Sequence record: OZ335964.1
Direction: 5' to 3' (one strand)
DNA from: a phage
Length of the DNA: 64,000 bases
Shown here: piece after piece, positions 1 through 64,000 of the stretch
How positions within the stretch are numbered: position 1 is the first letter of the stretch
Layout of the letters: the number at the start of each line of letters is the position of its first letter
The notes under the pieces: model-generated
Database searches by the model: none
What the model saw: the letters and a program-made list of their open reading frames with translations, nothing else
Told to the model about the DNA's origin: nothing
Program-made: the position numbers and the translations under genes

Positions 1-239
1 CACTCCGCAATCACACATTCCATAATATTAAATGCTAACACATCTTCATCAATGTTGTAAACACTTGCTGCCTTCACTTTAACTAATGTGTCTCTGCGAT
101 CTGGCAGCATGATCACATAATCCAGTGTCGCCGGATCATATGTCATAAAGGGATCAATGTAAATCCCTTTATTCAATGCCAGATATTCGCGAAGACCTTC
201 TATAACCCTGTGTCTAAGGTAGGTCATCGATAGAATCAT
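1..239 (-). CDS. hypothetical protein, N-terminal fragment (gene continues beyond window start)
   Basis: ATG at 239 overlapping upstream stop in ATGA fashion; open frame runs to position 1 (MILSMTYLRHRVIEG...). Confidence 0.35.
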   Translation of the reverse strand, partial: MILSMTYLRHRVIEGLREYLALNKGIYIDPFMTYDPATLDYVIMLPDRRDTLVKVKAASVYNIDEDVLAFNIMECVIAE

Positions 240-808
240 TTTAGTTTATGTTCCTCTAAAAATTCTTCAATTTCACCTTGCAGGTCTTCCGCTTGTTGTT
301 CCAGAATATCGCGAAATTCACCTACAGTCAAGCGATAATCACACTTCACCAGTCGATGTGGGAGAATATACCCTTTATACATCGTCTCTGACGCTTCCAG
401 GAATACCCCACTATGCATGACAGAGATCCAACCTGTTAGCGTCAATGGAGTATTCGGAAAATAATACTTGCTGGATTGTTTCCACTGGACGAAAGCACCA
501 TATACAATCGGATTATATTCACCAACCACACTCTTAATAATGGCTTCTACTTTGTCTTTTACAAATACGCCAATGTCCATAGTTACCATCAAATCCTGTG
601 GATGAATCACTTTAAGGTAACGACGATAACCGTCATCATACCACATCTTAACCACTGGCTGACCCCACATTTTAGCAATACGCGCTTTCAGATAGCCATA
701 GATCGGATTCTTGCAATGTGATTGTTTTAGTGTGTATGTGTGCACCAATTCAATAAAATGTTCCATTACCAGCGAATCAGAATCAGCCGCGACCATAGTC
801 GTATTCAT
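236..808 (-). CDS. hypothetical protein
   Basis: ORF track 236..832; likely start ATG at 808 preceded by GAGGAA RBS. Confidence 0.5.
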   Translation of the reverse strand: MNTTMVAADSDSLVMEHFIELVHTYTLKQSHCKNPIYGYLKARIAKMWGQPVVKMWYDDGYRRYLKVIHPQDLMVTMDIGVFVKDKVEAIIKSVVGEYNPIVYGAFVQWKQSSKYYFPNTPLTLTGWISVMHSGVFLEASETMYKGYILPHRLVKCDYRLTVGEFRDILEQQAEDLQGEIEEFLEEHKLK

Positions 809-1100
809 AATATGTTCCTCGTTCAATTTCATATTGTTTCAGGTCTTCTAAAAGCTCATCCATTGCTTGTTTCAGCGTATGACGTAGCGTAAAGTAATAG
901 CTTTCATCAAATTCTATTTCTGCGCGAGGGATAGAGCGAAACTTACACTTAACGGTAGTATCAGTGAGTCGCTTTTCGACCATCATCCGAACTTCTTCAT
1001 GCTCTTTGGAATACCATACATCAACGGAGATCCCCTTACGTCGAGCAAACATAGGCAAAGCTGCATTAAATTCTACTACTTTTTGTGCAAGTGTTTTCAT
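783..1100 (-). CDS. hypothetical protein
   Basis: ORF track 783..1127; internal ATG at 1100 with GGAG RBS, directly after stop of upstream gene. Confidence 0.5.
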   Translation of the reverse strand: MKTLAQKVVEFNAALPMFARRKGISVDVWYSKEHEEVRMMVEKRLTDTTVKCKFRSIPRAEIEFDESYYFTLRHTLKQAMDELLEDLKQYEIERGTYYEYDYGRG

Positions 1101-1101
1101 T

Positions 1102-1347
1102 TTACATACTCCACGATTCACGGGCAATCACATTCTGGGTAATATCAGCAATCTTACGGGATACGATGTTTGTTAGCCCCTCTTTGGTGATATTTTCACG
1201 ATCAAATGGGATTTCGTCATGAGTCCATAACCCAGAGTTAGACCGAAATGATAGCATATACTGACCATCTCGCACAACCTCAAATACATGGATCTTTGTG
1301 AACTTCGCTAAACCTTCGTTGATTTCTTTCAGTGCATTAGTAATCAT
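1102..1347 (-). CDS. hypothetical protein
   Basis: ORF track 1102..1359 begins with TTG; ATG at 1347 preceded by GGAGG. Confidence 0.45.
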   Translation of the reverse strand: MITNALKEINEGLAKFTKIHVFEVVRDGQYMLSFRSNSGLWTHDEIPFDRENITKEGLTNIVSRKIADITQNVIARESWSM

Positions 1348-1402
1348 AACAACCTCCAATCAATTTTTTAGAGAGTATAACGGGGATTTCTCCCCGCGTC
1401 AA

Positions 1403-2428
1403 CTAACTTTTTGCGCTATTTACTTCGGCTAAAAGTTCATCAGAAATACGCTTGACCGCCGCAAGTTCTTCTGGTTCTAGGTTTTGTTCTTCCAGATATT
1501 CATAGACCATCTGAATAGTGCTTTTAACTTCAATAACACCTGTTTCCTGTGATGCGCTACTCTCCAGCTTATGGACCACTTTTAGCTTGTGCACAACGGC
1601 CTCTAACGCGCTTTCTAACTTAGTTAACCCATTATCAGCGACCGTTGCGATAAGACGCACACTAAGCCCCTTAAAGCGTTCTACATCGATTTTATCATCT
1701 GACGGGTAAGTAATACGCACATGATAAGTTTTGTCATTCTGAATAAACTCTTTTTTGTGTGTATCGGTATCGAATACCCAAAAACCACGCGGATCGTTTT
1801 CGTCACCCGCCGTTAGTGTGTATGGTGTACCAATATATGTTACGTTACCGCCATCGCTGATAGTATGAAAGTGACCGGAAAACACTTCACGGTATTTCTT
1901 GAGGAAGTCCGCGCTATAACCTTCGGATTTTAGCCCTTTATAGAAATAGTAACCGGACAATTCCCAATGGCCTACACAATATTCGCTGAATGAGTTTTGA
2001 ATAAACTCTAAAATCTCTGATTTATTGTCATCACAAAACCACGGGAACAGATCAAATGATACACCATCAAAGGTAACTGTTTCCGGCTTATCAATGACCT
2101 TAATGCAATCATACTGGCTTAACACTTCACGCGGTGCGTTAGGCTGGATCTTATTGCGCTTAAACATATCATGATTCCCGACCGTGATATAACAAGTAAT
2201 ACCAGCCTCTTCCAGTAACGGGATGACCTTAGTACGGTTAAATTTCATGGTTTCATGAGTAATTGCTTTTCGGCAATCAAACCAATCCCCTGTTTGAATC
2301 CATGTCTTAATATTATGCTCTTTGGAGTATTCAACCGCTTTCTTGATGGTATCAAGAATATACTCATGCACCCACGGATCATCGCCACCGATACCAGTAT
2401 GCAGATCACCTAAAAGCAAAATTTTCAT
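1403..2428 (-). CDS. 47: recombination endonuclease subunit gp47 (Mre11/SbcD-like phosphoesterase)
   Basis: 341 aa; MKILLLGDLHTG...GDWFD...GNHD...GHFH phosphoesterase motifs; near-colinear with remembered T4 gp47; RBS GAGGAAGAG. Confidence 0.9.
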   Translation of the reverse strand: MKILLLGDLHTGIGGDDPWVHEYILDTIKKAVEYSKEHNIKTWIQTGDWFDCRKAITHETMKFNRTKVIPLLEEAGITCYITVGNHDMFKRNKIQPNAPREVLSQYDCIKVIDKPETVTFDGVSFDLFPWFCDDNKSEILEFIQNSFSEYCVGHWELSGYYFYKGLKSEGYSADFLKKYREVFSGHFHTISDGGNVTYIGTPYTLTAGDENDPRGFWVFDTDTHKKEFIQNDKTYHVRITYPSDDKIDVERFKGLSVRLIATVADNGLTKLESALEAVVHKLKVVHKLESSASQETGVIEVKSTIQMVYEYLEEQNLEPEELAAVKRISDELLAEVNSAKS

Positions 2429-2470
2429 AGTCTCTTCCTCTCTTCGTTTTCGATGCTCTCACTATATCAC

Positions 2471-2508
2471 AGAAAAATAAAAAGGGAAACCCCTTTCGGA
2501 GTCTCCCT
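2471..2508 (-). terminator. intrinsic terminator
   Basis: minus-strand hairpin GGGAGAC..GUUUCCC followed by U-run. Confidence 0.55.
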
Positions 2509-2518
2509 TATAAAGCCA

Positions 2519-2806
2519 TTACAGCATACTTAATACCGTTTGCCGTGTACTGACCCACATAGCAGAAAGCAGTTCTGGCGTGTGTGGCTGTTTGTAGATA
2601 TCACGTAACTTTCCGATAGCGTAGATATACGCATCACGGTTATCATCGATGATAGCTTGTTCAGCCCACCGCTTAAGGCGTGCAATCTCTCGCGAGTTCT
2701 TACGCAAGATCTTTTCCGCTTTCTTAGCGGCTTTCGCCTCTAGTTCTGCTTGAACTTTGTCTACTTCATTCACTACAATCTGGTCATGTTGTTCATCGTA
2801 AGTCAT
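2519..2806 (-). CDS. hypothetical protein
   Basis: 95 aa ORF, ATG + AGAAGGAAA RBS; intrinsic terminator downstream. Confidence 0.5.
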   Translation of the reverse strand: MTYDEQHDQIVVNEVDKVQAELEAKAAKKAEKILRKNSREIARLKRWAEQAIIDDNRDAYIYAIGKLRDIYKQPHTPELLSAMWVSTRQTVLSML

Positions 2807-2807
2807 A

Positions 2808-3041
2808 TTATTTTCCTTCTGGGATATAGTCGATGATTAAAGAAAATTCATCTTCTGATACATTATAGCTATGTGAGATTGTACCCGTAAAGACCTCAAG
2901 ATCCGGTGACTTGATATTACACGGATCGATAATCACCGGAACGCCGCAATCTCTCAAAAATAATTTGGCGAAATACGGCACAAGGTCAGTTTCAAACTCT
3001 GCTTCTTCCAGCAAACGGGAAATGTTAATTTTCAATCTCAT
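2808..3041 (-). CDS. hypothetical protein
   Basis: 77 aa ORF with ATG start, tightly packed between gp55 and next gene. Confidence 0.45.
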
Positions 3042-3558
3042 AAAATTGGTCCAGGCTAGGCAATTCCTCGGTCAATACATCTTCAACCTTTGGCGCTTTC
3101 GGTTTATTGACCGATTCCTCGTAGTTGTTGATTTTATCGTAAATGTCCTGTATGAATGCCTCATCCGCAATCTGGCACATATCAGCGTCGCGTTCGTCAT
3201 ATACATGATGCACAAAATATTTGTATTTTGCGGCTGTCGCTGTTCTTTCTTTTTTAATGCGCTGCACAAAAGCATTAAAGCACGCTTGCGTAATGTAAGC
3301 ATGAGGATTTTTATACTTTGTCTCGTCAAAATTAATCAAACCCTTGACCGCCGCTTCGATTCCGTCGTCGATCATTTCTTCGCGCCATGTTTGACTATAG
3401 CCAGAAAAGTTAAAACGCCGTGATAGATTTTTAGAGATTTGCATAATTGCTAGACCGATTTGGTCGCTCATTGGCACTTGCCGACCTTCTGCTGCAATTC
3501 GTTGTTTCCAACGGCAAATTTCTTCGTAAAGCTCTTTATTGTTTACATAATCAGACAC
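3025..3558 (-). CDS. 55: late-transcription sigma factor gp55
   Basis: 177 aa; YVNNKEL...FNFSGY...[29 protein letters not shown] matches remembered T4 gp55; GTG start with GAGGGT RBS. Confidence 0.9.
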
Positions 3559-3598
3559 TTCGCACCCTCGCTATTATTTAGGAAATAACCCTTTCGGG

Positions 3599-5068
3599 CT
3601 ATTCCCCATTACCATTATACTTTCTTTGCTTAGTTATCCACACTCTAACCATTTCTACTGATTCGCCGTCAGACGGATCAAGAGTTTTTCCTTTTTTCTT
3701 CATGCGGTACTTAAATCCGTTAAATCTTGCATTCTCTTGCTCGTTAAAGTCGAACATCTTTTTAAATGATTTTCGCCCTTTACGCTCACCACATTCTAGC
3801 GGAATCATTCGGTCTGTTATTACATTGGCATTAGGTAGAAACGTTTTTAGATAATCCACCAACGCCCAATCAGGAACATATAGATTAACATTCTCCTTGC
3901 TCTCGTTGTCTCTCAGGTTACAACGCAAACATAATTGAAATGCTGGTTCCAGATAATCAGACACATGACGCGCTTTCAAAAACTCGTTTGTCGGGAGATC
4001 ACAACTATTAGCAAGACCTTTTAAAATATCAATCTCCCATCGTTGAGGGTTAAAGCTGAACATCACAGCAACATTTTTATGATGAATGTAAGAGTTAAGA
4101 CCATAAGATCCGTAAGGTATCCGCTCACCAATACCATTTGTGCACGCTTCTCGGTCCCGATTCACGGTATAAATGAAGTCATCACCACATTCATTTTTAA
4201 CCATATCAACAAGACGTTCAAAGGTATTGTTTGTTTCTGACTGGTGACGCGACCATCGTTCAGAGTCCGTCATAAGGATGATGTTAACTCTATCTGTATT
4301 TTTATACTCTTTGAAATATAGTCTGGATTCTAGCGCACTCGGAACAAAATCGCAATTTGCATAGTATCGTAGATACTTCCCACTATATGTATCAAAGAGA
4401 TTTGCACATGCTATCGTAACCTTTTTAAAGTCTCCCCACGTACCGTGTTTGTTATCGTTCAAGAAAACAATTTTCGACCCATTCTTCCGGTGTCCTTCGT
4501 TATGTTTTACCATAACGTTGATTTTCTTCTCTAATAACGCCTCATAAAGCCCTCTAAGCGAAGAATCGATCATATCAGTACCATCCTTCGCACTTTCTAT
4601 CTTTTCTTTGATAGCGGACTTCTCAGAGTCTTTTAGAACTAAGTTCTGTAGGCATTCCGATTCGTCGGCGATTGGTTCGCAATGCTTCGTGATAAGTTCA
4701 AGATTAGACTTAAACGGATACTCATTAAATTCAACCAGTTGAGGAACTTCATCAATGTAAAGAGCATAATCACCAAACATTTTTGAACGTTCCATATTAG
4801 ATAACGCTGTATGTGTAATGAATATCACATCAGCACCGTCTTTAACTGATTGCATTATCGACGCTTGCACTGTCTTAAGGCTTCTTAGTCGTGTGCTATC
4901 AATCAAGACAGCACGACCGCCCATTCTTTTAAACTTATTGTAAGATTGTTCACTTAAAACACGAGATGGCGAAGCAATAACCGCTTTTTCTTTTGTCTCT
5001 AGGACGTGGGAAAGTATAGCATCAGTTTTCCCCGCCGCTGGCAATGCGATTAATGTTTCAATCTTCAT
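3599..5068 (-). CDS. P-loop NTPase of unknown function (Walker A ALPAAGKT, Walker B ALYIDE)
   Basis: 489 aa; Walker A/B motifs read directly; sits after gp55, next to the slot where T4 has a-gt; no family assignment possible without search. Confidence 0.6.
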   Translation of the reverse strand: MKIETLIALPAAGKTDAILSHVLETKEKAVIASPSRVLSEQSYNKFKRMGGRAVLIDSTRLRSLKTVQASIMQSVKDGADVIFITHTALSNMERSKMFGDYALYIDEVPQLVEFNEYPFKSNLELITKHCEPIADESECLQNLVLKDSEKSAIKEKIESAKDGTDMIDSSLRGLYEALLEKKINVMVKHNEGHRKNGSKIVFLNDNKHGTWGDFKKVTIACANLFDTYSGKYLRYYANCDFVPSALESRLYFKEYKNTDRVNIILMTDSERWSRHQSETNNTFERLVDMVKNECGDDFIYTVNRDREACTNGIGERIPYGSYGLNSYIHHKNVAVMFSFNPQRWEIDILKGLANSCDLPTNEFLKARHVSDYLEPAFQLCLRCNLRDNESKENVNLYVPDWALVDYLKTFLPNANVITDRMIPLECGERKGRKSFKKMFDFNEQENARFNGFKYRMKKKGKTLDPSDGESVEMVRVWITKQRKYNGNGE

Positions 5069-5355
5069 TAGAAACCCTTACGTCGTGCTTTCTGGCATTT
5101 CTTGATCATTTTATCAGAAATTTCGCGCTTAGGTGCAATCTCTTTCACACCGAAAGCACTAATGCCAAATTCAGAGAGAATATATTCAACCAACAATTCA
5201 CGCACACGCGCTTTACCGATATTCACGCCGTTATTTTTCAGATATGTCTGGCCTTCGACTTGCATCAGATCTAAATCTGCGTCGGTAATATTGATTTCTT
5301 CCATGCGCCCAAATCGAGAATAAACCATGTGTGCGATTGCATTGTGTACTAACAT
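5068..5355 (-). CDS. hypothetical protein
   Basis: ORF track 5068..5373 begins with TTG; ATG at 5355 preceded by GAGGAA. Confidence 0.45.
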   Translation of the reverse strand: MLVHNAIAHMVYSRFGRMEEINITDADLDLMQVEGQTYLKNNGVNIGKARVRELLVEYILSEFGISAFGVKEIAPKREISDKMIKKCQKARRKGF

Positions 5356-5376
5356 AATATATTCCTCACTCAAGAA

Positions 5377-5535
5377 TTACTTAATGATACTTACTTTACC
5401 AGATCCATGACAATGAGCGCAACACCCATCACCACGCAATCCTGTTCCGTTACAGTGTTTACACTTCTTCAACGGTAAAGCCATTATAGCAAATAAAGCA
5501 ATAATGAATACCGAAACTAAATTCTCAATAATCAT
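5377..5535 (-). CDS. small membrane-anchored protein with two DnaJ-type CxxCxGxG zinc-finger repeats
   Basis: 52 aa not in ORF track: MIIENLVSVFIIALFAIMAL (TM) then CKHCNGTG...CAHCHGSG; start overlaps stop of upstream glutaredoxin. Confidence 0.4.
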   Translation of the reverse strand: MIIENLVSVFIIALFAIMALPLKKCKHCNGTGLRGDGCCAHCHGSGKVSIIK

Positions 5536-5794
5536 AAATCGCCCTCAGTTCTTTATAGCCTCCAATGTGCTCGTTGTCAATGAATATCTGGGGGTATACA
5601 AACCGGAGGCTCTTTGAGTTCAGCCTCCCCGCCAGTTCTTCAATCATATCACGGTCGGGAATAATGTCAACCCCGACCTGCTTGAATACTGGTTTAAGTG
5701 TATACGGAATACCCAGATCATCCAGTAGCTTCATTGCACTAATACAACCATAACAATGATAAGCCTCTTTCGGTATACCGTATATCTCGATCAT
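5525..5794 (-). CDS. nrdH: glutaredoxin-like protein (NrdH-like)
   Basis: 89 aa; CYGC redox motif, YPQIFIDNEHIGGY glutaredoxin signature; position between gp55 and nrdG as in T4. Confidence 0.8.
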   Translation of the reverse strand: MIEIYGIPKEAYHCYGCISAMKLLDDLGIPYTLKPVFKQVGVDIIPDRDMIEELAGRLNSKSLRFVYPQIFIDNEHIGGYKELRAIYDY

Positions 5795-6267
5795 TTCTCA
5801 GCCTTTAATCTTTCTAGTTCTTCTTCCAGTTCCTTGATCCGTTGGTCACGTTCAAAGTCACGCTGTAACTTAGTGGCGAATACTCGTTTAAACTGATTGT
5901 AATCATCGATTTTAAACACTTCTTCTTCGCCATAGCGACGCACAGAAACTTCGTAGTTATTGAAGAATTGTTGCATCATTGCTTCGGATGATAGCTCTGC
6001 TGATACCACTTTAAAATATTGATCTTCTGTAGGCGAAAACCAATTACAAGCATAAAGATAAACCTTTTCATTGTCTGGACACTGGTAAGCCTTACCATCG
6101 ATTTCAATCACAGAAACATATTCAGGTATACTAGATGAATCAATAGCTAAGACTTTAAACGCACGGTCCCCGATAAACTCGGAGATCACACGATTCGCAT
6201 CACTGGTTGCAAATGCTTTACGCGCTTGTTCGTTTTTCCACTGATAGGTCATACCAACAACAAACAT
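5791..6267 (-). CDS. paralog-family protein (GxTYxWK beta domain + C-terminal coiled coil)
   Basis: ATG at 6267 with GAGGA RBS; MFVVGMTYQWKNE...VIEIDGKAY... then EELERLKAEK-type coiled coil. Confidence 0.55.
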   Translation of the reverse strand: MFVVGMTYQWKNEQARKAFATSDANRVISEFIGDRAFKVLAIDSSSIPEYVSVIEIDGKAYQCPDNEKVYLYACNWFSPTEDQYFKVVSAELSSEAMMQQFFNNYEVSVRRYGEEEVFKIDDYNQFKRVFATKLQRDFERDQRIKELEEELERLKAEK

Positions 6268-6268
6268 A

Positions 6269-7093
6269 TTACCATCCTCGCTCTTTACCAATCAAAAATT
6301 CAACTTCACGACGTTTAATGTCTTCTTGAAGGTCTTTAATCTTCTGGCGATCTTGCATGATTTCATCCATCTTGTCAAGTGCCGCAATGAAATCATCGAA
6401 ACGTTCAAAGGTTTTACCTTCATTTGCTTCGCCAAATTTAACCATTGTCAGTCCGTAACGACTACTAAACAGACGTTTCAACTGTCCAACGATCTTAGAA
6501 TCAGTGGTTATAACTTCCAATTCTTCTACTTCACGAAAGAATTTTCTATCAGAATCAATAAACCAGCTAGTTCCTTTATGGTCTCTATCTTCGGTTGCGC
6601 TCATTAGAGTATGGTCTTTACCATCAATTTCAATTACATCAATTTGCCCACATGGACTAACATTTTTAACAGTAAAAGGTCTATAATTTATTGCTCGTGC
6701 AATAACATAATTAAGGTTAGATACGTTTTCAGCATAATGGCAGAAGTCGGTCATAGCATTCGCATCTTTCCAAGTATAAGTTTTACCAACTTCCCATTTC
6801 TGGGGAACTTCTTCAACTTCACGAAAGAATTTTCGATCGAATGGACTAAAGAAATATGTTGCAGTCCAAATGTCTTTTCCTGTAGCAGTTTTCGCCGTAT
6901 GATAAACACCGTCTAGCTCTATTGCATTAATCCAACCGTTACCCTCGATCTCGATGATGGTAAATGGCTTGTCACCAATAGCTGCACTAATATCGCTGTT
7001 AAGTGGAGAAAGAACACCTTCTCCGTTAGTAATAAACTCAGTTTTAGCGTTTTCATCTTTCCAAGTGTAAGTTTTACCAATTTCCCATTTCAT
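6269..7093 (-). CDS. paralog-family protein with two tandem KWEVGKTYTWKD...DRKFFREVEE domains
   Basis: 274 aa; the ~90 aa domain occurs twice in this one protein. Confidence 0.6.
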   Translation of the reverse strand: MKWEIGKTYTWKDENAKTEFITNGEGVLSPLNSDISAAIGDKPFTIIEIEGNGWINAIELDGVYHTAKTATGKDIWTATYFFSPFDRKFFREVEEVPQKWEVGKTYTWKDANAMTDFCHYAENVSNLNYVIARAINYRPFTVKNVSPCGQIDVIEIDGKDHTLMSATEDRDHKGTSWFIDSDRKFFREVEELEVITTDSKIVGQLKRLFSSRYGLTMVKFGEANEGKTFERFDDFIAALDKMDEIMQDRQKIKDLQEDIKRREVEFLIGKERGW

Positions 7094-7105
7094 AATATAT
7101 TCCCC

Positions 7106-7570
7106 TTAACCGATTTTATCAAGTTCGTTTAATGCTTTCTCTGCTTCCTGTATAGCTTGCACCCTTTCCGGCATTTTGTCAAGAAAATCTTTCAACTCTT
7201 CAAAACTGGAGATATGACGCAAGGCGTTAGCACCGATAGCCGCATGTGATTTGCATTCAAAGCGAATTTTATAATTATCCATCGCCAACTTGAGAAGATC
7301 AATTAGTTTAGATTCTTCTGGAATACTAATTTCTTCAAATCTGCTACGGTCGTGATCCAGAAACCAACAAGATAGACCTACATCGGTTGAACTCATATAA
7401 GTTCCATCATGAAGATATACAGATCGCACGTATCCTTTTTTCGCATCAACCGACGCAACTTTAAACGGTAATCGCAGATATTTCAAATAATCAACATCAT
7501 ACCATTTAAAAAATTGGTTTGCATCTTTTACATCTTTCCACGCATAGGTCTTACCAACTTCCCATTTCAT
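7106..7570 (-). CDS. paralog-family protein (single KWEVGKTY domain)
   Basis: ORF track 7106..7585; homologous start MKWEVGK at 7570. Confidence 0.55.
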   Translation of the reverse strand: MKWEVGKTYAWKDVKDANQFFKWYDVDYLKYLRLPFKVASVDAKKGYVRSVYLHDGTYMSSTDVGLSCWFLDHDRSRFEEISIPEESKLIDLLKLAMDNYKIRFECKSHAAIGANALRHISSFEELKDFLDKMPERVQAIQEAEKALNELDKIG

Positions 7571-7574
7571 AATA

Positions 7575-8099
7575 TCATCTCTCATTTTTGATACGTGATT
7601 CTAATTGGATCATACGGTCTCGCGTTTGCTTGTATTCACGGATATTGCCGATCCGGCTAGGCATACCATCAAGCACGCTCTTAATCCCTTCTAGGGTAGT
7701 GATTTTAGCAATGCTATTATGTAACCCCATCTTATCGATCAACTGAATGTCGTAGGCTTCCATAAGCAGACCCAGACGTTCTAAAGTTAGGTCTTCTTTT
7801 TCTTCCGATTCTGGAATCTTAGGTTCAATAGTAACTTCGGTAAAGAAACGACGCTCACCAGCCCAAAACCACACACCGGAAAAGCCAATAGGGGATTCTT
7901 TTAACGTCATAGAGTCGTAACCACTGCCGATAATAGTAATTTCTCTAACATCACCATCATCGTCAATGTCTTCTACCCTAAACGGGCGACCAGCCAACAA
8001 GTCCACAATACGTCTGTTAATAGACGACGAAAATTTAGTCAGTTCGGCTTTCGACGCTTCGCATTCAATCTTGTAAGTTTTACCAACTTCCCATTCCAT
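7575..8099 (-). CDS. paralog-family protein (MEWEVGKTY domain)
   Basis: ORF track starts with GTG at 8108; ATG at 8099 with GAGGTGA RBS. Confidence 0.55.
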   Translation of the reverse strand: MEWEVGKTYKIECEASKAELTKFSSSINRRIVDLLAGRPFRVEDIDDDGDVREITIIGSGYDSMTLKESPIGFSGVWFWAGERRFFTEVTIEPKIPESEEKEDLTLERLGLLMEAYDIQLIDKMGLHNSIAKITTLEGIKSVLDGMPSRIGNIREYKQTRDRMIQLESRIKNER

Positions 8100-8109
8100 A
8101 ATAATCACC

Positions 8110-8613
8110 TCAAATAATTTTCACTGGAATACTATTAACAATCTTGTATTGTACTTGATTGTCAGACCCCCGCCACGGCTTCTTCGTTGGCATATCTTTA
8201 ATATAACGCCCATCGATGAACATGTCAACTGATTCTACAATTTTTCTTTGCTCATCATTCAATTGGTCAAGGGTATAACCGGACCATAGCCAAATATCTT
8301 TATTTGGCATCCATGATTTTACCTCATCGATGATCCGCTGTACACCCTTTAAATTGCGTTTATACAGTGGATCACCACCTAAGAATGTTAGCCCCTGAAT
8401 AAAATCAGGTCTAAGCAGATCCAGAATCAATCCCATTGTATCATCGGTGAATGGTTCCCCGTTCTTAGGATTGAGTAGGCTAGCATTAAAGCAACCATCA
8501 CATGCGTGTGAACATCCGGTAACGTAAAGGGAGACTCTCACTCCCTCACCGTTAACCATATCACAATCTTTAATATCGGCATAGCGTAGTTTGCCGTATG
8601 TATCAGAACTCAT
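8110..8613 (-). CDS. nrdG: anaerobic ribonucleotide reductase activating protein NrdG (radical SAM)
   Basis: CSHACDGC radical-SAM cysteine motif; size and position as T4 NrdG. Confidence 0.85.
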   Translation of the reverse strand: MSSDTYGKLRYADIKDCDMVNGEGVRVSLYVTGCSHACDGCFNASLLNPKNGEPFTDDTMGLILDLLRPDFIQGLTFLGGDPLYKRNLKGVQRIIDEVKSWMPNKDIWLWSGYTLDQLNDEQRKIVESVDMFIDGRYIKDMPTKKPWRGSDNQVQYKIVNSIPVKII

Positions 8614-8755
8614 ATTCAATTACCCCGAACTCGTTTACAATCTGCGCTTTATAGTAACCACCGCGAGATGCCAATAGATAAGCTGGGCTTAGGTATTCGC
8701 ATTCACGGATTTCTACTTGTGCGTTTTCAGTTTCCCAAATCAGTAAAGTCCACAT
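8603..8755 (-). CDS. small hypothetical protein (promoter-stem-loop cassette ORF)
   Basis: ORF track 8603..8830 overlaps the promoter; ATG at 8755 with AGGAGAATCAAAT leader. Confidence 0.35.
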   Translation of the reverse strand: MWTLLIWETENAQVEIRECEYLSPAYLLASRGGYYKAQIVNEFGVIEYEF

Positions 8756-8797
8756 ATTTGATTCTCCTGTAAAGTTGTATCTCGTCTTGATGAATAT

Positions 8798-8826
8798 AGT
8801 ATAGGGGATCTCGCGATCCCCGTCAA
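8798..8826 (-). promoter_or_regulatory. sigma70-like early promoter with spacer stem-loop (TTGACG-N17-TATACT)
   Basis: minus strand; spacer is palindrome GGGGATC..GATCCCC; A-rich upstream tract. Confidence 0.5.
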
Positions 8827-8830
8827 GCAT

Positions 8831-9358
8831 TTATTTTAAATTTTTTCGAATGTATTCAGACCATTCTCTGCCAGTAAGTTCGGTCCCATTCTGGAAACTG
8901 AAATACTCATACGGCATCGAGTCAAGATAAAACAGGATCATACATCGCGCCATATAATACCAATCACGATTAAAGTAAACTACGTTATCACCAGTACCAT
9001 CAACCCCTTTATCATAACCATCGCGGGTACGGGCGACCCATTGAATAGTATCATTTTTCTCACGGATCGTAACAGGTTCCCAATATCCAGCACATCCAGC
9101 ATGACCACACGAACAAGTAAGGAAATATTGACCTTTTGCTTTGTTGTCATCCCATTCACGATGGATTGGTTCGATCTCGTGAAACAGTGCTAAGCAATCA
9201 TGATTATGCAACACTGGCTTACCATCAATCAATGCATGGAATGTATACAAACGACCAGTAGACAAATAGCTATCCTCACGCTCAACCAGTTCAATAGCAA
9301 TCTTTTTAGCTCGTTCTTTGTGTCGTTGTGCTTTACGCTTACGGTTTAATGATTTCAT
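8831..9358 (-). CDS. hypothetical protein
   Basis: ORF track 8831..9379 begins with TTG; ATG at 9358 with GAGGTGA RBS. Confidence 0.5.
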   Translation of the reverse strand: MKSLNRKRKAQRHKERAKKIAIELVEREDSYLSTGRLYTFHALIDGKPVLHNHDCLALFHEIEPIHREWDDNKAKGQYFLTCSCGHAGCAGYWEPVTIREKNDTIQWVARTRDGYDKGVDGTGDNVVYFNRDWYYMARCMILFYLDSMPYEYFSFQNGTELTGREWSEYIRKNLK

Positions 9359-9375
9359 ATTCACCTCACACATTA

Positions 9376-9918
9376 TCAAAGGTCGCGATATAGTACATTA
9401 TGAAAATGAGAACTTGCATTACCAATATTGTAGATAATAAATTCTTCATCCGGCGCTTGCGCTACAAATTGAGTATGAGCAACCGCCACAACCTTAAAAA
9501 TACGATCCGTGATCTTGTGTTTAATTTCGGCTCCTACTTCCATAGGAACATATTCATGTGTTTCTGTTTCAGTCGCAAAACAGCCATCTTCTTCATAAGC
9601 ACGAACAAATCGATCGCAATCAGTACGCTTAACAAATTCAAGAGTATACAATTCTCGTGAATTGTCGGTATAGACCAATACAGAATTATTATGATAGCGA
9701 ATCACATACAGGTTATTATCATCGTCAATTACGCAAAAGCTACGGATTCCTTCGCCTATACTCCAGCAGATATTAACCACCGTTCCTCTAATAAAAAAAC
9801 TTTCCTTTAAATTAAAACTAGTCAATGTGCTAGCGTGCATTTTAACAACAACACCATCGCCAATTTCCAGTTTACGAAGTTTAACTTCTTTGCTCAGTAC
9901 ACAAAACATCATCATCAT
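9376..9918 (-). CDS. hypothetical protein
   Basis: 180 aa; ATG run (MMMM) with GAGAGGA RBS; promoter-stem-loop element upstream. Confidence 0.5.
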   Translation of the reverse strand: MMMMFCVLSKEVKLRKLEIGDGVVVKMHASTLTSFNLKESFFIRGTVVNICWSIGEGIRSFCVIDDDNNLYVIRYHNNSVLVYTDNSRELYTLEFVKRTDCDRFVRAYEEDGCFATETETHEYVPMEVGAEIKHKITDRIFKVVAVAHTQFVAQAPDEEFIIYNIGNASSHFHNVLYRDL

Positions 9919-9937
9919 GTTGTCCTCTCGTTGTTTT

Positions 9938-9965
9938 CGATGTGAGCATTATACATTAGCTAATC
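9938..9965 (-). promoter_or_regulatory. sigma70-like early promoter (TTGACA-N16-TATAAT)
   Basis: minus strand, directly after nrdD terminator, upstream of gene 9376..9918. Confidence 0.55.
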
Positions 9966-9971
9966 ATGTTG

Positions 9972-10003
9972 TCAACACCCCAAAACGAAAAAGCCGACCC
10001 TTT
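9972..10003 (-). terminator. intrinsic terminator after nrdD
   Basis: GC hairpin with GAAA loop and U-run on minus strand. Confidence 0.6.
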
Positions 10004-10018
10004 CGGATCGGCTAAAAA

Positions 10019-11881
10019 TTACATGTGCTTAACGCGGTTTACCATCTCGGAGTGTTTCCCGTGGTTAAATGGACGCAGATCAACAGATCCAAGATATCCA
10101 CTAACGCGCCGGATAACATTCATCTTTTCCAGATTGTCATTGCCGCAATCAGGACAAACAAAACCAGACTCGGTCGCTCTCATTTCCTTAGTAGATCCGC
10201 ATACATGACATACATCAGAAGGAGTATTAACACCGAAGTAATGCAATTTATCCATTGCATAGTCTACTACAGTTTCAAGACCTTTCAGGTTGTTTTTCAT
10301 GTCTGGGAACTCAACATAAGAGATCATGCCACCGGACGCCAGCCAGTGATAATCTTTCTCAAAGTCGATTTTCTCAAACGGTGTGACTTTCCGGTCTACG
10401 TCAAGATGGAATGAGTTGGTGTACCAGTCTTTATCGGTAGCACCCTTAACAATACCAAATTGCTCTCGATCCAGTCGATTAAATCGATAGCAAAGGCTCT
10501 CGGCTGGCGTACCGTAAAGACTAAACCCAAGTCCGGTTTCGTCCTTCCATTTTTCAGTATAATGACGCAAGATCTTAAGAATATGTTTACCGTATCGCTG
10601 CGCATCTTCCGAATCAAACGGATGAACACCAAACAGGACGCTCAATACCTCATGTAAACCAATATATCCAAGAGAGATACTAGCGCGACCATCTTTCAAC
10701 ACTTCCAAAATTTCATCGTTTTGATGAATACGGAAAAATGCACCTTCTGTATACAGCACAGGAGCAACATTGGCTTTAGCCCCTTTTAAAGCGTCTACGC
10801 GACTCATCAGCGCATCAAAGCAAATAGGCATACGATTAGCTAGCTCTTGTTCGAATAGCTCAATTCTGCGCATTACAGACGCTTTACCAGCACGACGCGC
10901 GGCAATAAGAGCAATACGCGGAAGATTCAGAGTCACAACACCTAAGTTATTACGTCCGTCTAATACTTCTTCGCCTTTCTCATTATGCCACACACCCAGG
11001 AAGCTACGACAACCCATCGGGCTAACCGGAACACTAGATCCAGTGATACTACGGTTATTCTTCGCAGAGATATAATCAGGGTAAAGACGCTTACTAGAAC
11101 ATTCCAATGCAAGTTGCTTAATGTCGTAGTTCGGATCTTCCGGTTTAAGGTTTAATCCTTCTTCTAAGAACATCACCAGCTTAGGAAACACCGGAGTGAT
11201 ACCATCTTTACCTAAACCTTTAGTTCGAACGTTCAGGATCGCTTTCTGAATCAGTTTTTCTTCCCAGCTAGTACCCATACCAAAGGTTAAAGTCACAAAA
11301 GGCGTTTGACCGTTGGTAGAGAACAAAGTGTTGATCTCATATTCCAACGCCTGATATCCGTCTAACGTTTCTTTTTCTGTCTTCTCTTGTGCATAGAGAG
11401 TATCAGCTTTGATTCCGTAGGTTTCGGCATCAGCAAGGTGTTTATGATATGTTTTCTCAACATACGGTGCTAACACCTGATCGATGTTTGCAATTGTGGT
11501 CCCGCCATATTGATGACTTGCCACCTGTGCGATAATTTGAGCGGTTACAGCACAAGCAACGCCGATTGATTTCGGACTTTCGATTTGTGCACTACCCAAT
11601 TTAAAACCATTCTCTAACATGTCTTTGAGATTAACAAGACAGCAGTTAGTAAACGGCATAGCGGGTGCATAATCCATATCATGATAATGAATATCACCGT
11701 CTACATGCGCTTTATAGATGTGCTCAGGTAACACGGTTTTAGCAATCTGTTTAGACACAGCACCAGCAATCAGATCTCGACGTGTCGGGAATGTTCGCGC
11801 GTCTTTGTTCGCGTTCTCTTTGCTTACTTCGTTTTCTTTACCCGTTGCGATCTCTGTAATGTCTTTGATTAGTTTTTCCAT
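10019..11881 (-). CDS. nrdD: anaerobic ribonucleoside-triphosphate reductase NrdD (glycyl radical enzyme)
   Basis: 620 aa; C-terminal RVSGYLG glycyl radical motif and CPDCG zinc site. Confidence 0.9.
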   Translation of the reverse strand: MEKLIKDITEIATGKENEVSKENANKDARTFPTRRDLIAGAVSKQIAKTVLPEHIYKAHVDGDIHYHDMDYAPAMPFTNCCLVNLKDMLENGFKLGSAQIESPKSIGVACAVTAQIIAQVASHQYGGTTIANIDQVLAPYVEKTYHKHLADAETYGIKADTLYAQEKTEKETLDGYQALEYEINTLFSTNGQTPFVTLTFGMGTSWEEKLIQKAILNVRTKGLGKDGITPVFPKLVMFLEEGLNLKPEDPNYDIKQLALECSSKRLYPDYISAKNNRSITGSSVPVSPMGCRSFLGVWHNEKGEEVLDGRNNLGVVTLNLPRIALIAARRAGKASVMRRIELFEQELANRMPICFDALMSRVDALKGAKANVAPVLYTEGAFFRIHQNDEILEVLKDGRASISLGYIGLHEVLSVLFGVHPFDSEDAQRYGKHILKILRHYTEKWKDETGLGFSLYGTPAESLCYRFNRLDREQFGIVKGATDKDWYTNSFHLDVDRKVTPFEKIDFEKDYHWLASGGMISYVEFPDMKNNLKGLETVVDYAMDKLHYFGVNTPSDVCHVCGSTKEMRATESGFVCPDCGNDNLEKMNVIRRVSGYLGSVDLRPFNHGKHSEMVNRVKHM

Positions 11882-11925
11882 TGTATCACCTATGAAAAAG
11901 CGGGATTTCTCCCGCTCGTTGATAG

Positions 11926-12420
11926 TTATTTTACCAGTTCTGCTAATTCTTTTTCCGCCGCTTCCAGTTCAGCTTTCAGTTGTTTGATCTCTTGTCGCTT
12001 CTTATTAGCGGCTTCCTGCTTACTATTTCGGATAACCTGATCTAGATACAACTCCCAATCCTGAATATTTTTGATAATGTAGCCGTCAACGTTCAGAGCT
12101 TTAATATTAAGAACTTCTTCCAGCTTACTTAAAGAACGTTGTGTTTCTGGGAAGAAATAGTCATATTCACCTCGGTCAAACCAGTAGCTTATGCCAGCTT
12201 TATCTAAACGACGATGCAATTCATAAAAATCTCTACCATCTTCGACGATGAGTTTGTCTACATCGCCATTACAGTTAACAGAGACTTTGAATCTAATATT
12301 ATCAACCCCACCAAAAACATCAATAAGGATAGTTCCGATCGTGTTATCCGCGCTTCCAGTATCCATAAAAGATTCTAGTTTTTCTTGATTAGTAACGTAC
12401 CAAACATCTTGTTTCCACAT
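11926..12420 (-). CDS. hypothetical protein with C-terminal coiled coil (distant paralog-family member)
   Basis: 164 aa; beta-rich N-terminal part, KQLKAELEAAEKELAELVK tail. Confidence 0.5.
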   Translation of the reverse strand: MWKQDVWYVTNQEKLESFMDTGSADNTIGTILIDVFGGVDNIRFKVSVNCNGDVDKLIVEDGRDFYELHRRLDKAGISYWFDRGEYDYFFPETQRSLSKLEEVLNIKALNVDGYIIKNIQDWELYLDQVIRNSKQEAANKKRQEIKQLKAELEAAEKELAELVK

Positions 12421-12450
12421 AATATAATCCTCTCGTTGTTAAGTGGGAGT

Positions 12451-12478
12451 ATTATAGCATACTCCCTTCGCATGTCAA
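12451..12478 (-). promoter_or_regulatory. sigma70-like early promoter with stem-loop (TTGACA-N16-TATAAT)
   Basis: minus strand; hairpin GGGAGTAT..ATACTCCC overlaps spacer and -10. Confidence 0.55.
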
Positions 12479-13653
12479 GCACTAACTTTTTTCTTTACTG
12501 CTTTCACCTTCTGGCGAATTGCTCGAATCTCTTCGATCTCTTTTTCAGTCTCTTTAACAATTTCTTTGCGATTCTGAATATCTGTATCGAGATTATCATC
12601 AAGTTTAGGCAGCATGTCAATCAAGAACTTTTTAAAGTCTTTCAGGTTTCTGATAACAGCACCTTCACCCATTACCGCCACCCCTACACCATCCGGCAGA
12701 TCGCCAAACAGTTTAACCAGTTCAGACAGATGATCATGATCTTCTAGTGCTTCTTCCGGTTCAGATGGCAGTTCAACAAAGTTATAACGTTCATCATTGC
12801 TGATGATGTGATACCAGCAAAGCCCGAATGATTTCGGTGTATATTCTACACCATCAATTTCAACCGAGTCAACACTTCCATAATCATCTACTTTAGTTAC
12901 CTTAAATCCTTGTCCCAGCTTTTGAACAATTTCAACAACATGACTTGATACAGTTTCAGCGGTAAACCAATATGGCAAATTATGCTGATTTGGCTTGTAG
13001 CGTTCACCTACTTTAAATCTCTGACCAGCCGCTTGCATAGCATGAAATTGTTGTTTCGTGATTTCCGCGAAGTATTCAAATTCGCTACCATCAAACAAGC
13101 AATTCCATTGATCACAAAAACGATCCGCCTTGACGGTTTCACCTTTCGCGGTGATCACGGTAGCTGATCCGTGCAATTCTTCTTCAACTAAAAAGCCATA
13201 TTCGACAAAATCGACAAGTTTCATGGCTTCTTTGTGCTCTGGATCATTCTCTCCCCAGAATCGCTTAAATTCTTGCAAACCTTCCGGGGTAAACGAATAA
13301 CATTTACCTTTTTCAAAGTAAGTCGGCATTGCATCCTCTTTCTTGTTCATAGCTTCGTATGCCTCTTTTGAGATACGTTTAAAGTATTTGCGCTCATTGT
13401 GCATAATCATAGTAGCCCAATAATAAACGATATCCTCAGCGGAATAAACTACATCTCCAGCTTCAATAGTAATAACATGACCGTGGTCATCTTTTTCTAA
13501 TACTTTAAAGCCCTTTTCTACGATTTCAGCAACCCGAATATGACCACGGCGCGAAGCATCGGTCAGAATAATTGAATAGCGAGAAAAGTCTAGAAACTCA
13601 TCTTTACCGCCTTCACGGAATGCATAGTAATGACCTTCAAAGAATTTAGCCAT
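12475..13653 (-). CDS. paralog-family protein, multi-domain (ERKYFKRI and DERYNF repeats)
   Basis: 392 aa; repeated FKV..VD..G.V..IE.DG..Y units. Confidence 0.6.
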   Translation of the reverse strand: MAKFFEGHYYAFREGGKDEFLDFSRYSIILTDASRRGHIRVAEIVEKGFKVLEKDDHGHVITIEAGDVVYSAEDIVYYWATMIMHNERKYFKRISKEAYEAMNKKEDAMPTYFEKGKCYSFTPEGLQEFKRFWGENDPEHKEAMKLVDFVEYGFLVEEELHGSATVITAKGETVKADRFCDQWNCLFDGSEFEYFAEITKQQFHAMQAAGQRFKVGERYKPNQHNLPYWFTAETVSSHVVEIVQKLGQGFKVTKVDDYGSVDSVEIDGVEYTPKSFGLCWYHIISNDERYNFVELPSEPEEALEDHDHLSELVKLFGDLPDGVGVAVMGEGAVIRNLKDFKKFLIDMLPKLDDNLDTDIQNRKEIVKETEKEIEEIRAIRQKVKAVKKKVSA

Positions 13654-13684
13654 AATATAATCCTCTCGTTGTTTAGACGGGAGT

Positions 13685-13713
13685 ATCTTACTACTCCCGT
13701 TTCATCATGTCAA
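13685..13713 (-). promoter_or_regulatory. sigma70-like early promoter with stem-loop (TTGACA-N17-TAAGAT)
   Basis: minus strand; hairpin ACGGGAGTA..TACTCCCGT. Confidence 0.45.
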
Positions 13714-14276
13714 GCGTTAAATGACTTTTGGATCTCTTTCAGTTCAGCTACTTTATCGGCGCTGAATTTAGCGTAGGTATCATGTCGAATAATTTCACTT
13801 TCAAGAAAGGTTTCCAGCCGAGATCTATTTTCAATAAGGAACTCTTTCAGGTCTTCCGCGTTCTTGATAAAGATTTTATTGTCGGTAATGTCATCTTCAA
13901 TCGCAAAGGAGATAGAGCGAACTTTACCAAACAAGTTAATCAGATCTTCCAGAGATTCTTCTTTCTTAACTGGTTTCATTTCTTCAAACTGCTTTTTAGT
14001 GATGCGTTTAAAGTATTTGCGCTCGTTTGCAGCAATCAGAACAGATGCACCTTCATACTCATGAGTTTCTACCAGATACACACGACCCATCGCATCAACA
14101 GTGAGAACTTTAAAGCCGTTACAAAGCACGTCATACAAGAACTTATTATGTTGCGGACATCGTTTGATAAATTCCTCTGCGGACTCAGCATTACGGAAAG
14201 TGTAATAACGACCTCGTTCAAAAACAGCATCAGTTGAAGACTTAGCCGGATACAATTTATACGTTTTCTGTACCAT
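13710..14276 (-). CDS. paralog-family protein (ANERKYFKRI domain)
   Basis: ORF track 13710..14294; ATG at 14276 with GAGGATTATATT leader. Confidence 0.55.
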   Translation of the reverse strand: MVQKTYKLYPAKSSTDAVFERGRYYTFRNAESAEEFIKRCPQHNKFLYDVLCNGFKVLTVDAMGRVYLVETHEYEGASVLIAANERKYFKRITKKQFEEMKPVKKEESLEDLINLFGKVRSISFAIEDDITDNKIFIKNAEDLKEFLIENRSRLETFLESEIIRHDTYAKFSADKVAELKEIQKSFNA

Positions 14277-14290
14277 AATATAATCCTCTA

Positions 14291-14563
14291 TCATTTCACT
14301 AATTGAACAGCACGAAACAGAATGCGGTCACACGGAAGAAGCATAAATTCCCAACGCGGATCAAAGTCTTTAGCGGTATATGTTTTCCCATCAACCGAGA
14401 TTTCACTTACATAACCAATAGGTGACACTTTAAGAATAGTAAATCCATTCTTGATGACTTCGTAGGTATCTTTCAATCCTTCGTAGTCATCCTCTAGGAA
14501 GTCTTTACGTGCTTGCTCAGATTTAAAAACATAGGCCACACCGGATTTAAACATCTTACGCAT
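14291..14563 (-). CDS. paralog-family protein (single domain)
   Basis: 90 aa; FTILKVSPIGYVSEISVDGKTY; AGAAGGAGAATCAACA RBS. Confidence 0.5.
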   Translation of the reverse strand: MRKMFKSGVAYVFKSEQARKDFLEDDYEGLKDTYEVIKNGFTILKVSPIGYVSEISVDGKTYTAKDFDPRWEFMLLPCDRILFRAVQLVK

Positions 14564-14594
14564 TGTTGATTCTCCTTCTTGATTAGATGGGAGT

Positions 14595-14623
14595 ATTTTA
14601 CTACTCCCATTTCATGCTGTCAA
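14595..14623 (-). promoter_or_regulatory. sigma70-like early promoter with stem-loop (TTGACA-N17-TAAAAT)
   Basis: minus strand; hairpin ATGGGAGTA..TACTCCCAT; overlaps gp49 stop. Confidence 0.45.
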
Positions 14624-14626
14624 CTA

Positions 14627-15100
14627 CTATCTTAATCTTTGTATAAATTGTTTCTTATACTTCTTCGTGATCTCTTCTCTTGTATCCGCGTCACAATAAT
14701 CGAAACCTTCTGCGTCCATAATAGCAACCATCTCCGCGCGTGTCAAGCGTGAAAATCGTTTTACTTTATCAACAGCATATTGAGGATGTAAATGATTGTT
14801 GGTGTAGTCTCCTTTGATGTAATTAACATAGTTTGTAGCCCAAACAACGAAATCAGCACCTAAAGCACCAACACCAAACCGTTTAAAGTCTCCGGTCAAC
14901 GATCCTTCTAGGCGGTTGCAACACGAATGAAGCAATCCCCTTACGCGGCCTTGCCCTTTCCCATCTAGATCGTGGTCGTGGTCAAGATGGTTTTTGCTCA
15001 TATCCTCAAAAAGTGGCAATTGACAAAGGGGGCAAATGCCCCCCTGTTTTTCGAATAGTTCTTGTTTGTACTCTTTAGCACTCTTAGCAGTCAGTAACAT
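14627..15100 (-). CDS. 49: endonuclease VII (Holliday junction resolvase) gp49
   Basis: MLLTAK...CPLCQ...HLDHDHDLDG...GRVRGLLHSCCN matches remembered T4 EndoVII; ATG at 15100 after GGAGGG. Confidence 0.9.
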   Translation of the reverse strand: MLLTAKSAKEYKQELFEKQGGICPLCQLPLFEDMSKNHLDHDHDLDGKGQGRVRGLLHSCCNRLEGSLTGDFKRFGVGALGADFVVWATNYVNYIKGDYTNNHLHPQYAVDKVKRFSRLTRAEMVAIMDAEGFDYCDADTREEITKKYKKQFIQRLR

Positions 15101-15124
15101 AAATTCACCCTCCAAAGAAGGTAT

Positions 15125-15406
15125 TTAACCATTAATCTTGTTTTTGACTACAAAGGATCGGAACTCATCAAAGCCACCAATATAATCACCATTATAGAAA
15201 ATCTGCGGCATGGTGGCAATAACTTCTACCCCTGCGCGATCCTGAATATCGGCAATGATAGAATCAATCTTTACAGGGCGACCGTTTTCGTCAACACCAT
15301 CATTAACCGGAATGTAGATGTAAGGGATCTTACGCGATTCACAAAGGCGCTTTGCATTCTGGCAATACTTACAGTTGTAACCTTCAAAACCAAAAATTTC
15401 TACCAT
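15125..15406 (-). CDS. nrdC: glutaredoxin/thioredoxin NrdC-like
   Basis: CKYC active site, MPQIFYNGDYIGGFDEF; ATG at 15406 with GAGGT RBS. Confidence 0.8.
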   Translation of the reverse strand: MVEIFGFEGYNCKYCQNAKRLCESRKIPYIYIPVNDGVDENGRPVKIDSIIADIQDRAGVEVIATMPQIFYNGDYIGGFDEFRSFVVKNKING

Positions 15407-15414
15407 ATTATACC

Positions 15415-16227
15415 TCAATCTACGTTAGTTACATAAACTTCTTGTGTATCAGAAGACTTGCCTCCTGAACGATCTAGGCAATAGGTCTTATTCAACAGGA
15501 CGCAGTTTAGATCATTCCTCTTGATAAAGTCAAGAAGATGATCATTTACCTTTCCCTTATGATGCGTGACATTACTGATACCAAACTGAAAACCACGCAC
15601 CATAATAGATTCCACCCACTGATAGAATTTAATCTCTTCCTCGTCACTCCAGAACTTATTATATTCCGCAGAAGTGATAAGGTACGGCGGGTCCAAATAA
15701 ACGAAATCGCCTGGCAAGATCTCGATCTCGTCATATCGTCCAGAAGTAAAATTGATTCGACCGTCTTTGTTTTCTTCTTTAAAATTCAGGACACGCTCTA
15801 CCGCGTTTTCGTTAAAAGTCCGGCGACCAAAATTAGCATTAAATTCGCCCTTCCGGTTATGTCGGTTAATGTTGCTAAAACTATGCTGAATCAACACAAA
15901 CAGCGATAGCGGATCTGGATTCTCGTTATACTTCTTACGGAATGTCATGTAAGCGTCTTTATCTTCGCGAGACAAACCATTCTCGGCAATAATCCGCTTG
16001 ATCGTAGAAACCGGATCAGGACACTCGTCAATGGCCTTGTAAGCGTCAATTAAACGATGGTCGTAGTCATTAGCCAGCACATCACCTTCGACGTACAGAG
16101 ACACGCTCAAGCCACCACAAAAGGCATCGACAAAGCGGTTATAGTGCTTAGGGAAATACTTACTAACACCAGGCAATAACTTTTCCTTATTGCCCGTATA
16201 GGGAATTAAACCTAATGCTTTCTTCAT
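15415..16227 (-). CDS. dam: DNA adenine methyltransferase Dam (GATC-type N6-adenine MTase)
   Basis: FVDAFCGGLSVSL SAM motif, DFVYLDPPYLITSAEYNKFWSDEEE matches remembered T4 Dam. Confidence 0.9.
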   Translation of the reverse strand: MKKALGLIPYTGNKEKLLPGVSKYFPKHYNRFVDAFCGGLSVSLYVEGDVLANDYDHRLIDAYKAIDECPDPVSTIKRIIAENGLSREDKDAYMTFRKKYNENPDPLSLFVLIQHSFSNINRHNRKGEFNANFGRRTFNENAVERVLNFKEENKDGRINFTSGRYDEIEILPGDFVYLDPPYLITSAEYNKFWSDEEEIKFYQWVESIMVRGFQFGISNVTHHKGKVNDHLLDFIKRNDLNCVLLNKTYCLDRSGGKSSDTQEVYVTNVD

Positions 16228-16658
16228 TATCCCTTCCTCAAATACGTTCGCTCAATCTCTACCAGTTCGAAAAATTCTTGCCAACCGCAAGGAAAATTGC
16301 AGTTTCCAAAATGATCCTCTTTGTAAAGTTCTTTACCGGATGGCAGCTTAATATCTGTTACGCTGTAGTATCCGCAACAATCGCAATCACCCTCTGTATA
16401 TTCTGTTTTAGTCGGAATATCCATCATTGCCAGATACAAAGGTACATCGTCTTGCTCAAAGTTCATGTAACCTTCATGGTCAAACGAAACAAAATTGTCA
16501 TCACCGCCGAAAGGGATATAATGGTCATAATCGGTTACAGGTTGACCGTGTAATTCCCATTCTACAATTTTAACATTACCGCTAAAATTGATACCCATAA
16601 TTTCAACAAGAAAATGAGTATCGTCAATGTAAATCTTACTAGGAGTTGGATAAACCAT
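16227..16658 (-). CDS. hypothetical protein
   Basis: 143 aa; GAGGATTATATA leader. Confidence 0.5.
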   Translation of the reverse strand: MVYPTPSKIYIDDTHFLVEIMGINFSGNVKIVEWELHGQPVTDYDHYIPFGGDDNFVSFDHEGYMNFEQDDVPLYLAMMDIPTKTEYTEGDCDCCGYYSVTDIKLPSGKELYKEDHFGNCNFPCGWQEFFELVEIERTYLRKG

Positions 16659-16668
16659 TATATAATCC

Positions 16669-16962
16669 TCATATCTCAGAGAATAGAATCTCTGTTAATC
16701 GCACTGACTGCTCTCTGAATGTTAGCGTATACTCGAAAGGAAAGTCAACACCTAATTTCAGAAGAGAATAGCCTACCGCCTCTTTATGCTTATCTGTTAG
16801 GGCAATCCTAACCAATTCCCGTTGAATCTCTTTAGGCGGTGAATGGATAGTAACACGGGTATCATGTAATGTCCAGTCACCATTTCGAATTAAGATTAAC
16901 GGTTTATCATCATTGAAGATCACCGACCCCTTTCCGGTCGGTGAGTGTTTTATACTAATCAT
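16669..16962 (-). CDS. hypothetical protein
   Basis: ORF track starts with TTG at 16965; ATG at 16962. Confidence 0.45.
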   Translation of the reverse strand: MISIKHSPTGKGSVIFNDDKPLILIRNGDWTLHDTRVTIHSPPKEIQRELVRIALTDKHKEAVGYSLLKLGVDFPFEYTLTFREQSVRLTEILFSEI

Positions 16963-17176
16963 CAAATTCTAAGAAATATTCTGGAACGATATAACCGTTA
17001 AAGTCATTGCACTTATAAAAATGTGGTGCATTTAATGCTGGATGAGCATTAGTAAAGAGTTTACCCTCTAGAAACAGAATGTAATTAATAGGTCTAATAC
17101 CGACAGAATCAGGATCTAATCCCTTTTCTCTCAGTTCAGCCAGCGTTAAAACTCGTCCAGATCGTAACTTAGCCAT
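16955..17176 (-). CDS. hypothetical protein
   Basis: 73 aa ATG-initiated ORF. Confidence 0.45.
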   Translation of the reverse strand: MAKLRSGRVLTLAELREKGLDPDSVGIRPINYILFLEGKLFTNAHPALNAPHFYKCNDFNGYIVPEYFLEFDD

Positions 17177-17462
17177 GATTTACCCCAAATTCATCAAGAT
17201 TGTGTCGCAGCATTTCAGAGTATTTTTCTACTTCCTTGATCTTAGTGTGGATATCCACGATCTCATCTTCACTATCAGATAGTTTAATGGCAATCGCGAG
17301 CGTGCTTTTACCAGCTTTCATAGTCTCTTTCCGTTCAACCAATAGATCCGCGTGTTTCAATAGCAATTCTTCACGTCGAACATAAGCGACGGTCAAAGCC
17401 TCATCAGCAATTTCTAAAGCATTTTCAGCGACACCAACAACCATTTTACGAGTAGACAGCAT
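17169..17462 (-). CDS. hypothetical protein (predicted helical)
   Basis: 97 aa ATG-initiated ORF. Confidence 0.45.
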   Translation of the reverse strand: MLSTRKMVVGVAENALEIADEALTVAYVRREELLLKHADLLVERKETMKAGKSTLAIAIKLSDSEDEIVDIHTKIKEVEKYSEMLRHNLDEFGVNHG

Positions 17463-17476
17463 AAATTCACCTCACA

Positions 17477-17785
17477 TTATTTCACGTTAACGCCGTCATC
17501 AATCCAGCCGACGCTATTTGGTTTAACAGTTTTACCATAGGATGCATACTTAATCAAGCATGGTTTAACATCGTTATCAAATCTTCCTAAACGTACTCCA
17601 AAATCAGGAATATCCATGTATGCGGCTTTATATCCCCATGTGCCATATTCAGAATCAATCTCAACCGGACGGCCTTTAAAAGCATACACTACACCGTGAC
17701 GGTCAACGATAACATAGCAATAGCCAGCCGGAAGATACACAGTTTCGCCGTAAACTTTAACTGGAGTAGCAGAAGAGATAAACAT
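17477..17785 (-). CDS. hypothetical protein
   Basis: 102 aa; GAGGATTATATT leader; promoter-stem-loop upstream. Confidence 0.5.
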   Translation of the reverse strand: MFISSATPVKVYGETVYLPAGYCYVIVDRHGVVYAFKGRPVEIDSEYGTWGYKAAYMDIPDFGVRLGRFDNDVKPCLIKYASYGKTVKPNSVGWIDDGVNVK

Positions 17786-17819
17786 AATATAATCCTCACA
17801 TCGTTCATTTGATGCGGTT

Positions 17820-17848
17820 ATTATAGGATAACCGCATTTTCATGTCAA
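17820..17848 (-). promoter_or_regulatory. sigma70-like early promoter with stem-loop (TTGACA-N17-TATAAT)
   Basis: minus strand; hairpin GCGGTTAT..ATAACCGC in spacer. Confidence 0.55.
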
Positions 17849-17854
17849 CAGTTT

Positions 17855-18163
17855 TTAAAAATCTTCTTCCGGTTTATATCGACCGTCATCGACTGGTTTT
17901 GGACTGAATCCTGTATGTGTGCGCGGTTTAACTTCCGGTTTGCCAGCAATCATCAAACCAAAACATTTCAATCCTTTATAGCACATAACAATATTAACCA
18001 CTGTCCACGTTATAGGCCATACGATTGCAGCAATACAAAATGCTCCTGTATCGACCTCTTTGGTGTCCTTGTCGAATCTGGCGTACAAGCAGAATACTAG
18101 ATACGAGATCATTGCACCTGTAGGCCAGATATAAAGCACATTAACAATATCTTGTGTTGTCAC
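17855..18163 (-). CDS. small membrane protein
   Basis: ORF track 17855..18229; GTG start at 18163 preceded by GGAGGATAAC right after upstream stop; hydrophobic helices. Confidence 0.5.
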   Translation of the reverse strand: MTTQDIVNVLYIWPTGAMISYLVFCLYARFDKDTKEVDTGAFCIAAIVWPITWTVVNIVMCYKGLKCFGLMIAGKPEVKPRTHTGFSPKPVDDGRYKPEEDF

Positions 18164-18173
18164 GTTATCCTCC

Positions 18174-18452
18174 TTACATGTCTTGCAGTGCATAAAAGCA
18201 TTTTTCTTCGTAGTCATAGAAAATGTCAAAGTATGCTTTTTCTACATACTCGCCATTGATCCAAGCGGCAGTAACAATCAGAGTGGTCCAGTTAGATCCG
18301 CTCTCAACGGTAAAGGTTTTAATACCCAGCTTCGCTGCTAAGTCGAACGCAAACCGGACGCAACCACGGCAGGAAGTGATATTGGAAGTTTTGATTTTAA
18401 AGCCACCGCGAGTTTTAGAAATTTCTACTTTAGCGAAAGACAGGTTGCTCAT
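18174..18452 (-). CDS. hypothetical protein
   Basis: 92 aa; AAGGAGAATCAAA leader; promoter-stem-loop upstream. Confidence 0.5.
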   Translation of the reverse strand: MSNLSFAKVEISKTRGGFKIKTSNITSCRGCVRFAFDLAAKLGIKTFTVESGSNWTTLIVTAAWINGEYVEKAYFDIFYDYEEKCFYALQDM

Positions 18453-18494
18453 TTTGATTCTCCTTAAGAAAGTGTGTTTCGTTTTGATGTGTGT

Positions 18495-18523
18495 AGTATA
18501 GGGGATCGGTGATCCCCTGTCAA
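18495..18523 (-). promoter_or_regulatory. sigma70-like early promoter with stem-loop (TTGACA-N17-TATACT)
   Basis: minus strand; spacer is palindrome GGGGATCACCGATCCCC; conserved leader ...AAAACGAAACACAC...AAGGAGAATCAAA. Confidence 0.55.
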
Positions 18524-18532
18524 CAACTTTTT

Positions 18533-18862
18533 TTATGAGTTTAGTGAATTAACTACTACATCAAAATGATGTACAGAGTACACCTTATTAAACACATACT
18601 CATCGTGTTTAGGAATAGCCCCTAATCGCTCTATTTCGCTCGCTAACACGATAAACCGTTTATCCGGTGCATTTACCTTATATGCTTCAACAACGCACGG
18701 GAAACGCGTTTCAGAGAGTTCTGGATAGTTTTCTGAATCCATCAGGACAATGAATACCCTGTTACATTGATTGTAGAATCCTGTTTTTGATTTCATCAAG
18801 TTTTCTTCTCTGTACAATTCGTGCAATCTTCCTTTCATGATTTCGTTGGTTCTTGTCTTCAC
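18533..18862 (-). CDS. hypothetical protein (start uncertain; candidates 18838, 18796, 18742)
   Basis: ORF track coordinates; overlaps upstream gene, no unambiguous RBS. Confidence 0.35.
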   Translation of the reverse strand: MKTRTNEIMKGRLHELYREENLMKSKTGFYNQCNRVFIVLMDSENYPELSETRFPCVVEAYKVNAPDKRFIVLASEIERLGAIPKHDEYVFNKVYSVHHFDVVVNSLNS

Positions 18863-19100
18863 AGTTTACCCACTCAACAAGATCTTTACCTAACTCGAAA
18901 GCCCATTCTCGGTCTTGCTTTACGTTTTGTAGGTATGGACTTTCTGACACTCTACGAAGTGATGTTGTCGTAACAAGAATGATCCCAAGAATGGTCGGAT
19001 GTTCCTTTCCATATACAATAGGACGCGAGTCACTATCAATACCTTGTAAGAAGGTGTATCCTGAATCACTTAGAATCATATACTTTTTCATTTCACACAT
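18762..19100 (-). CDS. hypothetical protein
   Basis: ORF track starts with GTG at 19103; ATG at 19100. Confidence 0.45.
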   Translation of the reverse strand: MCEMKKYMILSDSGYTFLQGIDSDSRPIVYGKEHPTILGIILVTTTSLRRVSESPYLQNVKQDREWAFELGKDLVEWVNCEDKNQRNHERKIARIVQRRKLDEIKNRILQSM

Positions 19101-19357
19101 CACAGTTTCCTCAACCAGTTATTAAAGCGAGCAAACCATGATGCTTTTCGTGCTTCTTTTACTTTATGTGCACGAAAACCACTGAAACACCATTCATAAT
19201 CATCACCGAAACATGATTCAACAGGAACACCCGCATTTCGTAGTTCTCTGGTCTTTATCATAAATCCTTGACATAAGGGGCGACCTTCAACAATGATAGG
19301 AAGTTTAACTTTTTCCATGAAAGTATACCCAGCACGGTCAATAATTTCAATTTTCAT
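19100..19357 (-). CDS. hypothetical protein
   Basis: 85 aa ATG-initiated ORF. Confidence 0.5.
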   Translation of the reverse strand: MKIEIIDRAGYTFMEKVKLPIIVEGRPLCQGFMIKTRELRNAGVPVESCFGDDYEWCFSGFRAHKVKEARKASWFARFNNWLRKL

Positions 19358-19602
19358 TTTACATTGTCTCCATAGATCTTTCCATCAATATCAATTTCAC
19401 CAGCACGAACATCTAGGATAAGATGCGGTAGGTGTATGCAGTTTTCCCACCCTACGCGCTTCATTTCTTCTACGGTAACGTAAGCCCATCCGTTCGCTGT
19501 AATAAAGTCTACTTCAACCTTGAGAGGAAAGCAAGACTTTTTTATGTCTTCAAATCCGACAATGTGTTTTGTCGTTGAATATGGAATATATCCGGTGATC
19601 AT
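19354..19602 (-). CDS. hypothetical protein
   Basis: 82 aa; GGAGATCACAAA leader. Confidence 0.5.
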   Translation of the reverse strand: MITGYIPYSTTKHIVGFEDIKKSCFPLKVEVDFITANGWAYVTVEEMKRVGWENCIHLPHLILDVRAGEIDIDGKIYGDNVK

Positions 19603-20033
19603 TTTGTGATCTCCTTATACTCAACACACCATAAGCGGGTAGCCCATGATAAACGCTCATAACGCTGGCAGAAATCGGACCATAGATATTGTGTACCGTC
19701 TTGCATAGTTGAAATATGCGTTTTCTCTCCTACTTTCACGAATGAAGTATTCGATTTTGTGATCTCGACCGGAGTATATCCGAAAGCTGGTTCCAAGTCA
19801 ACATCTGAACTAAATGCTAATTTAACAGAATTTGTTTTTCTGACCGCTGTCCGGTTTCCTTCTGGGTACAGCACAGCAGGTTTAGCGCCTAAGCGGATAA
19901 ACTCAGTGTTTTTAATAAACAGAATATCATGATAACCGTCATATTCCGACACTTCCATAGTAACAGGAAAATCGACATGTTCTAAACCCGGTAGATCTCG
20001 CATATCATGAAATGTAGCCATCAACTTTTTCAT
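19599..20033 (-). CDS. hypothetical protein
   Basis: ORF track 19599..20060; ATG at 20033 with GAGGAA RBS, no overlap with upstream gene. Confidence 0.5.
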   Translation of the reverse strand: MKKLMATFHDMRDLPGLEHVDFPVTMEVSEYDGYHDILFIKNTEFIRLGAKPAVLYPEGNRTAVRKTNSVKLAFSSDVDLEPAFGYTPVEITKSNTSFVKVGEKTHISTMQDGTQYLWSDFCQRYERLSWATRLWCVEYKEITK

Positions 20034-20043
20034 TCTATATTCC

Positions 20044-20241
20044 TCACTCTTCTGTTTCATTTCTTTTATATGGTACTATAACAGGATTAATACAGCAAGC
20101 ACCAATTACGTTATGAGCACCACAATTTAAACATTTATAGTCATGGAACTTATTAAGGAATCGACCAAACTCATAACCGACTAGCGCCGCATGTACTTGA
20201 GTCTCGATCTCATCCATATCAGCCAATGTTTTAGCCTTCAT
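20044..20241 (-). CDS. small Cys-containing hypothetical protein
   Basis: ORF track 20044..20280; ATG at 20241 with GAGGATTATACT leader; CLNCGAHNVIGACC. Confidence 0.45.
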   Translation of the reverse strand: MKAKTLADMDEIETQVHAALVGYEFGRFLNKFHDYKCLNCGAHNVIGACCINPVIVPYKRNETEE

Positions 20242-20251
20242 AGTATAATCC

Positions 20252-20542
20252 TCAAACGGTAGTTTTGCGAAGATGGTCATTACATGCTTTTAATGCATCA
20301 GTCGCGGTGTCATAGCGAGTATTATCATAGCACCAGTAACCATCGGTCAACTGATAAATCAATCCATCCCTTTTAGCTTCGATGAAAGATAACTCTTTGA
20401 AAGTTTCTACTTTCTTTGCTGATACTCCACGGTCACGGCGCTTATAGAGTTTAGCTAAAATGCGTTCAGCTTGTTCCTCTTTATCACCAGACAGATCCCA
20501 AATAATGTTGCGGATATGTTTGATTAATTGTTCAGTGGTCAT
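20252..20542 (-). CDS. hypothetical protein
   Basis: 96 aa; AAGGAGAATCAAAG leader; promoter-stem-loop upstream. Confidence 0.5.
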   Translation of the reverse strand: MTTEQLIKHIRNIIWDLSGDKEEQAERILAKLYKRRDRGVSAKKVETFKELSFIEAKRDGLIYQLTDGYWCYDNTRYDTATDALKACNDHLRKTTV

Positions 20543-20571
20543 CTTTGATTCTCCTTAGTTGGTATGTGTGC

Positions 20572-20599
20572 ATTATAGCACTATGACTTTCATTGTCAA
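20572..20599 (-). promoter_or_regulatory. sigma70-like early promoter (TTGACA-N16-TATAAT)
   Basis: minus strand; preceded by intrinsic terminator and A-tract. Confidence 0.55.
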
Positions 20600-20602
20600 C
20601 AA

Positions 20603-20638
20603 CTAAAAACAAAAAAGGCTACCCCTAAGGATAGCCCA
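20603..20638 (-). terminator. intrinsic terminator after gp38-like gene
   Basis: GGCUAUCC..GGGUAGCC hairpin + U6 on minus strand. Confidence 0.65.
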
Positions 20639-20643
20639 TAAAA

Positions 20644-21444
20644 TTACACGCGAGCACCGTAGATCGTGCCTACTTTATCCCAGCGAGGGGCATTGCCAGT
20701 AACAGCCTTACCAGCTGCACCAGCACCACTGGCATTATAGTTTGATGTACGAACGGCAGCACCACCAGCCGCACCAACGTTACCACCAGCACCACTCATG
20801 TTATTACCATCAACGGTTACTTTACCACCTGCGGCGGTTAACGATGCATTACCACCATTACCACGACCACCACGACCACCTGTACCGAAAGGACGACCAC
20901 CACCGCCGCCTGCAACGCCAGCTAATGTGAAGTTATAGTCTATGGACCATCCGCCGCCGCCACCGCCACCGCCAGCAATTGCACCATTATTCGTAATACG
21001 TAAGCGTGTACCGATGCCATTATTGATCGCTGTACCCCCGGCGGTCGCACGAACTAAAGCATCTCCAGATCCACCACTAGACCCAGATCCGTTACCGCCA
21101 CGACCATATACAGTGACGCCGGAATTAATGATAAGAGTTACATATTCATTAGTTAATGAGCTAGGGAAATCCAGACACGGAACACCAGCAGAATTAGAAA
21201 CAAGATCCCCGGTAATAGTAACTACTACCGGAGTAGACCCCTGTGATTTTAGATAGTTAATCAGAGTATCTTTATTGTAGTTGTGGTTTGCACCAATGCT
21301 ATAATGAATCTCTTTAGAGCGTCCGACCATCGCCGACATATACGCCGGACGACCTAAGCGAACAGCTTGCATTGCGGCGCTCATCCACCGTTGACCAGTC
21401 TCAGCAACAGCCGATGATCCTACCCAACCTGCTTTAATTGCCAT
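20644..21444 (-). CDS. 38: gp38-like receptor-recognising adhesin with glycine-rich motifs (T2-type)
   Basis: 266 aa; N-terminus MAIKAGWVGSSAVAETGQRWMS resembles remembered T2-type gp38; C-terminal half has poly-Gly tracts (GGGGGGGG, GGGGGRPFGTGGRGG); GAGGAAACC RBS. Confidence 0.65.
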   Translation of the reverse strand: MAIKAGWVGSSAVAETGQRWMSAAMQAVRLGRPAYMSAMVGRSKEIHYSIGANHNYNKDTLINYLKSQGSTPVVVTITGDLVSNSAGVPCLDFPSSLTNEYVTLIINSGVTVYGRGGNGSGSSGGSGDALVRATAGGTAINNGIGTRLRITNNGAIAGGGGGGGGWSIDYNFTLAGVAGGGGGRPFGTGGRGGRGNGGNASLTAAGGKVTVDGNNMSGAGGNVGAAGGAAVRTSNYNASGAGAAGKAVTGNAPRWDKVGTIYGARV

Positions 21445-21457
21445 AAGGTTTCCTCAC

Positions 21458-21480
21458 AAGAAAAGCCCCATTTAAGGGGC
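21458..21480 (-). terminator. intrinsic terminator
   Basis: GCCCCUUAAAUGGGGC hairpin + U-run on minus strand, 14 nt before gp38-like RBS. Confidence 0.6.
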
Positions 21481-21498
21481 ATTGATTGATAATATTAC

Positions 21499-21720
21499 TT
21501 AGATGATCTCTGCTTCACCATTCAGGAAGAAAGACCATGTTTTGTTAGGATAGCGAAGCGCCCATGATTCAGCAGTTTTAACACCAGCTTCGAACAATTG
21601 ACGGCTGGTCACTTTAGCCATACCATCTTCGATGGCAACGTTTTCAATAATCATCGGGTACTTAGCTCCACGCATGAAACCGAAGCCAGCGGAAGATTTG
21701 ATAATTTTAACAGTTGCCAT
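21499..21720 (-). CDS. hypothetical protein
   Basis: 73 aa; promoter-stem-loop upstream, terminator downstream. Confidence 0.5.
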   Translation of the reverse strand: MATVKIIKSSAGFGFMRGAKYPMIIENVAIEDGMAKVTSRQLFEAGVKTAESWALRYPNKTWSFFLNGEAEII

Positions 21721-21761
21721 TTTTGATTCTCCTAGAAAGTGTATCTCGTTTCGATGGGTGT

Positions 21762-21790
21762 ATTATGCAATAACACCGGATCGCTGTCAA
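21762..21790 (-). promoter_or_regulatory. sigma70-like early promoter with stem-loop (TTGACA-N17-CATAAT)
   Basis: minus strand; conserved leader CATCGAAACGAGATACAC. Confidence 0.5.
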
Positions 21791-21808
21791 CACTTTCTAA
21801 GAAAAATT

Positions 21809-22093
21809 TTAAATTAATCGAATATAGCCCAGAATTTCAGCACTTTTAGCCAGTCCTAAAACTTCCCATTCAAGGTCGCCGTAGTCATAATTTGCAACCA
21901 TCAGTTCACCATTTTTCATGCAGCAATCATGAGAGAAAATTTGCCCCGCATAAACTACGATAGTGATAAACTTTCCTGATTCTGGCGGTGTGGAAGACAA
22001 AGCGACCATATGACCATTCAGCTTAGTCACCAGTGATGGAACAATAAAATTCGGGCTTACCTGAATACCGTTAAATTCGTTTGTGTCTTTCAT
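21809..22093 (-). CDS. hypothetical protein
   Basis: 94 aa ATG-initiated ORF. Confidence 0.5.
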   Translation of the reverse strand: MKDTNEFNGIQVSPNFIVPSLVTKLNGHMVALSSTPPESGKFITIVVYAGQIFSHDCCMKNGELMVANYDYGDLEWEVLGLAKSAEILGYIRLI

Positions 22094-22440
22094 GCCAGAC
22101 CTCGCAAAACACTAATAGCATAATCATGCTGGTTATTCATAATATCAATTGCATTGTGATAACGAGCTAAACCATCAAGAATAAATTCTTGTTTATCCTG
22201 TTTTAGCTTAGTATCACGCGCAGCCATAAGAGCATCAAGAACAGGTCCAAAGTGATTATCTAATTCATCTTCGGTTGCAATGTTTCCTATTGCCTCGTCG
22301 ATCCGTGATTCTAATTCTTGCTTTTCGTTGATCACTTGCTGGGTATATTCCAACACATCAAGAATATCGCGGGTAACGTCGCCATGATAAGGTATTCCCG
22401 CATGAAGGTGATCAATTAGTCGTTGAATGTCAATGTTCAT
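22090..22440 (-). CDS. hypothetical protein
   Basis: 116 aa; ATGA overlap with neighbour. Confidence 0.5.
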   Translation of the reverse strand: MNIDIQRLIDHLHAGIPYHGDVTRDILDVLEYTQQVINEKQELESRIDEAIGNIATEDELDNHFGPVLDALMAARDTKLKQDKQEFILDGLARYHNAIDIMNNQHDYAISVLRGLA

Positions 22441-22775
22441 TCGTAACCCTCCTCTGAAAGCACATCCCAGATCGTTGCGTCAAGGTGCATTAAATTCCAC
22501 ATAATAGAGTCATAACTACCGAAGCCAGAAGTAAAAATTACATCACACTGGCGATAGGTCTTATGAAAATCGGTGGCTGTCTCTGCATCAATCGGCATAT
22601 CGTCACCGGAAAGCACCAGACATTTAAGAATCATAACTCTGTTAGCCGTTGGCGCTTGCTTAGTCTTTTCAGCATATTTTTCGATGATCCGTTTTGCCTT
22701 TTCTTCTTTGATACGTCCAGAATAGACACGGTTTCGGTATTGATTCATAATAACTTCAATTACATCATTTTGCAT
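22437..22775 (-). CDS. hypothetical protein
   Basis: 112 aa; GGAGA RBS. Confidence 0.5.
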   Translation of the reverse strand: MQNDVIEVIMNQYRNRVYSGRIKEEKAKRIIEKYAEKTKQAPTANRVMILKCLVLSGDDMPIDAETATDFHKTYRQCDVIFTSGFGSYDSIMWNLMHLDATIWDVLSEEGYE

Positions 22776-22974
22776 TCTTCACGGTCTCCATAATTGTTTT
22801 GTAAGCCAGTTTAAGATGATCACCGAAAAACTTTGCAGTGTTACCCTTCGGATCGCGAAGCATGGTTTCTACGATCTCATCGGCAGTAACAATTTCACCT
22901 TTCTTTGCTGCGTGTTCTACCATATACTTCAAAGTTTCTTCGGAAGCAAGTGCTGCGGCTACTGGATTAATCAT
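22765..22974 (-). CDS. hypothetical protein
   Basis: 69 aa; GGAGAACCAAA leader; promoter-stem-loop upstream. Confidence 0.5.
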   Translation of the reverse strand: MINPVAAALASEETLKYMVEHAAKKGEIVTADEIVETMLRDPKGNTAKFFGDHLKLAYKTIMETVKNAK

Positions 22975-23003
22975 TTTGGTTCTCCTTTGTTGTCGATGTG
23001 TGC

Positions 23004-23032
23004 ATTATGCTATACCCTATTCTTGTTGTCAA
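23004..23032 (-). promoter_or_regulatory. sigma70-like early promoter (TTGACA-N17-CATAAT)
   Basis: minus strand; directly after terminator of the 712 aa gene. Confidence 0.5.
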
Positions 23033-23035
23033 CAC

Positions 23036-23069
23036 CTAAAAACGAAAAAAGCCACCCTTTCGGATGGCT
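23036..23069 (-). terminator. intrinsic terminator after 712 aa gene
   Basis: GCCAUCC-GAAA-GGGUGGC hairpin + U6 on minus strand. Confidence 0.65.
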
Positions 23070-23078
23070 TTTGATTAA

Positions 23079-25217
23079 TTAAGGATTTCGGCCAGGGTAA
23101 TGCTTAAATCGACCGTAACCAGTTTCAATGCTCATATCTCGTTGACGCACAATCGCCCAATAACCGTTGCAGGAATCTTGAAGATATAGATCCTTACCTT
23201 TTAGGAACTCATTAAAAATAGTGATCTGCCAATCATAATAGACCGCATCAGCAAGACTACCCATCCAACCGTGCGGATCTTCCATCAGTTCGACAAGTTC
23301 ATCAATTACCCAATATGGACAAGGGCTAAATTTACCCTTACTAAAATCGCTGAACATAGTAACGATCTTGACTTCCGGTCGAGGCTGATCGGGAATATCT
23401 GGACGTTTGTTAACTACGACTTGCACATATTTTGTGTAGCCTACAATTTCACCTTCATCTAAGTTAGTGTTATTGTTTTTGTCGGCAAATGCAACAAATT
23501 TGTAAACACCAGAATCATTTAATGTTGCATTAGCTTTACGATATACCGGAACACTGGAATCTGCAATAGGTAATTTAATACCACTTTTACTAAATTCATA
23601 GGTCGGCACATAGTTAGATGGCGGTTTAATCATGGTTGCTTCCAGCACCAACGGATCACCCTCAGTAATTTGCACCGGATGCGGACCGTCAAATTCCATA
23701 TTAGGAATTACTTCAACTTTATAGGTTGCACGTCCTGCAATATCATATCCGGTATGCGCACTATGAGGATCTCGGCTAGGACTATCGCGATATTCATGCG
23801 ACCAGATACCATTATGTTCTTTATCCGCCGCATCAGTGATCTTATATTCTTTCGTTTCAATCGGCAATTCTGTTACAAGAACATCGTTTTTCAAAATTGC
23901 TAACGAACGAGTTTGAGTCGGATCATTACTTGCTGGAGGTTCTGGATCAACAATTTTAATAACAATAGGTTCCCCAACCTCAATACCGCTATAATCATGC
24001 TCGACGTCATAGATATCTAACATACGGCGATCATAAAATAACGGGCGAGAAGTTGGAGTTCTCTGCGGATCATCATCACGCGCAGGAGCTACCAACAATT
24101 GCAGGGCTACACTATTATCATATTGCAATTTCTCAAGACTAATACGGTCATAACCAGGATCACCATATTTCTTGCTTTGTAATTGCGTACCACCTAACAT
24201 CCACGTAAAGTAGACATTATTTGTTAATAAACCATAATGTCGGTTCCATGAATTATCAACAGGGGAAACTGGCATATCAATACTAACAGAAGACCCAGAA
24301 GGATAACGAAATTCAATAGCAGAAAAATCTCGGCTAAAAAATTCGTTTTCCTTGACGTTAACGCGGAATCGATGGCGCTGACCTTCCAGATACGATTCAC
24401 TACTACCAGGACCATTTTCAACCTTATAGGAACGAATACAAGCGACATAATCACCTGCATCTGCTTCGGTAGCATGTTTCGTCACATATAAAGTTTTATT
24501 CTTTGATTCATAAACCAAAGTACCATCGCCACGTTCCAGACGATAACGAACTATGGTATGTTCAGCGTCATTTGGGGCATCGTCTTCTACAGTATAATAG
24601 GCAGGTGCATATTTTTGTACATTGAATACAGCTAAATTTTCTCGAATTGTTGCTGTAAACGGATATACAAATTTAACATCACCTGTTTCGTCGCTTAATT
24701 CCATTCGATAAAGACCGGAAAATTCAGGCCATGCGAATTTTGCAATTTTAAATTCACGATGGTCCAATCCCAAATCACCATCTACGGAATCAACTAGACC
24801 ATTATTATAATACAAGTCAACAGAGATATTAGCAGGAATATTACTACGAAAAACAATTTTCGCTTTAAGTTCATCACCAATATTAAATGATGTCGGAGGA
24901 TATACATGTTCAACATATGGATTATCAAATAACTTAAATGTAAAGTTTTCCGTGCCAATATCGATAGAATCACCACTAAATGATGTGTCGCCTAGCGCAT
25001 AACCTCGAACGTTTACAGACCATCCGGTAACATCGTCTTCTTTAACGGAATCCAATGTAAATGTCGGAGAGGCACTTGTTGCTATAATCTGGTCATTTTT
25101 CTTCCAGACATAACCTTTTTTCGGTTTTGTTGAATCAGGGCTTTCATCAACAATACAGCAGCTAAAATCGTGCGGCATCCAAATCATATTATTGACCGTG
25201 GTGTTTACTACTGCCAT
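23079..25217 (-). CDS. large protein with Ig-like domain signatures (possible virion decoration or adhesin)
   Basis: 712 aa; DxGxYxC-type Ig motifs (EADAGDYVACI, LNDSGVYKFVAF); strong AGGAGGATTC RBS; own terminator. Confidence 0.55.
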   Translation of the reverse strand: MAVVNTTVNNMIWMPHDFSCCIVDESPDSTKPKKGYVWKKNDQIIATSASPTFTLDSVKEDDVTGWSVNVRGYALGDTSFSGDSIDIGTENFTFKLFDNPYVEHVYPPTSFNIGDELKAKIVFRSNIPANISVDLYYNNGLVDSVDGDLGLDHREFKIAKFAWPEFSGLYRMELSDETGDVKFVYPFTATIRENLAVFNVQKYAPAYYTVEDDAPNDAEHTIVRYRLERGDGTLVYESKNKTLYVTKHATEADAGDYVACIRSYKVENGPGSSESYLEGQRHRFRVNVKENEFFSRDFSAIEFRYPSGSSVSIDMPVSPVDNSWNRHYGLLTNNVYFTWMLGGTQLQSKKYGDPGYDRISLEKLQYDNSVALQLLVAPARDDDPQRTPTSRPLFYDRRMLDIYDVEHDYSGIEVGEPIVIKIVDPEPPASNDPTQTRSLAILKNDVLVTELPIETKEYKITDAADKEHNGIWSHEYRDSPSRDPHSAHTGYDIAGRATYKVEVIPNMEFDGPHPVQITEGDPLVLEATMIKPPSNYVPTYEFSKSGIKLPIADSSVPVYRKANATLNDSGVYKFVAFADKNNNTNLDEGEIVGYTKYVQVVVNKRPDIPDQPRPEVKIVTMFSDFSKGKFSPCPYWVIDELVELMEDPHGWMGSLADAVYYDWQITIFNEFLKGKDLYLQDSCNGYWAIVRQRDMSIETGYGRFKHYPGRNP

Positions 25218-25238
25218 GAATCCTCCTTATAACTGACA

Positions 25239-25637
25239 TTAAGCCAGTCGAGTGAGTTTATAAATTGTTTTAAAGCATAAAACTTTAATATCGTCTAAAA
25301 CGCTCTGCAAAGAGCTATCAACATCATTATAAATCTCACTAGCCATTTGCGTTAATTCCTGCAAATAGGCAATTTCGTTAATCTCCTTACGGACGACCAA
25401 CGTTGGTTGATACCGACCAGTGATCCCAATATTGGTTTCTGTGAAATTATCAACCAATTCTTGCATTTCAAGATAGAACTCTTCTAGAGCCTTATGTTTT
25501 GAATAAGACCCAGGTCCAGTTACCCCAAAATGCGCAGAATGCATATAAGTAACGCTCATTAGGCATTCACCAATAAAGCGGTCTACTTTATTAGCTTTTC
25601 CTCCCTCGGAAGTCTGCCTAAATTCACTGAATTTCAT
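25239..25637 (-). CDS. ferritin/Dps-like protein (putative)
   Basis: 133 aa; HSAHFGVTGPGSYSKHKALEEFY resembles the Dps HxxHW.V.GP.F..LH..FEE.Y helix motif; GGAGAA RBS. Confidence 0.4.
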   Translation of the reverse strand: MKFSEFRQTSEGGKANKVDRFIGECLMSVTYMHSAHFGVTGPGSYSKHKALEEFYLEMQELVDNFTETNIGITGRYQPTLVVRKEINEIAYLQELTQMASEIYNDVDSSLQSVLDDIKVLCFKTIYKLTRLA

Positions 25638-25923
25638 TATATCGATTCTCCATTTTATTAAGCACAATAAATTGATTTGCGGCATACTCTCCCATCATGA
25701 AACAATGTTTAGCATCCATACATTTACTACGTGCGTATGTTTTCATTATGTGGTCATGAAATTTTTGACTTGTCTCCACCGATGGTTGTATTTTGTTTAT
25801 ATACACGATCATAGCACCGTCGAAGTAATCAGTAAAGTCACCAACAGGACACTGATCGGCACTTACGCTACCAACTGCCATAACGCATATACCCGCAACG
25901 AGTGTTTTACGAATAAATGACAT
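25624..25923 (-). CDS. secreted small protein, RI-like (candidate lysis-inhibition antiholin)
   Basis: 99 aa; N-terminal signal-anchor; size, Cys pair and position next to tk as T4 rI; MKTYARSKC...C resembles T4 RI MRTTYKNDPC...C. Confidence 0.45.
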   Translation of the reverse strand: MSFIRKTLVAGICVMAVGSVSADQCPVGDFTDYFDGAMIVYINKIQPSVETSQKFHDHIMKTYARSKCMDAKHCFMMGEYAANQFIVLNKMENRYNEIQ

Positions 25924-25984
25924 AAGTCATTCCCCCAGATTAAAAATTTCAAGTATATTTATAATCTGGGGATATATTTACGCC

Positions 25985-26581
25985 TTAGTGGGTAGATCCA
26001 TCAATAAAATGTTTACGACAAACAGAAATATATTTATCTTCCGCACCAATTTCGATTTGAGCACCATCGCGAATAACATTACCATCTTTATCTACGCGAA
26101 GGACCATAGTTGCTTTCTTTCCACAATGACAAATACCCTTCATTTCGACCAGTTTATCAGCAAATGCCATCAATGCCGCAGATCCTTCAAATAGATTGCC
26201 CTGAAAGTCGGTGCGAAGGCCATAGCACAGTACAGGGATATTTGCATCATCAACAAGCGCACACAAGCCTAAAACATGCTCTTTAGTCATAAATTGGGCT
26301 TCATCTACAAATACAGCATCAGGACGCCATCGATCCGATCTACGCTTACCTAGTGATTCACGATAAACTAAGTCGAAAAGATCATCCGATTTAGTGAACG
26401 TAATAGCCGGAGCACTTAGACCAATTCGGGAAACAACTTCACTATCTGAATCACGATTATCAATCGCTGGTTTAAGAATTAATACTCGCATATCACGTTC
26501 GGTATAGTTATAAGCACTTTGTAACAGGGAAGTTGATTTGCCAGCGTTCATAGATGCATAGTAGAAATATAGTTGCGCCAT
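25985..26581 (-). CDS. tk: thymidine kinase
   Basis: 198 aa; MNAGKST P-loop, CHCGKKAT zinc site. Confidence 0.9.
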   Translation of the reverse strand: MAQLYFYYASMNAGKSTSLLQSAYNYTERDMRVLILKPAIDNRDSDSEVVSRIGLSAPAITFTKSDDLFDLVYRESLGKRRSDRWRPDAVFVDEAQFMTKEHVLGLCALVDDANIPVLCYGLRTDFQGNLFEGSAALMAFADKLVEMKGICHCGKKATMVLRVDKDGNVIRDGAQIEIGAEDKYISVCRKHFIDGSTH

Positions 26582-26874
26582 TAATTAATCTCCAAAAATC
26601 CAGCAAGACCTAAACCAACATAAACCCAGATGCAAAGGAAAAAGAAGCAAACACCCATAGCAAAGATAAATCCGCGTAGTGTCTTTGGATAACCTACCCA
26701 ATATTCCCGACCATCTTCTAACCGGATCAGTTTATTGCCTTGAGAGTCCATGTCAATCACAACATGCTTATTTCGAGATTGCAATAGATATTGTTTTACA
26801 ATCTCTACACCCGCCATAATAACAATAACGAAATTAAAAGTCCACATAACAAGGTTAATGATAGTCTCAAGCAT
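26581..26874 (-). CDS. small membrane protein
   Basis: 97 aa with two hydrophobic helices. Confidence 0.5.
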   Translation of the reverse strand: MLETIINLVMWTFNFVIVIMAGVEIVKQYLLQSRNKHVVIDMDSQGNKLIRLEDGREYWVGYPKTLRGFIFAMGVCFFFLCIWVYVGLGLAGFLEIN

Positions 26875-27085
26875 TTTCTATCACCTCCACCCAATCAGGC
26901 GTTTCCTGAAATACTCCTTCGCCTTCGTGGTGGATGCATCCTTTATTGCTACAATACATCCACCAATCCCACATTCCCCACGGTAAACGCTGCATATCGT
27001 CGTTACAGCAAGTGAAGATGATAGGCCAACCACATCTAACACATCGGCAGTTTTCTTTCATGTGAGCGGTATTAGGCTTCTTCAT
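26867..27085 (-). CDS. Cys/Trp-rich small protein (putative zinc binding)
   Basis: ATG at 27085 with GGAG RBS; CRCVRCGW...CC...C. Confidence 0.45.
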   Translation of the reverse strand: MKKPNTAHMKENCRCVRCGWPIIFTCCNDDMQRLPWGMWDWWMYCSNKGCIHHEGEGVFQETPDWVEVIENA

Positions 27086-27276
27086 AGATGACTCCAATAT
27101 AATCGACATTTACATTTAGGGCAATGCGGTTCTTTAATATAATACCCGTCTGTCTTTGGAACACTAACAGGAGCGGTTTTTATATTGTATTCAGTGAAAC
27201 AACGAAAACAAGTTACGTTTTCTACAGACTGACGTTTCACCCAATCACCGGAATAGAGATCATTTTTATTTGTCAT
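27082..27276 (-). CDS. Cys-rich small protein (zinc-ribbon-like)
   Basis: ATG at 27276; CFRCF...HCPKCKC. Confidence 0.45.
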   Translation of the reverse strand: MTNKNDLYSGDWVKRQSVENVTCFRCFTEYNIKTAPVSVPKTDGYYIKEPHCPKCKCRLYWSHL

Positions 27277-27721
27277 ATTCAACCACCACAATGTTAATGT
27301 CTGGAGTAGCAATATTAATGATCTCTTCTACACATTCCCACTCAAGGCCACCGATACCGCAACCGATTTTAGGAATATAGAAAGGCTGTATAGCACCTTC
27401 AAAAACATCATTGATAGTCTCAAATCCTTTCAGGATAGCACCATATTCAGCATTTGGACCCGGTCGGAATTGGGTATAGAGATTCACCCCGCACCAGTTA
27501 TAACCATTAACTTGATGCGTCCAGACACTAAACCCACCCAGCTTTTCTACCTTACCGCGAGAAGTTTGCTTGTCAATTTCTAACGCTTGCGGGAACTCTT
27601 TCGCGATATCCGCAGCAATACCAGCGCCCATAGTATGAAAACAATTACAACCATGAATTAAATGACCGTTTCCTTGTTTAAACAGGGCGATGAGATCGCC
27701 CTTTACAGTATCAATAATCAT
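27266..27721 (-). CDS. macro-domain-like protein (putative ADP-ribose binding/processing)
   Basis: 151 aa; HGCNCFHTMGAGIAADI resembles the macro-domain N..N...G.G(V/I) loop. Confidence 0.55.
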   Translation of the reverse strand: MIIDTVKGDLIALFKQGNGHLIHGCNCFHTMGAGIAADIAKEFPQALEIDKQTSRGKVEKLGGFSVWTHQVNGYNWCGVNLYTQFRPGPNAEYGAILKGFETINDVFEGAIQPFYIPKIGCGIGGLEWECVEEIINIATPDINIVVVEYDK

Positions 27722-27736
27722 AATATAAACCTCTCA

Positions 27737-28096
27737 TTAGTCACGGGAAGACAACCCAGCCATAAAACGGCTTAAAAGCGTGTCACGATAAGCAAAGCAT
27801 AATTGCTTATCAGGGGCAGTATCACACAGGTTGCGTTTTGTTTTAGCAAAGCTGGCAATACTCAGATCCCACGCTCGATTTTTTCGTTTTTCATCTCGAC
27901 CTTGTTTGTATGCCTCGTCAAGTTCAAGTGCGATAAAATCGCTACACATGTTATCATCATCACAGAAGGTTTTAATGATCTTTTTGTTGATCTCAAATCC
28001 TTTGTATTCGACCTTTGGATAAGGGCGCTCATTACTAGCAAGCGCACCAGCCGAGAACATCATAGCAATCATAGCAATTATTGTCAACTTTTTCAT
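27737..28096 (-). CDS. secreted protein of unknown function
   Basis: 119 aa; signal peptide MKKLTIIAMIAMMFSAGALA. Confidence 0.5.
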   Translation of the reverse strand: MKKLTIIAMIAMMFSAGALASNERPYPKVEYKGFEINKKIIKTFCDDDNMCSDFIALELDEAYKQGRDEKRKNRAWDLSIASFAKTKRNLCDTAPDKQLCFAYRDTLLSRFMAGLSSRD

Positions 28097-28103
28097 ATAT
28101 TCC

Positions 28104-28694
28104 TCAATAGCGTTTAGTTTTAAGAATGCCTTTACTCTTTAGATGGTTAGCCTTTTTTAGTACGTCATCAGCATAACCCAATCCGGCTTTATAGTTCCAT
28201 CCAGCATTGTAAGAAGCTAGCGCGAGTCGGATATTACCGTTTCGAACATCCAGCCAGTATGCTAACTCATCCATCGCGTAGAATGCAGAAACCTCGCGAT
28301 TCATGATAAATTTGATAGTCTGGCGATCACTCATTTTAACACCGCGCTTTGCATTTTTCGCTTTCACCGTTTTAAGGTAATTTTGAAATAATCCATAAGC
28401 ATGATGATTTTTCTTTGGTGCTAAGTTTGCACCCGCGCTTGATTCTTGCCATGCTATACCCGCCAGGATGTGGCCTAAACCCTTTCCGTCATAGCGAATA
28501 TTCGGATGGTCATTTTTCAACTTACCGCTTTTCTCGAATTGTTCGCCATATTGATAGGCGAAATGTAAATTATCTAGTTGGTGTGCTGTAAAGTTGTCTA
28601 TCGGCGCTTTTTTGATCGGTGCGCTAGTCGATGCGTGTGTAGCACCAACGGCTAGTGACAGACTCAATACTATCGCTTTTAGAACTTTTAACAT
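28104..28694 (-). CDS. secreted lytic transglycosylase (SLT domain)
   Basis: 196 aa; signal peptide; SLT motifs GIAWQESS, AYGLFQ, ALASYNAG. Confidence 0.75.
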   Translation of the reverse strand: MLKVLKAIVLSLSLAVGATHASTSAPIKKAPIDNFTAHQLDNLHFAYQYGEQFEKSGKLKNDHPNIRYDGKGLGHILAGIAWQESSAGANLAPKKNHHAYGLFQNYLKTVKAKNAKRGVKMSDRQTIKFIMNREVSAFYAMDELAYWLDVRNGNIRLALASYNAGWNYKAGLGYADDVLKKANHLKSKGILKTKRY

Positions 28695-28779
28695 TAATTT
28701 CTCCTGTTTGGCTTAACTTTCTGATTCCATAATATAGCCCTATCACCAGAAAGTCAAGCATTATTTTAACCAATCTCCA

Positions 28780-29202
28780 TTATTGGTCCACTTTCAAAAC
28801 AACAGCCGACATTTTACCCGCCAGTCGTTTTGGATTCTCTATAATCATTCGACAGCATAGACCGTGATATGGCTTGCCGTCTTCAATTAGGTCTACTGTC
28901 ATCCCGATCCACATGTTACCGTCAGTAATTTCTAATCGATTAGGTCGGTCTTCCATTTTCAGGAAGTCGAAGATCTCCGGCAAACGAGTTTCTACCTTAT
29001 TGAATAGTTCCATTGTCTTATGTTCATCGATATGACGATCGGTTAGACGGTCGATCATATGCGGACTAAAGCGAATGAAAATATACTCACCGTAACCATC
29101 ATTCAAGCACTTTTCTTTGATCTGCGCATTGGTTTTGCGCATTTCGGTTTCGAAGAATCTACGCAGCTTACTACGGCGAACGTGTACATTAATTGTTTCC
29201 AT
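28780..29202 (-). CDS. regB: site-specific endoribonuclease RegB
   Basis: METINVHVRRSKLRRFFETE...NRLEITDGNMW matches remembered T4 RegB; ATG at 29202 after AAGGAGAATAAA. Confidence 0.85.
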   Translation of the reverse strand: METINVHVRRSKLRRFFETEMRKTNAQIKEKCLNDGYGEYIFIRFSPHMIDRLTDRHIDEHKTMELFNKVETRLPEIFDFLKMEDRPNRLEITDGNMWIGMTVDLIEDGKPYHGLCCRMIIENPKRLAGKMSAVVLKVDQ

Positions 29203-29203
29203 T

Positions 29204-29542
29204 TTATTCTCCTTTCTTAAACAAATTGCGAAGCCAGTATACAAACGGGATTTCTTTAAACTTGAACTTGTCAATAGTTAATTCTTTAGTAGCAAGATGA
29301 ATACCATAAGCATCATGTGTCACGATATGCCATTTTCTATAGCCCAAATGTGAACAACCGTCTGAATCTAGGTTAATAAGAGTTTCTCGCTCACTAGGAT
29401 TATTTTTCCACAATTTTGTAACCGGGTCGCACATAATTCGACCTAGCGTACCATGAATAATCTCACAACGGTAAAGTTTTCCAGCAGTGAGATAGGCGCA
29501 CCCGTCATAGTCGGTATAAACAAACACTTCTTTAACACTCAT
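29204..29542 (-). CDS. small paralog (C.HL.G..W family), double-domain member
   Basis: ATG at 29542; DYDGCAYLTAGKLY and DSDGCSHLGYRKWHIV. Confidence 0.5.
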   Translation of the reverse strand: MSVKEVFVYTDYDGCAYLTAGKLYRCEIIHGTLGRIMCDPVTKLWKNNPSERETLINLDSDGCSHLGYRKWHIVTHDAYGIHLATKELTIDKFKFKEIPFVYWLRNLFKKGE

Positions 29543-29573
29543 TTTAATACTCCTTTGTTGTTTCGATGGGGGT

Positions 29574-29602
29574 ATATTACTACCCCCGATCATGTGTGTC
29601 AA
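29574..29602 (-). promoter_or_regulatory. sigma70-like early promoter with stem-loop (TTGACA-N17-TAATAT)
   Basis: minus strand; hairpin GGGGGTA..TACCCCC. Confidence 0.45.
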
Positions 29603-29848
29603 CTACTTTTTCAAGAATTTTTTAATTGCGTTCCAAAGACCTTTATTCTCAGGTTGTTTTGGTTCTTCGATCAGCGTCCATGTTCGACCGTCTAAGTGTG
29701 CACAATTTTTAAGGCAAATAAAAATCTGGTGTCCCTTATCATCACGGATATAACCACTATTCGCAAATCTTTCATGTGGTGTATATTCATACAGTGTATT
29801 TGGTGTAATATACTTGCGGTTACTATAAGGTGTCATCACATACATCAT
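29603..29848 (-). CDS. small paralog (C.HL.G..W family)
   Basis: ATG at 29848 (ATGA overlap), GGGAG RBS; CAHLDGRTWTLI. Confidence 0.5.
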   Translation of the reverse strand: MMYVMTPYSNRKYITPNTLYEYTPHERFANSGYIRDDKGHQIFICLKNCAHLDGRTWTLIEEPKQPENKGLWNAIKKFLKK

Positions 29849-30039
29849 GGTACTAACTCCCAACGATCACCGCGAAGATGAGAACATCCACCATCAAGAA
29901 GGATCGTAATACGAAACCCCGCATCATCTTCAATATACCCGATAGTCGGTGGATGTTCGTCGTCTCGTGCCGGGGTAAAATCATACATCTTTCCGGGCGT
30001 AATATCTTGTCCTTTATTGCTATTGGTATAAACTTGCAT
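29845..30039 (-). CDS. small paralog (C.HL.G..W family)
   Basis: 64 aa; CSHLRGDRWELV. Confidence 0.5.
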   Translation of the reverse strand: MQVYTNSNKGQDITPGKMYDFTPARDDEHPPTIGYIEDDAGFRITILLDGGCSHLRGDRWELVP

Positions 30040-30060
30040 TTTCTTAATCTCCTATATTAA

Positions 30061-30759
30061 CTAACCACGGGTATAGTGTTCCAGAACAACGGTCAGATGA
30101 ATATATTCTAATAAATCTTTCCAAAAGTCAACATCTGGTTCTTCCGGCATACCGTTTTTCTTTGCCTCTTCACGCGCGAGTTTAACACGCTCGTAGAGAT
30201 CTTTCAATTCTTCCCGCACATTATCAAAGGTTCTTTCTCCTAACTTACACGCTAAAATAGAAGAACGTCGCGCGAGTGGGAATTGTAGATCACCTGTCTG
30301 ATAGATTTCAAGTAGCTGATAACCAACACGCAGAGCATGAGAAAGATCTTTCCAGTTACTGAAATACTTTTCAGATTTTGCTACCTGCTTTTTGAGATAA
30401 CCAGACAAACCCCACATCCCAACATGATAGAATTTATCGCGATGTGTTCGGATGTATTCCCATTCTCTGGAGGATTCAATCAACATGTTACTAGGCGCGT
30501 GCACCATGTCAATAGCGCCAATATCACCTTTACATGCCAGATTGATAAACCGTTTTAGACTGAACATATTAACGTCAATATCGTCTTTGGTGTTCTTGAT
30601 ACCTTGACCGCTAGTGCTTTGGTCATAGTGTTCTTTCATCGTTCCTAAGATAATTTCTTTCGCAGTCGGAACAAAGATACCACGATAATCTTTATCGGAA
30701 TTTTCAGTATCAAGACCGTATAAGTGAGATCCGAAGACCATTTTAACCATTGTATGCAT
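30061..30759 (-). CDS. Pol-beta-superfamily nucleotidyltransferase (putative)
   Basis: 232 aa; FGSHLYGLDTENSDKDYRGIF = GS...G...SD.D nucleotidyltransferase motif near N-terminus. Confidence 0.6.
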   Translation of the reverse strand: MHTMVKMVFGSHLYGLDTENSDKDYRGIFVPTAKEIILGTMKEHYDQSTSGQGIKNTKDDIDVNMFSLKRFINLACKGDIGAIDMVHAPSNMLIESSREWEYIRTHRDKFYHVGMWGLSGYLKKQVAKSEKYFSNWKDLSHALRVGYQLLEIYQTGDLQFPLARRSSILACKLGERTFDNVREELKDLYERVKLAREEAKKNGMPEEPDVDFWKDLLEYIHLTVVLEHYTRG

Positions 30760-30801
30760 AATTAAACCCTCAGTTGATTAAGAGATTGCATCATATCATC
30801 A

Positions 30802-30835
30802 TAAAACGAAAAAGCCAACCCTTTTCGGATTGGCT
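30802..30835 (-). terminator. intrinsic terminator after GrcA-like gene
   Basis: AGCCAAUCC..GGGUUGGCU hairpin + U-run on minus strand. Confidence 0.65.
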
Positions 30836-30845
30836 TGATGAAAAA

Positions 30846-31262
30846 TTAGAGAGATTCGGTAAAGGTGCGCGAAATAACATCACGTTGTTGGTCTGGAGTC
30901 AGACTATTGAATCTTACGGCATATCCGCTAACGCGAATGGTTAGTTGCGGATACTTATCAGGATTAGCAACCGCATCAAGAAGAAGATCGCGACTCATCA
31001 CATTGATATTCGCGTGCTGACCTCCTTCGACAACCGGAGCACCAGTATCTACAATAACAGGACGGAAGCTAGTTGTGTGCAGTGCCAGCGAATCGACGTC
31101 TTCTGCGGTGATCACATGGTCTTCTGCGAAAGTTTTACTAACAATTACTTTAGCGCCGATCAGTGCTTTCGGTTCGGATACCAGAATCATAGGCGCGAAA
31201 TGTCCACCAATAATAGTACCTTTATGCTCACCTTTCATGATTTGAATTGCTTTAAATTCCAT
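30846..31262 (-). CDS. grcA: autonomous glycyl radical cofactor GrcA/YfiD-like protein
   Basis: 138 aa; C-terminus [33 protein letters not shown] matches remembered E. coli GrcA/PflB glycyl radical domain. Confidence 0.85.
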
Positions 31263-31397
31263 AATTCACCTCTTATAGATCAGGACGTTCGTCATTAATT
31301 TTACCAACCAAAACACCATAGAGTTTATCAGGTTGGACTTTACGATTCTTATTGATTGTAGCACGAAATCGACGAGCTACGCTATCTTTATTTTTCA

Positions 31398-31883
31398 TCA
31401 GTTGATACCTAAGCCAATGAAAATAGGTTGGTCTTCTACATTACCCATTCCAACACTACGTCGATTTAATTCTAAAAACTGCAATACGCTGTCAGTAAAT
31501 CCGCGCATGGTAGTATCTAGGATAAAAATTGTTTTGTCAAGACTACGACCTCGCCAAGTGATCGGATTCAGGAAAGTTCGGATCGACGTGCAATCTACAT
31601 TTGAAATGTTGACATTTTCACCGCGACCGCGATCTCGGATCGTTTTGGCATGTTCCCGCGTCGTTGAAACGATAAAGACACTATAGCCCTTTCGCGTATA
31701 ATGGTCATATAACTTGATTGTAGCGTCTGTATGCCCTGTCTGACGGCCTAAATTGATTGAGACAATGGAATCTAGGTCATCAGCAAAATTGCGTCGCTTA
31801 CGACGTTCTATGATGTCATTTACGGCAGATACACACGCAGCATAAATCAAATCTTTACTTTCTAATTTTACATCAATATTCAT
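31398..31883 (-). CDS. hypothetical protein
   Basis: 161 aa ATG-initiated ORF. Confidence 0.5.
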   Translation of the reverse strand: MNIDVKLESKDLIYAACVSAVNDIIERRKRRNFADDLDSIVSINLGRQTGHTDATIKLYDHYTRKGYSVFIVSTTREHAKTIRDRGRGENVNISNVDCTSIRTFLNPITWRGRSLDKTIFILDTTMRGFTDSVLQFLELNRRSVGMGNVEDQPIFIGLGIN

Positions 31884-31945
31884 GGTAAAGTCTCCAGTGA
31901 ACGGGGAGAGATCCTTAGATTGTCTCCCCGTTGATGGTTAATATT

Positions 31946-32335
31946 TTATTTTGGATCTGGGTATTTGCTGTGTGGCAATTGTAGATGAGGACCATCTTTA
32001 AACGATACCCAATCCCCACCCCATTCAACAGGAACACCCAATTCTCGACCAGCTTGTTTAAATGCATCAGCGATCATGCGGTAATATTTCATGTTCCATG
32101 TATCCTTATCTTTCGGATACGCTACAACGTCAACCGCGAAACCGTGAAGATGACGAGATTTCATAGTCTTAGATTTACCTTCCGCAACATATTTCTTTTG
32201 CGTTTCTAGACTACGCACACCTTCCGTAATACCAAAATCGACCGGAGTCAGTTCTAATGCACGATGAACGACTTTTACCAGGTCTGGATGTACACCAACA
32301 AGCCGATCTTTGCTTCTTTGAGATAATTTAAACAT
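31946..32335 (-). CDS. peptidase M15 (LAS metallopeptidase, VanY-like) - probable endolysin
   Basis: 129 aa; SRHLHGFAVDV...DGPHLQL zinc ligands; occupies the position of T4 e. Confidence 0.7.
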   Translation of the reverse strand: MFKLSQRSKDRLVGVHPDLVKVVHRALELTPVDFGITEGVRSLETQKKYVAEGKSKTMKSRHLHGFAVDVVAYPKDKDTWNMKYYRMIADAFKQAGRELGVPVEWGGDWVSFKDGPHLQLPHSKYPDPK

Positions 32336-32363
32336 TATTCACCCCCTTTGTGAGTGATAATAT

Positions 32364-32555
32364 TTAGATTCCAGTGATCCTGCATAGAGTTCTTGTATTA
32401 GCACCAATCAGGATCGCATTAACGACAACCATTCCCCAATCAACCCACTGATTATTATAAATGCTAAACCCGTTTGCAAGACCAAATACAAGCATTCCGG
32501 TACACATACTCAGAGCAATAATCAACATCACGGTAAAACCAAATGCAAATCTCAT
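32364..32555 (-). CDS. small hydrophobic membrane protein
   Basis: 63 aa, hydrophobic throughout. Confidence 0.45.
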   Translation of the reverse strand: MRFAFGFTVMLIIALSMCTGMLVFGLANGFSIYNNQWVDWGMVVVNAILIGANTRTLCRITGI

Positions 32556-32556
32556 A

Positions 32557-32772
32557 TTATTTTCCTTTTCTCTGTTTACGTTTATAAAAGTAATACATTA
32601 CCTCATCGCGTCCGGTGATCCAACATGCTAGGGCGGTAAACAGGTTTACAATTCCCAACACACCTACGGATGCGGCGCTGTCAACAGACATAGGAACAGT
32701 AAAGGCCATAGCTAACATAGCAACGCCACAAATGACATTAAGCACCATTATAATAAGACCGAAGAAAACCAT
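32557..32772 (-). CDS. small hydrophobic membrane protein
   Basis: ATG at 32772 with GGGAGGA RBS. Confidence 0.45.
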   Translation of the reverse strand: MVFFGLIIMVLNVICGVAMLAMAFTVPMSVDSAASVGVLGIVNLFTALACWITGRDEVMYYFYKRKQRKGK

Positions 32773-32774
32773 TG

Positions 32775-32954
32775 TCAATCCTCCCAAATAAGAAAACCAA
32801 CAATCACGCCAGTGATAAGACATGATGCGCCGCTAATCAGACAACCCGCGCCAAGTGATTCCCACCAGATCAGAGAAGCGACAATAACGCAAATTCCCCA
32901 GACTACCGCAATCACAACATAGGCAATGGTCGCCAAAAACATATATTTGTTCAT
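32775..32954 (-). CDS. small hydrophobic membrane protein
   Basis: ATG at 32954 directly after upstream stop. Confidence 0.4.
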   Translation of the reverse strand: MNKYMFLATIAYVVIAVVWGICVIVASLIWWESLGAGCLISGASCLITGVIVGFLIWED

Positions 32955-33139
32955 AATAAATCCCATTCACCAAACAAATAAGAAAAAAGCCATATCAACA
33001 GAAACGAGGCAATTGATCCGGCAAGCAAAATGATATTAGAGAATCCACCGTTTATCCAGTTGACAAAACAGAATACGCCAGTATAGAAGCATAAACCCAT
33101 TACAAAGCATACTATAAGCAACCATAGATAAAACGCCAT
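32951..33139 (-). CDS. small hydrophobic membrane protein
   Basis: 62 aa; GGAGGG RBS. Confidence 0.45.
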   Translation of the reverse strand: MAFYLWLLIVCFVMGLCFYTGVFCFVNWINGGFSNIILLAGSIASFLLIWLFSYLFGEWDLL

Positions 33140-33200
33140 AGAAAGCCCTCCAGCGAGATAAATTAGTGCGGGTAGGGGAATGTACTACCCGCTTTGTTAA

Positions 33201-33359
33201 TCAACGCAGGGCTTGTTCTAGCGCGATCCCAAACCATCCACAAACAACGCCCATACAGACAGCTACAAGAAGATTCATTCTCTCTTTAGGGATCATTGCA
33301 ATCATAACAACAACCATACAGAAAGCCATTACCATTGAAGTTAACATTTGTTCAACCAT
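33201..33359 (-). CDS. small hydrophobic membrane protein (not in ORF track)
   Basis: 52 aa MVEQMLTSMVMAFCMVVVMIAMIPKE... with AAGGTG RBS. Confidence 0.4.
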   Translation of the reverse strand: MVEQMLTSMVMAFCMVVVMIAMIPKERMNLLVAVCMGVVCGWFGIALEQALR

Positions 33360-33361
33360 TA

Positions 33362-33694
33362 TCACACCTTTAAAGTCATAGACGCATAAACATTAACACC
33401 AGGCCAGTTAGGATCGCAATTATACTCAACATCCCACAAATAAAGCGGTTTAGATGTATCAGCCAAGTTTTTAAAATCTTCTACCCACATTTCAATGCTA
33501 TATGATGGATAAACTAGGCTGTCATATCCTCCGTAACGTTGGCCTACTGGTCGGTCAGTAAAAACTACCTCAAGATCCGGTAATTCTTTTTCAAGGATAA
33601 CCGCCAGCGCATAAATCAGACGGTCTTCCTTGTTACGCTGCCGAAGGACCGTTGTCAGTTGGCTTTTCTGGTTCACTAGCAAGCACCTCCACAT
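33362..33694 (-). CDS. hypothetical protein (start uncertain)
   Basis: ORF track 33362..33700 (GTG); overlaps upstream gene by about 60 nt. Confidence 0.35.
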   Translation of the reverse strand: MWRCLLVNQKSQLTTVLRQRNKEDRLIYALAVILEKELPDLEVVFTDRPVGQRYGGYDSLVYPSYSIEMWVEDFKNLADTSKPLYLWDVEYNCDPNWPGVNVYASMTLKV

Positions 33695-33953
33695 TTTCAC
33701 AGAATGAAATTTTCACAGACACAATTTTACCATAAGTGAAGAATGAATATACATTATCGAGATATTCAACGTCACCTACAATCACATCAAACTGCGGATC
33801 AGCAACCGCCGCAACATATTCTACCAGTTCATCAAGAGAATGCAACTTAATTTCATCAATTCGGCTGTATTTGGTTGCATCTTTGATTTTAAAACCACGT
33901 TCTTTCAGCTTATCAATTAGAATTTCACGCGGAGTTTCAAACAGTTTGCTCAT
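33633..33953 (-). CDS. hypothetical protein
   Basis: 106 aa; GAGGATTATACT leader. Confidence 0.5.
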   Translation of the reverse strand: MSKLFETPREILIDKLKERGFKIKDATKYSRIDEIKLHSLDELVEYVAAVADPQFDVIVGDVEYLDNVYSFFTYGKIVSVKISFCENVEVLASEPEKPTDNGPSAA

Positions 33954-33975
33954 AGTATAATCCTCACATAGTTAA

Positions 33976-34170
33976 TCAATGGTCAATAATCTTGCACATT
34001 ATAACAGAAAGAACAAAGACCGCAACCCACATATAGATCCCAGCAATCAATGCAATTTCAATATCACAATATCCAAGATATACAACAGGAATAAAAACAA
34101 ACATACAGACCAGCGCAAAGAAACTAGCAAAGGCGCTAGAAAATCCGATAGCAGTATTAGTAATATTCAT
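33976..34170 (-). CDS. small hydrophobic membrane protein
   Basis: 64 aa, two predicted TM helices. Confidence 0.45.
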   Translation of the reverse strand: MNITNTAIGFSSAFASFFALVCMFVFIPVVYLGYCDIEIALIAGIYMWVAVFVLSVIMCKIIDH

Positions 34171-34171
34171 A

Positions 34172-34354
34172 TTAACAATCCTCGCGGCTTAAGTCAACAG
34201 CAATTGCATACAGCATAATGAATATGCTAGCCGATCCGAGAATCAATACACCCTCACATTTTGAAACTCGCTCATCAAAATGTAACATTATCCAACCGAG
34301 GATGTTAAAGGCGCAGACCGCGCCTATGTTCGCTAACCAATTAATCTTTTTCAT
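34172..34354 (-). CDS. small hydrophobic membrane protein
   Basis: 60 aa. Confidence 0.45.
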   Translation of the reverse strand: MKKINWLANIGAVCAFNILGWIMLHFDERVSKCEGVLILGSASIFIMLYAIAVDLSREDC

Positions 34355-34362
34355 AATATACC

Positions 34363-34689
34363 TTAGAAAGAAACAGTTTTCAAGAAATCCAGATTTTTAG
34401 TACCGAAAACAGAAAAGTAGTGTTTTCCTTTTTCGGTTTTAGAGAAAGCGATTGTCTTCTCTACATGGTGACGGAAGCCAGACAGACGATCACCCAGGTC
34501 AAGGCGGCAAGCGTAAGTAGTGCCGTTTTCGAAAGTAACCTCGATTTGAGTTTTGTCATATTCGCTTTCATAGGCTTTTGCTGCCGCGTCCTGTGCTTTA
34601 CGCTCGAAGTCTTCGAAGTGGAATACTTCGTTTGCGTTAGCGAATACAGAAGATTCAGAGAAGATAACTTTAACAGATACTGGTTTCAT
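34363..34689 (-). CDS. hypothetical protein
   Basis: 108 aa; promoter-stem-loop upstream. Confidence 0.5.
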   Translation of the reverse strand: MKPVSVKVIFSESSVFANANEVFHFEDFERKAQDAAAKAYESEYDKTQIEVTFENGTTYACRLDLGDRLSGFRHHVEKTIAFSKTEKGKHYFSVFGTKNLDFLKTVSF

Positions 34690-34731
34690 TTTGATACTCC
34701 TTAGTAGTTCGTGTTTCGTTTCGATGGGTGT

Positions 34732-34760
34732 ATTATGCTATACACCCTCTCGCGTGTCAA
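34732..34760 (-). promoter_or_regulatory. sigma70-like early promoter with stem-loop (TTGACA-N17-CATAAT)
   Basis: minus strand; hairpin GGGTGTAT..ATACACCC; leader CATCGAAACGAAACACG. Confidence 0.5.
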
Positions 34761-34768
34761 CAACTTTT

Positions 34769-34957
34769 TTAGTCTTTTTTCATAATTTCTAGAGCAGTTT
34801 CTACAGCACCTTTCCAACCTTCCCACATAATGGACATAGTAAGGAAGTTAAAGCACCCGCAGGAATCAACCTTTTTAGAGATAAACCATTCTACAAACGC
34901 TTCGCTCATACCATGCTCTTTAGCGGATTCGCGTAATTGTTCAATTTGGTCTTCCAT
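34769..34957 (-). CDS. hypothetical protein
   Basis: 62 aa; GAGGTGATACT leader. Confidence 0.45.
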   Translation of the reverse strand: MEDQIEQLRESAKEHGMSEAFVEWFISKKVDSCGCFNFLTMSIMWEGWKGAVETALEIMKKD

Positions 34958-34979
34958 AGTATCACCTCAACACTTAACG

Positions 34980-35174
34980 TTATTCAAACTCAAACGGTCT
35001 ATTCAACCTATTGTAAAAGTACATATAACAAGCAAAATTATGCTTTGGCTGTACCGTATCAGATAGACACGCTTTTACAGCCTCGCGGTCCGATGGGTCT
35101 ACACCCTCAGCTTTAAGTAATGCTAAAATCTGGTTATAGCGTACTCTTAGTTGTACTAATGGTTTATCCCCCAT
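34980..35174 (-). CDS. hypothetical protein
   Basis: 64 aa; AAGGGGG RBS. Confidence 0.45.
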   Translation of the reverse strand: MGDKPLVQLRVRYNQILALLKAEGVDPSDREAVKACLSDTVQPKHNFACYMYFYNRLNRPFEFE

Positions 35175-35183
35175 ATTACCCCC

Positions 35184-35411
35184 TTATAGTTGATCAGCAA
35201 TGTATGCGGTGCATTTGCGGAGTTTAGCCATAGCACCACCTTTCATGTCGCTTGCGCCTACAATGTTCATGATCTCTAAGCGATCAGCCGGATTCAGTCT
35301 AGTAGCCCAGATCTGGTTAGCCAGTTCCATTTTACCCATCTGCGGTTCCATCTCAAACATTTCACGCTCAAAGTCGATAATTTCTTTTGCTGCGTCTTTA
35401 AAGTTAATCAT
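35184..35411 (-). CDS. hypothetical protein
   Basis: 75 aa; GGGAGGACCAAA leader; promoter-stem-loop upstream. Confidence 0.5.
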   Translation of the reverse strand: MINFKDAAKEIIDFEREMFEMEPQMGKMELANQIWATRLNPADRLEIMNIVGASDMKGGAMAKLRKCTAYIADQL

Positions 35412-35440
35412 TTTGGTCCTCCCGTTTCGTTGATGGTTGT

Positions 35441-35469
35441 ATTGTAGGGGAGTTATCCTCCCCTGTCAA
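35441..35469 (-). promoter_or_regulatory. sigma70-like early promoter with stem-loop (TTGACA-N17-TACAAT)
   Basis: minus strand; hairpin AGGGGAG..CTCCCCT in spacer. Confidence 0.5.
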
Positions 35470-35477
35470 CACTTTTA

Positions 35478-35663
35478 TCAGAAATATGCAATATAGTTTG
35501 CCAGTCCTACAGAGTCATCATTCGGCATTGCTTTTACCGCCAGTTCAAACCCTGCTTCAACTTTCTGTTTAGCGGATTCTTCGTTATAACCCCAGATGAC
35601 CAGAATAGCTACTACGTTTTCTTTGCTTACTGCTTTCAGTGCTTTAGTGATGCGACGTGCCAT
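35478..35663 (-). CDS. hypothetical protein
   Basis: 61 aa; GGAGAATCAAATT leader; promoter-stem-loop upstream. Confidence 0.45.
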   Translation of the reverse strand: MARRITKALKAVSKENVVAILVIWGYNEESAKQKVEAGFELAVKAMPNDDSVGLANYIAYF

Positions 35664-35709
35664 AATTTGATTCTCCGTTTAAGAAAGTGTGTTTCGTTTC
35701 GATGGGTGT

Positions 35710-35738
35710 ATTATGCTATAGGCGTGATCTGGTGTCAA
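35710..35738 (-). promoter_or_regulatory. sigma70-like early promoter (TTGACA-N17-CATAAT)
   Basis: minus strand; leader CATCGAAACGAAACACAC; directly after terminator 35765..35793. Confidence 0.5.
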
Positions 35739-35764
35739 CAACTTTTTTAAAAAATTTTAGGCAA

Positions 35765-35793
35765 TAAAAAAGCCACTCCGAAGAGTGGCTTAT
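35765..35793 (-). terminator. intrinsic terminator
   Basis: AGCCACUC-UUCG-GAGUGGCU hairpin + U6 on minus strand. Confidence 0.65.
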
Positions 35794-35935
35794 AGGGAAG
35801 GTAGCGAATCTTCCTTGTCTCCAACCTGCTAGCGGCCTAGCAAGTGAATGCTTTAGCGTACCGGATCACCCCATACGCTGCAATAAATGCGGCTAGGTGA
35901 CGTCCAAATCATTCTAACCGCGCTGTCTTTAGTTC
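35794..35935 (-). ncRNA. candidate small non-coding RNA or structured 3' UTR (between a late-promoter motif and an intrinsic terminator)
   Basis: about 140 nt with no ORF; TATAAATA on minus strand at 35948..35941; three stem-loops (GCGUA..UACGC, GCUAG..CUAGC, GGAAG..CUUCC) then terminator; T4 carries small RNAs (rnaC/rnaD) in the equivalent neighbourhood. Confidence 0.3.
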
Positions 35936-35939
35936 ACTA

Positions 35940-36158
35940 TTATTTATATCGCTTTCTCTCGCGACGTTTTTGATCTTCTTCCTTGATAGAGTTAAATGCA
36001 TCAAAAAGACACATGACACTGATAATGAACATAACCGTATTTTCTACGATATCCCACGGCTTCGCATCAGTACAGATCCCCCAAACGGTAAGAAATGCAA
36101 ATAGTGCAGAAGAGATCACAAGCATGATACTTGCTAAGATATAAAAAGTCATTTTCAT
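35940..36158 (-). CDS. small hydrophobic membrane protein
   Basis: 72 aa, TM helices, basic C-terminus. Confidence 0.45.
   Translation of the reverse strand: MKMTFYILASIMLVISSALFAFLTVWGICTDAKPWDIVENTVMFIISVMCLFDAFNSIKEEDQKRRERKRYK
35941..35948 (-). promoter_or_regulatory. T4-type late promoter motif TATAAATA on minus strand
   Basis: plus-strand TATTTATA; precedes the ORF-free 140 nt stretch ending at a terminator. Confidence 0.4.
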
Positions 36159-36337
36159 GGTTTTACCTCAATTCTTCGATATTCATCACACATCCACGCA
36201 GTAAGCAAGAATCCCAGCACATAAGCAACAAAATACGTTAATGCTTCTTCTGGTTCTGTGCTGTGTATCATCATTAAACCAGCTAGAACGGTCTTAACAA
36301 TTACATTTAAAATAATTAGCCACGCAAATAATTTCAT
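36155..36337 (-). CDS. small hydrophobic membrane protein
   Basis: ATG at 36337 in ATGA overlap with upstream gene. Confidence 0.45.
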   Translation of the reverse strand: MKLFAWLIILNVIVKTVLAGLMMIHSTEPEEALTYFVAYVLGFLLTAWMCDEYRRIEVKP

Positions 36338-36558
36338 CGTTTGCCCCATTTCGGTCGAGTCTTTTCAAACTTATACATTCCGTAACAATCTCGAATCATC
36401 CACGTAACAAGAGCACCAGTCAACACAGACAATACACAGAAGAAGTAAAACGGTCCGGTTGCATTATCAACATGAGCAAGCCAGGTAAAGAAAACACATG
36501 CTAAGAATGTGAAGAACATCATAAAACACAAGAAAGCAAAATATTTTATGCTACTCAT
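36334..36558 (-). CDS. small hydrophobic membrane protein
   Basis: ORF track starts with TTG; ATG at 36558 with GGTGG RBS. Confidence 0.45.
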   Translation of the reverse strand: MSSIKYFAFLCFMMFFTFLACVFFTWLAHVDNATGPFYFFCVLSVLTGALVTWMIRDCYGMYKFEKTRPKWGKR

Positions 36559-36661
36559 AGCGCCACCATACAACAGATCATAAGAAACCCCAACGCAATA
36601 AGAATTGCATCAAATTTAGTGAACTCAGGTCCACCTATCAACATCATTCGTTCCTGTTCAT

Positions 36662-36859
36662 TCATAGATCACAGAGCCATCTTAAAGCACCACATAAAGC
36701 GAGCAGAATACTAGGTATAAAAGAGACCAAAACAAGTTCGCAAAAATCATCTAAGGTAACACCGGAATAGCTACCTACTGTAACAACACCGATCATCAGA
36801 CACAGAAAGAAAACAAATGCAATCAGAAACAAAGTATTGCTAAACAGTTTAGTGATCAT
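36662..36859 (-). CDS. small hydrophobic membrane protein
   Basis: ATG at 36859 with GGGGTG RBS; longer track ORF would overlap upstream gene. Confidence 0.4.
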   Translation of the reverse strand: MITKLFSNTLFLIAFVFFLCLMIGVVTVGSYSGVTLDDFCELVLVSFIPSILLALCGALRWLCDL

Positions 36860-37052
36860 TAGACACCCCACGACGATCAATTTCAAAAACTTTTTTATCA
36901 TCAACGAAGCATGTCACAACTGCCTCGTTGACTTCCGCAAATTGTTGTGTTACCCACTTAAGGTCAGATCGAAACAATGTTTTGTTAATAACAAATGTTT
37001 TACCGCTCTTATCCTTACCCATAAATTTTGCTTTAACCATATCCAATTCCAT
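36849..37052 (-). CDS. hypothetical protein
   Basis: 67 aa soluble; AAGGTGATAAT leader. Confidence 0.45.
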   Translation of the reverse strand: MELDMVKAKFMGKDKSGKTFVINKTLFRSDLKWVTQQFAEVNEAVVTCFVDDKKVFEIDRRGVSNDH

Positions 37053-37061
37053 ATTATCACC

Positions 37062-37220
37062 TTATTTGCTAATCGCTAAACCCAATCCGAAGAGAGCACC
37101 CGATGCTACAGTATACCCGAAAGTTTCAAATGCAGTAAAGATATCTAAGCCACCAGCTAACAGAGTTGCAGTAAACAGAGTACCAGCTACGAACATAAAA
37201 GTTTTACCGATAAATTTCAT
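37062..37220 (-). CDS. small hydrophobic membrane protein (not in ORF track)
   Basis: 52 aa MKFIGKTFMFVAGTLFTATLLAGG...; GGAGAATCAAAATG leader; promoter-stem-loop upstream. Confidence 0.4.
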   Translation of the reverse strand: MKFIGKTFMFVAGTLFTATLLAGGLDIFTAFETFGYTVASGALFGLGLAISK

Positions 37221-37251
37221 TTTGATTCTCCTTTCGTTTGTTTGTGGGGGT

Positions 37252-37280
37252 ATCTTACTACCCCCGTTTCATGTTGTCAA
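37252..37280 (-). promoter_or_regulatory. sigma70-like early promoter with stem-loop (TTGACA-N17-TAAGAT)
   Basis: minus strand; hairpin GGGGGTA..TACCCCC. Confidence 0.45.
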
Positions 37281-37286
37281 CTGTTT

Positions 37287-37661
37287 TTAAGAAAATTTTA
37301 CTTCGTCTACAATGTCTTTCATGACATTGATTTCCATTCCGGTCAGAACACGTTGGAACATGTGCTGCACATACGCTTTCAGATATTCATTTGATGGCTT
37401 GCTATCAAAAGTCTTTTTAGTATAGTAGTCATCACCGAAAGCTACTGTAATTACATTTTCGTCGTCGTTCCAAGCGATATAAGCAAATTTGCCGTTATCC
37501 CAGAAGCGAGCACTAATTGCTACTTTTGTTGAATCGAATCCTACTTCGCTGTGAGATTCAAGAACTACTTGCGTGCCAGTTTCTTTATGAATGTAGTAGC
37601 GGGATACTAAGTCAAAGTTACGAGTGTAGTGACATTCGAATTTATCTTTAAACATCATCAT
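37287..37661 (-). CDS. hypothetical protein
   Basis: ORF track 37287..37730 overlaps promoter; ATG run at 37661 after GGAGAATCAAAA leader. Confidence 0.5.
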   Translation of the reverse strand: MMMFKDKFECHYTRNFDLVSRYYIHKETGTQVVLESHSEVGFDSTKVAISARFWDNGKFAYIAWNDDENVITVAFGDDYYTKKTFDSKPSNEYLKAYVQHMFQRVLTGMEINVMKDIVDEVKFS

Positions 37662-37698
37662 TTTTGATTCTCCTAGTGTGTTTCGTTTCGATATGTGC

Positions 37699-37728
37699 AT
37701 TATGATATAGTCGTTTATGGTTGTCAAC
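37699..37728 (-). promoter_or_regulatory. sigma70-like early promoter (TTGACA-N18-CATAAT)
   Basis: minus strand; directly after terminator of the Acb1-like gene. Confidence 0.45.
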
Positions 37729-37734
37729 ACCTAA

Positions 37735-37763
37735 AAACAAAAAACCCCGAAAAATTTTCGGGG
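37735..37763 (-). terminator. intrinsic terminator after Acb1-like gene
   Basis: CCCCGAAAAUUUUCGGGG hairpin + U-run on minus strand. Confidence 0.6.
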
Positions 37764-37770
37764 TATAAAA

Positions 37771-38235
37771 TTACAGTTTGGTCGTCCACTCCAGGTCTAG
37801 ATCTTCGACATACTCATGAGATCGGACAATCTCTAAATCGAACTCTAGGTCAGTGCCAAATTTACGCGCACCAACATCATAAGAAAGCGTGATATGCGGT
37901 ACATATTCAGGATAATCCCACGTCGCGCCTAAAGCAGTTCCGATATCGTGTCTGAATTGCATGTAGTCGCTTTCAAATGCCAGCACAAGTGCATTAGTAC
38001 CGGATTGAGTTTCAAACACTTTCAGATGACACAGAGAGCCTAAGAACTTTTCCCCTTCTTCTGGGATAAACGGAACATAGACACGAGAATATAAGATAGT
38101 GCTATGAAGTTTATCACGAGGAACGGCATTAGGCAGATCGTAGAACTCCTGCAATTTTTCAATGCGGTCTAGTGTATCCTCAGTGAATTTAACCGCCGCA
38201 TATGTACCTTTAACGGATTCTCGAAACGGGGTCAT
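37771..38235 (-). CDS. 57B: 2H-phosphoesterase-fold protein, Acb1 (gene 57B)-like cyclic-oligonucleotide phosphodiesterase
   Basis: two H-x-T/S motifs (KLHSTIL, VPHITLS); position immediately before 57A and gp1 as T4 57B; ATG at 38235 after GGAGG. Confidence 0.65.
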   Translation of the reverse strand: MTPFRESVKGTYAAVKFTEDTLDRIEKLQEFYDLPNAVPRDKLHSTILYSRVYVPFIPEEGEKFLGSLCHLKVFETQSGTNALVLAFESDYMQFRHDIGTALGATWDYPEYVPHITLSYDVGARKFGTDLEFDLEIVRSHEYVEDLDLEWTTKL

Positions 38236-38237
38236 AA

Positions 38238-38489
38238 TCAAGCCTCCGTGATCAGTTCTACTTCCTCTTCTGCGTCTTCGCCTTTAGGGAGAAGTGATTT
38301 CACTTCTTCGACAATAGCATCAAGGGAAACAGTGCCGTTTTCGTCTGGCTGAATACCCAGAATGCGTACCAGTTCCATCAATACACGCTCACGATCTTTC
38401 AGTTGGCCTTCTAAGAATGCGGCCTTTTCTTGAGTGTCAAACAGACGGACTTTCAGGACATTAATCATTTGTTCATGCTGATTGGACAT
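38238..38489 (-). CDS. 57A: tail fibre assembly chaperone gp57A-like
   Basis: 83 aa acidic coiled-coil protein directly before gp1, as T4 57A. Confidence 0.55.
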   Translation of the reverse strand: MSNQHEQMINVLKVRLFDTQEKAAFLEGQLKDRERVLMELVRILGIQPDENGTVSLDAIVEEVKSLLPKGEDAEEEVELITEA

Positions 38490-38522
38490 ATTCACATCTC
38501 CTACTTGTTGATAACTTTTTTA

Positions 38523-39179
38523 TTAAATGTTCGCGAGAATCGCGCTTTCAAATTCTTCTAATGTACCATTATTTATGATAATTGTTTCACCGTCAATAGG
38601 CACAATTCCTTTTTCGGTGGAGTGAGTAGATACAATACCAGTATCACGCTGAATATGCAACACCTTAGCACCCATAGAACGCATGAGAGCAATTTCAATA
38701 GGCTGGCGCACATCAACCACTACAAAATACCCTTCTTCATTTTTGCGCTTCATAAACTCATTCACGAAGAGATTACACCAATAAAGCGGATTGATCAAGT
38801 TAACCATTATATCAGTACCGAGAGTGGTTAACATGAGACGAATAGACCAGACGTTATTATGTTTTTCGCCGATCTCATTAACGACCTTGTAAATCTCAGC
38901 CAGACGATCACAAGTAAAGGAACTACCGCCATACTTCGAATCTAGCATAAGCAGACACTGAATAAACCACTTATGCGCGGTGTAGGTATCAATACCTAGA
39001 TCGGCTTCTCTGTCACGCCCTAACCCGTCAAAGTCAAGATAAGTCAGACCTAAGTCTGGTTGACATTCGCACAATATTTCTTTGATCGGTGCTGCCAGTT
39101 GATAACTATGTCCATCAATGATTAACGCGGCAGTGTCTTTTCCTACTCGCTTTTTACCACAAAGTGCAATCAATTTCAT
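38523..39179 (-). CDS. 1: deoxynucleoside monophosphate kinase gp1
   Basis: 218 aa; P-loop GKKRVGKDT; synteny 57A-1-3-2-4. Confidence 0.85.
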   Translation of the reverse strand: MKLIALCGKKRVGKDTAALIIDGHSYQLAAPIKEILCECQPDLGLTYLDFDGLGRDREADLGIDTYTAHKWFIQCLLMLDSKYGGSSFTCDRLAEIYKVVNEIGEKHNNVWSIRLMLTTLGTDIMVNLINPLYWCNLFVNEFMKRKNEEGYFVVVDVRQPIEIALMRSMGAKVLHIQRDTGIVSTHSTEKGIVPIDGETIIINNGTLEEFESAILANI

Positions 39180-39194
39180 TATATAAGCCTCTTA

Positions 39195-39785
39195 TTACTT
39201 TCTAAAAGCAGGGTGCATAGCTTTAATACCTTCCACCCGCTGACGATCCGCCGCCTGAATTGCAGGGCGAGGAACGATCAGTTGACCATCACGTTCAATG
39301 CTCATTGTTTTAAAGGGAAGAATTGCAGTACACACCAGAGATTCATGCATATCATCGGTGTATGTTAACTCAAGTTCCCCCAATTGTGAACACCAACAAC
39401 CATAAAAGTTAAAAGTGCACACAATGTTACGGCGTTCGTTGTCCATCATGTGAACTTGAACGGCTTCCGGCATTGAATCCTTCCACGCAGTGGAGTTACC
39501 GTTATTGTAGTCTACTATAGAAAGCATCCATGTGTAAAGGTTTAGATAGCTTTCTAGATGTTCATCGACAATAAACCGAACGACCAACGGGTCAAACTCC
39601 ACATGACTAGACGGATAATCAGCGACCGCCAAACCATATTGACCAGCAACTTGCTTAGTCGGTGGAATGGTTATAGCCGGAAGTGTAACACCTTGACAGT
39701 TTAAAGTAAAGCCTTTTGTTAGCTGTCCATCTGGAATATTGATCTGCCAGTTGCTAGGGTTAGCATAGTTAAAGAGATTAGACAT
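39195..39785 (-). CDS. 3: tail completion / sheath stabiliser gp3
   Basis: 196 aa; position between gp1 and gp2 as in T4. Confidence 0.7.
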   Translation of the reverse strand: MSNLFNYANPSNWQINIPDGQLTKGFTLNCQGVTLPAITIPPTKQVAGQYGLAVADYPSSHVEFDPLVVRFIVDEHLESYLNLYTWMLSIVDYNNGNSTAWKDSMPEAVQVHMMDNERRNIVCTFNFYGCWCSQLGELELTYTDDMHESLVCTAILPFKTMSIERDGQLIVPRPAIQAADRQRVEGIKAMHPAFRK

Positions 39786-39974
39786 TACTGATTCCTCAAA
39801 TGAAAATATTTATTAACAATTGTCGCTTCGCGACGTGCCGTAGGCACTGACTACTTTTTAACCGAAACAAATTTTTATTATTCTAAAGATCTTTCTTCGT
39901 TTTGGTTATGTTTTAACCAATAACTATATTTTTATACAGTAATAAATAAAACGGGTACTATACGAGGACTTCTT

Positions 39975-40229
39975 ATGACAGAAGACATTTTGTTAAAACT
40001 CTATGATCGTTTGGATAACGAATTAGCAACATTGCGGGGTGAAGTTCTCTATTTGTCTAAATGCAATACAGATCTGCTTAAGCAGATTGCAGAAAGGGAT
40101 GATCAAATAAAATCCCTTTCAGGTGCATTACGTGATCGCGACAAGGCATTAGAGATTTTACAGCGTGTTACCAATAAGGAAGAATTAAAAGACTTCTTAC
40201 ATGGTTATGCTCATGCTATCGATCTATAA
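39975..40229 (+). CDS. hypothetical coiled-coil protein
   Basis: 84 aa plus-strand ORF with ACGAGGAC RBS, convergent with the Zn-ribbon nuclease gene; shared terminator hairpin. Confidence 0.45.
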   Translation: MTEDILLKLYDRLDNELATLRGEVLYLSKCNTDLLKQIAERDDQIKSLSGALRDRDKALEILQRVTNKEELKDFLHGYAHAIDL

Positions 40230-40258
40230 TAAAAAAGCCCGTCAATGACGGGCTTAAT
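40229..40258. terminator. bidirectional terminator hairpin between convergent genes
   Basis: AGCCCGUCA..ACGGGCU hairpin; strong U-run on minus side, weaker on plus side. Confidence 0.55.
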
Positions 40259-40259
40259 G

Positions 40260-41402
40260 TTAACTATTGATCATATCAATGACGTTTTGTAGCTCTGATA
40301 TGGATAGCGTTTCTGTATATCCATCGGGCATATCTTCTTTACTAACATAGAAACCTTTATACTTTTTCTTTATTGCACATTCCATAGAAAGAGCATCATC
40401 ACCGTTATCGTATTTTTTATAAAATGTCAACTCATGACGAAATATAGATTTTGAAGATTGGTTTTGTATTCTTTTTATTAATCTGTTGTTGGTTATACCA
40501 AATTTTATAGCAACCGCAACATCTTCTTTGTATAAAGTTTGTACATAAATGTATGCAGGTTTATTCCTCTTAAATCCATGATTGCTACACATAGGGCAAC
40601 CGCTATTTTTTGATACGTAGTCTCCTAAGTTTGGCGTAAATTCATGTCCGCTACTACAACGCATTACCAATTTTGTTTTTAGCATTCCTCTATACTCACC
40701 GCCAACAAAATCAACAAATGTATCACCTTTATCAATCGCCTTATCTGTTATTTCCTTTACTACTTGCTCAGTTGACTTCTTGTTTTTACCTGAACATAGT
40801 TTACATCTAGATCCATTAACTAAAAACGAGTGACCAGATGCAGTATATTCATGTCCATTAGGACATTTAACTAAGATATTTCTTTCATAAAAATCTTTAT
40901 AATCAGACACATAGCCAATAACTTCGTGGTCTTTTTGGGCATTCCTCATCTCTGTTAGCAACTCTTCGCTATTCCAGCGTTTACCCTTAACGCAGAGACA
41001 ACCATGACCTTGATAAAGATATATAAATTTCTTAGTAAAGTTTTTGTTACAGTCAGGGCAGTGCATTAGTAATTCTGTCATTTGACCTGTATACCCTTTA
41101 GGAATATCGATCAATGTGTATTTTCCGCATATTGTCTTTAATGCATCATCTATTCTTTCTTTGGTCCAGCGTAAGCGACCAGTGCATTCATGACATTTTA
41201 CACCCAGTCTAAGAGTATCTAAACTAAATATAGTTGACGTATGTCCTTTATCACATTTTAACTTAAATCTAGTATCCTTTGCGTTGGTGTATTCTCCAAC
41301 TAGACCATACCATTCATAACCACATGGGATATGTTCTTTTACCTTCTCTAGATATACACCGAACGGTCTAGGAACTGAATTAGGTTTTCTTTCTTTAGTC
41401 AT
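40260..41402 (-). CDS. multi-zinc-ribbon protein with C-terminal GIY-YIG-like (T5orf172-type) nuclease domain; probable free-standing homing-endonuclease-like gene
   Basis: 380 aa; four about 45 aa Cys modules (CDKGH..CHEC, CPDC, CPNGH..CKLC, CSSGH..CPMC) then KPAYIYVQ...KFGITNNRLIKR; inserted between gp3 and gp2. Confidence 0.5.
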   Translation of the reverse strand: MTKERKPNSVPRPFGVYLEKVKEHIPCGYEWYGLVGEYTNAKDTRFKLKCDKGHTSTIFSLDTLRLGVKCHECTGRLRWTKERIDDALKTICGKYTLIDIPKGYTGQMTELLMHCPDCNKNFTKKFIYLYQGHGCLCVKGKRWNSEELLTEMRNAQKDHEVIGYVSDYKDFYERNILVKCPNGHEYTASGHSFLVNGSRCKLCSGKNKKSTEQVVKEITDKAIDKGDTFVDFVGGEYRGMLKTKLVMRCSSGHEFTPNLGDYVSKNSGCPMCSNHGFKRNKPAYIYVQTLYKEDVAVAIKFGITNNRLIKRIQNQSSKSIFRHELTFYKKYDNGDDALSMECAIKKKYKGFYVSKEDMPDGYTETLSISELQNVIDMINS

Positions 41403-41457
41403 ATTTTATATCCTGTAAATTAAAGCGCCGTCACCAGCGGCGCTATTTTTATAATCA

Positions 41458-42279
41458 TTAAAACAATTTCCACACCTTACGAGCATCATATTTCTTGTCT
41501 TTGCTCATAAACTGGTAGGTCGGAAGATACACGACCGTGCTCCAATCTTTTGGTGCGATCTCAATCAGTTTTGTTTGGATGTGTCCAGGCAAATATGCTT
41601 TGATCATGTGGTCTGCGCCTCTCATACCTTTAACATCACTCCATTTAATTTTTAAACGAGTTTTATTACTAAGAGTAGGTGTACTCGCGTATTGTCGCAA
41701 CAACGCTTCTAAGAACTGCTGGCGAGCTTTAGGTGGCGCATAGTGCAAGTTCAAACCTAGCATAATCTCGTTTCCCGCTTTAGATGTACCAAATCCTAGA
41801 CAGATAATCAAGGGGTATCGGTCAAAGAATGGCAAAGAATCCCGATATTTTGGGTTATACGCATAAGTATAGATCCGTCCCACTTGTGGTTTTACTACCT
41901 GATGACCTTTTACACCCGCCTTGATAGTCTTCATAAACCATTCTTGCGACTTCTCTTTAGGGCGACTCTTTGATACAGCACGCATAGACGCACGAAAATC
42001 ATTAATCATCATCATTGCGCGTTGCTGCTTATTGAGACCCTTTGCGCCTTTCCCTTTTAGTTTTTCAACTTCTATTGCTGTTTTAATTTCGCTGGCATAA
42101 CGAGACATACTTTTAGTGAAAGTTGCATAGGCTATTCCCTTAGAATCTGCAAATGCTTTAGCTGTCATGCCTTTGGCTTTTGCTTTCGCAAATTCTACAC
42201 CCAATTCGACCCACTGTTTAGACTTTCGTTTTTGGGGAGACGGCTTTTCGTCTTCTGTGATTATTTCAAATACGCTCAT
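41458..42279 (-). CDS. 2: DNA end protector protein gp2
   Basis: 273 aa; size and position match T4 gp2. Confidence 0.8.
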   Translation of the reverse strand: MSVFEIITEDEKPSPQKRKSKQWVELGVEFAKAKAKGMTAKAFADSKGIAYATFTKSMSRYASEIKTAIEVEKLKGKGAKGLNKQQRAMMMINDFRASMRAVSKSRPKEKSQEWFMKTIKAGVKGHQVVKPQVGRIYTYAYNPKYRDSLPFFDRYPLIICLGFGTSKAGNEIMLGLNLHYAPPKARQQFLEALLRQYASTPTLSNKTRLKIKWSDVKGMRGADHMIKAYLPGHIQTKLIEIAPKDWSTVVYLPTYQFMSKDKKYDARKVWKLF

Positions 42280-42290
42280 AATATTATCCT

Positions 42291-42764
42291 CTATTTGTTA
42301 AGCCCTTTAAAGCCAAATACTTTCTTTAATGCATGTTCGGTGATGATCTTAAACTCCATGTTATGCTTTTGGCATAATTTCACGGCAGCTAACCATTTTT
42401 CAGTATTTTTTGTGTACGTCCATACTTCATGCATATATCGTTGCTTTGTCTTTGCGGTCATTCTTTTTGGCTTTTCCGGTGGCCTTGTCTCTTTAGCTGG
42501 TTTAACTTCCCATAAATGCTCCTTGCCATCATCAAACTTAACGTAAAAATCCATAAAGTATCTGTGTCTTTTTCCGTCTGTTGATGACTCATAAGGAATT
42601 ACTACGGTCTCAGATCCCCATTTTGCAACTCTAGGATTGCGGTCTAGCCACTGCATGATCCATCTTTCCCAGCTTGAACGGTATGTGATCTTACGTATAT
42701 CCCCTTTATACTTTTCCTTATTCTCAGGAACATACTTACCCTTATAAGTGTTAGATCCTCCCAT
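42291..42764 (-). CDS. 4: head completion protein gp4
   Basis: 157 aa; divergent from gp53 as in T4. Confidence 0.8.
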   Translation of the reverse strand: MGGSNTYKGKYVPENKEKYKGDIRKITYRSSWERWIMQWLDRNPRVAKWGSETVVIPYESSTDGKRHRYFMDFYVKFDDGKEHLWEVKPAKETRPPEKPKRMTAKTKQRYMHEVWTYTKNTEKWLAAVKLCQKHNMEFKIITEHALKKVFGFKGLNK

Positions 42765-42779
42765 TTTAGCACCCTTTAT

Positions 42780-42787
42780 TATAAATA
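42780..42787 (+). promoter_or_regulatory. T4-type late promoter TATAAATA (upstream of gp53)
   Basis: exact TATAAATA 33 nt upstream of gp53 ATG. Confidence 0.6.
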
Positions 42788-42819
42788 CATAATACTATTT
42801 ATCAATTGAGGGTGCTAAA

Positions 42820-43374
42820 ATGCTCTTTTCTTTCTTCCCTGCCATTGAATACAACGGCAAGATGATTACTGACATTGTGCGCAATTACCGCGCATATTTC
42901 AACGCAATAATTTCTGATTATAACATACAAACATATTACATTCAAGGTAGTCCACGACCGGAACAAGTTGCATATGAAGTATACGGAAACCAACAACTTT
43001 ATTGGATCTTGCTGATGCTTAATGACGTATACGATCCGTTCCATGACTGGATCACCGATCAAGAGACAGCATATGAATCAGCCGAACAACGATATGCAAA
43101 CGTAGGAGGAAATCAAGTATTATACCACGTTGATATTGACGGAAACAAGTATTGGAATCTTACCGAATATCCGAAAGGATCAAGCAATTGGTATGATAAA
43201 GGGGATATTCATCACCGTTATTTGCAGTTTCATGGTGCATTATCGGCGGTAGACACACTGGAAGATGCGATCCTCCGCAATGAGGAACGACGCAAGATCA
43301 AGATCATAGATCCTACACAAATTAAACAATTTATTAACGCATTCATTCGAGAAATGGAAAAGGCTGATGTGTAA
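42820..43374 (+). CDS. 53: baseplate wedge protein gp53
   Basis: 184 aa; first gene of the plus-strand late module; TATAAATA upstream. Confidence 0.75.
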   Translation: MLFSFFPAIEYNGKMITDIVRNYRAYFNAIISDYNIQTYYIQGSPRPEQVAYEVYGNQQLYWILLMLNDVYDPFHDWITDQETAYESAEQRYANVGGNQVLYHVDIDGNKYWNLTEYPKGSSNWYDKGDIHHRYLQFHGALSAVDTLEDAILRNEERRKIKIIDPTQIKQFINAFIREMEKADV

Positions 43375-43385
43375 GGTGATTAATT

Positions 43386-45185
43386 ATGCTAATGTTTAAT
43401 AACTCCGTTAAATGGTTTACCGGAATTGTAGAAAACAGGGAAGACCCATTAATGCTGGGGCGCGTTCAGGTTAGGATTCATGGTATACATCCTTCGCTAT
43501 CCGCACACGGTGACATTCAAGGTCTTCCAACCGAAGATCTATTATGGATTACGCCAGTACAAGATATTACAAGTGCGGCGATCTCCGGTATAGGTCAAAG
43601 CCCTACTGGTATTGTTGAAGGTTCAATGGTATTTGGTTTGGCTTTAGATGAACGTTATTTAAACTGCGTTATTCTTGGTACTATTGCCGGACAATATACA
43701 GAGAAACCACTCACGACAGAAGGTTTTTGTGACCCTTCTGGTGCATATCCTCGTTATATTGGTAATGATGTTAATATTCTTGCTCGTGGCGGTATTAACC
43801 CAGAAACCGGACAAACAACAAAACCTGATAGTGTCTATATTCGAGATGAAAACACTGGAGTTGCCGTAAATCCAGACGACGAGCCATTAGACCAAATTCC
43901 GGTTGATGATAATCCTGATTTTACAATAGAAAAAATGCTGCGGGGCGATGAGGGATATCGCGAGAAATGGTATCTTGATTCAGAAGGATATCCGACAATA
44001 GGCATCGGGCATTTGATCATTTATAAGAAAACCAGTGATCTTGGTATTATCAATAATGAACTTTCTAAGCTGGTAGGGCGTGAAGTTACAAACGGAAGAC
44101 TTACAGCCGAAGAAGTTAGTAAAGTATTTGCTGACGATATAGAAAAGACTCGTCGTGATATGCGCAAACATCCACGAATTGCACCTGTCTATAATAAATG
44201 TAATGCCTCACGTCGTATGGCATTAGAAAATATGGCGTTTCAAATGGGTGTTGGTGGATTGGGTAAATTTAAGAATAGTCTTGCTGCGATGTTAGCGGAA
44301 GAATGGAAACAAGCCTATGATGGATTACGTCAATCTGTATGGGCTAATCAAACTCCAGGACGCTCCAGCCGTGTTTCTAAAATTATTTTAACTGGTAACT
44401 TAGAATCATATGGCGTAATTGCTCCAAAGAAAGAGGAATCAATTTCGGATGATCCGCGAGCACGTTTAAGAAATGCCCGTATTGCTGCCTATAAGACACA
44501 GAGAGCAGAAGAAGACCCAGAAGCACCGTTTACCCCACAAGACACACGAATCATGTTTAAAGAGCCTAAGAGTTCGTATTCTGCAAGGTATCCTTATAAC
44601 CATGTGTACGAGTCAGAGAGCGGTCATATTATCGAGATTGATGATACTCCTTCTCATGAGCGATATCATCGTAAACATCCTTCTGGTACATTTGAAGAAA
44701 CCAGACCGGACGGAACGAGGGTAGAAAAGATTGAAGGTGATGATTATCTAATCGTTAAACAAGGCCGTAAAGTAAACGTTAAGGGTAATTTGCAAGTTGT
44801 TGTTGAAGGTGACGCGCAAGTTTATTATATGGGTAATGTGATGCAAACCGTTGATGGTAACGTCACTGAATTTATTCGTGGCAATGTTAATCAGACCGTT
44901 GAAGGTACTGCTAACATGCATGTTGTCGGTGATGTTATCGCACAGCTTGACGCTAATTTGACGGCTAATGTCAAGGGTAATGCTGAATTAATGATCGAGG
45001 GTAACACTACAGAGACAATTAAAGGTAACTATGATTTAACCGTTGAGGGTAATTTTAATATGACCGTCAATGGCACTAAATCAGATCAGGTTAATGGTGA
45101 CTGGTCCCGTAATTGTGGTGCAAGCGTTAAAGATATTGCATCTGGTACAGTTAAAATTGATGGTAGCCGTATTGATCTTGGGTGA
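43386..45185 (+). CDS. 5: baseplate hub + tail lysozyme gp5 (cell-puncturing device)
   Basis: 599 aa; N-terminal OB-fold, central lysozyme domain (GYREKWYLDSEGYPTIGIGHL), C-terminal beta-helix V.G repeats. Confidence 0.9.
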   Translation: MLMFNNSVKWFTGIVENREDPLMLGRVQVRIHGIHPSLSAHGDIQGLPTEDLLWITPVQDITSAAISGIGQSPTGIVEGSMVFGLALDERYLNCVILGTIAGQYTEKPLTTEGFCDPSGAYPRYIGNDVNILARGGINPETGQTTKPDSVYIRDENTGVAVNPDDEPLDQIPVDDNPDFTIEKMLRGDEGYREKWYLDSEGYPTIGIGHLIIYKKTSDLGIINNELSKLVGREVTNGRLTAEEVSKVFADDIEKTRRDMRKHPRIAPVYNKCNASRRMALENMAFQMGVGGLGKFKNSLAAMLAEEWKQAYDGLRQSVWANQTPGRSSRVSKIILTGNLESYGVIAPKKEESISDDPRARLRNARIAAYKTQRAEEDPEAPFTPQDTRIMFKEPKSSYSARYPYNHVYESESGHIIEIDDTPSHERYHRKHPSGTFEETRPDGTRVEKIEGDDYLIVKQGRKVNVKGNLQVVVEGDAQVYYMGNVMQTVDGNVTEFIRGNVNQTVEGTANMHVVGDVIAQLDANLTANVKGNAELMIEGNTTETIKGNYDLTVEGNFNMTVNGTKSDQVNGDWSRNCGASVKDIASGTVKIDGSRIDLG

Positions 45186-45193
45186 GGTAACTA

Positions 45194-45760
45194 ATGGTTG
45201 AAATTCTTCCGATGAGTTCAAAATTGGAGGATATCAGCGAGCGAGAAATCTTTGAGGTGGTGTTCTCTTATAAAGCAACGCCACCGGATGCAAATACCAC
45301 ATACACGATTAAAGAGTTTAAGATCAGCGAGTATCGCCCTAATAAGGGCGTTACCGTTGAAGAAACTAAAATATCTGGTGAGTATCGGGATAGTTTTTCG
45401 CTTGGCGCGGATTCTCTTAAATATATAACGAAAGATCGAATTAAAAAATCTGCCGGAAGTTTTGATGATTTACCAGATCCAACTACCGCAGATCTATATT
45501 ATTTTAACGCTCCTACACGTCTACAGGAGGTGTATACTTATAAAGTAACCCTAACCTATATCCAATCTGTTTCAGAGTCTTCTGGTGGTTCCGGTGAAGG
45601 AAATAGTGGTGGTTCCAATAGCCGAGAGGGTGCTGGTGAAACTAATCCGCCTCCGGTAGTAACCGAGCACACAATAGAGAAAGTTTATACTCAAACCGTT
45701 TTTGGAAATTGGGATGTGTGGGCGCAGCAACTAAGAGATTATGTACATAGGGGTGTTTAA
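45194..45760 (+). CDS. hypothetical baseplate-region protein (gp5.1 position)
   Basis: 188 aa with Ser/Gly-rich segment; between gp5 and the PAAR gene. Confidence 0.5.
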
Positions 45761-46053
45761 TGGCTGGATTATCCTACGATAAAGCTAAAACTACAGGGCA
45801 CGGAAACTACCCACCTACGGTAATTAATGCAACTCAATCTAAGGTATTTGTTGAGGGTATCCCTGTATTAGTCGAAGGAGACCCAATTACACCACATACA
45901 AAAACAACGAAGCCTTATGATACACACGGGGGAACTACGGTCGCCAGTACCCCGAAAGTATTTGTTACCGGAAAGAAAGCAATTCAAATGGCAGATCGTA
46001 TTAGCTGTGGCGATACCGTCGCTGTGGCATCACCGAAGGTATTCATAAAATGA
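45760..46053 (+). CDS. 5.4: PAAR-repeat spike tip protein gp5.4
   Basis: 97 aa; size and position match T4 gp5.4; ATGA overlaps. Confidence 0.75.
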
Positions 46054-47954
46054 CAAAGCAAAAGATTACACAAATTCCTGATATTTTTAATGCTGCTACA
46101 TTCGATGAAATTAAAAGCGCATTAACAGACTGGATGAGAAACCAGGAAGAATTTAAAGATTTTGATTTTAATGGTGCTGGTATTAACGTATTGATGGACT
46201 TGCTCGCATATAATACCCTTTATATTCAGCAATTCGCCAACGCCGCGCTATATGAATCTTTTATCAGAACAGCAATTAAGCGTAGTTCCGTTGTTCAAGC
46301 CGCGCAAGATTTAGGATATTTGCCAGCGAGTAAAACTAGTGCATCAACTACTATTATGTTGCACGTATCACATCCGCGAAATCCGGCAAGTATTCGAATC
46401 CCACGAGGAACTAAATTTATTGCAAGTGTGGATCGCCAGACGTCTTATCCGTTTGTGACTACAGAAGACGTTGTGAGCGTTTTAGGTTCAAATGGTTTAT
46501 ATACGCCTATGCTTAAAGTCGCACAAGGTCGTATTGTTCGTACAGAAATGTTATTTGATCCGAAGAAACAAATTCTGATCCGTGATCCTGATATTGACCG
46601 CGCTCAGGTTAAATTGTGGGTGGATGGTGCTGAATGGAAAGACTGGACACGAGAAAGCATTGTTAATGCAACTGGTGCAAGCAATATTTTCTATATGCGT
46701 GAAACCGTAGACGGTCATACAGAAATTTTCTTTGGTGAAGGTGAATCAACTTTATCTGCTGCTGGCGGTGCACTGGAAGCAAATTATATTGGTGGACTTA
46801 AACCGTCAACTGGTGCTAATATTGTTATCGAATATATCAGCACTAAAGGCGCGGAAGCTAACGGATCTGTCAATTTCACATACGCGGATACCCTTGCATC
46901 CATCTCTATTGTTAAAATTATTGAGAATCCGACAAATGACCGTGATTATGTAGGTGCTGATGGTGGCGGTGATCCTGAATCAATCGAACGTATTCGTGAA
47001 CTTGCTCCGGTAATGCGTGAATCTCAGCGTCGTTGTGTAACTGCTTCCGACTACGAGGCTTTTGTGTCTAGCCGTTTTGGTAGTATTGTTCAGGCGGTAC
47101 AATGTTTCACCGACCGAGAAAAACCGGGTTATGCTTTTGTTGCTGTTAAGCCTAAATCTGGCTTGCGCTTGACAACTGTTCAAAAAGAAGATATGCGGGA
47201 TTATCTGGCAAAATATAATCTTGCTCCTATCACGCCGAGCATCATTGACCCTAACTATCTGTATATTAAACAGAATATTAAAGTTTCCTATTCAATCAAT
47301 GACTTGTCAGAATCAGAGCAGTGGTTGCGCGGTGCGGTTATTGATCAGATTGATGCATATTATACCGACGAAGTGGAAATTTTTAACCAGACCTTTAGTA
47401 AGTCTAAAATGCTTGCGCGTATTGACAAAGCTGATGTATCTGTGATAGGTTCTAGTGCAGAAATCGAGATGGTGCGAGAGATCGACAACTTCTATAAAGC
47501 ACCGATGGCTGGAATCAAGTTTTTAAACCAGTATAAGAGCGGAATCAAGTCTAGTTCATTCAACTTCGAAAAGGACGACAAGCAATATCCGATCCATTAT
47601 GTAAGTACAGAAATGAACAAAGAATCCGGTTTAGCTAAATTGCTGGTTGGACCTTTCCCTGTTGGTTCTACAATCGCTTTACCGCACTATTCCGGCACTG
47701 ATTTTGATAAAGAGGTTATCGACGGTGCGGACCTATACTTTGAGGTTGGAGAGGTTCAGCATTATGAAGACCTTATTTCATGGGATCTGGGTAAACTGAA
47801 TATCAATAGCGATCGCTTTACTGGTTCATATATTGAGTTGACAGCTAAACCGATTGCTGATAACATCTTTACTAAAGACGGTTCTTTGATCGTGTTTGAA
47901 AACGATCTCCGTCCTCAGTACACAACTATTAGTCTGGAGGCAATTGCTCAATGA
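46050..47954 (+). CDS. 6: baseplate wedge protein gp6
   Basis: 634 aa; synteny 5-6-7-8. Confidence 0.85.
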
Positions 47955-50900
47955 TTAAAGCGCCTAGTGTAACTAGCTTGACAATAGAAAAATTGTCTGC
48001 TAATCAGGCGTATATCACATGGGATGACGTAGGCGAAAACTTCTTTTATTTTGTGGAGTTAGCCGAAACCAGAACACGAGACGGGGAGATCATCCCCGTC
48101 GATGAGTTAAGCTGGGTAAACCTGGGATATACTGCCGACCAAAACTGGTTTGAGGATAAAAACCTTTTTCCAGAATATTATTACAAGTTTCGTGTAGCAG
48201 TAGCCGCAGAAGGATTTGAACAAAGTAAATGGGTTGAGACAGAAGAGTTTCAGACATTTAAAACAAACGCATATAATTTTTCTATGATGCGAGAGTTCAA
48301 CCTTGCAAACGAGTTTATAAAGGAAAAATTTACATACGATAATAGAGAGTATGTCAAGTTTAATACCGACCTTATTCAAGCATCATTGATGAAGGAAGAT
48401 TTTGTCTTTAGTCCTGAATATGCAAACATGACAAATATCTCAAACTACATTGTAGTTGATGAGAACTTTCATGAAATACAGGACCACATAGAAAAAGTTT
48501 GTACTGATATAAACCGCACAATGTTAGCGGAAATGAACGGTGTTTTGTACCTTTTCGAACGGTTCCAGCCGATCGTGAAAGTGTCAAATGATAAAGGTCA
48601 ATCATGGAAAGCATACAAGGCTTTTAATGATCGTGTAGGCAATCCGGTTTCCCGTACATGCGTTTATCAGTCTAAAACCACTACTTACGTTTTAGGATAT
48701 GACCGAATCTTTTACGGACGACAAGCTAGCGATACTCGATGGAGCGCGGACGATGTTCGATTTAGTGATGATACGATCACTTTTGCAAAGGTTGGTGACG
48801 AGAACGATTTAGGCTTTGATGTTGAGGTATTTGGCGTATTTTCCAGATTAACAGGTGATACCACAAAATACGCCGAAGCTATGGCGTGTAGCGATGACTA
48901 TTTGTGGGTTGGTGCTAAAGATGTTATTCGCCGGATTCGTCTTAAGAATACTCCGGTTGATACCGTTCAGGGTTCGCCTACGTTTGGCGAAAAAATATTC
49001 GATCCTGATGTTATCCGAGTAACAGGAAATGATAAAGCTGTCATTCAGAAAATGGATGTAATCGACGGTAAATTGCTTGTATTTGTTACTGGTGAAGTTA
49101 AACAGCGTTATCAAGATCCAACTAAACCGGAAAACGTTGTTCCGTCAGATGATGCGGGTGTATACTTAATCGGGAGTGATGGTCTGTCTTTTCAGAGAGT
49201 ATTTGGCAACACTCCGCAGGAAAGGGAATATATTCAGCATGGGTTCAGTAATATGTCAACCAATGGTGATGAGGTGTTCATAAGCCATTATAATCATCAC
49301 TTCGAAAGCATTTTACCTGATCCAGAAACTGCCGCGAAATATGAATTGGGCGAAGCTGTAAAATATTCTCAGGAGCCAACTTATCTAACTGATAAGAAAA
49401 TACATCAAACTACTTTCAGAGCAAGTTATGATGATTTGCGTATTTGGGAGCTAGGTCCACAAGCATATTATAACGAGGCTGATTATACATGGATGCGTCG
49501 AAACGGTGTCCGTGTGTGGATCACAAATGATAATCGCCCGTTGGTTGTTTATCCAGAGGTTATCTATACTCAAGAAGTTGATACGTCTGGCATTCTTGAC
49601 CAAAATAGGGTTAACCGAGAAGTTTATGATAAAGGGACCGTGACCTGTTATCTTAACAATGTTAAATTTGAAGGATTCAAACAATATGCATCCGGTGTAA
49701 TGTTCCATAAAAACACGGGAGAGATCATAGGATTCTATCAATTTAATTATCGTGTTCGTGATCAGGTTGGTGTATATTGGAAACCTACAAATGTAGCATT
49801 TGTTGCTGAATTGCAAAATCAAGTTAGAGAGGTTCCCTGGGTTCCGGTTCACTACGATCGAGAGCAAGATCCAGATTTGCGACCTTTACTGAATAAGATG
49901 ACACCGGATAGCTTTTTACTTGAGAACGAAAATTTCAGAAAATTCTCTGAATATTATCTGCAATTCTTAAGTGATGGTTCAGGAACATATTATAATAAAC
50001 TAAAAAATCTGATTAAAAACAAATATCCACGCGAGCAAGATGCATATGAGTATCTTTGGTCAGAGATGAACAAACGAAACATCTATGCAGATAAAAACAA
50101 GCGAGATGCGGTAGTAAGATTCTTTGAATCCCGCAAATCAGATTTTTATTCCACTAAGGGCGTGGAGGCTTCTTATAAGTTCTTGTTTAAGTTACTTTAT
50201 AATGAAGATGTGGAAATTGAGGTTGAATCACAAGCCGGACTAGAGTATGATATTGTTGTTAGTTCAACGAACATTGACGAGGATATCGTAGGTCGCACGA
50301 TTTATACTCCGACCGGACGGGCTAACGTGACGTATCTTGAAAGGGAATATGAAGGTGGTCGCCTACGCTGGCGAGTAACCATTCATAACCTGATCGGGCG
50401 GTTCGAAGAAGGTCAAGTGATCAAATCAGAGAAAACAGCGTTTGAAGGGATGATCCTTGTTGGTGTACGTGGTAAAGAGTTGTTGAGTAGTTCAATCGAC
50501 TATATCAACCGCTCACGAAGCCAATACACCATGAAGATTAAAAGTGCATTGCCAGTTTCGCGCTATGCAAATGATGTAATGCGATTTGTTCATCCTGTCG
50601 GCTTTGGGTTTATCGGTGTTACCCTGCTTACGATGTTCATTAACAGCGGGTTGAGCATGAAGCACACCGAGACTATAATTCAATCTCTGAAAAATTATAA
50701 GTTTGACAGCGGATTGCCTAGCGTGTATCCTGATCGGGTGGCAGACCTTGACGTTGACGGAAACATTAAGAAAGACCCGCTTACCGGAAAAGCATTATAT
50801 TTGACTTCACCTTTAATTGGTGATGAATTTCCGGTTCCTCCTGAATATGACCAGGAGAACAGCGAATTGTTCCACGGACTTAAAGCAAGCGAACGAAGAT

Positions 50901-51037
50901 TTGCAATGAGTCCACTGTTTGACCAGTCGGCGGTAACATTCTCTATGTTCCGTGAACTTGTAGATAAACGGTTGAAGGACAATGTAGGGAATCCACGAGA
51001 TCCGAAGAATCCGACACAGAGGAAAATTAATGGCTAA
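47951..51037 (+). CDS. 7: baseplate wedge initiator gp7
   Basis: 1028 aa (T4 gp7 about 1032 aa); synteny. Confidence 0.85.
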   Translation: MIKAPSVTSLTIEKLSANQAYITWDDVGENFFYFVELAETRTRDGEIIPVDELSWVNLGYTADQNWFEDKNLFPEYYYKFRVAVAAEGFEQSKWVETEEFQTFKTNAYNFSMMREFNLANEFIKEKFTYDNREYVKFNTDLIQASLMKEDFVFSPEYANMTNISNYIVVDENFHEIQDHIEKVCTDINRTMLAEMNGVLYLFERFQPIVKVSNDKGQSWKAYKAFNDRVGNPVSRTCVYQSKTTTYVLGYDRIFYGRQASDTRWSADDVRFSDDTITFAKVGDENDLGFDVEVFGVFSRLTGDTTKYAEAMACSDDYLWVGAKDVIRRIRLKNTPVDTVQGSPTFGEKIFDPDVIRVTGNDKAVIQKMDVIDGKLLVFVTGEVKQRYQDPTKPENVVPSDDAGVYLIGSDGLSFQRVFGNTPQEREYIQHGFSNMSTNGDEVFISHYNHHFESILPDPETAAKYELGEAVKYSQEPTYLTDKKIHQTTFRASYDDLRIWELGPQAYYNEADYTWMRRNGVRVWITNDNRPLVVYPEVIYTQEVDTSGILDQNRVNREVYDKGTVTCYLNNVKFEGFKQYASGVMFHKNTGEIIGFYQFNYRVRDQVGVYWKPTNVAFVAELQNQVREVPWVPVHYDREQDPDLRPLLNKMTPDSFLLENENFRKFSEYYLQFLSDGSGTYYNKLKNLIKNKYPREQDAYEYLWSEMNKRNIYADKNKRDAVVRFFESRKSDFYSTKGVEASYKFLFKLLYNEDVEIEVESQAGLEYDIVVSSTNIDEDIVGRTIYTPTGRANVTYLEREYEGGRLRWRVTIHNLIGRFEEGQVIKSEKTAFEGMILVGVRGKELLSSSIDYINRSRSQYTMKIKSALPVSRYANDVMRFVHPVGFGFIGVTLLTMFINSGLSMKHTETIIQSLKNYKFDSGLPSVYPDRVADLDVDGNIKKDPLTGKALYLTSPLIGDEFPVPPEYDQENSELFHGLKASERRFAMSPLFDQSAVTFSMFRELVDKRLKDNVGNPRDPKNPTQRKING

Positions 51038-52025
51038 TGAAAATAGTGTGATCTATCGCTCAATCATTACTAGCAAATTCAGGACAGAGAAACTTCTGAA
51101 TTTCTATAATTCTGTAGGCGATGGGGCAAATCAAATTACAATTTATGGAACGTTTGGACGTTCGGAGCCGTGGTCAGAAAACGAAAAAGAGGTGGGCTTT
51201 GCCCCACCTTATCCGACCGATTCAACGGCTGGCGTTGTTGATATGTGGACCCATATGATGGGGGCGGTTAAGATTAACAAATCACTTCTTGATGCGGTTA
51301 TCCCTCGTAAAGATTGGGGTGATACCGGACAGGATAACCCGCGCACATTCTTTATCAATGATATTGTTGTTGTTAACTCAGCACCATATAACCGAACTGA
51401 TGTTGGTAGCGGCTGGATGGTGTATCGCGTAACCGATGTTCCTGATCGCGGTTACTGCTCGATTTCAAGCATTGACGCTAAAGTAGAGTGTTTGAAGCTG
51501 GGCGGAAAGTGGACACCTACCCATGAATCAATTGCGCCACCTGTAGGAAAGGGCGATTCTATTGATATGGGTGATGGGTATCGTTGGGAATATCTGTACA
51601 CAATTCCACCTGATGCGGCGATCAACCGTTGCACCAATGAACATATTGTTGTACCGTTCCCCGATGAACTGCGACAAGATCCGGCGCGTTGGGGCTATGA
51701 CAATGTGATCACCTGGTATAATGACTATAATCTGCTTTATCGGCTGAAAGTAGTAACTTTGCGTTTTCAGGCTTATATGGACTCTGCGCAATTCCCAACT
51801 ACCGCGTTAGTGGGTAATACTGGTTTCCGTCAGTTAAGCATTATCCTTAACCCATTGGAAAAGAAAGCACGCCCTAGCGATCCAGACGTTAAAGCGGTTA
51901 AAGATAAGTACCGACCGCAAGACTTAGAGCCACACTCAGGCGAAATGATCTACATGGAAAACCGACAACCTATCGTTCGGTCATTAGATCAAACAGAACT
52001 TGTTTCTGTATTGTTTGAGTTCTAA
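51030..52025 (+). CDS. 8: baseplate wedge protein gp8
   Basis: 331 aa; synteny; terminator follows. Confidence 0.85.
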   Translation: MANENSVIYRSIITSKFRTEKLLNFYNSVGDGANQITIYGTFGRSEPWSENEKEVGFAPPYPTDSTAGVVDMWTHMMGAVKINKSLLDAVIPRKDWGDTGQDNPRTFFINDIVVVNSAPYNRTDVGSGWMVYRVTDVPDRGYCSISSIDAKVECLKLGGKWTPTHESIAPPVGKGDSIDMGDGYRWEYLYTIPPDAAINRCTNEHIVVPFPDELRQDPARWGYDNVITWYNDYNLLYRLKVVTLRFQAYMDSAQFPTTALVGNTGFRQLSIILNPLEKKARPSDPDVKAVKDKYRPQDLEPHSGEMIYMENRQPIVRSLDQTELVSVLFEF

Positions 52026-52040
52026 GTGTATGATTTAAAA

Positions 52041-52066
52041 GCCAATTCGAGAGAGTTGGCTTTTTC
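52041..52066 (+). terminator. intrinsic terminator after gp8
   Basis: GCCAA..UUGGC hairpin + UUUUU. Confidence 0.6.
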
Positions 52067-52077
52067 TATTTTGGGTG

Positions 52078-52106
52078 TTGACAGTCTTGTCTGGTAAAGG
52101 TATAAT
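52078..52106 (+). promoter_or_regulatory. consensus sigma70 promoter (TTGACA-N17-TATAAT) driving the methyltransferase moron
   Basis: exact consensus hexamers with 17 nt spacer, 30 nt upstream of ATG 52136, right after gp8 terminator. Confidence 0.7.
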
Positions 52107-52135
52107 GTTCACATCTAAACAACGGAGGATAAATT

Positions 52136-52393
52136 ATGGCACGTCGTAAATTTACAGATAATTGTGAAGCAATTCAGGTATCCCCTTGCGGTTGGGATGT
52201 GATCGCGAACGGTGAAAAGATCGGAGAGATCATCGATCATACTCATTCATCACTAGCCGATTACACCGATGAACTGTGGGAGGGTATCAACTTCATGAAT
52301 GACACTAAACGATTCAAGACTATCGACGAAGCTATCTATTTTGTGTATAATCCAACTTTCGGTATGTGGGGAACTAGAAAATGGCACGCGTAA
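52136..52393 (+). CDS. hypothetical protein (moron gene 1)
   Basis: 85 aa; GGAGG RBS; downstream of consensus sigma70 promoter. Confidence 0.5.
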   Translation: MARRKFTDNCEAIQVSPCGWDVIANGEKIGEIIDHTHSSLADYTDELWEGINFMNDTKRFKTIDEAIYFVYNPTFGMWGTRKWHA

Positions 52394-52713
52394 ATATTAA
52401 ATTGCATTACACAATGAATAAAGCTAAGTTCCCAATGCAAAAGCATTACTATGGTCTACGTGCACAAGATCCAAAACTCTATGGTACTCATTGGTTTTGT
52501 AAACATGATAACCAATGGCACACATACGAAGAAATGCACGAGATGATGAAACAGGGTATTGAATTTAGTTATTCTAATTATGACCATCGTATAACTTGCA
52601 TTCGAAAATTGAAACGATGGATTCGTAAGAATCCGCAATTTAAAAACTTTGTGTTCTTTATGTCTCATGTTTATTTGGGGCATAGCGTTACCGTAACAGC
52701 AAAGGTTAAATAA
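52381..52713 (+). CDS. hypothetical protein (moron gene 2)
   Basis: 110 aa; overlaps gene 1 stop; same ATGGCACG start context. Confidence 0.5.
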   Translation: MARVNIKLHYTMNKAKFPMQKHYYGLRAQDPKLYGTHWFCKHDNQWHTYEEMHEMMKQGIEFSYSNYDHRITCIRKLKRWIRKNPQFKNFVFFMSHVYLGHSVTVTAKVK

Positions 52714-53552
52714 TGGCACGACTTTCTAAACAAGAACAAAAATTACACGATCGAGCAATGGAGTTGATTAATTCAGATCGTCCATTGACATATGAAGAAA
52801 AAGAATTTTGCTATAATAACTATCATGGCGATGGGCTAGGTGGTTCCGGTGCATTCTTTACACCAGAAGGTCTTGCATGGGATTTTACCATCGATGCACA
52901 TTGCACAGGAAAAGTATTAGATCTTTGTGCTGGGATCGGTCGCTTATCTTTTTGTATGTTACATCGTTGTAAGCCAGAAAAGATCGTATGCGTCGAACTC
53001 AATCCAGAATTTGCGCGTATAGGTAAACGACTATTACCGGAAGCAGAATGGATCACCAGCGATGTATTCGAATTTGAGTCAAACGAAAAATTCGATGTGG
53101 TGATCAGCAATCCACCTTTCGGGAAAATCAATACAACCGACACAAAGGATGTATTTGAGTACACTGGCGGCGAATTTGAATTTAAGGTTATGACATTAGG
53201 CCAGAAGTTTGCCGATGTAGGTTATTTTATTGTTCCTACTGGTTCCGCTGGTTTTGCCTATTCTGGTAGACCTTATTATGACGGGACCATGAAGTCTAAT
53301 AAATATCTAAAATGGAGCAAACAAACTGGTTTGGTGACTTATGCCGGATGTGGGATCGATACATCAATCTATCGCGATGAATGGCATAGTACCAACGTTT
53401 TAACAGAAGTGGTTGAGGTTCGGTATTACGAGAAAGAAGCCGTAGAAGCGCCTAAATCACGTCCTAACGAACAAATAGAAGAAAGTAAGGAGATTACCTT
53501 ACCGAAACAGGAAAGCGAGTCTGGGACGCTCTCAGATTTGTTTGACATTTAA
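52713..53552 (+). CDS. gamma-class N6-adenine methyltransferase (putative DNA MTase)
   Basis: 279 aa; motif order FFTP, then VLDLCAGIGRL (SAM binding), then NPPFG (catalytic). Confidence 0.7.
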   Translation: MARLSKQEQKLHDRAMELINSDRPLTYEEKEFCYNNYHGDGLGGSGAFFTPEGLAWDFTIDAHCTGKVLDLCAGIGRLSFCMLHRCKPEKIVCVELNPEFARIGKRLLPEAEWITSDVFEFESNEKFDVVISNPPFGKINTTDTKDVFEYTGGEFEFKVMTLGQKFADVGYFIVPTGSAGFAYSGRPYYDGTMKSNKYLKWSKQTGLVTYAGCGIDTSIYRDEWHSTNVLTEVVEVRYYEKEAVEAPKSRPNEQIEESKEITLPKQESESGTLSDLFDI

Positions 53553-53556
53553 TTAT

Positions 53557-53583
53557 AAGCCGTCCTTGTGGGCGGCTTTTTTG
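53557..53583 (+). terminator. intrinsic terminator after methyltransferase moron
   Basis: GCCGUCC..GGCGGC hairpin + UUUUUU. Confidence 0.6.
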
Positions 53584-53592
53584 TATGTATTT

Positions 53593-53600
53593 TATAAATA
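53593..53600 (+). promoter_or_regulatory. T4-type late promoter TATAAATA (upstream of gp9)
   Basis: exact TATAAATA 28 nt upstream of gp9 ATG, after the moron terminator. Confidence 0.6.
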
Positions 53601-53627
53601 ATACATCATAACATGAGGAATTAAACA

Positions 53628-54482
53628 ATGGCACAAGTTCCAAAGAAAAGAATAGACACAGGTACTGTCGGCAATCCATCGACTGGCGATATCTTATATG
53701 ATGGCGGTAATAAAATTAACGATAACTTTGATTCAATATATGACGCATTTGCTGATCAGCGGTTTAAAGACGTAGACCACGGCGTGGGAAGAATGGTTAT
53801 TCATGCAACCGGATACTATCAGAAGCATCCACGTCAAAGCTACGCTGGTTCCGCTGTTGAGATTGGGAGTCTACACGATATCGATACAACTCAAGGCGCA
53901 CTTATTGCTATTCTACCTAAAGCAAAGGTTGGCGAGGGTGTTGTATTCATAAATAGTAACGGTAGCCTTTCAACGACGACACCGCTCAATATTCGAACTC
54001 AAGCAGGTGATTCTATTAGCGGTTATTCCGGTGATGCTACAATAACACAACCATTTTCAAAAGTCACTGTTTGGTGTACTGCCGTTGAAGGTAGTCGCGT
54101 AACATGGCGATTGGGTATCGAAAGTATGTTTACCGATACAACGACGCCATTAGATAAAACAGTTAACGTAACTGGAGTAGCAACAAACGTTGCTATTGCC
54201 GCAAAAACAGAATACGTTTCCATCAAATTATTAACTACCGCTAGCAATACATCCGGTTCAAAAATGCGTTCAAGTGAAACGCTACTGATGATTGATTCTA
54301 AAGCCGGAAAAGTTTATGCGACGGAATATGCAGTTTTGCAGAAGACAGAAGATGAACTATACACGGTTCGTTATTTCATCGGTTCCGGCGATAAAGTATA
54401 TGCAGAGTATAAGGCTACTGGCGAAAATATTCGTTTAGCAGTTAAAGCCGTAGACACTATTAAAATCGGGGTTGCTACATGA
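53628..54482 (+). CDS. 9: baseplate wedge / long-tail-fibre socket protein gp9
   Basis: PKKRIDTGTVGNPSTGDILYDGGNKINDNFDSIYDAF...HATGYYQK matches remembered T4 gp9 N-terminus. Confidence 0.9.
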   Translation: MAQVPKKRIDTGTVGNPSTGDILYDGGNKINDNFDSIYDAFADQRFKDVDHGVGRMVIHATGYYQKHPRQSYAGSAVEIGSLHDIDTTQGALIAILPKAKVGEGVVFINSNGSLSTTTPLNIRTQAGDSISGYSGDATITQPFSKVTVWCTAVEGSRVTWRLGIESMFTDTTTPLDKTVNVTGVATNVAIAAKTEYVSIKLLTTASNTSGSKMRSSETLLMIDSKAGKVYATEYAVLQKTEDELYTVRYFIGSGDKVYAEYKATGENIRLAVKAVDTIKIGVAT

Positions 54483-56281
54483 AACAATTAATTAATATCG
54501 GTAACGTTGTTGATGACGGTACAGGTGATTATCTAAGAAAAGGTGGTCAAAAGATTAATGACAACTTTTCTGAACTTTACACTAAGCTGGGGGATGGTGA
54601 TATCCCTCATGCATCCGGCGCGTGGAAAACTCACACACAACCAGTATTAAAACCAAATTTTGGTGATGCATGGGCGATTAATACAACGAACAACGCTGTT
54701 TCTGTTGAATTGCCTAAAGGAAGCGCGAGTGATTATAATAAAACAATTAAACTTCGTGATGTTTGGCGCTCATGGGCTGCACATAACGTAACGTTGAAGC
54801 CAGCACAAGGTGATACCATTAAGGGATCTCCAATCGACCGTGAGTTGTATAAAGATTTCATGGATGTTGAATTGGTTTATTGTGCGCCTGGACGTTGGGA
54901 ATATGTCGAAAATAAACGAGTAGATACTATCACCACTTCCGATTTAAGCACAGTCGCTAAGGAAGTTTATATTGCAACCGAAGGACAAACAGACTTCCCC
55001 AATGTGTTTGGTTCCAATACTTACAATATTCGAAATGTTGAAGTTTATTATCGCGGTAACTTGCTTTATTATGGCAAGGATTTAACCGATGATTCTAACT
55101 ATGGTTCAATCGGTGAAAACGGTGATATTGTTCCTCTGGACGGTAAAAGTATTAAATTGCGCTTCCCTTGTTCGGCGGGTGATACCATTCAAATCATCAC
55201 TTATATGGACGGTATCGCATCCTTCCGGTCAAGCTATATTACTCATACAATCCGCGTTTATGAAACAGGAATGACAACTTTGGAATCCATCCCCGGTGAA
55301 GTTTGGGTTGGTGAACTAGCTAATAAGAAAGAATTTACTAATGCTGAATTAGGCGTAAGTAAGCGAGATCTTATTAATCCAAATTCATTTGAATTGCTGA
55401 TCAACGGCACACAAATGATTAAAGCGGGTGATGCGGATTTACCTTCCTTTATTTGTGAAGGTGCTGACGGTGAAACAGAAGAAACCTGCGTACTTGCTGG
55501 CGGTCAATGGGTAGAATCTGGGGAAGATTATTCATTGATGTTCGACGAAAACAGCGTGGTGACTGGTATTAAATTATCTAAAGCACTAGATAACCGAGAT
55601 ACTATCACAATTCGCTGGTTTAATAATGATATCGGAACATTAATGGAATGGGACGGTGTAGGCGGTATTAAAGAAAAAGCAGATCAATTTTATCTTAATA
55701 ACGAAGATGAAGTTACTCTGACAAATCGAATTGAATATACTGACTTCCAGAATCCAAGTCAAGCAACTAAACGCCCGATGGAAGATTATACAGGTCGTGT
55801 GATGGATATCTATGCCATCTTTGACATTTTCCATCCTATAGGCACAATTTATGAAAATGCGCATAACCCAGCCAACCCAGCGACCTATATGGGAATTGGT
55901 ACATGGGTACGTTATGCGGAAGGTGAATTTCTGGCTGGTTGGTCATCTGACGCAAGTGACCAGAATTTTGCATTAAACAATAATGATCTTGATAGTCATG
56001 GTCAACCTACACATACCGCAGGTGGTAAAGGTGGTGATGTTGCATACCAGATCAAGAAAAACATGATTCCTGAATTACAGAGCAACGATCGAGTTCTTGT
56101 AAAAGATGATAACGGAAATATTATTATCGGTGGTTGTCAGGTAGACCCTGATGCAGTAGGTCCAGCATTTACCAAATACCGCGAGGATACTGTAAAAGTT
56201 AATCAGGGGAATACAGACCCATCAATGATGGGTATTCTTCCTCCATACAGAACTGTCTATCGTTGGCTAAGGGTAGGTTAA
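54479..56281 (+). CDS. 10: baseplate wedge / tail pin protein gp10
   Basis: MKQLINIGNVVDDGTGDYLRKGGQKINDNFSELYTKLGDGD matches remembered T4 gp10. Confidence 0.9.
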   Translation: MKQLINIGNVVDDGTGDYLRKGGQKINDNFSELYTKLGDGDIPHASGAWKTHTQPVLKPNFGDAWAINTTNNAVSVELPKGSASDYNKTIKLRDVWRSWAAHNVTLKPAQGDTIKGSPIDRELYKDFMDVELVYCAPGRWEYVENKRVDTITTSDLSTVAKEVYIATEGQTDFPNVFGSNTYNIRNVEVYYRGNLLYYGKDLTDDSNYGSIGENGDIVPLDGKSIKLRFPCSAGDTIQIITYMDGIASFRSSYITHTIRVYETGMTTLESIPGEVWVGELANKKEFTNAELGVSKRDLINPNSFELLINGTQMIKAGDADLPSFICEGADGETEETCVLAGGQWVESGEDYSLMFDENSVVTGIKLSKALDNRDTITIRWFNNDIGTLMEWDGVGGIKEKADQFYLNNEDEVTLTNRIEYTDFQNPSQATKRPMEDYTGRVMDIYAIFDIFHPIGTIYENAHNPANPATYMGIGTWVRYAEGEFLAGWSSDASDQNFALNNNDLDSHGQPTHTAGGKGGDVAYQIKKNMIPELQSNDRVLVKDDNGNIIIGGCQVDPDAVGPAFTKYREDTVKVNQGNTDPSMMGILPPYRTVYRWLRVG

Positions 56282-56282
56282 T

Positions 56283-56927
56283 ATGATTTCTAAAACACGT
56301 TCAAAAGCTAGTGCATTTTCCAGCGATGCGGCGTTTATTTCATACGATCCAGGATCGAAAGATCCTGTTATCGGTGGTTCTCGTCCTATTGGTGGTGTTA
56401 ATGTCGATCAATCAAGAAAAGGTTCCTATGTAAACAACGTTCAATCTGCAATTGATGACCTTTATTCGTTGTCAATGATCCGAATTGGTGACGTTTTAGT
56501 AACAACAAATTCAACTGCACCACAATCGGCAGGGCAAATTGAAACATTAACATTTGCAGGAAGTGTTAATAATCAACATAACCCAGAAGCAAAGAAAGTA
56601 TTAATTGATGTTTTGGGTTATCCATTTATTGTTGATGTTGGGTCTTCCGGCGTTTCTCTATGTGAGAAAGTAACGGAAAAATTTACCGAACTAATGAATA
56701 AAAACATTATGTTCAAAGAAGTAAAAAGAAAAGGAAGTAGCAACGACCAATTAGAAATTCATTATATCGATTCTCTTGAACATCCACCAACCGATATTAA
56801 CAAGTACGGAATTACAATCACAGGAAATGTTGATTCCCCTGCCCGTGTTGGTTATGGTTCATGGTCTCGCATGGGAACAGAAGAAAAATTTAATACAACT
56901 TTATACTATTTCAAACGTATTGCATAA
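56283..56927 (+). CDS. 11: baseplate wedge / short-tail-fibre connector gp11
   Basis: 214 aa; synteny 10-11-12. Confidence 0.85.
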   Translation: MISKTRSKASAFSSDAAFISYDPGSKDPVIGGSRPIGGVNVDQSRKGSYVNNVQSAIDDLYSLSMIRIGDVLVTTNSTAPQSAGQIETLTFAGSVNNQHNPEAKKVLIDVLGYPFIVDVGSSGVSLCEKVTEKFTELMNKNIMFKEVKRKGSSNDQLEIHYIDSLEHPPTDINKYGITITGNVDSPARVGYGSWSRMGTEEKFNTTLYYFKRIA

Positions 56928-56938
56928 GGTGATGTATA

Positions 56939-58339
56939 ATGGCAAACAATACTATTAACCATGTAAAAGACGATGCTCAATACGTCAAGTTTAACCCTGT
57001 AAATGATTGGCCTCAAAGCATTACCAACGTACAAGCGGCTTTAGCCGCTATTAACGGCTTTGCCGTAAATGGATTACCGGACGCTACGGAAGATACAGCC
57101 GGGATCGCTGCAATCGCAACTCAGGAAGAAGTAAACGACGGTACAGTAGACAATAAGATCGTGACTCCAAAAACACTGGCTGTTAAAATGTCACGTCCAG
57201 ATGCCACAAAAGAAGTAAAGGGTATCACCCGATTTGCCACGATGGAAGAATCGCTGCAAGAGAGCAACGAGAACATGGCAATCGGTCCAGACACACTAAA
57301 CCATTACTTCACCACTAAAAAGGCGTCAGAGAGCGTTCAGGGGACTATTAAGATATGTTCTCTTGAGGCAGCAAAGATTGGCAGTGATGACACAATGGCA
57401 GTAACACCGAAAAAGATGCACACTGCTATTGCACAGATTGTACCGGGATTAATTCCAGATCAAAACACAGCAACCGAAAGCGCACAAGGTTTAGTTCAGT
57501 TAGCAACCAATGCGCAAGTTTTACAAGGCCAGATTCGAGAAGGTTTTGCAATTAGCCCTTATGCATTTGCAAATGCTCGCGCCAATGAGAATCAGGCGGG
57601 TACTGTTAAGATCGCCAACCAGTCACAGATGAATGCTGGTTCAGATGATACTGTAGTTGTTTCTGCTAAGAAGTTTGCAAGCACTAAGGCAACAACGTCT
57701 CAATACGGTATTGTTAAACTACGAGACACCGTAGGAAGTGAGGCTAACGCTGCACTATCAGCAAATGCTAAGGTTCTTCCTAGCACTGGCGGTACGGTAA
57801 GCGGAAACGTCTATAAAGGTTCTAACTCAGACGGCAACCAGTTTGTTACTAAAAATGAATTAGCGAATCACGCAATGCCAATTGGTGGTATTATCCTTTC
57901 TGGATTCAATGCTGATCGCGGTGACTTTCTGATCTGTAATGGTCGTTCACTGAATAAAAATCAATATCCGCAATTATTTTCTGCGATTGGTTATACCTTT
58001 GGTGGTTCAGGTAACAATTTTAACCTTCCTGATATGCGTGGTTTAGTTGCTCGTGGTTGCGATCATGGAAGAAACTTTGATCCAGGCCGTCGATTTGGTT
58101 CTTATCAAGAAGACGCAATGCAGAGAATTACTGGTAAATTCCCTGTAGCTGACCGCTGGCGCGGTTGGTATGGTGGCGCATTTACTGCACAGCGCGGTCA
58201 ATGGAGCACGAACTATAAAAACGGTGGGGGTGATGATTGGGGTTCTACTGTTAACTTTGACTCAGGAAGATCCGTAAGAACGGCTAACGAGACTCGCGTC
58301 AAGAGTCTGGCATTAAACTACATCATAAGGGTGCGCTAA
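56939..58339 (+). CDS. 12: short tail fibre protein gp12
   Basis: MANNTINHV...YVKF...VQAALAAIN..VNGLPDA and C-terminal LPDMRGLVARG...LNYIIRV match remembered T4 gp12. Confidence 0.9.
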   Translation: MANNTINHVKDDAQYVKFNPVNDWPQSITNVQAALAAINGFAVNGLPDATEDTAGIAAIATQEEVNDGTVDNKIVTPKTLAVKMSRPDATKEVKGITRFATMEESLQESNENMAIGPDTLNHYFTTKKASESVQGTIKICSLEAAKIGSDDTMAVTPKKMHTAIAQIVPGLIPDQNTATESAQGLVQLATNAQVLQGQIREGFAISPYAFANARANENQAGTVKIANQSQMNAGSDDTVVVSAKKFASTKATTSQYGIVKLRDTVGSEANAALSANAKVLPSTGGTVSGNVYKGSNSDGNQFVTKNELANHAMPIGGIILSGFNADRGDFLICNGRSLNKNQYPQLFSAIGYTFGGSGNNFNLPDMRGLVARGCDHGRNFDPGRRFGSYQEDAMQRITGKFPVADRWRGWYGGAFTAQRGQWSTNYKNGGGDDWGSTVNFDSGRSVRTANETRVKSLALNYIIRVR

Positions 58340-60108
58340 TGATCGAACAATTAAACATTCGTAACATTCCTAACGTTGATGGTGTACCGGGCGAAGGCCA
58401 ACACTCAATCATGTGGATGAAAAATGGTGAATGTTTAAGCGCAGCAACTACCCAGACTGGTCATGACGGTACGCTTAACCGCGTACCTTATGCTATTCAG
58501 GAAAACGTTGTTCGCTTAGACGAAAACGCTAAAACAACTAAGACAAAAATTAATGAGATCGTAACTGCCGTTAATGACATTAAAACGACTTTAGGTGCAA
58601 TCGGTGACGGTAGCGTTATTGATATTGTAAACCAAACAATCGAACATGTCAATGCAGTCGAGGAAAACTTAGGAGAAACCGCAAGAACTCTCCAGACTGC
58701 CGTAACTGGTCTGGAAGGTGTTCAAATCAAGATCGGTGTTCGTCCAGCAGCAGATCCGAGCACACGAACGATCTATGATGATATTTCCTTCATTAAACAG
58801 GAGATGGGTGCATATCCGGGATTTAACATCAACGGACAGCCGGAAGCAGATAACTCCGGTTCTGGTATGAAATATCGTTTAATGCAGAATACAGCAGCAT
58901 TAAACAACCACGGTCAACGAATCTCCCAATTAGAAAGCGATTGGCAAGATTCTGATGTGGGCGATCTGACCGAGAAGGTAAACAAATTTCGTAGCGAACT
59001 AGGCGACACTTCCCTAGCCACACAGGATAATGTTTATCTTCGCTTGCGTACCAATACCCGCAATATTGCTAACTTATCAAATGAAGTCTTAGAAGTCAAG
59101 AAAGCAATTTTATTCGATGCGGTTCCTGATATCGGGACGAAAGTAACAAACCTTACTGCAAACTTTGACCGTTTAGACAGTGAAGTCAACGGCGTAGATT
59201 CTGGTATTCGTCCGCGACTGACGGCAATCGAAAATAAAATTGGCAATCCTCAAGCCGCAGGAAGTCTTGATTATCGTTTAACTAATCAGGAACGAGAATT
59301 TAATGACCTGAAAGTTACAGTTGGTGTTAGTGGCGCAGATGGCCTACGCGGTGAAGTTGCACGGTTGACTAACCAGATCGGGACCGACGTTGATCGTCAT
59401 ACTATCGCCGGACGAATCAAGATTATCGAAAACACACAAGGCCGTTTAGAAGCAAGTGTCCAGGACATTGAGCAAATGGTAGGCAATGCGCAATCCGGTA
59501 TTGTCGCTGGTGTGATGAAACTGTCAACTGATATGTATGGTGATCCACAAGGCGCTGATCAGTTTACTCAAGATGGTATTGTGAAAACTGTCAAGGCGAT
59601 CCAAAAATCTGATGCTGGTAAAGTCTCCGATGTTCCTGATGATGGGTATCATTATCTGCGTAAACACGGTGAATGGGTACAAGTGGCATATGCGGCGGGG
59701 GCATTCAAAAACACTACCGATATTACACTAGAACTTGATGCACAAGACACATACAAGGGTATTCCTTTGACGGACATGACCGCAGAAGTTCCGGTACGTC
59801 AGATGGTTAAAAGCGATTCGCTGGTTACTGTACAGGATAAAGGTTTATTCCGTTGTGTATTCCGCACATCGATTCACGCACAGCATAATGCTACCTTCGT
59901 GGTCGGTATTTTCAAAAACGGGCAAATTGTGCACGAGGTAAGAAATGGTCATTATGGCACTGATGAATTGACCAGCTATTCCACCAGTGCATTCCTAAAT
60001 ATTGAAAATGGCGATAATATAGATATTCGTATTAAGGGTGTATCTGCCGAGGCAGTAGCACAACCAGCACAAATTAAAGAGTTCCTCTTTGGGATTTCTC
60101 CGGTATAA
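58339..60108 (+). CDS. wac: fibritin (whisker, wac) with additional C-terminal domain after the foldon
   Basis: N-terminus VDGVPGEGQHSIMWMKNGE as T4 wac; foldon-like DGYHYLRKHGEWVQV followed by about 125 extra residues. Confidence 0.8.
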   Translation: MIEQLNIRNIPNVDGVPGEGQHSIMWMKNGECLSAATTQTGHDGTLNRVPYAIQENVVRLDENAKTTKTKINEIVTAVNDIKTTLGAIGDGSVIDIVNQTIEHVNAVEENLGETARTLQTAVTGLEGVQIKIGVRPAADPSTRTIYDDISFIKQEMGAYPGFNINGQPEADNSGSGMKYRLMQNTAALNNHGQRISQLESDWQDSDVGDLTEKVNKFRSELGDTSLATQDNVYLRLRTNTRNIANLSNEVLEVKKAILFDAVPDIGTKVTNLTANFDRLDSEVNGVDSGIRPRLTAIENKIGNPQAAGSLDYRLTNQEREFNDLKVTVGVSGADGLRGEVARLTNQIGTDVDRHTIAGRIKIIENTQGRLEASVQDIEQMVGNAQSGIVAGVMKLSTDMYGDPQGADQFTQDGIVKTVKAIQKSDAGKVSDVPDDGYHYLRKHGEWVQVAYAAGAFKNTTDITLELDAQDTYKGIPLTDMTAEVPVRQMVKSDSLVTVQDKGLFRCVFRTSIHAQHNATFVVGIFKNGQIVHEVRNGHYGTDELTSYSTSAFLNIENGDNIDIRIKGVSAEAVAQPAQIKEFLFGISPV

Positions 60109-60114
60109 GAAATT

Positions 60115-60139
60115 AAAGGGGCGTTAAGCCCCTTTTTCG
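60115..60139 (+). terminator. intrinsic terminator after fibritin
   Basis: GGGGC-GUUAA-GCCCC hairpin + UUUUU. Confidence 0.6.
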
Positions 60140-60154
60140 TTTATAGGTGATATT

Positions 60155-61087
60155 ATGTCAGGATATGTAACCAATAACCCTAGAGAATTAAAAGACGCTA
60201 TTCTACGTCGTTTAGGTGCACCAGTAATTAACATCGAGGTGACAGAAGACCAGATTTATGATTGTATTCAACGGGCATTAGAACTCTATGGAGAATATCA
60301 TTTTGATGGCGTGAATAAAGGTTATAAGGTATTTCATGTTAGCGCAGAACAAGCACAACACGGGGTATTTGATTTAAGCGATTCCGGCGTGTATGCGGTA
60401 ACTAAAATAATTCGAACAAACGTAGGAAGTGCTGCCACGATGGATGGTACTGCCGTTTATCCGTGGTTTACTGACTTTCTGTTAGGTTTAGCGGGTGTAA
60501 ACGGTGGATTGGGATCTGGTTGCAGTAAATTCTATGGTCCAAATGCAATGGGTGGTGATTTGGGTTATTTCGCCCAGCTTATGAGCTATCGTGCTACTAT
60601 GCAAAATATGCTTAATCCGCTTCCTGATTACTGGTATAATAGCGCAAACGGACAATTAAAAATTACGGGTAACTTCCGTGCTGGTGATATTATTGTCGCG
60701 GAGGTTTACGTGAAAAGCTATGTGGATGTTCCTGATATGATCGGGGCGGTTGCTGGTTATGCTCACGCTGGCGGGTGCGCTACTATCGGTGGAATCGATG
60801 CAATTTATGATAATCCTACCGCTGGATTAAATGGCATTGTTGCTGGTATGGGTTCTTCTCGTGAAAATAGTCAAGGCGCATATAATAACCGTTGGGTTAA
60901 AGATATGGCGGTTGCATTTACGCGTGAACTTTGGGGACAGATTCTGGCTAAACATCAAGGTCTGCAATTACCCGGTGGTATCACGGTCGATGGGGTTCGA
61001 ATCATCGAAGAAGCACGCGTCGAAATTGAAAGACTACGTGAAGAATTGGAATTGCTCGATCCGCCAGCAGGGATCATTATGGTATGA
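60155..61087 (+). CDS. 13: neck protein gp13
   Basis: 310 aa; synteny wac-13-14-15. Confidence 0.85.
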
Positions 61088-61123
61088 TTAATTGGGGGAA
61101 TATTCCCCCATTTGGAGTAACAC

Positions 61124-61864
61124 ATGTTCAATAATACTCTTTTTGCTCGCTTAGAATCCCAGAAAGACTACGAGAATACACGACAAACCGAGATTCTCAA
61201 TCCCTATGTAAACTTCAACGGTCATACTAATACCCAGACACTGGCTGATGTAATGGTTGCTGAATCTATCCAGATGCGCGGTGTAGAATTGTATTATATC
61301 CCTAGAGAATTTGTCAAACCGGATATGATCTTTGGTGAAGATGTTCAGAGCAAATTTACTAAAGCATGGAAGTTTGCTGCATATATCAATTCATTTGAGG
61401 GATATGAAGGTGCTGGTAATTTCTTCTCTAGTTTCGGGTATCAAGCTAATGATGAATTAACTTTTACGGTGAATCCGAATCTATTCAAACATCAAGTAGA
61501 CGGAAACGAGCCGAAAGCGGGGGATTTGATTTATATTCCTATGAGTAATGATTTATTTGAAATCAACTACTTAGAGCCGTATCAACCGTGGTTCCAGAAT
61601 GGCGCTAATGCTATGCGTAAAATCACAGCAGAGAAATTTGTGTATAGTGGCGAAGAACTTCGACCAGAATTACAGCGTAATGATGGAATTAATGTTGATG
61701 AGTTCGCGGATCTGGATCTTGCACCAATTACCAATCTTGATGGGCTGACAGATATTAACCTTGATCAATATAAAGAAGATAAGCAATTCAGAGACGAAGG
61801 TCGAGACTATATTCAACCGTTTGATCCGATTAATGGCACTGGTTCTCCTTTCGCCGATTTTTGA
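61124..61864 (+). CDS. 14: neck protein gp14
   Basis: 246 aa; synteny. Confidence 0.85.
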
Positions 61865-61904
61865 TAAATACTTGTATTGATATAATATAAGGATCTAATG
61901 ACTT

Positions 61905-62660
61905 ATGAAAAACTATTATCTATACGAAATAAAGAACAATATAAATGGTAAGATATATGTTGGCATTCGTGGGTATGATGGTGACATAAGTCAAGATCCT
62001 TATATGGGTAGTGGATTGACTCTTAAGAGGTCTATTAAAAAGAACGGGATAGAAAACTTCACAAAAACAATTCTCAAAACGTTTGACTCATGGAAAGAGG
62101 CAAGGAAAGCAGAAAGAGAAATAGTTACAGAGGAATTTGTAAAAAGAGAAGATACCTATAATGTTTCGGTTGGTGGACAAGGTGGAAATACTCACGCCGG
62201 GATGAGCGAAGAACGAAGAAAACTTGCAAGCGAAAGACACGCAGAAGCAAACCGAAATAGAGTATGGAAGCAAGAATCTAGAGATAAGGTTAGCGCAAGA
62301 TTCAAAGGTCATAAGCTATCACAGAAGCAGATAGACGCGCTAAAGAAGGCAAACACAGGAAGAAAGTTCACAGAAGAACACAAGTTCAAAATAGGTAAAA
62401 CGTGGCGAGGAAAGAAACGACCAGATATAGGAGAGAAGGTTGCGGCAAAATTAACAGGGAGAAAACTACCCCCAGAACATGTGGCAGCAATAACGCAAAA
62501 TACACCGAGAGGAAAACAACACTTTAGGGCAAAAAGATTCTTCATCGACGATATGGAATTTTATATTTTGAGTGATGCAGCTAAAATGTTTGGTATAAGT
62601 TATAAAACGGTTAAAGCTAGACTTCTCTCAGATAAGTTTCCTACATGGAGATATGAATAA
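61905..62660 (+). CDS. GIY-YIG homing endonuclease (Seg-like, free-standing)
   Basis: N-terminal YLYEIKNNINGKIYVGI GIY-YIG motif; Lys/Arg-rich DNA-binding C-terminus; inserted between gp14 and gp15; visibly AGA/AAA-rich codon usage. Confidence 0.8.
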   Translation: MKNYYLYEIKNNINGKIYVGIRGYDGDISQDPYMGSGLTLKRSIKKNGIENFTKTILKTFDSWKEARKAEREIVTEEFVKREDTYNVSVGGQGGNTHAGMSEERRKLASERHAEANRNRVWKQESRDKVSARFKGHKLSQKQIDALKKANTGRKFTEEHKFKIGKTWRGKKRPDIGEKVAAKLTGRKLPPEHVAAITQNTPRGKQHFRAKRFFIDDMEFYILSDAAKMFGISYKTVKARLLSDKFPTWRYE

Positions 62661-63494
62661 ATGTTTTCACATTTTTACAATTCGTCAATTAGACGGTATA
62701 TTGTATTGCTGGGTAATCTATTCTCCGGTGTACAGATTAAAAGGGTGCGTAGCGATGGTGATCGATTCATTAAAGTTCCTATTACCTACGCAAAGAAAGA
62801 AAAATTTATGATGAGTCTGGACAAGTATAATAATATTTCAAGTGAAGAAGATGTAGCAAAGGTAGAAACTATTCTACCGCGTATGTGTCTTTCTTTGATT
62901 GATATGACATACGCCCAGAACTTTAAAACCAATATTGCTAATAAAACAACTCCGAGATATACAGAAAACGGGATAAGAAGTATTACACAATATAATCCGG
63001 TTCCGTATAAATTTACGTTTGAATTGGGGATTTATACGCGTAACGAAGATGATATGTTTCAGATCGTCGAACAAATCCTCCCGTATTTTCAACCACATTT
63101 TAACTGCAAGATAAAAGAATTGCATGGTAATGATGTATGGATTGACCGAGATATTCAGGTTACTATTAGTTCAATCACTCCCGACGAACAGGTAGGCGAA
63201 GATAAGTTTTCTCGTCGCCGTCTGGAATGGACTATTATGTTTGAGTTCATTGGGTTTATCTATCCTCCAGCTACAGACGTTAGAGGTGAAATTAGAACGG
63301 TATATCTAGATTTTCATGCTAATTCTCGTGAATTGAATCCTAGCGGTAATTTTGAATCTGTGGATCATGAGGTGGTAAGTCGAAATGTAGATCAAAGCAA
63401 ATGGGATGGAAATAGTAAAGAATCATATTCTAGTGATATTCCTGTACCAGTTGCACCAACTCCACCGGGTCCACGTATTGTAAGAGAATTTTAA
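62661..63494 (+). CDS. 15: tail sheath stabiliser / completion protein gp15
   Basis: MFSHFYNSSIRRY...KVPITYA...DMFQIVEQILPYFQPHFN...FHAN matches remembered T4 gp15. Confidence 0.9.
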   Translation: MFSHFYNSSIRRYIVLLGNLFSGVQIKRVRSDGDRFIKVPITYAKKEKFMMSLDKYNNISSEEDVAKVETILPRMCLSLIDMTYAQNFKTNIANKTTPRYTENGIRSITQYNPVPYKFTFELGIYTRNEDDMFQIVEQILPYFQPHFNCKIKELHGNDVWIDRDIQVTISSITPDEQVGEDKFSRRRLEWTIMFEFIGFIYPPATDVRGEIRTVYLDFHANSRELNPSGNFESVDHEVVSRNVDQSKWDGNSKESYSSDIPVPVAPTPPGPRIVREF

Positions 63495-63516
63495 GAGGTA
63501 ATTATTATGTCAGATC

Positions 63517-64000
63517 TAGGCTTAGATATGAAGCAATTAATGAATTTCGAAAGTCTAGGTCTTCCGGGGTCATTCGACGCGGAAGAAGATCGAGTGAGTT
63601 ATGATCCGCTCGTCTTGACTCCGGTCGAAAGTCACCCAGAAGATCGTAATATTGACTTACAACGAGATTATAATGAGGCACGTCAGAATATTCATTTTCA
63701 GAATCAGATGATGATGGACGCAGCAAAGATTTATCTTGAACTTGCAAAAAATAGTGAGTCTCCGAGGTTCCTACAAGCGTTTAATGGCCTCATGCAGCAA
63801 ATGAGTAATAACAATAAAGAATTACTGAATATCCATAAGGATATGAAGAAAATCACCGAGCAAGCTGGAGAGAAAAAGAAAGATAATACCCCAGCCGCAC
63901 CAGTTAATATCCAGAATGCGACCGTCTTTATGGGTTCTCCTAGTGATTTAATGGATGAAATCGAAGACGAGGAAGCGCGAGTTATTGAAGGTGAGACAGT
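63517..64000 (+). CDS. 16: terminase small subunit gp16 (partial, continues past window end)
   Basis: Own translation: MSDLGLDMKQL...HFQNQMMMDAAKIYLELAKNSESPRF...NIQNATVFMGSPSDLMDEI matches remembered T4 gp16; absent from ORF track because no stop in window. Confidence 0.85.

Follow-up and report, generated by a model that had tools for sequence, protein, structure and literature searches.

Thirteen small predicted membrane proteins encoded upstream of the endolysin gene in an RB49-like Krischvirus

MgrB, AcrZ and SgrT-type mini-proteins, which are small inner-membrane regulators of bacteria, and type I toxins measure 30–75 aa, contain one or two transmembrane helices, and work either by oligomerising or by attaching to a larger membrane protein. 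In phage T4, Imm (immunity to superinfection; 83 aa; Pfam Imm_superinfect), homologues of which occur in 989 phage records, is a small, early inner-membrane protein. Sp (Spackle, gene 61.3) is described in PMC7677548 as carrying a signal peptide that is cleaved off and, in the periplasm, a globular domain of ~75 aa that inhibits the gp5 lysozyme. The PeSL concept, that of cassettes combining an early promoter and a stem-loop, was introduced for phages of the RB49/phi1 type, and both promoter and terminator activity have been demonstrated experimentally for other RB49/phi1 PeSLs (PMC2839356). It has also been suggested that new genes arise de novo in hyperplastic regions (PMC4396842).

Here, we analysed a stretch of 64,000 nucleotides (OZ335964.1), hereafter the window. 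The phage is an RB49-like Krischvirus (RB49/Phi1/JSE type), that is, a T4-type coliphage, and the stretch of mini-protein genes studied is a known hyperplastic region rich in PeSL cassettes. The finding is an ordinary one, and the genes are annotated already. The abundance of membrane proteins is specific to this stretch and above chance: they account for about 13 of 21 genes, vs about 6 of 85 crude ORF calls across the remaining window (Fisher p ~2e-7). In another RB49 hyperplastic region, 1 of 19 small genes is a small transmembrane ORF.

Gene content, conservation and membrane features

A preliminary description had reported about 12 small hydrophobic genes in three clusters. The ORFs do exist and do fall into three groups, but they number 13, arranged as 5 + 2 + 6 and named h1 to h13 below. 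Gene starts were set from annotated relatives and Shine-Dalgarno positions, several longest-ORF starts being too far upstream. Kyte-Doolittle analysis predicted two transmembrane segments in 10 of the proteins and one clear segment in h1, h11 and h13, in agreement with the one or two helices originally proposed.

32364..32555, minus strand: h1, 63 aa; one strong transmembrane segment and a weaker hydrophobic C-terminal half; PHROG 15016 (function unknown); pN/pS 0.20 (14 unique alleles)
32557..32772, minus strand: h2, 71 aa; two-segment membrane hairpin, basic C-terminal tail KRKQRKGK; PHROG 15232; pN/pS 0.25
32775..32954, minus strand: h3, 59 aa; two transmembrane segments, hardly any charged residues; PHROG 16151; pN/pS 0.27
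32951..33139, minus strand: h4, 62 aa; two transmembrane segments; lacks basic residues; PHROG 19354; pN/pS 0.31
33201..33359, minus strand: h5, 52 aa; two transmembrane segments with a basic loop, PKERMN, between them; PHROG 16035; pN/pS 0.34
33976..34170, minus strand: h6, 64 aa; two transmembrane segments; one of two alleles
34172..34354, minus strand: h7, 60 aa; two transmembrane segments, KK at the N-terminus; PHROG 16425; pN/pS 0.33
35940..36158, minus strand: h8, 72 aa; two transmembrane segments, acidic loop, very basic tail KRRERKRYK; PHROG 15168; pN/pS 0.19
36155..36337, minus strand: h9, 60 aa; two transmembrane segments, acidic loop; ATGA overlap on either side; PHROG 15717; pN/pS 0.21
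36334..36558, minus strand: h10, 74 aa; two transmembrane segments, basic tail KTRPKWGKR; PHROG 15290; pN/pS 0.13
36555..36665, minus strand: h11, 36 aa; acidic N-terminal half, then a C-terminal transmembrane segment (tail-anchored); PHROG 15282; dN/dS 0.16 at dS 0.65 (vs lineage L012)
36662..36859, minus strand: h12, 65 aa; two transmembrane segments; PHROG 17225; pN/pS 0.55
37062..37220, minus strand: h13, 52 aa, rich in Gly, Ala and Thr; a clear hydrophobic segment and a second, weak one; PHROG 16462; pN/pS 0.47

All 13 genes are on the minus strand and therefore lie upstream of the endolysin gene in the direction of transcription, and not downstream of it as had been stated. This gene (31946-32335) encodes a soluble M15-type protein of 129 aa without any transmembrane segment and starts 28 nt after the end of h1. 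The third group, thought to contain only hydrophobic genes (35940-37220), does consist of hydrophobic h8–h13, but it also includes a soluble gene, the antitoxin gene dmd (36849-37052; 58 bits to Pfam Dmd), placed between h13 and h12, and h11, which is annotated in JSE and RB49, had been overlooked. Gene 57B, encoding Acb1 (anti-CBASS; PF23474, 174 bits), lies 0.5 kb from the mini-protein genes.

The 13 ORFs are real genes under purifying selection. Almost all of 18 related loci carry them intact, at a pooled pN/pS of 0.13–0.63, and comparison with a divergent lineage gave a dN/dS of 0.11–0.62 at dS 0.14–0.99. Transmembrane segments were preserved, also in lineages with amino-acid identity as low as 67%, and every gene has a Shine-Dalgarno sequence or a coupled start. 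Amino-acid divergence was above that of the soluble neighbours (median pN ~0.06 vs ~0.014).

As judged from sequence searches, each protein is its own orphan family, confined to Krischvirus-like phages. We found no paralogy among the h proteins, and none is homologous to an exclusion or anti-defence protein that has been characterised. Homologues of h1 came only from Krischvirus-like contigs, at 86% identity or more; h2 and h8 were each present in 59/59 Krischvirus records and in no other record of the phage collection. Relatives of h2 reached down to 80% identity in metagenome contigs of 170–175 kb, and h8 formed one cluster among 1.84 billion representatives. A search for PDB relatives of h10 found none, and a literature search found no functional, transcriptomic, proteomic or ribosome-profiling data for any h gene.

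Variation among relatives was of several kinds. A natural deletion of h3–h6, with an in-frame h7::h2 fusion, was found in two independent metagenome contigs (L024 and L025); since this deletion circulates, h3–h6 are dispensable. In phage ECD7, h4 is frameshifted. The h6 allele is swapped between relatives, RB49-type genomes carrying the 34%-identical RB49p110 (hhalign probability 97.4%) together with an extra two-segment gene, RB49p111. Identity of h12 across lineages ranged from 69 to 97%, and h5 retained both segments in L012–L014 at 67% amino-acid identity. Besides h2 and h8, the remaining h genes were found in nearly all 18 loci compared.

Hydrophobic segments, basic tails and acidic loops fit an N-in/C-in arrangement in h2, h8, h9, h10 and h12, and the basic loop of h5 suggests N-out/C-out. 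The AlphaFold2 model of h2 is a helical hairpin (H2-25 and H30-69; mean pLDDT 79.6). Neither a lipobox nor a periplasmic domain was found in the 13 ORFs, and their extramembrane segments were all at most ~19 aa, the exceptions being h1 and h13, whose C-terminal halves are weakly hydrophobic. From such features we infer an inner-membrane location, and these putative topologies, for h1–h13.

Predicted early promoters and operons

Four regulatory features frame the genes.

37252..37280, minus strand: PeSL-type early promoter, TTGACA-17-TAAGAT, whose hexamers flank a G/C stem-loop; a promoter is annotated at this site in phage GEC-3S
34732..34760, minus strand: PeSL-type early promoter, TTGACA-17-CATAAT; annotated as a promoter in GEC-3S
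33168..33192, minus strand: G+C-rich hairpin GCGGGTAG...CTACCCGC between h5 and h4, without a T-run; read from sequence
35770..35791, minus strand: intrinsic terminator with a 9-bp stem, UUCG loop and T-run; annotated in GEC-3S and Makalu phages

Near-consensus TTGACA-17-(C/T)ATAAT promoters with embedded stem-loops were found upstream of each unit. What precedes the clusters are early promoters of the sigma-70 type; TATAAATA late promoters are absent there, the sole TATAAATA within 31–38.7 kb being situated after h8. Judging from these promoter motifs only, the h genes would be expressed early.

The promoter at 37252..37280 precedes h13-dmd-h12-h11-h10-h9-h8, which would form a first operon opening with h13, directly followed by dmd, and ending with h8. 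The start of h12 overlaps the end of dmd by 11 nt. The terminator at 35770..35791 closes this dmd/h8 operon and also a strongly conserved candidate late small RNA of ~170 nt (35765-35940). The promoter at 34732..34760 is followed by the LPD25 gene, h7, h6, two soluble genes and h5. Transcription from it probably reads on through h4–h1 and the endolysin gene, which would make a second operon, LPD25 gene-h7-h6-(two soluble genes)-h5-h4-h3-h2-h1-endolysin. The stretch from this promoter to the endolysin gene showed no T-run terminator, and the hairpin between h5 and h4 is possibly an attenuator. Within this unit, the h3 start and the h4 stop overlap as ATGA.

Possible functions

We lean, with modest confidence, towards reading h1–h13 as separate early accessory inner-membrane proteins of Krischvirus and not as a lysis cassette. 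Each mini-protein, of 36–74 aa, would insert into the host inner membrane with almost nothing beyond the bilayer, most of them as two-helix hairpins. Host sigma-70 RNA polymerase would transcribe them early from the PeSL cassettes, as two tightly packed operons with partial translational coupling. The proteins would most likely work within the bilayer, either by oligomerising or by binding membrane proteins of the host, and the purpose would be to remodel the envelope of the newly infected cell. They might exclude superinfecting phage DNA in the manner of Imm, shield the cell from membrane-acting abortive-infection effectors, or tune host transport and division. We read them as probably serving exclusion, envelope takeover or counter-defence; the genes share an operon with dmd and have acb1 nearby. 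An exclusion or host-directed membrane function appears the most plausible of the options first put forward. The natural deletion, the h6 allele swap, the ECD7 frameshift and the raised amino-acid divergence speak for an accessory character. The near-universal presence of the genes counts against it, since genes of an arms race are less typically conserved to this degree than genes with a housekeeping task during infection.

It is unlikely, in our view, that the h proteins are membrane-targeting host-shutoff toxins, which would arrest the host early by depolarising or perturbing the inner membrane or by blocking division or transport. Their size and hydrophobicity are like those of type I toxins and phage Kil-type peptides. 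The predicted promoters are early, and several T4 orphan genes are toxic on ectopic expression (PMC4396842). Yet T4-type phages require an energised membrane for most of infection, thirteen distinct toxins would be redundant, and no similarity to toxin families was found in Pfam, PHROGs or PADLOC. A toxic action also overlaps with the accessory role that we prefer and is not cleanly separable from it.

We hold it quite unlikely that h12-h11-h10-h9-h8, possibly with h13, are subunits of one hetero-oligomeric membrane complex, be it a channel, a membrane-repair or an exclusion machine. Four consecutive ATGA start/stop overlaps, from h12 to h8, are typical of stoichiometric co-production, and h8–h12 and h13 are kept in every lineage covering them, including the deletion variant L024. 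The h8–h12 sequences are mutually unrelated and therefore non-redundant. However, overlapping starts are widespread in T4-type early regions and are no proof of a complex. Divergence is unequal in the same genome pair (h8 67% vs h10 92% in L012) and alleles are mosaic between lineages (h8 67% in L012/L013 vs 99% in L014), which argues against tight co-evolution of h8–h12.

The h genes are probably not the lysis machinery of the phage, and lysis proteins were the least supported of the three options in the preliminary description. A T4-type holin t (218 aa) is encoded elsewhere in Krischviruses (RB49 154972-155628), an RI antiholin lies in the window (25624-25923; PF24205, 73.6 bits), and RB49, Phi1 and JSE are listed as members of the T4 PseT.3/PseT.2 spanin families (PMC6139136). 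That some h genes, especially h1–h5 or h2/h8/h10, might supply an extra holin or pinholin, or else an antiholin or a protein that modulates lysis timing together with the M15 endolysin, which took the place of T4 lysozyme in the genus, we consider improbable. Genes h1–h5 are co-oriented with the endolysin gene and adjoin it, and a soluble endolysin requires a holin. Two transmembrane segments followed by a highly charged C-terminal tail, as in h2, h8 and h10, are a class II holin signature. Sub-threshold matches to Pfam holin families were obtained, but no ORF came above cut-off, the top scores of 13–15 bits being far under the cut-offs of 27–29. The promoters upstream are of the early type only, TATAAATA being absent, h3–h6 have been lost in circulating relatives, and in Slopekvirus Miro no comparable cluster lies upstream of the related M15 endolysin.

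Last, that the ORFs are non-functional (a T-rich by-product, an antisense or frame artefact, or young proto-genes drifting neutrally) is barely credible, and the selection analysis has largely refuted it. In its favour, the coding strand is rich in T, which makes up 46% of codon position 2, every gene is a single-genus orphan, and the de novo birth proposed for hyperplastic regions (PMC4396842) is a possible origin. Yet the genes are now constrained, with frames open in up to 18 loci, low pN/pS and dN/dS up to a dS of ~1, and Shine-Dalgarno or coupled starts throughout, and the T excess is confined to codon position 2, as expected under selection for hydrophobic residues. The frame or antisense artefact had been named as one of the outcomes that would undo the original proposal.

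Comparison with known systems

The h proteins are like the MgrB, AcrZ and SgrT-type mini-proteins and type I toxins in size and helix number, but they have no homology to them and are phage-encoded. With class II holins and pinholins (phage 21 S68) and T4 T/RI they share the small two-segment format with a charged tail (h2, h8, h10) and, for h1–h5, a place beside the endolysin gene; they differ in matching no holin family above threshold, in having early-type promoters and natural deletions of some members, and in accompanying a T and an RI that are already present.

The Imm/Sp type proposed at the outset stands as an analogy and not as a sequence relationship, comparison with T4 Imm, Sp and RI giving a match to none. 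Like Imm, most h proteins have two transmembrane segments and little else, and Imm is likewise non-essential and encoded in a variable early region, but no sequence similarity was detected (blastp E >2; hhalign probability at most 1.3%; no Pfam match). No Imm/Sp homologue was found in the window or in RB49 12–30 kb and 146–164 kb (together roughly two-thirds of the Krischvirus genome), nor any Imm/Sp annotation at the RB49 site syntenic with uvsX-43. As is predicted for the h genes, sp encodes an early envelope protein; like them it is found close to dmd, two genes downstream of it in T4, and here small envelope proteins directly follow dmd. Unlike Sp, the h ORFs have no comparable extramembrane domain, and no sequence similarity to it.

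In setting, the h genes resemble the PeSL-flanked orphan cassettes of T4-type hyperplastic regions in the same RB49/phi1 group (Arbiol et al. 2010; Comeau et al. 2014), which also have a sigma-70 promoter and stem-loop upstream, lie between conserved modules, and undergo allele swaps and deletions among close relatives. In their available text, these papers treat the shuffling mechanism and not the h genes, and make no mention of membrane-protein dominance here, "membrane" referring only to filters. The cassettes differ further from the present set in that most h genes are not presence/absence polymorphisms but near-universal in the genus.

The small hydrophobic genes upstream of the endolysin gene

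Nucleotides 32000-37400 matched 59 phage records, all from Krischvirus, with a nucleotide identity of 94-98.5% (RB49, Phi1, JSE, GEC-3S, W115, and others). Base composition and GC skew indicated minus-strand genes up to ~43 kb of the window, which contained no tRNA genes. The region is bounded by vs.8/endolysin on one side and by 57B/57A/gene 1 on the other. The preliminary description had reported three clusters of about 12 small hydrophobic genes located downstream of the endolysin gene. A six-frame ORF list combined with hydropathy confirmed these ORFs and their clustering. Their number was 13, the 36-aa h11 having been overlooked, and in the third cluster the soluble gene dmd, situated between h13 and h12, had gone unnoticed. 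The position relative to the endolysin gene had to be reversed: because all h genes (h1 to h13, numbered by rising coordinate) are on the minus strand, they lie upstream of it in transcription order. Gene starts were refined from annotated relatives and Shine-Dalgarno positions.

Hydrophobic ORFs and the adjacent endolysin gene
31946-32335, minus strand: endolysin gene (Peptidase_M15_4)
32364-33359, minus strand: h1 to h5 (six-frame ORFs and hydropathy)
33976-34354, minus strand: h6 and h7 (six-frame ORFs and hydropathy)
35940-36859, minus strand: h8 to h12 (six-frame ORFs and hydropathy)
37062-37220, minus strand: h13 (six-frame ORFs and hydropathy)

As expected from the preliminary description, 10 of the 13 ORFs showed two Kyte-Doolittle segments, and h1, h11, and h13 showed one clear segment. 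Leaving aside the C-terminal halves of h1 and h13, which are weakly hydrophobic, no extramembrane stretch exceeded ~19 aa. AlphaFold2 predicted h2 to be a helical hairpin (H2-25 and H30-69, pLDDT 79.6). Seven to eight Lys/Arg were found in the C-terminal tails, 14-19 residues long, of h2, h8, and h10, and the other ten ORFs had no such tail. Membrane mini-proteins accounted for 13 of ~21 genes here, versus ~6 of 85 crude ORF calls elsewhere in the window (Fisher p ~2e-7). In another hyperplastic region of RB49, the one between t and rIIB, a single small transmembrane ORF stood among 19 small genes.

Selection was assessed by comparing the window with nine GenBank Krischviruses and with nine metagenome loci of more divergent lineages. 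Relatives of h2 sharing 80-92% identity had led to these loci, whose contigs measured as much as 175 kb. All 13 ORFs were open wherever a locus covered them, save for one deletion shared by two metagenome contigs and an h4 frameshift in ECD7. Pooled over the 18 loci, pN/pS of the h genes was 0.13-0.63, versus 0.24 for the endolysin gene and 0.29 for dmd. Against lineage L012, dN/dS was 0.11-0.62 at dS values of 0.14-0.99, and the transmembrane segments were kept there at 67-92% amino-acid identity. Enrichment in T was confined to codon position 2 (46%), the pattern that selection on hydrophobic residues would give. The open frames, the pN/pS and dN/dS values, and the codon position of the T enrichment therefore rule out a frame or antisense artefact, which had been raised as a possible source of the hydrophobicity.

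For each h ORF, the sole match was a small PHROG of its own, without assigned function; Pfam, PHROGs, and PADLOC returned nothing above any cut-off apart from these orphan PHROGs, and a PDB sequence search with h2 and h10 found no relatives. By tblastn against 50,697 phage records, h2 and h8 had hits in every Krischvirus record (59/59) and nowhere else. A word-indexed search of 5.8 billion proteins retrieved h1 and h2 from Krischvirus-like relatives only, at an identity of at least 80%, and an exhaustive phmmer search of 1.84 billion representatives placed h8 in a single cluster. An h10 alignment, used to scan IMG/VR, retrieved only two loci, near-identical and uninformative. All-against-all blastp and hhalign detected no paralogy among the 13 ORFs, apart from the allelic pair formed by h6 and RB49p110. 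Our literature search brought up no data on the function of these genes or of membrane proteins from Krischvirus. The relatives' deposited records call the genes "hypothetical protein", and W115 alone labels 11 of the genes "putative membrane protein"; the features, though uncharacterised, thus already carry an annotation. Collectively, the h genes encode orphan, probably early accessory membrane mini-proteins in a T4-type hyperplastic region, and are already annotated in public genomes.

Transcription signals and natural variation

Five sigma-70 sites resembling early promoter/stem-loop (PeSL) cassettes share GTTGACA-N17-(C/T)ATAAT followed by CATCGAAACGAAAC, and all five are annotated as promoters in GEC-3S. 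PeSL cassettes have been described for RB49 and phi1, and promoter and terminator activity has been demonstrated in experiments on other examples (PMC2839356).

PeSL-like promoters and terminator in the region
37727-37699, minus strand: promoter of n_124, near-consensus sigma-70, stem-loop just upstream
37280-37252, minus strand: promoter of h13, near-consensus sigma-70, G/C stem-loop between the hexamers
35791-35770, minus strand: strong intrinsic terminator after h8
35738-35710, minus strand: promoter of n_61, near-consensus sigma-70, stem-loop just upstream
35469-35441, minus strand: promoter of n_75, near-consensus sigma-70, G/C stem-loop between the hexamers
34760-34732, minus strand: promoter of n_108 (the LPD25 gene), near-consensus sigma-70

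Successive genes overlap by ATGA from h12 through h8, as do h4 and h3; the other h genes have Shine-Dalgarno sites. The sole exact T4-type late-promoter motif TATAAATA within 31-38.7 kb is at the h8 stop codon. No exact TATAAATA occurs upstream of either cluster, where promoters are of the sigma-70 type only, and a 7/8 late-promoter match, TCTAAATA, comes after the h genes, in the gap that separates h1 from the endolysin gene. We infer from sequence two early transcription units, which would run h13-dmd-h12-h11-h10-h9-h8 and n_108-h7-h6-n_106-n_104-h5-(hairpin)-h4-h3-h2-h1-endolysin.

Within the second putative unit, the -35 hexamer of an 11/12 sigma-70 match (TTGACA-17-TATTAT; 32750-32778, minus strand) abuts the start codon of h2, and the -10 hexamer falls within that gene; the match might serve h1 and endolysin as an internal promoter or be a chance occurrence. 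At 32336-32366 (minus strand), the endolysin Shine-Dalgarno AAGGGGGTGA is half-buried in a 6-bp hairpin, TCACTC-N7-GGGTGA. TCTAAATA is immediately upstream of this hairpin, so that a late transcript would begin inside the 5' arm, and the leader sequence was invariant in seven relatives. Early-block/late-translation control is known for T4 gene e, and the arrangement of leader hairpin and TCTAAATA resembles it.

A ~2-kb deletion was common to L024 (165 kb) and L025 (166.5 kb), which are metagenome contigs independent of each other. It removed the h7 3' end, h6, the soluble genes n_106 and n_104, h5, h4, h3, and the h2 5' end, leaving an in-frame fusion of h7(1-54) with h2(31-71), joined at a shared "VD" codon pair.

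Location of the h7::h2 fusion
L024:3935-4219 and L025:1395-1679, equivalent to window ~32650-34354

Other loci differed by replacement. One gene occurs as two alleles: the window, JSE, and phiS carry h6 (33976-34170), and RB49, GEC-3S, W115, and ECD7 carry RB49p110 (34% identity to h6, hhalign probability 97%). The flanks of the h6 cassette were 97-99% identical between the allele types. RB49-type genomes add RB49p111, an extra two-segment membrane gene; the replaced cassette, RB49p110 plus RB49p111, is at 4249-4643 in the RB49 locus (L006). Among otherwise close genomes, n_75 (35184-35411, minus strand) was dimorphic, being 95-100% or 71-75% identical, and h13 too showed mosaic alleles; h8 (35940-36158) was 67% identical in L012/L013 and 99% in L014. 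The mosaicism of h8, h13, and n_75 is consistent with PeSL-mediated shuffling and with recombination around PeSL sites.

Several other genes in and around the region showed features of their own. A 61-aa soluble gene at 35478-35663 (minus strand; Pfam DUF7421, 136 bits) has counterparts in many T1-like siphophages (Drexlerviridae: tonnikala, Henu8, SH6, and others) at a nucleotide identity of 74-79%, which indicates horizontal transfer between unrelated coliphage families. Its protein was 98-100% conserved in all Krischvirus lineages, with a pN/pS of 0.01. An HNH/AP2 homing-endonuclease gene of ~576 nt sits between endolysin and vs.8 in JSE, phiS, and several metagenome relatives, the loci concerned being L003, L008, L021, L024, and L025; the equivalent position in the window, ~31884-31945, is without insert. 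The endolysin gene 3' end was divergent in the genomes with this insert. Farther off, all on the minus strand, three more envelope proteins are encoded: one of 97 aa beside tk, with a transmembrane segment at each terminus (26581-26874); one of 119 aa bearing a signal peptide (27737-28096); and one of 196 aa, in which a signal peptide is combined with an SLT lytic transglycosylase domain (25.9 bits; 28104-28694).

A candidate small RNA after h8

The stretch following h8 is nominally intergenic, over 276 nt. It holds the late-promoter motif, which overlaps the h8 stop codon at 35948-35941, and the terminator.

Candidate small RNA
35765-35948, minus strand: candidate late small RNA, ~170 nt, from TATAAATA (35948-35941) to the terminator (35791-35770)

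This segment was 97.8-99.5% identical in 59/59 Krischviruses, and only 4-8 positions differed in lineages whose adjacent h8 has a dS of ~1. Its predicted folding surpassed that of shuffled controls (z = -4.05). Of the 56 pairs in a consensus fold, four varied yet remained canonical, one of them following the path G-C to G-U to A-U, and eleven variable columns were unpaired; in one lineage, the terminator tetraloop changed from UUCG to GAAA. Coding was ruled out, since the only small ORF was broken by a 1-nt indel. Rfam gave sub-threshold chance matches only, and no similarity to T4 rnaC or rnaD was detected. Taken together, the data are suggestive of a late-expressed small RNA.

Possible roles of the membrane mini-proteins

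Our best guess is that the h genes act in exclusion, envelope takeover, or counter-defence. We confirmed dmd, the antitoxin gene, at 36849-37052 (minus strand; Pfam Dmd, 58 bits). In T4, the second gene downstream of dmd is sp; here, membrane mini-proteins flank dmd directly. The product of 57B, encoded 0.5 kb away (37771-38235, minus strand; PF23474, 174 bits), is Acb1, an anti-CBASS nuclease homologue. Incidentally, 57B is annotated "RNA ligase" in several records despite its PF23474 match. Protein-level divergence was faster in the hydrophobic genes than in their soluble neighbours (median pN ~0.06 versus ~0.014). Orphan genes in T4 hyperplastic regions are generally non-essential fitness genes (PMC4396842). 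Against the exclusion or counter-defence reading, h2 and h8 occur in every Krischvirus record and the others in nearly all 18 loci, which is unusual for arms-race genes.

The preliminary description had put forward superinfection-exclusion proteins of the Imm/Sp type or membrane-targeting host inhibitors. Such a role is plausible by analogy only, and the sequence relationship to Imm and Sp was not found. With T4 Imm, neither blastp nor hhalign gave any similarity, and none of the 13 ORFs matched Imm_superinfect in Pfam at E <=0.1; T4 Sp likewise showed no similarity among the 13 ORFs, nor did T4 61.1, 61.2, 61.4, and imm.1. Homologues of Imm occurred in 989 phage records. By tblastn, homologues of T4 Imm and Sp were found neither in the window nor in RB49 at 12-30 kb or 146-164 kb, and imm was absent from the syntenic uvsX-43 site of RB49.

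As it stands, the finding is an ordinary one: 59 deposited genomes already list the genes as hypothetical or putative membrane proteins. It nonetheless gathers, in one 5-kb, presumably early region, 13 unrelated membrane mini-proteins conserved genus-wide and located beside the counter-defence genes dmd and acb1, that is, a short, well-delimited list of candidates for new superinfection-exclusion or membrane-level anti-defence functions. Members of Krischvirus, such as Phi1 and JSE, are used in phage therapy.

Rather improbable, in our view, is that the cluster represents either a new phage membrane device, made of one or several orphan mini-proteins or of an h12-h8 complex, or repeated de novo birth of transmembrane genes. 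A device of this kind, which would share its operon with Dmd, could stand in for Imm/Sp exclusion without being homologous to Imm or Sp, or could counter membrane-acting abortive-infection effectors from within the membrane. As for gene birth, it may have taken place in the T-rich hyperplastic region and been followed by fixation by selection. Orphan genes number more than 100 in T4-type phages, and little is known of what they do (PMC4396842).

A role in lysis, as holin-, antiholin-, or spanin-like proteins, had also been proposed and is unlikely. A small residual probability comes from h1-h5 adjoining the endolysin gene and from the generic holin look of h2, h8, and h10, which have two transmembrane segments and a basic tail; in holins, at least one transmembrane segment is joined by a C-terminal cytoplasmic tail of high charge. 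However, the best scores against Pfam holin families among the 13 ORFs were 14.8 (Phage_holin_3_5), 14.1 (holin_3_6), and 13.6 bits (holin_5_2), below cut-offs of 27-29 bits, and RB49 has its T4-type holin t, of 218 aa, after the tail-fibre genes. The RI antiholin gene is in the window at 25624-25923 (minus strand, adjoining tk; PF24205, 73.6 bits); RI combines an N-terminal SAR/signal segment with a T-binding periplasmic domain, and none of the 13 ORFs matched it. The T4 PseT.3/PseT.2 spanin families list RB49, Phi1, and JSE as members (PMC6139136), and a recent Krischvirus genome paper lists a holin, two spanins, and the endolysin elsewhere (PMC11767321). An i-spanin has an N-terminal transmembrane segment and a long periplasmic coiled coil, and o- and u-spanins a lipobox Cys; a lipobox or a long periplasmic domain was found in 0/13 ORFs, inspection of the sequences revealing no Cys preceded by the usual L-(A/S)-(G/A) residues. 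Moreover, Slopekvirus Miro has a related M15 endolysin without such an upstream cluster. Adjacency to an endolysin gene alone is thus no ground for annotating such genes as holins or spanins.

Returning to exclusion, envelope takeover, or counter-defence, T4 Spackle consists of a signal peptide and a ~75-aa periplasmic helical domain that binds gp5 lysozyme, and no h ORF has a stretch predicted to be both periplasmic and globular. In size, in topology, and, to judge from the early-promoter motifs, in presumed timing, the h proteins are like T4 Imm, yet there is no homology. Like the PeSL orphan genes (Arbiol 2010), the genes described here lie between conserved modules, with sigma-70 promoters and stem-loops, and exhibit insertion, deletion, and replacement polymorphism, yet most of them are present in nearly all genomes examined.

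Follow-up and report, generated by a model that had tools for sequence, protein, structure and literature searches.

The locus and its transcription signals

The window, i.e., the whole stretch of 64,000 nt that was analyzed, belongs to a Krischvirus, an RB49/JSE-like T4-type coliphage. On its minus strand, an early operon composed of dmd and five small hydrophobic ORFs is followed by a stretch without genes, an intrinsic terminator and the promoter of the next gene (Table 1). The final ORF of the operon terminates within TATAAATAA (35948–35940, minus strand), and its 72-aa product was represented by just six clusters, at an identity of at least 83%, among 5.8 billion proteins, a narrow lineage that puts deep covariation out of reach. 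The body between this gene and the terminator, described in the sequence-only reading as about 140 nt without an ORF, was indeed closed by stop codons in all six frames over its 147 nt and is hence non-coding. It is single-copy in the phage and occurs once in each Krischvirus record.

Table 1. Features of the element and its surroundings, listed in the direction of minus-strand transcription (positions in the window).
Feature	Positions	Strand	Description
Upstream membrane ORF (phrog_15168)	35940–36158	−	72 aa; final gene of the early operon
T4-type late-promoter motif TATAAATA	35941–35948	−	exact match; overlaps Tyr-Lys-stop
ORF-free structured body	35794–35940	−	147 nt between stop codon and terminator
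SL1	35889–35921	−	8-bp stem, internal bulge, 4-bp stem, UUGGAC loop
SL2	35855–35879	−	7-bp stem and two apical pairs
SL3	35820–35848	−	stem of up to 12 bp (UUCACUUGCUAG / CUAGCAGG-UUGG region), GCCG loop
SL4	35796–35814	−	GGAAG / CUUCC, 9-nt loop; in single-sequence folds
Intrinsic terminator	35763–35791	−	AAGCCACUC-UUCG-GAGUGGCUU, then UUUUAUU
Sigma-70 early promoter	35710–35738	−	TTGACA-17-CATAAT; PeSL cassette; context, outside the RNA

The terminator hairpin (35791–35770) closes a UUCG loop with a 9-bp stem, five of whose pairs are G-C, and runs into TTTTATT, which makes it a GC-rich hairpin directly before a U-run, as expected of an intrinsic terminator, at 35791–35763; the strong terminator that had been placed at 35765–35793 is thus confirmed. 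Its sequence was invariant among the relatives, and it is annotated in the related records GEC-3S, G5211 and G37-3, and also in TB34, although on the opposite strand. It marks the 3′ end of both the element and the upstream early operon. The distance from the stop codon to the hairpin was 148 nt, compared with 4–11 nt at nine other strong terminators in the window having a same-strand ORF upstream, and the gap at this locus is a clear outlier.

PeSLs recur in hyperplastic regions and combine a stem-loop with a sigma-70 promoter that is close to consensus and has an AT-rich tract upstream (PMC2839356). At this locus, the composition was found only in the segment 35791–35710, consisting of the terminator hairpin, an AT-rich tract and TTGACA-17-CATAAT, all three shared with the PeSL cassettes of RB49 and phi1 (Arbiol et al., 2010; Comeau et al., 2014). 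The promoter serves the next gene (35663–35478) and is labelled as a promoter in the GEC-3S record. Cassettes of the same style, each with a terminator and an early promoter, were located at 37764/37727, 23072/23032, 20637/20599 and 10013/9975. Since several AAGCC...GGCTT-style terminators thus stand before an early promoter, the terminator probably belongs to the PeSL cassette and is not specific to the RNA. The 147-nt body lies outside the cassette, between it and the stop codon, and is single-copy, whereas the PeSL hairpins are repeated and start 4–11 nt past the stop in the window. Neither of the two PeSL papers by these authors mentions this body.

At the other end of the body, the late-promoter motif noticed in the sequence-only reading was found exactly where it had been placed, on the minus strand at 35948–35941, where it overlaps the Tyr and Lys codons and the stop (TAT AAA TAA) that end the 72-aa ORF. 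In T4-type phages, this sequence is the entire late promoter and takes up positions −13 to −6 (PMC1524935), which sets the predicted late start at G35935. T4-type late promoters are used by gp55/gp33/gp45-loaded RNA polymerase. For RB49, a T4-like late-promoter consensus with a less strictly conserved T at −13 was reported; as a point against a late promoter at this locus, Nolan et al. saw those of RB49 only upstream of late-gene orthologues (PMC1524935). The motif was not enriched in the window, with four copies in 64 kb against 6.9 expected; the remaining three copies are all intergenic, 30–45 nt upstream of an ORF start, and by this placement look like genuine late promoters. At the locus itself, the motif was invariant in 18 of the 19 relatives covering the site and deleted in the metagenome variant L040, which lost TATAAATAATAG but retained the body. 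The promoter may therefore be dispensable, or the match may be coincidental with the Tyr-Lys-stop codons. Judged by its identity with the T4-type late promoter and by the placement of the other three copies, a function of TATAAATA at 35948–35941 as a late promoter is plausible.

Folding and conservation of the body

The sequence-only reading had predicted three stem-loops; hairpins were indeed present, but there are four of them (SL1 to SL4) before the terminator. The body alone folded with a minimum free energy of −50.0 kcal/mol (z = −2.75), matched by 2 of 200 shuffles, while the predicted late transcript, which ends at the terminator, reached −64.5 (z = −4.4), matched by none of 200. Compared by strand, the energies were −66.2 for the minus and −60.0 for the plus strand. 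The loop and 5′ arm of SL4 (35811–35802) can alternatively pair with the 5′ end of the element (35939–35931), and this long-range helix closes a four-way junction in the RNAalifold model and when the body is folded by itself. An A-U to G-U change in the contig L033 fits SL4, and no covariation favoring SL4 or the long-range helix over the other was seen in the alignment. Since the long-range helix includes bases that precede the predicted late start, it would be complete only in read-through transcripts. The 3′ module consists of SL4, CUAUA, the terminator and the U-run; the U-tail past the stem is short (UUUU-A-UU) and would reach six U upon opening of the two basal A-U pairs.

The element was present in 59 of 59 Krischvirus records. 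Further copies were found on 10 metagenome or viral contigs (L004, L033–L038 and L040–L042), among them three near-identical ones from a metagenome scan. Exact-pattern scans of viral contigs with SL1, SL3 and SL4 returned the same two contigs only. Among 50,697 phage records, blastn set for distant matches recovered Krischvirus only, and scans of bacterial genomes for the element gave no match; in host DNA, E. coli genomes and plasmids matched the generic terminator hairpin alone. Likewise, no similarity to the element was detected by nhmmer and blastn-short in the rest of the window and at T1-like loci. None of the records examined carries an RNA annotation at this place.

The copies shared 98% mean identity, and outside SL2 only 7 of 144 core sites were variable, with stems, loops and linkers conserved alike. 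In comparison, the third-codon sites of the downstream gene, the best-conserved neighbor, varied at 15 of 62 (Fisher p = 1e-4), and the PeSL promoter region varied at 24 of 100 sites (p = 2e-5). The contrast was strongest with the third-codon sites of the upstream gene (38 of 72, p = 1e-15), in part owing to a mosaic block in L033 and L038, where high identity extends from ~35970 through the downstream gene to ~35440. The upstream 72-aa ORF diverges by up to ~20% in nucleotides among the relatives, whereas the element is nearly fixed. Conservation of the interval in relatives, which the sequence-only reading had named as a check, thus holds throughout the genus, with a strongly constrained core.

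Within the hairpins, all 12 pairs of SL1 (two of them G-U) were invariant over 16 distinct variants, its only sequence change being one C>U in the loop. SL3, which holds a paired GGAG at 35823–35820, was invariant save one basal C>A, with one unpaired cell in 192. The diversity of SL2 was about neutral (10 of 28 sites variable): its apex is hypervariable, with nine variants and indels of 1–2 nt, and its stem is maintained, four of the nine pairs varying while remaining paired in every cell. At the SL2 alignment columns 63/86, the pair was G-C in 13 sequences, G-U in one (L033) and A-U in two (L004 and L037). Overall, five stem pairs varied, all staying paired, including this one completed compensatory change with its G-U intermediate observed. 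The covariation is thin, as a double change occurred at one pair only, and 7 of 500 shuffles reached the observed covariation score, a figure which, by the tool's own warning, is not a probability. Five G-U pairs that never changed and 14 variable G-U cells would turn into A-C mismatches on the plus strand, and the pairing-preserving changes, G-U intermediates included, fit the sense (minus) strand only, as judged from the alignment.

Comparison with known RNAs

An Rfam scan was among the checks proposed in the sequence-only reading. With Rfam 15 at gathering thresholds, the whole window gave no matches, and only noise appeared at E ≤ 10. The best sub-threshold matches scored 15.7–22.8 bits against thresholds of 41–100; plasmid RNAI (RF00106, 22.8 vs. 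47 bits) and EF3314_EF3315 (21.5 vs. 100) were driven by the terminator. RNAI and the other multi-hairpin sRNAs behind these matches resemble the element in having several hairpins followed by a terminator, but the element has no replication-control context. ARAGORN at default settings found no tRNA or tmRNA genes in the window, and at a relaxed threshold (80%) it produced one nonsensical call of 91 nt with a 2-nt anticodon; T4, used as a positive control, returned eight tRNAs. The failure to fold the interval into a tRNA cloverleaf, reported from the sequence alone, agrees with this outcome and with the absence of the Rfam tRNA model at E ≤ 10. A possible likeness of SL1 to E. coli tRNA-Asp, in the D-arm and the anticodon loop, was given no weight.

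It had also been remarked that T4 encodes small stable RNAs in the equivalent neighborhood. Their map position is indeed comparable: in T4, 57B is followed on its own strand by the tRNA cluster and then by rnaD and rnaC, and the element, as a candidate small non-coding RNA of a T4-type phage, likewise lies on the early strand downstream of 57B. The proposed likeness did not extend to sequence or architecture. No similarity between the element and the T4 tRNA/rnaC/rnaD region was detected by nhmmer, blastn or blastn-short. The T4 RNAs are located in the tRNA cluster, abutting tRNA-Arg, and neither has a terminator, whereas the element has its own. T4 rnaC contains the tRNA-like T-arm GGUUCGAAUCC, and the element has no T-arm; moreover, unlike rnaC and rnaD, it may have its own promoter, and the window is devoid of tRNA genes. 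A link to rnaC and rnaD is thus not supported, there being no homology, no tRNA-like arm and a differently formed 3′ end. The two (species 1 and species 2, respectively) are the only small RNAs known in T4, and their function is still unknown (PMC3014915).

Functional interpretation

The non-coding nature of the body, its outlier length, the constrained core and the pairing changes that fit only the sense strand together support a functional structured RNA transcribed from the minus strand, and the presence of a functional sense-strand RNA element of some kind is considered probable. The sequence-only reading had left two options, an sRNA of a new kind or an extended, structured 3′ UTR of the membrane-protein gene. 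Their common ground, a non-coding RNA of the minus strand that is structured and functional, is supported, and the sequence does not choose between them. Such an RNA would be the early operon's 3′ UTR, an independent late sRNA of ~170 nt, or both. Early transcripts from the upstream sigma-70 (PeSL) promoters would cross dmd and the five small membrane-protein genes and stop at the terminator, and because they would end there, the element would be at least their 3′ UTR. At the late stage, the gp55-type promoter TATAAATA would start a transcript at about G35935 which would use the same terminator and yield a free RNA of ~170 nt. No Krischvirus transcriptome, 5′-end or abundance data were found in the literature. 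As for the fuller model, in which a discrete sRNA builds up as well and does more than stabilize its own mRNA, the evidence leaves us evenly divided.

Since loops and linkers are frozen and not the stems alone, the RNA is most likely recognized in a sequence-specific manner by a protein or another RNA. Our best guess, by analogy with the enterobacterial 3′-UTR sRNAs, is a stable trans-acting regulatory or sequestering sRNA. In enterobacterial sRNAs of this kind, DapZ and MicL among them, a promoter of their own lies within the final part of the gene before them, and the 3′ module binds Hfq. The element is similar in lying right after a stop codon, in sharing the terminator of the mRNA, in having a promoter motif in the last codons and in a 3′ end where an A/U-rich stretch separates a hairpin from the terminator and its U-run, and its predicted length of ~170 nt fits as well. 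It differs by having a phage late (gp55-type) motif instead of a host sigma promoter, by being a GC-rich multi-hairpin RNA with frozen loops and no short single-stranded seed, and by a short U-tail where Hfq-dependent sRNAs carry a long one. Antisense complementarity of at least 12 nt was not present elsewhere in the window, and RNAduplex energies with 103 translation-start regions were no better than those of shuffled RNA. No trans-acting sRNA has been characterized in any T4-type phage (PMC3014915). The more specific proposal that this is the first dedicated one, ~170 nt long and driven by a late promoter, with the sequence-frozen SL1, SL3 and SL4 sequestering a protein of the host or the phage or pairing with host RNAs, is speculative and on balance unlikely. 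The roles of such an sRNA might include a late reprogramming of the cell or the blunting of host defense, and, as it would share an operon with the antitoxin-like dmd, an anti-defense role would be worth testing.

An important question is whether a free sRNA matters at all, or whether the element acts purely in cis as the 3′ UTR of the early operon encoding dmd and the small membrane proteins. It might then hold off 3′ exonucleases, offer a docking or processing site through which an RNase or an RNA-binding protein times early mRNA decay, or be a fold-back partner. This possibility, which is a serious one albeit somewhat doubtful, agrees with the co-linearity of the element with the operon and their common terminator, with a long-range helix completed only by read-through, with the retention of the body in L040 despite the loss of the promoter motif, and with the extensive control of early mRNA decay in T4-type phages (PMC3014915). 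However, nine other operons in the window end 4–11 nt past the stop, so a plain exonuclease barrier needs no 147 extra bases, and the frozen loops and linkers exceed the needs of a stabilizer. The sole GGAG makes a poor RegB/S1 site: compared with the consensus GGAGRAYARAA, the candidate GGAGACAAGGA (35823–35813) carries C, A and G at positions 6, 7 and 10, respectively. It was rejected as a cleavage site because a C at position 6 is rare in substrates and the GGAG is paired within SL3 rather than single-stranded. Moreover, no complementarity to the 5′ regions of the operon was found.

The remaining explanations fare worse than a functional sense-strand RNA. The region is hyperplastic, rich in PeSL and subject to modular shuffling (PMC2839356), and a non-functional relic of a decayed gene or an insertion might look conserved merely through recent exchange at the PeSL cassettes; the high-identity block of L033 and L038 spans both the element and the downstream gene, which has itself been exchanged with ~50-kb phages, and L041 may have a junction inside the element. 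Such a relic is nonetheless quite improbable, as within the same block and genomes variation is five times as frequent at the downstream gene's silent sites as in the core, the PeSL promoter region is also more variable, the variation clusters in the SL2 apex with stem changes that preserve pairing, and all 59 genomes keep the element. Slightly less credible still is a function at the DNA level, with the inverted repeats serving as protein-binding sites or as part of an origin or recombination site. The stems do form inverted repeats with the short palindromes GACGTC and GCTAGC, it is the sequence and not pairing alone that is conserved, and an AT-rich tract follows the terminator. Yet the invariant G-U pairs and the single-sided changes (A>G in 5′ arms, C>U in 3′ arms) are paired in the minus-strand RNA only, being A-C mismatches in a plus-strand hairpin and irrelevant to duplex binding; the compensatory G-C to A-U change in SL2 has no rationale in duplex DNA, and no iterons or repeats were found. 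An origin as a vestige of the T4 tRNA cluster, which would make the element tRNA-like or a diverged rnaC/rnaD homologue, is hardly conceivable and already largely refuted: although 57B of T4 precedes the same-strand cluster with rnaD and rnaC, RB49-type phages carry no tRNA genes (PMC1524935) and the long-range helix gives the fold a four-way junction, ARAGORN, Rfam, nhmmer and blastn yielded no credible match, and a terminator of its own together with the missing T-arm is the opposite of rnaC. There is just as little to be said for a very small protein, be it from a 19-codon ATG ORF at 35911, a 25-codon TTG ORF at 35824–35747 or the CDSs drawn across the region in several GenBank records. Short open stretches do exist, but no Shine-Dalgarno sequence stands at a usable distance, the annotated CDSs conflict in position and strand and cross both terminator and promoter, and between close relatives the frame is broken by the 1–2 nt indels of SL2 and by a variable T-run, which rules against small ORFs.

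Overall, the element is, on the grounds of its sequence, a good candidate for a small phage RNA: genus-wide, strongly constrained, unannotated and placed in a gene-shuffling hot spot near the anti-toxin gene dmd. These features make it a concrete and cheap target for the question of sRNAs in phages. The result is also of use for annotation, as several GenBank records carry spurious protein genes over the element. Even if it were a 3′ UTR only, it would still be unusual for this phage and would point to a specific control of the dmd operon mRNA.

Genomic setting of the element

A 1-kb query around the element matched 59 phage records with 97-99% identity, all of them Krischvirus (RB49, phi1, JSE, GEC-3S and relatives), the closest being vB_EcoM_PTE-Eco09 (99.1%). 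The minus strand is the transcribed strand of the surrounding genes, and the relatives' annotation gives the order 57B, small ORFs, dmd, five small hydrophobic ORFs, the element and more small early ORFs. The five hydrophobic ORFs, with overlapping stop and start codons, belong to PHROG families without assigned function, all confined to the Krischvirus group; the family of the 72-aa membrane protein directly upstream is as narrowly distributed as the element itself (6 clusters, all with at least 83% identity). The next ORF downstream (DUF7421) has relatives with 75-80% amino-acid identity in phage genomes of ~50 kb (L007-L022), and its top match in the TB34 annotation is a Shigella siphophage; these relatives suggest gene exchange between phage families beside the early promoter.

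The sequence-only reading had placed here a late-promoter motif, an interval without a plausible ORF, three stem-loops and a strong terminator. The motif and the terminator were recovered, all six frames of the interval are closed, and the predicted stem-loops number four (SL1-SL4) rather than three. Terminator, AT-rich tract and promoter are the counterpart of the promoter-early stem-loop (PeSL) cassettes of RB49 and phi1 (PMC2839356). In the GEC-3S annotation the terminator and promoter are marked, and the 147 nt between stop and terminator are blank.

Features of the element and its surroundings
Feature	Position	Strand	Remark
dmd	36849-37052	minus	
Five hydrophobic ORFs (65, 36, 79, 64, 72 aa)	35940-36859	minus	after dmd
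72-aa membrane ORF	36158-35940	minus	ends TAT AAA TAA
TATAAATA	35948-35941	minus	overlaps last two codons and stop of 72-aa ORF
Element body, 147 nt	35940-35794	minus	stops in all six frames
SL1	35921-35889	minus	fold prediction
SL2	35879-35855	minus	fold prediction
SL3	35848-35820	minus	fold prediction
SL4	35814-35796	minus	fold prediction
Terminator hairpin	35791-35770	minus	9 pairs, UUCG loop, TTTTATT tail
Near-consensus sigma-70 promoter	35738-35710	minus	TTGACA-17-CATAAT; AT-rich tract between terminator and promoter
61-aa ORF, Pfam DUF7421	35478-35663	minus	
Other TATAAATA copy	25963	minus	
Other TATAAATA copies	42780; 53593	plus	
PeSL-like cassettes, terminator/promoter	37764/37727; 23072/23032; 20637/20599; 10013/9975	minus	
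Terminator-like hairpin, 12 pairs	21207-21233	minus	within 266-aa ORF 21444-20644
GC-rich hairpin	41424-41444	both	between ORFs 40260-41402 and 41458-42279
Hypothetical CDS, relative L032	783-926		across element
Hypothetical CDS, relative L031	817-963		across element
Hypothetical CDS, relative L026	874-975	minus	across element
Hypothetical CDS, relative L003	1882-1992		across element

The number of TATAAATA copies in the 64 kb (4 against 6.9 expected) is uninformative alone; the three other copies are intergenic, 30-45 nt 5' of an ORF start bearing a ribosome-binding site, so that all of them are positioned as working late promoters. Measured from the nearest same-strand stop codon, the strong terminator hairpins of the window start after 4-11 nt in nine other cases versus 148 nt at the element, which makes the interval an extra module inserted in an otherwise very compact layout. 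In the four PeSL-like cassettes of the early region, the hairpin (often AAGCC...GGCTT) begins 5-6 nt past a stop codon and is followed ~38-40 nt on by a consensus TTGACA promoter, in agreement with published PeSLs. The 12-pair hairpin lies inside an ORF rather than after a gene, and the GC-rich hairpin between convergent-looking ORFs, with a terminator score on both strands, may be a bidirectional terminator.

Conservation, fold and strand

As to conservation in relatives, proposed earlier as a check, the 147 nt are kept in 59 of 59 Krischvirus records (one copy each, 97-100% identity by blastn) and occur in ten metagenome or viral contigs (L004, L033-L038, L040-L042). No non-Krischvirus phage record contained them at blastn sensitivity, and E. 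coli genomes, plasmids and 185,579 bacterial species genomes held nothing similar except the generic terminator hairpin. Nucleotide divergence from the window is ~20% for the upstream ORF of the most distant contigs, whereas their interval is nearly identical. This contrast is partly due to a mosaic block, visible in L033 and L038 as high identity from ~35970 across the downstream gene to ~35440, and the site comparison was therefore restricted to within the block (17 relatives; Fisher tests each against the element core, 35935-35882 plus 35853-35764). Variable sites made up 7/144 in the core versus 15/62 third-codon positions of the downstream gene (p = 1e-4), 38/72 of the upstream gene (p = 1e-15), 24/100 in the PeSL promoter-to-SD region (p = 2e-5) and 10/28 in SL2 (p = 2.5e-5). 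Nucleotide diversity was 0.006-0.016 in the core, 0.05-0.22 at silent sites and 0.10 in SL2. These comparisons are solid evidence of purifying selection on the core, loops and linkers included, exceeding the recombination-block effect; SL2 evolves at about the neutral rate. A non-functional relic is thus an unlikely reading. One contig, L041 (OQVL01013596.1), keeps SL1-SL3, but after GGAGAC its last 57 nt before the contig end are unrelated and have no match in the phage collection; the contig may be chimeric.

The predicted minimum free energy is -50.0 kcal/mol for the body alone (z = -2.75) and -64.5 from the predicted late start to the terminator (z = -4.4), the minus strand folding better than the plus strand (-66.2 vs -60.0). 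Among the 16 distinct variants of alignment A2 five stem pairs vary, each varying cell still being a standard pair, and the single unpaired cell is at the SL3 base. SL2 columns 63/86 changed in a compensatory manner with the intermediate seen (G-C in 13 variants, G-U in L033, A-U in L004 and L037); columns 62/87 and 65/84 show A-U to G-U and G-C to G-U, and SL4 one A-U to G-U change. The covariation is thin, with one double change only and 7 of 500 column shuffles equalling the observed score, and at a mean identity of 98% it could not be greater. Read from the plus strand, the G-U pairs (5 invariant, plus 14 cells at variable pairs) would become A-C mismatches, so the pairing speaks for an RNA read in the gene direction rather than a plus-strand RNA; together with the compensatory change in SL2 it makes a site acting in duplex DNA unlikely. 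RNAalifold offered, instead of SL4, a 9-bp long-range helix (35939-35931/35811-35802) closing a four-way junction, and no variation among relatives discriminates between the two. The helix uses bases that precede the predicted late start and would be complete only in read-through transcripts.

Transcription and identity

A T4-type late promoter consists of TATAAATA alone at -13 to -6, and for RB49 a T4-like consensus is reported in which the T at -13 is kept less strictly (PMC1524935). This spacing predicts a late start at G35935 and an RNA of ~170 nt that runs to the terminator. The end of the upstream ORF contained no sigma-70-like promoter, and MotA-type middle promoters are absent from RB49 (PMC1524935); early in infection, transcripts reading through from upstream PeSL promoters would therefore carry the element at their 3' end, while late TATAAATA would fire to give the free RNA. 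In L040 (MAVA01000028.1) a 14-nt deletion takes out TATAAATAATAG and two extra A's shift the end of the upstream ORF, the RNA body being intact. Unless this deletion is an assembly error, the promoter would be dispensable in at least one lineage.

The earlier failure to fold a cloverleaf agrees with the gene search (ARAGORN), which excluded a tRNA or tmRNA; a tRNA-like vestige is likewise unlikely. Rfam gave 0 matches at gathering thresholds, the best sub-threshold scores (15.7-22.8 bits) being terminator-driven. The suggested parallel with T4 small stable RNAs holds for the position downstream of 57B but not for homology: rnaC and rnaD share no sequence similarity with the element and lie within the tRNA cluster, neither with a terminator, whereas the Krischvirus element ends in one, and rnaC has a T-arm-like GGUUCGAAUCC hairpin. 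RegB/S1 sites match poorly, and the single-copy 147 nt resemble nothing else in the window, which excludes a repeat or PeSL family member. A micro-ORF is unlikely, since 1- and 2-nt indels at the SL2 apex and variable T-run length among close relatives break every short frame, including a 19-codon ATG frame at 35911 and a 25-codon TTG frame at 35824-35747. The CDSs that a few GenBank records draw over the element are mutually inconsistent, extend through the terminator and early promoter, and are probably gene-caller artefacts.

Some enterobacterial 3'-UTR sRNAs combine an in-gene promoter of their own with a 3' end made up of hairpin, A/U-rich stretch, terminator and U-run. The element most resembles these in architecture, with a promoter motif in the gene's last codons, a structured body and the same succession at its 3' end. 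That loops and linkers are frozen suggests that a protein or an RNA recognises the sequence specifically. No complementarity of at least 12 nt was found elsewhere in the window, and duplex energies against 103 start regions were no better than for shuffled RNA. The main rival is a purely cis-acting 3' UTR. The alternatives posed earlier, sRNA or 3' UTR, are better taken together: the structured, constrained non-coding RNA stands, and a functional operon 3' end early that is also a free late sRNA is favoured, the latter part as a prediction.

Overall, the feature first noticed is real and solidly constrained; its transcript ends are predicted and its function putative. None of the records and papers examined, the two PeSL papers among them, annotates or mentions the element, and a 2010 review stated that no trans-acting sRNA had been characterised in T4-type phages (PMC3014915). 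The element is a new, family-less, terminator-ended structured RNA in a 3' UTR, itself a familiar type, and is limited to one phage genus.

Follow-up and report, generated by a model that had tools for sequence, protein, structure and literature searches.

The window, that is, the whole 64,000-nucleotide stretch of phage DNA analyzed here (sequence record OZ335964.1), belongs to a Krischvirus; phages of this RB49/Phi1/JSE type are T4-like and infect E. coli and Shigella. The gene of interest, acb1 (gene 57B), is read on the minus strand from an ATG at 38235 to a stop codon at 37773–37771 (Table 1), and the exact coordinates proposed for this reading frame in a preliminary description of the sequence were recovered. 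A mechanical list of open reading frames (ORFs) makes the frame two codons longer, beginning with a TTG at 38241. We consider the ATG to be the better start, because a GGAGG lies 7 nt upstream of it and the same 465-nt coding sequence is annotated in five relatives (JSE, RB49, Phi1, ELT3, and Makalu_001). The ribosome-binding site is at the same place in the Ec_Makalu_001 annotation. The plus-strand ORFs overlapping acb1 are short (31–65 aa) and without support. An Rfam search of positions 35000–41000 on both strands (E≤0.1) gave no match and hence no RNA element over or beside the gene.

The order of genes on the minus strand is 4, 2, a 380-aa CapR/zinc-finger "endonuclease", 3, 1, 57A, and 57B/acb1. 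Two nucleotides separate the TGA stop codon of 57A (38240–38238) from the ATG of acb1, and acb1 is translationally coupled to 57A. The window, JSE, and T4 all have the block 3-1-57A-57B on a single strand; in T4 it is preceded on that strand by genes 4 and 2. The gene had been placed immediately before 57A and gene 1, which is correct in plus-strand coordinates. In the direction of transcription, however, the order is 3, 1, 57A, 57B, and 57B comes last, as in T4. Genes 2 and 3 are adjacent in T4, whereas in the window two extra ORFs lie between them. One is the 380-aa ORF (40260..41402, minus), which has CapR-homology and treble-clef zinc-finger domains and is called "endonuclease" in JSE. The second, of 84 aa and on the opposite strand (39975..40229, plus), has no family match; a terminator-like hairpin is found at 40255..40235.

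Table 1. Coordinates of acb1, its functional segments and flanking signals, and of other genes discussed in the text.
Feature	Position	Strand	Details
acb1 (gene 57B) CDS	37771..38235	minus	154 aa + stop, 465 nt
Shine-Dalgarno GGAGG	38243..38247	minus	7 nt 5' of acb1 ATG, within 57A 3' end; read from sequence
First catalytic H-x-T motif (H44-S45-T46)	38098..38106	minus	aligns with T4 H44/T46, FBB1 H44/T46
Second catalytic H-x-T motif (H114-I115-T116)	37888..37896	minus	aligns with T4 H113/T115, FBB1 H114/T116
C-terminal segment with E144 (adenine N6 contact) and lid W150	37774..37806	minus	T4 E141 corresponds to E144, W147 to W150
Intrinsic terminator hairpin, 9-bp G+C-rich stem then UUUUUUGUUUUU	37744..37764	minus	6 nt past acb1 stop; terminator scan
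Gene 57A (tail-fiber chaperone)	38238..38495	minus	Pfam GP57 E=2.2e-6 (27.8 bits, cutoff 27); PHROG 1002 E=9e-26
Gene 1 (dNMP kinase)	38523..39179	minus	Pfam DNMK E=5.9e-68
Gene 3 (tail completion / sheath stabilizer), first of block	39195..39785	minus	Pfam Phage_T4_gp19 E=1.7e-7; PHROG 45 E=5e-44; gp3 in JSE
Dam, D12 class	15415..16227
Tk.4 macro-domain protein	27266..27721	minus	Pfam Macro E=2e-6; 44% identical to T4 Tk.4
NrdC.11 nucleotidyltransferase	30061..30759		Pfam RlaP E=3e-14
Second methyltransferase	52713..53552		between genes 8 and 9

The terminator hairpin behind acb1 has a folding energy of −12.8 kcal/mol (z=−3.1), which was equaled by one of 200 shuffled sequences. A terminator is annotated here in the records of Makalu_001, TB34, and G37-3 as well. 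Between the hairpin and the next gene lies a sigma-70-like site, TTGACA-17-CATAAT, at 37727–37699. Further sigma-70-like sites upstream of acb1 (38596..38568 and 39206..39178) are consensus matches only. The T4 late-promoter motif TATAAATA occurs at four sites in the window, against 6.9 expected by chance, and none of them is near acb1. Because the promoter matches rest on consensus and no late motif is near, we make no claim on the timing of acb1 expression.

The next gene downstream (37287..37661, minus) codes for a 124-aa protein of phrog_15253 with a sub-threshold similarity to Gp30.7 (E=0.004) and a promoter-like site of its own. It is followed by a 52-aa hydrophobic ORF (37062..37220, minus) and by dmd (36849..37052, minus; Pfam Dmd E=1e-15), which is the third gene downstream of acb1. 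Dmd is an antitoxin-like inhibitor of RnlA/LsoA. It is the best-established anti-defense neighbor of acb1 and had gone unnamed in the preliminary description. These three genes, which occupy the place of ipI in T4, may form a small anti-defense neighborhood. Beyond them, at 35940..36904 on the minus strand, five short ORFs (72, 64, 79, 36, and 80 aa) overlap head to tail. Their translations are strongly hydrophobic and resemble small membrane proteins; in JSE all are annotated as hypothetical.

Family assignment, active site, and predicted fold

The acb1 protein matches the Pfam family PF23474 (Acb1) with an E value of 1.5e-51 and a score of 174.4 bits, where the curated cutoff is 27 bits. Residues 9–152 cover positions 1–143 of the 144 positions of the model. 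A phmmer search against all PDB sequences returned FBB1 Acb1 (7T26/7T27) with E=1.8e-43 as the only match at E≤1. The assignment to the Acb1 family is, with these two values, far beyond chance. The preliminary description had called the gene product an Acb1 (57B)-like 2H phosphoesterase and had suggested alignment to T4 Acb1 as a check. This is borne out by the Pfam model, by the crystal structure, and by the fold prediction, and the alignment to T4 gp57B runs end to end with 47% identity, as does the tblastn match. Identity to FBB1 Acb1 is 52–54%. Matches were found by tblastn in 1,476 of 50,697 phage records, and PF23474 is carried by all 64 homologues found in a collection of 5.8 billion proteins. 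PADLOC gave no match to the acb1 protein; its library models host defense proteins, and the result is hence uninformative.

The two motifs pointed out earlier, HSTI and HITL, are present as H44-S45-T46-I47 (nt 38106–38095), preceded by KL, and H114-I115-T116-L117 (nt 37896–37885), preceded by VP. In the numbering of the 152-aa T4 protein, the catalytic HxT/HxT tetrad of Acb1 is H44/T46/H113/T115, the stacking aromatic residues are Y12, W74, F107, and W147, and E141 contacts N6 of adenine; the C-terminal residues of FBB1 Acb1 form a lid (Hobbs et al. 2022, PMC9117128). These nine functional residues map in our alignment to Y12/H44/T46/F74/Y108/H114/T116/E144/W150 of the window protein. The catalytic histidines, whose alignment had been named as a point to verify, both fall on their T4 counterparts, as do both threonines. 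These four residues are invariant in 63 homologues, and Y12, E141, and E144 are conserved in at least 90% of the same set. The window protein has the residues of FBB1 Acb1 at all nine positions, including F74 and Y108. Compared with T4, the nine are kept or conservatively replaced (W74 by F, F107 by Y). The only notable difference from both T4 and FBB1 is the two residues inserted behind residue 125 in a loop on the surface (approximately residues 126–127).

An AlphaFold2 model built from 63 sequences has a mean pLDDT of 90.1 and a pTM of 0.83. Its last four residues are of low confidence, as is expected of a flexible lid. In Foldseek, the model superposes on 7T26 with a TM score of 0.97 (target-normalized) and an rmsd of 0.9 Å over 138 columns; the TM score for 7T27 is 0.93. 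The next match outside the Acb1 family is a phosphodiesterase of the Burkholderia phage BCSR5 (TM 0.70, 17% identity). The window protein is predicted to adopt the compact 2H phosphoesterase fold that is seen in 7T26/7T27.

We weighed whether the gene could code instead for a 2H phosphoesterase of general type that acts on RNA (a 2'-5' RNA ligase or 2',3'-cyclic phosphodiesterase like LigT/ThpR), a partner of the phage RNA-repair enzymes, and find this highly improbable. Three observations would fit it: the phage encodes PseT and RnlA, LigT and other 2H enzymes turn up in the fold search, and the protein matches PHROG 755, which is described as "RNA ligase", and weakly also 2_5_RNA_ligase2 (PF13563, E=0.0011). 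The last match, however, scores 19.4 bits, which is below the 27-bit cutoff for membership, and spans only residues 70–126, whereas the Acb1 match is full-length. The superposition on LigT is similarly poor, with a TM score of approximately 0.5, an rmsd of 6–7 Å, and 10–12% identity, compared with the near-identity to Acb1 given above. The Acb1-specific base-stacking and adenine-contact residues are all retained, which argues against a role in RNA metabolism. So does the finding that the cleavage of cGAMP in infected lysate is due to T4 57B (Hobbs et al. 2022, PMC9117128). We rejected the function "RNA ligase" on the sub-threshold Pfam score and the poor fold match.

The reading frame is thus very probably the Krischvirus orthologue of T4 gene 57B, the anti-CBASS nuclease Acb1. 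As a finding this is already known: the Acb1 family has a Pfam entry and two crystal structures, and its mechanism was published in 2022. The exact 154-aa sequence occurs on 316 contigs in NCBI, UniRef, and metagenome collections, and UniRef lists the identical protein under the name "Anti-CBASS protein Acb1" (n=16, Krischvirus, Q7Y455_BPRB4 of RB49). Most of the 59 Krischvirus GenBank/RefSeq records nevertheless call acb1 "hypothetical protein" or "RNA ligase". The latter label derives from PHROG 755 and not from experiment, and it is misleading. The practical value of the present analysis lies in the annotation of Krischvirus acb1; it has little value as a discovery.

Allele variation and proposed function

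The acb1 locus is present in all 59 Krischvirus records with 96–99% nucleotide identity, and the 4-kb stretch around it matches JSE at 98% identity. In 56 records the encoded protein has an identity of at least 99%. Six alleles (window, JSE, RB49, Phi1, ELT3, and Makalu_001) differ at 18 variable sites, all 18 of which are synonymous, so that the six proteins are identical. Of the possible single-base changes in acb1, 23% are synonymous; the probability of an all-synonymous outcome is approximately 3e-12 under the naive assumption of unconstrained, equally likely substitutions. These allele sequences show that acb1 is under strong purifying selection.

Two records depart from this pattern. In Cognac (172..635), the frame is broken by a 1-bp deletion in codon 65, and the gene is annotated as a 64-aa and an 82-aa ORF; in TB34 (125..640), two 1-bp insertions break the frame. 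These frameshifts are either sequencing errors or natural inactivations. A broken acb1 allows Bas43 to escape from Panoptes guard systems (PMC13577387), and the loss in Cognac and TB34, if real, would resemble that case. The frame-breaking indels, together with the natural loss in Bas43, could be read as signs that acb1 is decaying or has lost its function and persists only because it lies between conserved genes. We attach practically no probability to this reading. In the window, acb1 has an undamaged frame behind a strong ribosome-binding site, and none of its catalytic residues is lost; both the 56 near-identical proteins and the exclusively synonymous variation speak against decay. A pseudogene was rejected on the intact frame and the purifying selection.

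The window differs from JSE in other places. As far as length and position alone can show, nrdD (10019..11881, minus) is one unbroken 620-aa ORF, and in JSE it is in two pieces around a homing endonuclease. A homing endonuclease found in JSE between nrdC.11 and vs.6 is also missing from the window (30759..30846). The window phage therefore lacks at least two of the mobile insertions of JSE. Conversely, the window has a 712-aa ORF (23079..25217, minus) that JSE lacks; the gap at the corresponding place in JSE measures approximately 330 bp. The ORF has no Pfam family and a weak C-terminal match to a Hoc-like/Ig PHROG (E=4e-6). It is full-length in only six of the 59 Krischvirus records, with 99.9% identity in Shigella phage JK32 and 73–78% in the five others. 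This ORF is a large, fast-evolving accessory gene.

The substrates, chemistry, and effect on CBASS of the window protein can be proposed by analogy with the T4 and FBB1 enzymes. Acb1 cuts 3' of adenosine, without metal, via a cyclic phosphate intermediate, and FBB1 Acb1, which cleaves 3'3'-cGAMP, was crystallized with the cleaved product (PMC9117128). [quoted passage not shown] Y12, F74, Y108, and W150 would stack on the bases, E144 would contact N6 of adenine, and the C-terminal lid would close over the ligand. In the strained ligand, the 2'-OH of adenosine would attack the 3'-5' phosphodiester, with H44 and H114 as putative general acid and base, and the phosphate would be held by T46 and T116. 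The bond 3' of adenosine would be cut with no metal, and a 2',3'-cyclic phosphate intermediate would be hydrolyzed to give a linear product. This product would be unable to activate CBASS effectors, and abortive infection would not follow.

A literature search on Acb1 with Krischvirus or RB49 returned no paper and no enzymatic or infection data for the orthologue. The activity of the window protein is proposed on homology, at 47–54% identity to the characterized enzymes, and its substrate range could differ in detail because of the two-residue loop insertion near residues 126–127. A stronger form of this idea is that Krischvirus has a genuine Acb1-family enzyme with an altered substrate range, which might prefer, or cut in addition, signals not cleaved by T4 Acb1 (e.g., cGG, cA4, or 2'3'-linked dinucleotides), so that other signaling defenses are countered. 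The 47% identity to T4, the F74/Y108 pair in place of W74/F107, and the loop insertion would be compatible with such a shift. Another point in its favor is that no recognizable T4-type Acb2 (Vs.4) is found in the window or in JSE, and Acb1 may carry the whole load. The same F74/Y108 pair, however, is present in FBB1 Acb1 with its 3'3'-cGAMP-cleaving activity, the adenine-specific contact E144 is conserved, and the backbone of the model hardly differs from that of 7T26. In addition, nine of nine further, diverse Acb1 homologues tested cleaved both 3'3'-cGAMP and cAAA (Hobbs et al. 2022, PMC9117128). We judge a shifted range to be very unlikely, and the preferred reading remains an Acb1 with the activities known from T4 and FBB1.

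The proposed wider counter-defense repertoire

The preliminary description saw in acb1, a macro domain, a nucleotidyltransferase, and two methyltransferases a multi-layered counter-defense repertoire. The four additional genes are indeed present (Tk.4, NrdC.11, Dam, and a second methyltransferase). They form no island, however, but are spread over approximately 37 kb, and all four are conserved T4-type genes. A counter-defense role of Tk.4 and NrdC.11 is conjecture. In PADLOC, the macro domain of Tk.4 hits the model for that of the DarG antitoxin (E=5.7e-14), which suggests that Tk.4 could undo ADP-ribosylation such as that carried out by DarT-type toxins.

T4 has a second anti-CBASS protein, Vs.4, which we take to be the Acb2 sponge. 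In tblastn searches of the window and of the complete JSE genome, no homologue of T4 Vs.4 (88 aa) was found (best E=2.0), nor any of T4 IpI (best E=0.26). T4 57A likewise gave no match to the window 57A at E≤1, though Pfam and PHROG identify the latter; because this small, diverged protein was also missed, the negative results for Vs.4 and IpI are soft. Krischvirus may have no anti-CBASS gene other than acb1. At 29204..30039 on the minus strand, between regB and nrdC.11, the window has three tandem paralogous ORFs (111, 86, and 64 aa; phrog_6261 / phrog_15978, no Pfam family) that share the pattern ...GYI.DD.G..I.L....C.HL.G..W.L... and sit in the place of T4 vs.3-vs.5, which includes Acb2 (Vs.4).

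One may speculate, though we think it unlikely, that Krischvirus relies on Acb1 alone and that the loop insertion has broadened or shifted its range. If this were true, Krischvirus would be a natural single-enzyme system and a predictable target of cA3-decoy guards (type II Panoptes, for example), and the alleles with frameshifts in Cognac and TB34 would be natural escapes. Bas46 and Bas47, presumably the Krischvirus isolates of the BASEL collection, are not mentioned in two papers on Panoptes. For RB49/JSE-like phages used in therapy cocktails or in defense screens, the Acb1 assignment means that they should degrade cGAMP and cA3 signals. They may evade many CBASS systems and yet be sensed by cA3-decoy guard systems.

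Comparison with known systems

Two H-x-T/S motifs and a metal-independent chemistry through a cyclic phosphate are the hallmarks of the 2H superfamily. LigT/ThpR and other 2H enzymes (PDB IDs: 5LDI, 1VDX, 5H7E; PF13563) share this superfamily fold in Foldseek. The LigT/ThpR-type proteins are approximately 20–30 residues longer than the window protein, with 10–18% identity, TM scores of 0.5–0.6, and rmsd values of 4.5–7.5 Å. The phosphodiesterase of BCSR5 (PDB IDs: 9Q2Y/9Q2G, open and closed lid) is also a phage 2H phosphodiesterase with a lid (TM 0.70, E=6e-8). It differs in having 16–17% identity, an rmsd of 4.3 Å, and no sequence-level match to the window protein. A literature search on BCSR5 returned no functional paper.

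The closest solved structure is that of FBB1 Acb1, as the apo form (7T26) and in complex with the 3'3'-cGAMP product (7T27). FBB1 is an Erwinia phage and thus has a host of a different genus, and the loop insertion of the window protein is absent from its Acb1.

T4 Acb1 (NP_049750.1) shares with the window protein the catalytic tetrad, the ligand-contact positions, and the length class (152 aa versus 154). It differs in W74 and F107, which are F74 and Y108 here, and in the two-residue insertion, which is present in the window protein only. The surroundings can be compared in the same way. Downstream of 57B, T4 has ipI and a tRNA cluster, whereas the window has the 124-aa protein, the 52-aa ORF, and dmd; a tRNA scan of the whole window found none. 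In T4, as in the window, 57B ends the 3-1-57A-57B block on the same strand, in close coupling to 57A; a stem-loop comes next and then an early promoter, a layout like that of the window.
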